Below are positions 1 to 7,083 of a DNA stretch of 7,083 bases, in pieces; positions within the stretch are counted from its first letter, which is position 1, and each line of letters starts with the position of its first letter. The stretch lies in assembly GCA_037147375.1 (NCBI GenBank), contig JBAWVI010000050.1:1-7083 (forward strand), read 5' to 3'. The notes under the pieces are model-generated. The model had not been told where the DNA came from and made no database searches. It saw nothing but the letters and a program-made list of their open reading frames with translations. This DNA comes from an archaeon. GTDB taxonomy: Archaea > Iainarchaeota > Iainarchaeia > Iainarchaeales > CSSED10-239. The position numbers were made by a program, and so were the translations under genes.

Positions 1-549
1 ACACATGGTCGTAAAGTATCATTTAAGAACTGTGTAATTTTGTTAACATCTAATGTTGGAACAAGAGTTGTGAAAGAGTTCAGTACTGGTGTTGGTTTTA
101 ATACTTTAGCCAAGAGTGATAATCACGATGCTGATATTAAATCTACTTTAGAGAAAGAGTTAAAAAAGAAATTCGCACCTGAATTTATTAATAGATTGGA
201 TGATATTATCTATTTCCGTGATTTAGGCAAAGAAGACATCAAGAAAATCGTAACTATTGAATTGAGCAAATCTGTTAAAAGATTACAAGGTATTGGTTAT
301 GAGTCTAGCATAACAGACTCTTTGATTGAACATCTGATTGAAGTTGGATATGATCCACAATTCGGAGCAAGACCTATGAAGAGAGCTATACAGAGATGTA
401 TAGATGATCCATTAACAGATAAATTATTAGATGAACCAAAGGTTGGATCTACACTGCTAATATCTTATGATAAAGATGAAGATAAAACAAAAATCGACAT
501 TAAAAAAATCACAAAAGAGAAGATTTCTAAGGAAGTTAAGAAAGTATAG
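1..549 (+). CDS. Clp/Hsp100-family AAA+ ATPase (ClpC/ClpA/ClpB type), C-terminal part only; the 5' end lies upstream of the window
   Basis: Frame 1 is open from base 1 (THGRKVSFKNCVILLTSNVG...), so the TTG at 40 in the ORF track is internal. Second-AAA-module and D2-small-domain hallmarks are present: 'LLTSNVG', 'FAPEFINRLDDIIYF' and 'GYDPQFGARPMKRAIQ'. Stop TAG is at 547-549. The C-terminus alone cannot separate ClpC, ClpA and ClpB. Confidence 0.85.
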   Translation, partial: THGRKVSFKNCVILLTSNVGTRVVKEFSTGVGFNTLAKSDNHDADIKSTLEKELKKKFAPEFINRLDDIIYFRDLGKEDIKKIVTIELSKSVKRLQGIGYESSITDSLIEHLIEVGYDPQFGARPMKRAIQRCIDDPLTDKLLDEPKVGSTLLISYDKDEDKTKIDIKKITKEKISKEVKKV

Positions 550-550
550 T

Positions 551-589
551 AAAAAGGAGGATAAATTTATGATTTATCCTCCTTTTTTT
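551..589 (+). terminator. Rho-independent terminator downstream of the Clp ATPase gene
   Basis: A perfect 13-bp stem pairs aaggaggataaat (554-566) with atttatcctcctt (572-584) around a 5-nt loop ttatg. It runs into a T7 tract (583-589), preceded by a complementary A-tract (551-553). It starts 2 nt after the stop codon. Confidence 0.75.
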
Positions 590-598
590 AAGTAATAA

Positions 599-627
599 AA
601 ACCTTTAAATATAGTTTTATCTATAAT
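599..627 (+). promoter_or_regulatory. Candidate promoter for the decarboxylase/ZIP genes: AAACCT-N17-TATAAT
   Basis: AAACCT (599-604), a 17-nt spacer, then a perfect TATAAT (622-627), about 40 nt upstream of ATG 669. The same two-box arrangement recurs at 6819-6846 and 6898-6925. The stretch AAACCTTTAAATA can also be read as an archaeal BRE/TATA. Confidence 0.4.
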
Positions 628-668
628 TATTTTGTTTAATTTCTTTTTTTATATTAAATTAGTAAAAC

Positions 669-1880
669 ATGTTAGAAATATTTATGGTGATTATTAGAAT
701 GGGAAACGGGGATACAAAAAATATATTTGATTATTTAACTCTTGAGGAGTTTAGTGAGGTAAAGGAATTTGCAAAAGATAAAAAAACTCCATTTCTTATT
801 GTTGATCTTAAAAAAATAGGAACTAAATTTGATGAACTTGCTCGTTTAATGCCTTTTGCAAAAATATATTATGCAGTTAAAGCAAACTCTATGCCAGAAG
901 TTCTAAAATTACTTGCTGAAAAAGGTTCAAACTTTGATGTTGCAACTATTTTTGAACTTGAAGAAGTACTTAAGCTTGGTGTTACTCCTGATAGAATTTC
1001 TTTTGGAAACACAATCAAGAAAGAAGAAGATGTTAAGTACGCATTCGATAAAGGAGTTAGATTATTTGTTTCTGATTCAATAACTGATTTAAAAAAAATA
1101 TCTAATAGTGCTCCAGGTTCAAATGTATTTTTTAGAATAATTAATGAAGGTGGTGAATCTGATTGGCCTCTTTCAAGAAAGTTTGGAGCACATCCAGACA
1201 TGGTTTATCATTTAATTATTGAAGCAAAGAATCTAGGATTAGTTCCTTATGGAATATCCTTCCACGTTGGTTCTCAGCAAAGAGATGTTGGACAATGGGA
1301 TAATGCAGTTTCACAATGTAGATACTTATTTGATTCAGCTAAATATGATGGAATTGATCTTAAAGCAATAAACATAGGTGGAGGATTTCCTGCTCACTAT
1401 CTAAAATCAGCACCATCAATTGATACTTACACAAAAGAAATTACGAGAATATTAAAAGATGATTTTGGAGATAATTTTCCAGCAATCATAGTTGAGCCAG
1501 GAAGATCCATAGTAGGAGATGCTGGTGTTCTTGTTACTGAAGTTATTATGATTTCTAAAAAATCAATTATTAATCAATATGAATGGGTTTACATTGATTG
1601 TGGAATATATAATGGATTATTTGATACTATTAATGAATCAATTAAGTATCCAATCTTTTCTGAAAGAATTCTTTCTTCAAAGGACAATAAAGAAATAATT
1701 CTTGCAGGTCCAACTTGTGATTCTCTTGATGTTTTATATGAAGATTTTAAGTATTCTCTTCCTGTTGAGTTAAGAGAAGGGGATAGATTATATGTTTTAA
1801 CAGCTGGAGCATATGTTCCAACCTTAAGTTCAATTGGGTTTAATGGTTTTCCTCCATTAAAGATATACACTATAAAGTAA
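669..1880 (+). CDS. PLP-dependent ornithine (or lysine/ornithine) decarboxylase, alanine-racemase-fold, eukaryotic ODC-like
   Basis: 403-aa ORF carrying the family motifs. These are 'YYAVKAN' (PLP lysine K71, nt 879-881), 'ISFHVGSQ', 'NIGGGFP', 'EPGRSIVGDAG' and 'GPTCDSLD' (ODC-type active-site Cys, unlike the LysA CESGD pattern). The start is uncertain: in-frame ATGs occur at 669, 684 and 699, none with a clear SD. Confidence 0.85.
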   Translation: MLEIFMVIIRMGNGDTKNIFDYLTLEEFSEVKEFAKDKKTPFLIVDLKKIGTKFDELARLMPFAKIYYAVKANSMPEVLKLLAEKGSNFDVATIFELEEVLKLGVTPDRISFGNTIKKEEDVKYAFDKGVRLFVSDSITDLKKISNSAPGSNVFFRIINEGGESDWPLSRKFGAHPDMVYHLIIEAKNLGLVPYGISFHVGSQQRDVGQWDNAVSQCRYLFDSAKYDGIDLKAINIGGGFPAHYLKSAPSIDTYTKEITRILKDDFGDNFPAIIVEPGRSIVGDAGVLVTEVIMISKKSIINQYEWVYIDCGIYNGLFDTINESIKYPIFSERILSSKDNKEIILAGPTCDSLDVLYEDFKYSLPVELREGDRLYVLTAGAYVPTLSSIGFNGFPPLKIYTIK

Positions 1881-1895
1881 AATTAATAAGATATT

Positions 1896-2657
1896 ATGAG
1901 TGAAATAATAATTATTTGGTTATATTCAATAATTAGTGTTATCTTTATATCTCTAGTTTCCCTTATTGGAATAGTTACTTTATTTATAAAAGAAAAGAAC
2001 ATGAGTAATCTCTTGCTTTTCTTTGTTTCTTTTTCTGCTGGTGCATTAATTGGAGATTCATTTATTCATATACTCCCTGAAGTTGTTGAAGAATTTGGTT
2101 TTACTTTATACGTTTCTTTATATTTTATCTTAGGATTATTAATATTCTTTGTGCTTGAGAAGTTCATTCATTGGAGACATTGTCATGTTCCAACCTCAAA
2201 AACACATCCTCATCCATTTGTTTATATGAACCTTTTTGGAGATGCTCTTCATAATTTAATTGATGGGCTTGTTATTGGTGGAACCTATTTAGTTTCTATT
2301 CCACTTGGTATAGCAACCACCTTAGCAGTACTTTTTCATGAGATTCCACAAGAGCTTGGAGACTTTGGGGTTTTATTGTCTGGTGGATTTACAAGAAAGA
2401 AAGCATTACTTATGAATTTTTTAACAGCACTTACTGCAATTGTAGGAGTAATAATTGCATTACTTCTTGGACAGATCTCAGAAGGTTTCATGTTATTTGT
2501 TCTTCCGTTCACAGCTGGAGGATTTATTTACATTGCAACAGCTGATCTAATTCCTGAACTTAAGAAAGAAACAGGTGGAAAGAAATCTATCTTACAATTA
2601 ATTGGAATAGTTTGTGGAGTAGGAGTAATGTTATTACTTCTTCTTGTATTTGCTTAA
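1896..2657 (+). CDS. ZIP-family divalent metal (Zn2+/Fe2+) transporter
   Basis: 253-aa polytopic membrane protein. It has a His-rich loop 'HWRHCHVPTSKTHPHP', the TM4 motif 'GDALHNLIDGLVIGG' and the TM5 motif 'HEIPQELGDFGVLL' (an HExPHExGD-like ZIP signature). It starts 15 nt after the decarboxylase stop, so the two are probably co-transcribed. Confidence 0.85.
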   Translation: MSEIIIIWLYSIISVIFISLVSLIGIVTLFIKEKNMSNLLLFFVSFSAGALIGDSFIHILPEVVEEFGFTLYVSLYFILGLLIFFVLEKFIHWRHCHVPTSKTHPHPFVYMNLFGDALHNLIDGLVIGGTYLVSIPLGIATTLAVLFHEIPQELGDFGVLLSGGFTRKKALLMNFLTALTAIVGVIIALLLGQISEGFMLFVLPFTAGGFIYIATADLIPELKKETGGKKSILQLIGIVCGVGVMLLLLLVFA

Positions 2658-2667
2658 ATAAATTAGG

Positions 2668-2700
2668 AAAAAAAATGAAAAGTTAAAAAGAAAACTTTTC
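2668..2700 (-). terminator. Probable intrinsic terminator of the minus-strand HD/NOX transcript
   Basis: On the minus strand an 8-bp stem (complement of 2693-2700 pairing with complement of 2677-2684) has an 8-nt loop, then one A and a U8 run (complement of A8 at 2668-2675). The hairpin overlaps the last NOX codons. The stem is AT-rich and therefore weak. Confidence 0.45.
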
Positions 2701-3996
2701 ATGATGTATTCTCTTCTTTGAAACACCCATTCTTTTTAATAACTTAATTATATGATTAGTCATTCCTGGGGGCCCACATACAAAGAAATCAGTGGTGGTT
2801 GGATTTAATATAACATTTCTAAGTTTATCCTCATTAAGATGCCCAAATTTATTAGATGAATGATAATAATGATTATGATTCTTTTCCTTAAGAGAATTAA
2901 GTTCTTCTCTAAAAACAATATCCTTATCATCCTTAACTGAGTAGATTAAAGTAATTTCTCTTGAAGGATCAAGTGTTAGTTCTTCAATTAATGATCTAAT
3001 AGGAGTTATTCCTATTCCACCAGCAATTAATACTACATTTTTATGCTTAATTCTATCCTTGTGGAAAGTTCCAAGTGGTCCTTCAATAATTATTGGGGTT
3101 CCTCTTTTAATTTCATGAACCTTAGATGTAAAGTCTCCTAGATTTTTAATAGATATTCTAAGTTCAATCTCTGAATGAGCTCTTGAAAAGGAAAAAGGAT
3201 GTGCCTCATAGAATGTTTTATCAAGAAATCTAAATATTCCAAATTGTCCTGCTTTAAACTTGAATCTATTTAACTTATTTCCTCTAATATAAATAGAAAC
3301 AATATCTTGATTTTCTTTAACAACTCTACTAACTACAAATCTATGTACATAATAGTTGTAGATAGGAACTAAGAAACGATAAACAACGAGTAAACCAATA
3401 ATAATTATATATAAAACATACCAATAAACTAAGAATGCATTATTTGAATAAAGATCCATTCCATTTTCAATCTGGTGTGAGAATGCTAAGATGATTACAA
3501 GATATGTAAATAAATGAGTTAAATACCATAACTCATACTTCATTTTAATCTTTGATAAAGTTATTGATAATATTATTATAATTATTAAGATTACAAATGC
3601 AAAAATTGCTGCTCCAATCTCGTCTCCACCAATAAACTTAAGTAATTGGCTTAAGAAAGAAATATTTGAGATTAATTTGTAACCTATAGTTAAGAAAAGA
3701 CCATGTAAGAACAATAAACCAAATGCAACAATTCCATTATAATGATGTATTCTTGAAAGCTTATCATGTCCGTATGTGTTTTCAATAAACTTTATCTTAG
3801 AAATTAATAATATTTGAATTAGGAATAAATAGGTTCCAATTAAACCAGTAATTCTTCCAAGAGCATTATACAAAGAGTCTCCAGTTAACATTGATTGATT
3901 ATTAAAATACCAAAAACCAAGGATGATTAAGATATTAAGTATAAACAAAGAGGTTAAGGTTATCTTTTTAGTAAGAGTTTTATTTATTTCATCCAT
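2683..3996 (-). CDS. NOX/FRE-family flavocytochrome: ferric-reductase transmembrane domain fused to an FAD/NAD(P)H-binding dehydrogenase domain
   Basis: 437 aa with a hydrophobic N-terminal half. Two bis-His pairs have NOX-like spacing: H84/H98 (14 apart) and H161/H174 (13 apart). Also present are the FAD motif 'HPFSFS' (266-271), the NAD(P)H motif 'GGIGITP' (326-332), 'CGPPGM' (407-412) and a C-terminal aromatic '...EKFSF'. Confidence 0.85.
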   Translation of the reverse strand: MDEINKTLTKKITLTSLFILNILIILGFWYFNNQSMLTGDSLYNALGRITGLIGTYLFLIQILLISKIKFIENTYGHDKLSRIHHYNGIVAFGLLFLHGLFLTIGYKLISNISFLSQLLKFIGGDEIGAAIFAFVILIIIIILSITLSKIKMKYELWYLTHLFTYLVIILAFSHQIENGMDLYSNNAFLVYWYVLYIIIIGLLVVYRFLVPIYNYYVHRFVVSRVVKENQDIVSIYIRGNKLNRFKFKAGQFGIFRFLDKTFYEAHPFSFSRAHSEIELRISIKNLGDFTSKVHEIKRGTPIIIEGPLGTFHKDRIKHKNVVLIAGGIGITPIRSLIEELTLDPSREITLIYSVKDDKDIVFREELNSLKEKNHNHYYHSSNKFGHLNEDKLRNVILNPTTTDFFVCGPPGMTNHIIKLLKRMGVSKKRIHHEKFSF

Positions 3997-4012
3997 AGTT
4001 AATCAAATTATT

Positions 4013-4582
4013 TTAAACTTTATTTAGATAATCATGTATTTTACTCATAATTGCTATATGCTCTGGTTGCATTGGTCTATTAATCTTAGTTAACAAACCT
4101 AATGTTTGTTCTTTATAGTATTTTTTAAATTGCTTCTCTGTAACTTCAAGATCAGAAACGTTATCAAGTCTATCATCTAGCTTGATTAAGAGTGCTTCAT
4201 TTGTCATATTATTTAGTTTATTCTTTAGATATTCTGTTTTTCCAATTATTTGAACTATTGTTTTATCAGAGGTTAGTTCATAAACTAAGTAAACAACAGC
4301 TTTTCCAAAATATTCCTCTATTTGCTCATAACTTATATACTTATCTTCAACAGCATCATGAAGCCAAGCAGCAATAAGTATATCTTTGTTTTTAGTATAT
4401 TTAGATATAATTTTTACAACTGCTTTAGGATGATTGAATTCAGGCTTAGTTGGATGAAATTTCATATATCTTTTTTGCATCATTATCTTAATAAACCTCT
4501 CAGCTAAGGAGTTTTTTGAATATTTTTTTGAAAGTTTTATAAGTAGTTCTTTTGAATTAATTTCGGTTGTGGTTGCAGTCAT
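4013..4582 (-). CDS. HD-domain hydrolase of the RelA/SpoT hydrolase (Mesh1 / small alarmone hydrolase-like) family
   Basis: 189-aa single-domain protein with 'HPKAVV...AAWLHDAVED' (H...HD...ED metal site), 'YELTSDK' and 'IKLDDRLDNVSDL' (compare KLADRLxN in SpoT/Mesh1 hydrolase domains). There is no synthetase domain. It lies 16 nt upstream of the NOX gene on the same strand. Confidence 0.75.
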   Translation of the reverse strand: MTATTTEINSKELLIKLSKKYSKNSLAERFIKIMMQKRYMKFHPTKPEFNHPKAVVKIISKYTKNKDILIAAWLHDAVEDKYISYEQIEEYFGKAVVYLVYELTSDKTIVQIIGKTEYLKNKLNNMTNEALLIKLDDRLDNVSDLEVTEKQFKKYYKEQTLGLLTKINRPMQPEHIAIMSKIHDYLNKV

Positions 4583-4747
4583 AAATTATCATCTCTTTAA
4601 ATATAAATAATCACCCAAACTAAATAAAAACTCCTCTTTTTTAGGAAAAGATAGGTATTTAAATCATTTTTAGCATATATATATTATCTAAGTAACATTA
4701 ATTAATGATTAATAGCAGTTTTTTATTATTAGGGGGTTTGAGAATTT
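4583..4747. promoter_or_regulatory. Divergent intergenic control region between the HD/NOX pair (-) and the repeat-protein gene (+)
   Basis: A 165-bp non-coding AT-rich spacer between two divergently oriented start codons. On the minus strand, TTTATATT (complement of 4600-4607) sits 18-25 nt upstream of the HD ATG. SD AGGGGGT (4731-4737) lies 10 nt upstream of ATG 4748. A perfect 12-nt palindrome cattaattaatg is at 4696-4707. The exact promoters are not resolved. Confidence 0.4.
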
Positions 4748-6775
4748 ATGGTTTCAAAGAAAAATAAAGTAAACTTATCAAAATCACAATTAAAAAATAT
4801 TAAGACTAATATTAAAAAAAATAAAATAAGTATAGATAAAATTAAAACAAATATTAAAGATGATAAAGCTAATATTAAAGATGATAAAACACATATTAAA
4901 GAAGATAAAGCAAACATAAAGAAAGATAAGGTTCATATAAAGAAAGATAAAACTAACATAAAGAAAGATAAAATAAACATAAAGAAAGATAAAGCTAGCA
5001 TAAAAAAAGCTAAAGCAAGTATTAAGAAAGATAAAGCAAGCATAAAAAAAGCTAAGGCGAATATAAAAAAAGTAAAACCAATTTTAACAAAAGCACATAT
5101 TATTAAAGAACTTAAAAGACAAGCATCTAAACCTATTTTTAGAAGTAGATATATAATTAAACCAATTACAGTTAAACATATTATTGATGCAAAGCTTAGT
5201 TTAAAGCAAGCATTAACTATTCTTAAGAAAGGAAAAGTTAAAAATAAAGTTTTAAGTAAGATGAAATTTACTATTAAACAATTATTAAATAATGGATATT
5301 CTCCAAGAGACTTAAGAACAGCAGGATATACTGCAAGAGGGCTTAAGAACGCAGGAGTTTCTGTAAGATCTTTAAAGAATGTAGGATATACATTAAAAGA
5401 ATTATTATCTTGTAATAGTATTAAAGTAGTTATATCTTTAGGATATAAATTAAAAGAATTAAAAAGATTAGGATATACAATCAGTAAGCTAAAGAGAGCA
5501 GGCTTAAAGTTAAAAGATTTTAAAAAAATATTTACAATAAGAGAATTAAAAAATGCAGGATATACTTTAAGAGAATTATATAATGCAGGATTTACTATTT
5601 CTCAATTAAGAAAGGGTGGATTTACATTTAAACAATTCCTTGCAAGCAAGTTTACAATTAAACAATTATTTGATTCTGGATTTAGTTTACAAACATTCTA
5701 TGCAAATGGGTATACAATACATAACATAATTAATTCTGGAGTTTCAGTTAAAGATCTTCTTGCATCAGATATTAAAGTATCTGATTTCTATAAAGCAGGA
5801 GTTAAAGCAATTATCTTATACAAAGCAGGAGTTACTTTAAAGGAATTAAGAGAAGGAGGATATGACATCAAAGATTTAATTGATGTTGAATCTTTTTCAA
5901 AAGATAAAGTTACTACAAGAGAATTAAAATATCTTGGTTATTCAGTTCAAGATATATTATCTTTAGGTTATACAATAAATAATTTTAGAGAAGATGGATT
6001 TACAAGTAAAGAATTATCTGATGAAGGAATAACTTGTATTCAATTAAGAGATGGTGGATATAGTCTTTTAGATTTATATAAAGCAGGATGTACAATTTCA
6101 AGCTTATTTGGAATGGGTTATGGGCTTGAAGATTTCAGAGTTGCAGGCTTTTCTGCACTTAATCTTCATTTAGAAGGATATTCTCTTCATGAGCTTAGAA
6201 GAGCAGGTTTTTCTCCAAAAGATTTGATTACAGTTGGATATTCAGCAAAGCAATTTCATTCAGTTGGTTATACTGGAAAGGAATTATATGAAGCTGGTTT
6301 TTCACTTGCAACTCTTTATTTTGCAGGATATGCTGCAAAAGAGTTTAATGGACTTGGAATTCCTGTTAAAGAATTTTATGAAGCAGGGTATTCTGGAAAG
6401 GAAATGTCTCAAGCAGGTTATACACCTGTTGATTTAAGAAATAATTATTCAGTTAGAGAACTTAGAAGAGTTGGATTTTGGTCTTCTTCAATGAGAAAAG
6501 CAAATTATTCAGCAAGTGAGTTATATGATGCTGGTTACACTGTAAGAGAATTACATAACGCAGGTTATCCAGCTCTTGATGTATTTAATCTAGGAGTTGG
6601 AATAAGATTATTAAGAGTAGTTCATTATACAGCAAAAGAGATTAGACCACTTGGGTTTTCAGCAAGAGATTTAAAGAGGGTAGGATATTCTCTTCAAAAT
6701 TTAAAAGAAGCAGGATATAATGAATCAGAGCTTCTTGAAGCTGGATATTCACTTGAAAAAATAAAGGAAATATAA
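4748..6775 (+). CDS. Large repeat protein: Lys-rich heptad array, a degenerate linker, then about 50 decapeptide (double pentapeptide-like) repeats; function unknown
   Basis: A 675-codon uninterrupted ORF in roughly 70% AT DNA, where random frames close quickly. It has a good SD (AGGGGGT) 10 nt upstream of the ATG. Strong amino-acid-level periodicity is kept even where the DNA repeats have diverged, implying selection on the protein. No N-terminal signal peptide or TM segment is evident. Confidence 0.8.
   Translation: MVSKKNKVNLSKSQLKNIKTNIKKNKISIDKIKTNIKDDKANIKDDKTHIKEDKANIKKDKVHIKKDKTNIKKDKINIKKDKASIKKAKASIKKDKASIKKAKANIKKVKPILTKAHIIKELKRQASKPIFRSRYIIKPITVKHIIDAKLSLKQALTILKKGKVKNKVLSKMKFTIKQLLNNGYSPRDLRTAGYTARGLKNAGVSVRSLKNVGYTLKELLSCNSIKVVISLGYKLKELKRLGYTISKLKRAGLKLKDFKKIFTIRELKNAGYTLRELYNAGFTISQLRKGGFTFKQFLASKFTIKQLFDSGFSLQTFYANGYTIHNIINSGVSVKDLLASDIKVSDFYKAGVKAIILYKAGVTLKELREGGYDIKDLIDVESFSKDKVTTRELKYLGYSVQDILSLGYTINNFREDGFTSKELSDEGITCIQLRDGGYSLLDLYKAGCTISSLFGMGYGLEDFRVAGFSALNLHLEGYSLHELRRAGFSPKDLITVGYSAKQFHSVGYTGKELYEAGFSLATLYFAGYAAKEFNGLGIPVKEFYEAGYSGKEMSQAGYTPVDLRNNYSVRELRRVGFWSSSMRKANYSASELYDAGYTVRELHNAGYPALDVFNLGVGIRLLRVVHYTAKEIRPLGFSARDLKRVGYSLQNLKEAGYNESELLEAGYSLEKIKEI
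4811..5083 (+). repeat. 13 tandem 21-bp repeats encoding heptads I-K-K-D-K-x-N/S
   Basis: aa 22-112 read IKKNKIS IDKIKTN IKDDKAN IKDDKTH IKEDKAN IKKDKVH IKKDKTN IKKDKIN IKKDKAS IKKAKAS IKKDKAS IKKAKAN IKKVKPI. The central DNA units are near-identical, for example aagaaagataaaactaacata and aagaaagataaaataaacata. Confidence 0.9.
5267..6772 (+). repeat. About 50 tandem 30-bp (10-aa) coding repeats, consensus [YF]-[ST]-x-x-[ED]-L-x-x-A-G
   Basis: Hand parsing from F174 gives FTIKQLLNNG YSPRDLRTAG YTARGLKNAG VSVRSLKNVG ... YSLQNLKEAG YNESELLEAG YSLEKIKEI. Four units have 9 aa, and there is one 7-aa insertion (SFSKDKV). DNA copies are diverged, but the protein register is maintained to the C-terminus. 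Confidence 0.9.
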
Positions 6776-6818
6776 TTGAATTATTTTAAATTATCCTAAG
6801 TAAATACTTCTTATTTTT

Positions 6819-6846
6819 AAACCTTTTTATCTATAATACATATAAT
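6819..6846 (+). promoter_or_regulatory. Candidate promoter P2: AAACCT-N16-TATAAT
   Basis: AAACCT 6819-6824, a 16-nt spacer, then TATAAT 6841-6846. A second TATAAT lies at 6832-6837. It has the same architecture as 599-627 and 6898-6925. Confidence 0.35.
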
Positions 6847-6868
6847 TAAATGTAATTTAAAACAAAAT

Positions 6869-6897
6869 AACTGACTATAGTAAATAAGTTAGTTTTT
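6869..6897 (+). terminator. Hairpin plus T-run between the two promoter copies; either the repeat-gene terminator or the terminator of a very short P2 transcript
   Basis: aactgact (6869-6876) pairs with agttagtt (6887-6894) as 8 bp including one G-U. The loop is 10 nt, and the stem is followed by ttt (6895-6897), giving a T5 run at 6893-6897. Confidence 0.35.
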
Positions 6898-6925
6898 AAA
6901 CCTTTTTATTCACAATATATATAAT
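6898..6925 (+). promoter_or_regulatory. Candidate promoter P3 for the downstream His-rich ORF: AAACCT-N16-TATAAT
   Basis: AAACCT 6898-6903, a 16-nt spacer, then TATAAT 6920-6925, about 63 nt upstream of ATG 6989. Confidence 0.4.
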
Positions 6926-6988
6926 ATAGTTAAATGTAAACTTAAACAATATAATTAAAATTAAATGATTTGGAAAGGGGTATTATTT

Positions 6989-7083
6989 ATGACGCATGAC
7001 AAAACTGAAAATCATAAAGAACATGAACATCATGAAGAAATTAAATTTAGTAAAGAGAAGGTATGGATGATAACTACAGCTAT
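6989..7083 (+). CDS. 5' end of an ORF with a His/Glu-rich N-terminus (MTHDKTENHKEHEHHEEIKFSKEKVWMITTA...); runs off the window
   Basis: Not in the supplied ORF track because it is too short and truncated. SD-like GGAAAGGGG (6972-6980) lies 8 nt upstream of ATG 6989. An alternative in-frame ATG at 6965 directly follows an in-frame TAA. The ORF is open to the end of the window, and a hydrophobic segment seems to begin at 'VWMITTA'. Confidence 0.5.
   Translation, partial: MTHDKTENHKEHEHHEEIKFSKEKVWMITTA

Follow-up and report, generated by a model that had tools for sequence, protein, structure and literature searches.

A stand-alone RelA/SpoT-type hydrolase gene (HD) and a gene for a NOX-like flavocytochrome stand in tandem in the window, the 7,083-nucleotide stretch of archaeal DNA analyzed here. 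We consider it reasonably likely that the two are co-transcribed, that their adjacency arose once, that they form no obligate module, that NOX exports electrons, and that HD works with a remodelled mode of substrate recognition. A functional link between HD and NOX is unproven, and comparative genomics gives a conserved module no support. The features of the locus are as follows.

4013..4582, (-) strand: HD gene, encoding a 189-aa stand-alone RelA/SpoT-type (HD_4) hydrolase with a predicted small-alarmone-hydrolase/MESH1-like fold (Pfam, profile, AF2/Foldseek)
4439..4465, (-) strand: substrate-contact loop in HD, codons M40 to E48 (hmmalign, clade versus outsiders)
3997..4012, (-) strand: HD-NOX spacer of 16 nt, AATAATTTGATTAACT on the coding strand (sequence and RNA fold)
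2683..3996, (-) strand: NOX-like gene, encoding a 437-aa SpNOX-type flavocytochrome (Pfam, PDB sequence match, AF2/Foldseek)
2668..2702, (-) strand: terminator-like hairpin (2675-2702) plus U8 (2668-2675), 3' of NOX (RNA folding)
4646..4665, (-) strand: candidate archaeal promoter, TATA-like block TTTAAATACCTATCTTTT with purine-rich GAAAAT before it (five-lineage alignment)
4680..4699, (-) strand: invariant 20-nt non-coding block AATGTTACTTAGATAATATA (identity across 6 loci)
1896..2657, (+) strand: ZIP metal transporter, convergent neighbor of NOX (Pfam Zip 1e-52)

The ORF listing shows that HD ends 16 nt ahead of the NOX start on the same (-) strand. The gene coordinates and gap of the original prediction therefore hold, as do its HD motifs (H75-D76, E79-D80, and K134-LDDRLDN141) and its assignment of the products to a stand-alone RelA/SpoT-type protein with a MESH1-like fold and an SpNOX-like flavocytochrome. 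Neither a hairpin nor an oligo-T tract nor a clear Shine-Dalgarno (SD) sequence is found in the spacer, and its folding indicates no structure beyond chance (z -0.1), confirming that no terminator lies between the two genes. Homologous spacers measure 15 nt (L001), 7 nt (L099), and 26 nt (L102), giving a range of 7-26 nt over four lineages. Their sequence is not conserved, and in two of them weak SD-like elements (AAGGA / GGGGA) precede NOX (L001 and L102). The combination of same strand, short spacer, and no intervening terminator was found in all four lineages; for comparison, 9 of 37 co-directional neighbor pairs in these genomes lie <=30 nt apart. Downstream of NOX, and only there, RNA folding confirmed the predicted hairpin, a 10-bp stem running into the U8 tract (dG -9 kcal/mol, z -4.2), an AT-rich structure that a GC-rich terminator scan misses. 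The NOX stop codon sits within this hairpin, which lies where the convergent NOX and ZIP genes meet. L001 and L099 do not preserve it, showing T-rich tails only. Because the genes share a strand, have 7-26 nt spacers in four lineages, and are followed by a terminator-like element after NOX only, the locus fits a bicistronic unit, and their spacing makes it plausible that HD and NOX are probably carried on one transcript.

The nature of the host bears on how such a transcript could start. LysRS on the same-species contig L008 matches only DPANN or 'archaeon'-named proteins and so points to a DPANN archaeon, where a bacterium had initially been assumed. The nearest NOX outgroup locus (P0025) carries a diphthamide synthase gene and a 72-nt tRNA-Tyr with a short variable arm (archaeal/eukaryotic-type); tRNA and Rfam scans of the relatives returned this tRNA at P0025 only and nothing in the clade loci. 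The host is a small-genome, AT-rich DPANN archaeon. A sigma-70 promoter scan, a bacterial model applied to archaeal DNA, performed at chance in this 27.5% GC window (40 sites versus 44 expected). By comparison of lineages, the TATA-like block at 4646..4665, 64-83 nt 5' of the HD start codon, shows 0-3 mismatches between lineages although synonymous sites are near saturation (dS ~1), and we take it as a candidate promoter, of archaeal type, for HD(-NOX). The second block, at 4680..4699, is identical in 6 of the 6 loci checked and lies within the intergenic region between HD and a divergent repeat-protein gene; a regulator might bind there, or the block might serve as promoter for the divergent gene. 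Another candidate promoter motif, AAACCTTTWWAT, was set aside, as its count in the window by itself (3 found, 1.5 expected) lacks significance.

The original prediction described the two genes as apparently co-transcribed. Their anatomy agrees with this, and the claim is tempered by the 3' end of HD, where an internal archaeal promoter is conceivable because the host is a DPANN archaeon with AT-rich DNA. If NOX had such a promoter of its own, the two genes would be independent and their adjacency would reflect genome compaction alone, which we regard as unlikely. Specifically, a TTTAAATA-like element ~25-30 nt ahead of the NOX ATG would give rise to a leaderless or short-leader mRNA. Leaderless genes are frequent in archaea, no convincing SD precedes NOX in the window, and NOX deletion is possible without harm to HD. 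TATA-like A/T octamers do occur inside the 3' codons of HD, ~25-30 nt before the NOX start, and the window, L001, L099, and L004 all have them suitably placed. However, they occur at the frequency expected by chance in this AT-rich DNA (TTTAWATA, 6 found versus 6.6 expected), the motif is missing from L102, and the weak SD-like elements before NOX in L001 and L102 fit internal initiation on a polycistronic RNA. Moreover, the same codons (Leu-Asn-Lys) are retained in L004, which has no NOX, so AT-rich coding sequence accounts for the TATA-like motif. In the co-transcription model that we prefer, HD and NOX would be transcribed together from the conserved promoter-like block ~65-100 nt upstream of HD, with termination in the T-rich or hairpin region 3' of NOX.

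HD followed by NOX was found in at least four sequence-checked lineages, inherited vertically with the whole neighborhood syntenic, and further HD/NOX pairs lie on contigs equal in size. The pairwise identities of HD, NOX, and ZIP yield one and the same grouping. In L004-L007, HD is followed by 62 nt and then the convergent ZIP gene, with NOX absent. L004 falls closer to the window than the NOX-bearing L001 and L099 do, and comparing HD of L004 with that of the window gives a dN/dS of 0.088. By sequence comparison, one nested lineage has deleted NOX cleanly and kept HD under purifying selection. Beyond the clade, no HD gene was found beside any of 79 metagenomic NOX-like loci (80 were retrieved, 50 of them with at least 600 nt upstream), and the NOX loci P0025 and P0026 also have none. 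Likewise, no NOX-like gene was found at any of 160 HD-anchored genome or viral loci outside the clade, part of which came from a genome-collection scan with the degenerate motif AWLHD..ED that returned mostly proteobacterial (SpoT-region) matches and none from the clade; the HD loci P0013 and P0009 have no NOX gene. The proposed synteny check thus finds the pair linked within one narrow clade, with one loss of NOX inside it and no recurrence in phylogenetically distant genomes, and the idea of a functional module is not borne out. The comparison suggests that the adjacency arose once in the ancestor of the clade and was inherited with the entire syntenic block. Since NOX was deleted in one lineage with HD intact and constrained, and neither family has such a partner elsewhere, the pair would not be an obligate functional module.

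NOX is predicted to join a ferric-reductase domain of six helices and two haems to an FAD/NAD(P)H dehydrogenase domain, with Pfam matches to Ferric_reduct (5e-14), FAD_binding_8, NAD_binding_1, and NAD_binding_6. Its best PDB sequence match is SpNOX (8qt6, 4e-22), and its AF2 model (pLDDT 86) places six long helices ahead of residue 218. Foldseek ranks the SpNOX structures 8qt6, 8qq7, and 8qta on top (TM 0.71-0.80 over 427-436 columns), the best match being full-length SpNOX (TM 0.74/0.80) and NOX2 and DUOX1 ranking lower. The hallmarks of prokaryotic NOX proteins, an FRD-FNR fusion family, were defined in a survey with a single archaeal sequence (Hajjar et al. 2017). The window protein carries the bis-His pairs with H-x12-14-H spacing in TM3 and TM5 (H84-x13-H98 and H161-x12-H174, invariant in 20 homologues), GIGITP, CGP407-409, and a C-terminal EKFSF. 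Its FAD motif, HPFSF, deviates conservatively from the published H[PSA]F[TS][LIMV] in its fifth residue, and the same HPFSF is present in 49 of 120 family members. The protein thus shares with SpNOX the six-TM-helix and dehydrogenase fusion at a similar size (437 versus 400 aa), the bis-His pairs in TM3 and TM5, GIGITP, CGP, the C-terminal aromatic residue, and the lack of Arg at the 2'-phosphate specificity position, where it has His386. It differs in its low identity (22-23%), in reading HPFSF instead of HPFS[LIMV], and in its archaeal host. The nearest NOX relatives outside the clade are from DPANN (54%) and Patescibacteria (~44%).

The partner of NOX could be the convergent ZIP transporter instead, with ferric or cupric ions reduced outside the cell, divalent ions then imported, and HD a bystander. 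By analogy, this would resemble plant FRO2 and IRT1, which act in reductive metal uptake. The two genes are immediate convergent neighbors sharing one terminator region in all NOX-bearing lineages, and NOX belongs to the ferric-reductase-domain superfamily, so that a ferric-reductase-domain flavocytochrome gene adjoins a ZIP-family gene as in the FRO/FRE plus ZIP/IRT1 or Ftr1 systems of plants and yeast. SpNOX itself has weak ferric reductase activity, but this was judged not physiologically relevant (PMC11564096). Unlike in the FRO/FRE systems, NOX and ZIP are convergent and not co-transcribed; moreover, ZIP is retained where NOX was lost, none of the 79 other prokaryotic NOX-like loci has a ZIP gene within 3.5 kb, and ZIP appears coupled instead to the decarboxylase gene lying 15 nt upstream. 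We find metal uptake rather improbable. In our preferred reading, NOX would take electrons from NAD(P)H and carry them across the membrane, via FAD and two haems, to an acceptor on the outside; whether such an enzyme physiologically reduces O2 to superoxide or H2O2 is unsettled even for SpNOX (PMC11564096).

HD contains only HD_4 (5e-11) and HD matches in Pfam, with no synthetase, TGS, or ACT domain in its 189 aa, and TIGR00691 matches it through the hydrolase segment only (model positions 19-144). The family profile matches human MESH1 (3nr1) at 2.8e-28, and the AF2 model (pLDDT 91) has MESH1, RelH, and PaSAH as its best Foldseek matches (TM 0.69-0.79, probability 1.00). Residues H51, H75-D76, E79-D80, D137, and N141, which correspond to the metal ligands and catalytic set of MESH1 (H35, H61-D62, E65-D66, D122, and N126), are all present, invariant in the clade, and found in 152-157 of 157 relatives. 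With dN/dS values of 0.09-0.24, HD is under purifying selection. In part shown and in part predicted, HD emerges as a catalytically competent Mn-type phosphohydrolase. HD resembles the small alarmone hydrolases (Mesh1, Mesh1-L, divSpo, RelH, PaSAH, and XccSAH) in its single HD_4 domain of ~180-190 aa, its identical metal and catalytic residues (H, HD, ED, D, and N), and its all-helical fold, and it shares the orphan arrangement, with no adjacent synthetase, with Mesh1, XccSAH, and a few archaeal small alarmone hydrolases. It differs in forming an isolated 50%-identity cluster (next relative at E ~4e-31) in a DPANN archaeal host; an exact look-up found no record of the window protein. Its closest non-clade relatives (36-48%) come from phage-like contexts with a PHROG 990 match. 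As a small stand-alone HD_4 hydrolase with phage-context relatives, HD also recalls toxSAS-SAH modules and phage SAH-type proteins; in contrast to these, it has no adjoining synthetase or toxin gene and occupies a stable syntenic chromosomal site among housekeeping neighbors. A toxin-antitoxin or defence role was dropped after no PADLOC defence model matched.

We compared the substrate contacts of 8 clade members with those of the 157 nearest outsiders using hmmalign. Position 40 of HD (MESH1 R24) is Met in 8 of 8 clade members and Arg in 152 of 157 outsiders, and position 48 (MESH1 Y32) is Glu in 8 of 8 and Tyr in 147 of 157, so the clade has Met and Glu where ~95% of its nearest relatives have R and Y. 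HD thus lacks the conserved nucleotide contacts of small alarmone hydrolases, a base-stacking Arg and a phosphate-binding Tyr. The clade with this changed substrate site is also the one in which HD is linked to NOX. In the MESH1-NADPH structure, R24 stacks the adenine and Y32 binds the 2'-phosphate (10.1101/325266). HD residues F152 and Y156 form an aromatic platform equivalent to MESH1 W138/R142. These two residues and T160 are family-wide and not clade-specific, and MESH1 contacts are only partly informative on substrate. Judged from the alignment, the replacement of R24 and Y32 with all metal and catalytic residues kept is a new finding. It suggests an altered specificity in the clade, and the HD substrate is probably not recognized as MESH1 and Rel enzymes recognize canonical (p)ppGpp or NADPH. 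In our account, HD would keep phosphohydrolase catalysis with its nucleotide recognition remodelled (R to M, Y to E).

The changes R24 to M and Y32 to E weaken both functions put forward in the original prediction. In the first, HD truly hydrolyzes (p)ppGpp/(p)ppApp and, being co-expressed with NOX, would link stringent-type signalling with redox or metal uptake; in its favor, HD and RSH hydrolases have identical catalytic cores. In several DPANN phyla, 19-69% of genomes are reported to carry RelA/SpoT-family genes (PMC8407392), and small alarmone hydrolases occur sporadically in archaea (PMC3153485). With the Arg and Tyr contacts lost, no alarmone synthetase domain in the window or the ~16-kb flanks of relatives, a lineage-specific HD-NOX linkage, and (p)ppGpp not detected in the archaea tested (PMC8646023), we consider this link highly improbable. 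The same failure to detect (p)ppGpp makes a non-alarmone substrate attractive, and HD might dephosphorylate NADPH/NADP+ or a related adenine dinucleotide and so set the reductant pool of the co-expressed oxidase. MESH1 is an NADPH phosphatase (10.1101/325266; PMC9166373), and XccSAH, a bacterial orphan small alarmone hydrolase, hydrolyzes NADPH and controls NADH levels in vivo (PMC9765508), a prokaryotic precedent for such hydrolysis. The aromatic platform and the tight packing and co-inheritance of HD and NOX also speak for it. Yet the adenine-stacking and 2'-phosphate-binding residues are replaced in all clade members, SpNOX uses NADH and NADPH about equally (PMC11564096) and the window NOX has His386 and not Arg, HD stays under selection without NOX, and the pairing appears nowhere else (0/79 and 0/160 loci). 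Tuning of the NADPH pool is, to our minds, quite improbable.

The pair has been kept while its proteins diverged by ~30% and dS came close to saturation. This persistence, like the change of substrate site in the same clade, would fit a functional link particular to this lineage; the comparison draws on only four or five lineages and a single loss, and has no statistical power. HD could be a neofunctionalised RSH hydrolase that swapped its contacts on coupling to NOX and now acts on another phosphorylated cofactor, such as NADP(H), FAD, or a CoA- or PAPS-type 2'/3'-phosphonucleotide. The pair would then be a lineage-specific cofactor-conditioning and electron-export module in genome-reduced DPANN archaea, a speculation to which we give little credence.

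SpNOX-type flavocytochromes are thus present and vertically maintained in DPANN archaea, a group of hosts to be set beside the one archaeal sequence of the 2017 survey. A constrained lineage of small alarmone hydrolases with its two most conserved contacts replaced offers a clean target for a new RSH-hydrolase substrate, and function can be compared directly with a relative that naturally lacks NOX. Should the archaeal HD and NOX prove to be coupled in function, they would provide the first hint from genomes of a MESH1-type hydrolase feeding or gating a NOX-type enzyme, a question that also arises in animals, where MESH1 controls NADPH and ferroptosis.

The ORF listing and domain search define the following genes in the window, whose GC content is 27.5% over 7,083 nt:

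40-549, + strand, ClpB-type C-terminal fragment
669-1880, + strand, ornithine/DAP-type decarboxylase
1896-2657, + strand, ZIP transporter
2683-3996, - strand, NOX, 437 aa, with Ferric_reduct, FAD_binding_8 and NAD_binding domains
4013-4582, - strand, HD, a 189-aa HD_4 protein
4748-6775, + strand, decapeptide-repeat protein, 675 aa

The original prediction, that a stand-alone hydrolase gene (HD) is followed closely by a flavocytochrome gene (NOX), describes the pair accurately throughout. Between the HD stop and the NOX ATG lie the 16 nt that it gave (3997-4012), the junction, said to hold no terminator, yields RNA that folds no better than chance (z -0.1), and the hairpin plus U8 reported after NOX only is a 10-bp stem at 2668-2702 (-9 kcal/mol, z -4.2) with the NOX stop codon inside it. 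Its bacterial sigma-70 logic is inapplicable, as the host is a DPANN archaeon; a sigma-70 scan of the window, using a bacterial model on archaeal DNA, stayed at chance (40 sites vs 44 expected).

The same NOX protein is present, identical, on four public contigs. One of them, L008 (same species as the window), also encodes a class-II LysRS whose named relatives are all archaeal: "archaeon" entries share 67-70% identity with it, and Diapherotrites, Micrarchaeota, Woesearchaeota and Nanoarchaeia about 50-55%. A gene for diphthamide synthesis and a 72-nt tRNA-Tyr with a short variable arm (archaeal/eukaryotic-type) are found at the nearest NOX outgroup locus (P0025, 54% identity), and one relative is encoded on a 977-kb contig. 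Together, these observations indicate that the host is a small-genome DPANN archaeon.

We examined how HD and NOX might be transcribed by comparing loci of the clade, the narrow set of DPANN lineages whose HD is 70-100% identical to that of the window. Two blocks in the divergent region upstream of HD are identical or nearly so in six loci in which synonymous sites are near saturation:

4646-4665, - strand, TATA-like block TTTAAATACC, its 5' flank rich in purines
4680-4699, - strand, invariant exact 20-mer AATGTTACTTAGATAATATA, non-coding

Both occupy the region that separates the divergently oriented repeat-protein and HD genes, at L001 7855-7908, L004 7887-7940, L099 9865-9918 and L102 2753-2807. 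The first, with TTTAAATA and its purine-rich 5' flank, is a candidate archaeal BRE/TATA. This conserved, putative promoter/regulatory region would drive HD, with read-through into NOX; every HD-NOX spacer of the four lineages lacks an oligo-T or hairpin. The spacers are unconserved in sequence and length; in two lineages NOX is preceded by weak SD-like elements, AAGGA and GGGGA. An internal archaeal promoter for NOX could instead lie in the AT-rich 3' codons of HD, but TATA-like octamers occur at chance density, and the candidate motif also occurs at loci without NOX and is missing in L102. We consider co-transcription of HD and NOX plausible and moderately probable.

The other genes of the window show several features of their own. 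A perfect 17-bp hairpin 3' of the ClpB-type gene (551-587; AAAAAGGAGGATAAAT...ATTTATCCTCCTTTTT, -19.9 kcal/mol, z -5.6) looks like a bidirectional terminator, since A-runs and T-runs flank it on both strands. The decarboxylase start is ambiguous (ATG at 669, 684 or 699, with GGTGAT 7 nt ahead of 699), and relatives carry two decarboxylase paralogues in tandem. Flanks around the identical NOX protein differ among strains and lineages (window 669-1895; L001 10947-13441; L004 9411-11899; L011 2669-4676): after a 394-aa decarboxylase, strain L011 has a diadenylate cyclase, where the window, after one of 403 aa, has ClpB. The repeat protein, out of the ordinary for an archaeon, is divergent from HD and syntenic in all relatives; it contains a Lys-rich 21-nt tandem repeat (12.9 copies, 4808-5076), then about 40 decapeptide repeats (Pfam PF25296, 2e-121; NCBIfam: DotG/IcmE-like). 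The motif AAACCTTT(A/T)(A/T)AT occurs in intergenic DNA 5' of ORFs (599-610, 6819-6830 and 6898-6909, +) and may be a local promoter consensus; in the window alone it is not significant (3 matches vs 1.5 expected).

HD precedes NOX in the window and in the clade loci L001, L099 and L102, with spacers of 16, 15, 7 and 26 nt, and further HD/NOX pairs lie on contigs of equal size, a candidate linkage. Synteny extends over the entire clade block (repeat protein, HD, NOX, ZIP, decarboxylase), so HD-NOX adjacency is no specific evidence of coupling. Spacers of 30 nt or less occur in 9/37 co-directional pairs of these genomes, including decarboxylase to ZIP (15 nt). At L004-L007 (HD 82% identical), NOX is gone and HD is followed, after 62 nt, by a convergent ZIP. 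HD, ZIP and decarboxylase identities all place L004 with the window, against NOX-bearing L001 and L099, so that the parsimonious reading is loss of NOX by one deletion in the L004-L007 lineage. HD is under purifying selection between the window and NOX-less L004 (dN/dS 0.088; 0.09-0.24 overall; dS about 1).

Outside the clade, NOX relatives that are 54% and 50% identical have neighbours unlike the clade's, and HD relatives at 36-48% identity sit in phage-like or unrelated contexts. We retrieved 80 metagenomic NOX-like loci, 50 of them with 600 nt or more of upstream sequence; an HD ORF is present nearby only at L102, a clade member, and ZIP at none outside the clade. No NOX-like ORF was found at the HD-anchored loci, 80 genomic and 80 viral (160 in total). 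Among the loci examined, the synteny sought in public genomes is confined to the clade, where NOX appears to have been lost once.

The family profile of HD matches human MESH1 at 2.8e-28, as well as Rel/SpoT hydrolase domains, and its AF2 model (pLDDT 91) superposes on MESH1, RelH and PaSAH (TM 0.69-0.79). The HD, ED and KLDDRLDN motifs named originally are present, and no metal or catalytic residue varies. HD is constrained and is predicted to be a catalytically intact enzyme. KLDDRLDN is KLADRLDN in all relatives, a strain-specific A136D adjoining metal ligand D137; the exact window protein (4016-4582, -) is absent from the gene index searched, and HD of L008 is 99.5% identical. Clade HD forms a single isolated cluster in a search of 1.84 billion representatives (next match E about 4e-31). 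Aligning 8 clade members with the 157 closest outsiders from that search, we found Met at the MESH1 R24 position in 8/8 clade proteins (Arg in 152/157 outsiders) and Glu at the Y32 position in 8/8 (Tyr in 147/157). The structure of MESH1 with NADPH shows R24 stacked on the purine and Y32 bound to the scissile 2'-phosphate (10.1101/325266); because these contacts are replaced, canonical ppGpp or NADPH binding by clade HD is unlikely. The nearest HD_4 relatives outside the clade include 370-400-aa proteins with two HD_4 stretches (P0277, P0278, P0283, P0286, P0294), and those on viral contigs (L182-L261) reach 41% identity, as near as any cellular non-clade relative, so clade HD may derive from either a viral or a cellular source.

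SpNOX is the best solved relative of NOX both by sequence (4e-22) and by full-length fold (AF2 model; TM 0.74/0.80). By prokaryotic NOX motif criteria (PMC5676040), the protein has H84-x13-H98, H161-x12-H174, GIGITP, CGP and a C-terminal EKFSF. HPFSF, the FAD motif, is one conservative step off the published pattern and common to 49/120 relatives. SpNOX uses NADH and NADPH without preference because it has no Arg at the 2'-phosphate site (PMC11564096); the corresponding, unconserved position in the window NOX is His386. At the loci of the archaeal P0025, the closest NOX outgroup (L012 2625-4423, L013, L014; three independent contigs), a 166-aa cytochrome-b5-domain gene lies 20 nt 3' of the NOX-like gene. 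Its predicted product might serve as a protein acceptor of electrons, in line with the protein partner suggested in the SpNOX structure paper.

The remodelled substrate site weakens both proposed functions as worded: a link to ppGpp signalling, by the Met/Glu replacements in 8/8 clade proteins, and tuning of NADPH for the oxidase, by the same replacements together with the lack of cofactor preference in SpNOX and His386. RelA/SpoT-family genes are reportedly frequent in DPANN (PMC8407392), so a synthetase may be present in the host. A cofactor role is favored by the hydrolysis of NADPH by bacterial XccSAH and MESH1 (PMC9765508), the dephosphorylation of CoA by MESH1 (PMC13221220) and the undetectable (p)ppGpp in archaea tested (PMC8646023). 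These comparisons do not support a conserved functional module of HD and NOX. Most likely, the pair is a bicistronic arrangement, specific to its lineage and set in a compact DPANN genome, in which an orphan small alarmone hydrolase with a remodelled substrate site is joined to a dispensable, predicted SpNOX-type electron exporter; its novelty lies not in a new system but in the hydrolase variant and in an archaeal lineage of NOX.

Follow-up and report, generated by a model that had tools for sequence, protein, structure and literature searches.

The 7,083-nucleotide stretch of DNA analysed here (the window) encodes a new member of the known decapeptide repeat family PF25296, whose structure is unsolved. 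Taking the evidence jointly, we consider it likely that this basic DPANN protein consists of DotG-type decapeptides over nearly its whole length, that these form an elongated alpha-solenoid, and that the protein acts as a rod-like scaffold or adaptor. A sequence-only reading of the same DNA had instead proposed an extra-long pentapeptide-type beta-helix.

The repeat gene, its product and its host

The gene has a GC content of about 25% in an AT-rich genome, and the same gene is called on ENA contig NODE_12402. Its position and that of a putative upstream signal are as follows.

4748..6775, plus strand: repeat-protein gene, a complete open reading frame of 675 amino acids plus stop, from the ORF list
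4732..4736, plus strand: candidate Shine-Dalgarno-like GGGGG, 11 nt 5' of the ATG, as read from the sequence

A similar AGGGG precedes the ATG of the next gene, at position 6990. The hydropathy profile of the 675-residue protein (Kyte-Doolittle mean over 19 residues) reaches a maximum of 1.13, inside the repeats, and together with the highly charged N-terminus it revealed neither a signal peptide nor a transmembrane segment. Of its net charge of +64, the N-terminal third accounts for +51, and the charge profile shows the C-terminal two thirds to be electrically neutral; across all orthologues the net charge ranges from +24 to +64, again mostly in the N-terminal third. The protein is soluble, strongly basic and probably cytoplasmic.

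The window's ODC is MEI8364527.1, from a MAG labelled archaeon, and the best matches of the ODC and FtsZ neighbours are in DPANN lineages (Woesearchaeota, Ca. ainarchaeum at 83%, Diapherotrites and Micrarchaeota). The low GC content had raised a giant-virus or Legionellales origin, against which stand the depositors' archaeal labels and these ODC and FtsZ homologues. The gene order ODC, ZIP, ferric reductase, HD_4 and repeat gene is kept at two orthologous loci (L013 and L014) and, minus the ferric-reductase gene, at a third (L002). Neighbours in the window and in about 20 kb around the orthologues comprise ODC, ZIP, ferric reductase, HD_4, tRNA synthetases, PyrBI and FtsZ, housekeeping genes with no obvious functional link to the repeat gene. 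Rfam searches of the window and seven related loci returned only a tRNA, at L014, and ARAGORN found the same single tRNA-His, so that these RNAs gave no clue to taxonomy.

The array has a period of ten residues

The in-frame translation shows the roughly 50 decapeptides that had been reported from the sequence, and our parse recovered 50 units, preceded by two regions of different character.

4791..5087, plus strand: lysine-rich 7-aa (21-nt) tandem array, consensus K-[DK]-K-x-[NS]-I-K, about 13-14 copies
5084..5266, plus strand: leader (aa ~113-173) made up of some 5-6 degenerate decapeptide units, from alignment with orthologues
5267..6772, plus strand: 50 decapeptide units, aa 174-675 (502 aa), the C-terminal part of the open reading frame, from the parse and periodicity statistics

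The earlier description of the array as uninterrupted is nearly accurate, with 45 of the 50 units exactly 10 residues long in a manual, script-checked parse, but does not hold strictly, given four units of 9 residues and one of 16. The consensus unit is [YF]-[TS]-[ILAV]-[KR]-[ED]-L-x-x-A-G. Among the 45 ten-residue units, position 1 is Y in 24, F in 12, V in 5 and I in 3; position 2 is T in 18 and S in 16; position 3 is I, L, A or V in 36; position 4 is K in 16 and R in 9; position 5 is E in 16 and D in 10; position 6 is L in 31 and F in 8; and positions 9 and 10 are A in 19 and G in 39, respectively. Identical residues recur at lag 10 with a frequency of 0.258 versus 0.070 +/- 0.011 in 1000 shuffles (z=17), and the signal returns at lags 20, 30 and 40, whereas identity at lag 5 is below random (0.044 versus 0.071 expected, z=-2.3). 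The lag-10 peak and the missing lag-5 signal together indicate a period of 10 residues with no 5-residue sub-period, which speaks against the proposal that each unit is made of two pentapeptides.

The DNA copies have diverged, as had been noted: unit-to-unit DNA identity averages 0.50, TRF detects only three 2-copy arrays of period 30, and the units are on average 29% identical to one another within the protein. We likewise agree that no globular domain flanks the array, the lysine-rich array and degenerate units lying N-terminal to it and the open reading frame terminating directly after the last unit.

The lysine-rich array was resolved by TRF as 12.9 copies of period 21 with 76% matches, and its direct-repeat families are spaced 21 nt apart. 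Orthologues carry about 3-4 heptad copies (L007, L002) or none (L010, L012-L014), and on these alignments the heptad array is a lineage-specific expansion and no conserved part of the protein; because relatives have anywhere between 0 and about 14 copies, it cannot be essential for the core function. In the AF2 model it forms long helices of low pLDDT. The leader is modelled as short helices with pLDDT 41-66. In L012-L014, which are more distant orthologues, the residues aligned with it are canonical G-Y-T-x-K-[DE]-L units, and by this comparison the decapeptide array continues upstream of 5267 in degenerate form.

The protein belongs to the decapeptide family but is not DotG

Knowledge of the DotG/IcmE repeat domain dates back to the 1990s, and the resemblance of the archaeal repeat to its central decapeptides, suggested in the sequence-only reading, was confirmed. 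A single-sequence phmmer search of the PDB matched IcmE (7muc) at E=7e-77, in register with residues 527-722 (about 200 residues). The orthologue profile, used in an hmmsearch of the PDB at E<=10, retrieved DotG only (1.7e-81) and returned none of the pentapeptide-repeat structures MfpA, Qnr and AlbG; the best recognised pentapeptide-like chain in the single-sequence search was 4yfo, which we take to be a designed beta-solenoid, at a non-significant E=0.63. In Pfam, PF25296 ("Decapeptide") matches the protein in nine stretches with 396.5 bits against a gathering cutoff of 45 (E=2e-121) and matches all 7 orthologues. The pentapeptide families PF00805, PF13599 and PF13576 are absent at E<=1, and also at E<=10 in the window protein's Pfam table. 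Sub-threshold Pfam side-matches across the orthologues are mostly to all-alpha, HTH- or SAM-like families (MerR_1, Raf1_HTH, AbiEi_4, SAM_DprA).

Homologues of the repeat are abundant, both DotG/IcmE and PF25296 proteins, and the repeat itself is not novel as had been suggested. Many library proteins of 540-1100 aa carry PF25296 alone, and the other members encountered in this analysis, which look eukaryotic or bacterial and reach at most 39% identity to the window protein, include a protein of Symbiodinium that carries the annotation 'dotG' as well as proteins fused to a protein kinase, U-box, EF-hand or Ostalpha domain. Nor do 50 repeats exceed characterised members as had been claimed: L. 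pneumophila DotG has 42 and L. longbeachae DotG about 90 (PMC2824747), and relatives of 2000-4000 aa occur in the representative library, so that the length is not exceptional. The two protein collections searched contained no orthologue of the archaeal clade, and our literature searches for PF25296 by name, or for DotG together with decapeptide, found nothing.

These matches raise the question of whether the gene derives by truncation or transfer from a T4BSS DotG/IcmE and works, now or formerly, in a secretion machine. Nearly all matches in a word-indexed homologue search are DotG/IcmE proteins, at only 25-33% identity, and NF033900 (DotG/IcmE) is the top NCBIfam match; however, its 333.5 bits fall short of the cutoff of 750, and of its five matched stretches the best spans profile positions 533-682, which lie in the repeat part. 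The TrbI/VirB10 domain (PF03743) present in DotG homologues has no match in the window protein, the N-terminal transmembrane helix is missing, and neither the window nor the roughly 20 kb surveyed around the orthologues contains a Dot/Icm gene. The host is archaeal, many proteins consist of PF25296 alone, and the intact syntenic orthologues with dN/dS well below 1 mark a long-resident functional gene and no fragment. The protein is not DotG, and we regard an origin as a secretion-machine remnant as highly improbable.

The array is old and under purifying selection

We located orthologues in two ways, by synteny starting from the neighbouring ODC and by scanning genome and metagenome contigs for patterns; the genome-contig scan, built for close relatives only, yielded one species among 185,579 and thus says little on wider distribution. 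The word-indexed homologue search had missed these close orthologues, and the exact window protein does not occur in the collection it covers. In seven orthologues the units can be aligned one to one and indels are shared; the syntenic orthologues are 57-97% identical, and dN/dS in the orthologue comparisons is 0.07-0.31. From this we conclude that the array is old and fixed, in keeping with the structural selection that had been proposed for it. Orthologous units are 64-97% identical, versus the mean of 29% between units inside the protein, and this retention of each unit's identity, odd units included, argues for a structure that is old and fixed and whose surface differs from unit to unit. 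Conservation is highest in one block.

6179..6772, plus strand: most conserved C-terminal block, 20 units, aa 478-675, which may be a specific binding surface

This block remains 78-84% identical even where aa 174-475 are only 55% identical, with a dN/dS of 0.05-0.19.

The same data bear on whether the array is low-complexity or disordered filler generated by repeat slippage and devoid of a defined fold or function. Such an origin would suit an AT-rich genome, and the heptads at the N-terminus have clearly grown and shrunk in number, but the decapeptide units, despite their 50% DNA identity, are conserved position by position in the orthologues under the selection just described. Their regular hydrophobic pattern and the very high confidence of the structural models further oppose this explanation, which we consider hardly credible.

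The predicted fold is a stack of short helices

AlphaFold modelling, which the sequence-only reading had named for choosing between a beta-helix and an alpha-solenoid, produced a stack of short helices. In the full-length AF2 model the repeat region is mostly above pLDDT 90, with each unit forming a 6-residue helix and a 4-residue loop and with zero strands; the model of the last 198 residues (m644b90eaf8bb) has a pLDDT of 96.3, a pTM of 0.80, 20 helices and no strands. Foldseek comparisons of the full model with the PDB and the BFVD viral library, and of the 198-residue model with the PDB, gave no meaningful match (TM <=0.24), the weak neighbours being classical alpha-solenoids only; neither model had a beta-helix among its PDB matches. 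No solved structure resembles the model, which would make a solenoid of 6-residue helices one with no experimental precedent.

The unit itself suggests how such a helix could be built. Capping-box and hydrophobic-staple rules for helix N-termini are well established, and in the modelled helices the N-cap is S/T, N3 is E/D, N' is Y/F and N4 is L. Set against these helix boundaries, the segment [YF]-[ST]-x-x-[ED]-L fits a textbook helix N-terminus combining a hydrophobic staple (N' Y/F with N4 L) and a capping box (N-cap S/T with N3 E/D), and the closing A-G of the unit as a Gly-based C-cap. Each 10-residue unit would then most likely be one short alpha-helix, the units stacking through Y/F at position 1, L at position 6 and A/G at positions 9 and 10 into an elongated alpha-solenoid that leaves positions 2-5, 7 and 8 exposed. 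Among orthologues, conservation is highest at positions 1, 6 and 10 (0.90-0.92 versus 0.70-0.80 elsewhere).

We weighed this predicted fold against the reading of the decapeptide as two degenerate pentapeptides in a Qnr/MfpA-type right-handed quadrilateral beta-helix of about 25 coils, a possible DNA mimic. Y/F and L do recur every 5 residues, with A at the -2 position of Y/F. The i-2 residue in known pentapeptide-repeat proteins must, however, be small and buried, whereas the i-2 residue of the second pentad (position 4) is K or R in 25 of the 45 units and is poorly conserved. The lag-5 autocorrelation, the family and PDB searches, the strand-free models and the Foldseek results given above all point away from a beta-helix.

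Part of the case for a beta-helix comes from the homologous DotG repeats. Pfam PF13599 (Pentapeptide_4) scores above cutoff on several DotG proteins. In 2018 these repeats were threaded by Phyre2 onto the pentapeptide-repeat structures 3NB2 and 3DU1 and modelled as a beta-helix channel wall (bioRxiv 10.1101/312009), and they have historically been labelled 'pentapeptide' (PMC6761968; bioRxiv 10.1101/2025.06.23.660953). The AlphaFold model of DotG contains no right-handed beta-helix (PMC13244404; bioRxiv 10.1101/2023.03.22.533729); the group that had proposed one later noted the contradiction, and after this disagreement the repeats were re-assigned to a flexible 'collar'. The DotG repeat region has never been resolved experimentally, including in the 2025-2026 cryo-EM/ET work. 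Our own AF2 fold rests on an MSA made mostly of DotG repeats, and AF2 is sometimes confident but wrong on repeat sequences (PMC11795689). At the level of prediction, we judge a pentapeptide-type beta-helix improbable and favour the modelled alpha-solenoid. A plausible extension of these models, which we would stop just short of calling probable, is that the decapeptide represents a class of alpha-solenoid that is new in structure: every unit would contribute a single capping-box helix about 6 residues long, and the PDB would offer no counterpart.

The sequence-only reading had itself named observations that would speak against it, namely a predicted helical structure with no pentapeptide-profile match and, for its novelty, abundant known homologues; all of these were made, at prediction level.

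Possible functions and significance

We infer the scaffold or adaptor function and its ligand only from the features described above. The array may act as a rod-like binding scaffold or adaptor in which the highly conserved C-terminal 20 units would provide the surface for specific interactions and the N-terminal third, rich in lysine, could attach electrostatically to nucleic acid or some other polyanion. A bolder alternative is that the predicted alpha-solenoid binds nucleic acid or the nucleoid, as a basic rod coating or bridging DNA or RNA. The charge of the protein and the basic N-terminal third of every orthologue are compatible with this, the lysine-rich tail may resemble linker-histone-like tails, and the unit resembles the turn and second helix of an HTH, with side-matches to MerR_1, AbiEi_4 and Raf1_HTH. 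Every one of these HTH matches is below its curated cutoff, however, the lysine heptads are absent in several orthologues, and the best-conserved C-terminal two thirds are neutral. Moreover, DotG repeats are periplasmic, and the kinase, U-box and EF-hand fusions point to protein-protein roles. We therefore consider a nucleic-acid-binding rod unlikely and retain the scaffold or adaptor as the preferred reading.

The decapeptide repeat occurs here as an independent, conserved and apparently cytoplasmic DPANN protein away from secretion systems, and this stand-alone archaeal occurrence argues for a general-purpose structural module as opposed to a secretion-specific device. If the new alpha-solenoid class is real, its fold would be most readily solved with the archaeal protein, which is soluble and membrane-free, and aa 478-675 (AF2 pLDDT 96) offer a simple soluble construct for the alpha-versus-beta question. 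Were the bolder variant true, DPANN archaea would possess a basic nucleoid- or partner-binding rod built from a module that archaea have in common with protists and with the secretion systems of Legionellales. For annotation, such proteins owe their 'pentapeptide' labels to the overlapping Pfam model PF13599, and these labels are probably wrong.

Comparison with known systems

The archaeal protein and DotG have a common 10-residue unit, A-G-F-S-A-K-E-L-K-D in DotG and A-G-[YF]-[TS]-[ILAV]-[KR]-[ED]-L-x-x here. DotG, however, is periplasmic, carries a transmembrane helix at its N-terminus and a TrbI/VirB10 dome domain at its C-terminus, and is encoded in the dot/icm locus of Gammaproteobacteria; the archaeal protein has none of these features and appears to be cytoplasmic. 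With pentapeptide-repeat proteins (MfpA, Qnr, AlbG) the protein shares short tandem repeats and a hydrophobic residue every 5 positions, but differs from them in its period of 10, the absence of a profile match, the charge at a would-be buried position and its predicted all-alpha structure. Classical alpha-solenoids (TPR, PPR, HEAT, ARM and designed helical repeats) are elongated helix stacks, as is our model; their units, however, span 30-45 residues with two or three long helices, whereas the modelled decapeptide contributes one 6-residue helix per 10 residues. Stand-alone PF25296 proteins exist elsewhere, and the archaeal clade is set apart from these by its own conserved synteny.

A fixed decapeptide array beside a variable lysine-rich repeat

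In-frame translation of the repeat gene and a scripted parse that reproduced the sequence exactly gave 50 decapeptide units, bearing out the approximately 50 repeats counted in the sequence-only reading. The encoded protein also carries a lysine-rich repeat toward its N-terminus and terminates right behind the last decapeptide unit.

4748-6775, + strand: repeat-protein ORF, 675 aa
4791-5087, + strand: lysine-rich 7-aa (21-nt) array, aa ~15-113, ~13-14 copies of K-[DK]-K-x-[NS]-I-K
5267-6772, + strand: 50 decapeptide units, aa 174 to the C-terminus

The units follow the consensus [YF]-[TS]-[ILAV]-[KR]-[ED]-L-x-x-A-G and are 10 residues long in 45 of 50 cases, 9 in four and 16 in one. Same-residue frequency was 0.258 at lag 10 versus 0.070 +/- 0.011 in shuffles (z=17), with the signal recurring at lags 20, 30 and 40, whereas at lag 5 it was 0.044 (z=-2.3); the array therefore has a period of ten without a five-residue sub-period. 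The DNA copies have diverged, as had been noted earlier: units are ~50% identical to one another, and TRF returned only three period-30 arrays, of two copies each. Residues ~113-173 are apparently non-repetitive in the window, yet they align with canonical decapeptide units of more distant orthologues.

We found a syntenic orthologue on a 115.8-kb contig (CAZCAP010000001.1, 'uncultured archaeon isolate SRP178699_co1_70') and orthologues at nine more metagenomic loci (54-99% identity), including one on a 976-kb contig. The window itself makes up almost all of a 7.2-kb metagenomic contig; its ornithine decarboxylase (ODC) is NCBI MEI8364527.1, labeled 'MAG ... [archaeon]' and placed on a 7083-bp contig, and the best named homologues of this enzyme come from DPANN archaea. 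FtsZ from one contig with an orthologue shares 83% identity with that of Ca. ainarchaeum and otherwise matches Diapherotrites and Micrarchaeota. The orthologues align unit by unit, sharing all four 9-residue units, the 16-residue unit and the idiosyncratic units GFWSSSMRKA and GVGIRLLRVVH. Their dN/dS against the window is 0.07-0.31, and the C-terminal 200 aa are still 78-84% identical where aa 174-475 have fallen to 55%; mean unit-to-unit identity inside the window protein is 29%. Collectively, these comparisons indicate that the decapeptide array is old, fixed and under purifying selection rather than recently slipping. The lysine heptads number ~13-14 in the window, ~3 in a strain 96-97% identical over aa 174-675 (L007:9881-10100) and ~4 in the related locus L002 (12766-13000), and are absent from the orthologues at L010 and L012-L014. 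By these counts the heptad array is a rapidly evolving, in-frame copy-number polymorphism adjoining a very stable decapeptide array.

Genomic neighborhood

No pathway clue emerged from the genes neighboring the repeat gene.

40-549, + strand: ClpB/ClpA-family C-terminal fragment, at the window edge
2683-3996, - strand: NOX/ferric-reductase-like membrane flavoprotein (Ferric_reduct + FAD_binding_8 + NAD_binding)
L010:8185-9678, - strand: class II (bacterial-type) lysyl-tRNA synthetase (TIGR00499), near the L010 orthologue

The order ODC-ZIP-ferric reductase-HD_4-repeat gene is kept in the distant relatives L013 and L014, with the ferric-reductase-like gene between ZIP and HD_4 as in the window. 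L002 has the same order minus this gene, which is missing from the equivalent position (11975-12038), indicating a gene-sized indel among close relatives. Two tandem ODC paralogues, ~70% identical, occur in relatives (L002:8709-11197, L014:4231-6725); the window shows one ODC (669-1880) with the Clp fragment ahead of it, and since the protein is 393 aa long at NCBI, the true start probably lies downstream of the listed 669. The Clp fragment and the lysyl-tRNA synthetase are bacterial-type genes present in this DPANN lineage. The AT-rich spacer that follows the repeat-gene stop and runs to the ATG of the following gene (6990) contains a 57-nt direct repeat (6814-6870 and 6893-6949; 75% identical, 79 nt apart, starting TTTTTAAACCTTTTTAT), possibly a promoter or terminator region that was duplicated.

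The units are predicted to form an alpha-solenoid

The sequence-only reading had proposed that the decapeptides fold as a divergent pentapeptide-type beta-helix resembling MfpA, Qnr and AlbG. AlphaFold2, run on a 93-sequence alignment, instead modeled essentially each unit as a helix of 6 residues and then a loop of 4, with pLDDT mostly >90 over the repeats and no strands in the full model; modeling the last 198 aa on their own gave 20 short helices (pLDDT 96.3, pTM 0.80). Helix boundaries in the model place S/T at N-cap with E/D at N3, which under established helix-capping rules is a classical capping box, and Y/F at N' with L at N4, a classical hydrophobic staple; on this reading A-G supplies a glycine C-cap.

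A pentapeptide beta-helix requires the i-2 residue of every pentad to be small and buried. The would-be i-2 residue of the second pentad is K/R in 25 of 45 units and is among the less conserved positions across orthologues, which, together with the strand-free models, argues against the beta-helix. Pfam, tabulated to E<=10, gave the window protein no match to the pentapeptide families PF00805, PF13599 and PF13576; weak side-matches across orthologues were mostly to all-alpha HTH/SAM-like families. Foldseek with both models found no similar solved structure (TM-scores <=0.24), its neighbors being designed helical repeats and TPR/PPR-like proteins; MfpA, Qnr and AlbG were absent, and a viral library yielded nothing. 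AlphaFold2 can produce confident but wrong models of repeats (PMC11795689).

The window protein has no hydrophobic segment (19-residue hydropathy maximum 1.13) and a net charge of +64, of which the first third contributes +51. The best-supported reading, as modeled, is that it would be a cytoplasmic, basic, rod-like alpha-solenoid. The conserved Y/F, L and A/G would build the solenoid core and the variable positions a long, unit-specific surface, suggesting a binding scaffold whose invariant C-terminal 20 units could provide a specific interface and whose basic N-terminal third could anchor it electrostatically, possibly to nucleic acid.

Relationship to DotG and other decapeptide-repeat proteins

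The single significant Pfam match was PF25296 'Decapeptide repeat region' (396.5 bits, cutoff 45; E=2e-121). The resemblance to DotG/IcmE proposed in the sequence-only reading proved sound: the sole real match in a PDB sequence search was L. pneumophila IcmE/DotG (7muc and others; E=7e-77), with IcmE residues 527-722 aligned in register, and a seven-orthologue profile retrieved only DotG at E<=10. The window protein is not itself DotG, whose TrbI/VirB10 domain, TM helix and genomic context are all missing here; the NCBIfam DotG/IcmE equivalog scored 333.5 bits, far under its cutoff of 750, over the repeat segment only.

HMMER, run exhaustively over 1.84 billion cluster representatives, recovered 2099 proteins at E<=1e-3, of which 252 reached E<=1e-30; none was >39% identical to the window protein. 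Among the sampled matches were DotG proteins with TrbI, numerous proteins carrying PF25296 alone, and fusions to EF-hand, Ostalpha and UBA domains, and a separate homologue search added kinase and U-box fusions and a Symbiodinium protein annotated 'dotG'. The module is widespread in what look like protist proteins and extends beyond Legionellales. Homologues P0048, P0102, P0104, P0108, P0254 and P0369 comprise kinase, U-box, EF-hand and Ostalpha transporter-domain fusions and the Symbiodinium protein.

In the DotG proteins P0253, P0258 and P0259, PF13599 (Pentapeptide_4) and PF25296 match identical residues, PF13599 above its gathering cutoff (61-101 bits versus 38); PF13599 gives no such match to the archaeal protein. 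The shared coverage probably explains why the Dot/Icm literature speaks of a 'pentapeptide repeat'. In an earlier study, Phyre2 threading fitted the DotG repeats to pentapeptide beta-helices (bioRxiv 10.1101/312009); the same laboratory later set the 10-residue motif apart from pentapeptide repeats and noted the absence of that beta-helix from the AlphaFold DotG model (PMC13244404; bioRxiv 10.1101/2023.03.22.533729), and the region was still unresolved in 2025 cryo-EM work.

The repeat gene newly adds an archaeal stand-alone protein to a known repeat family that still lacks an experimental structure, and it is of moderate interest, mainly as a tractable model for the decapeptide-repeat fold. 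The exceptional length first ascribed to it does not hold: DotG carries 42 repeats in L. pneumophila and ~90 in L. longbeachae (PMC2824747), many relatives from the HMMER scan are 2000-4000 aa long, and 50 repeats is ordinary within the decapeptide family.
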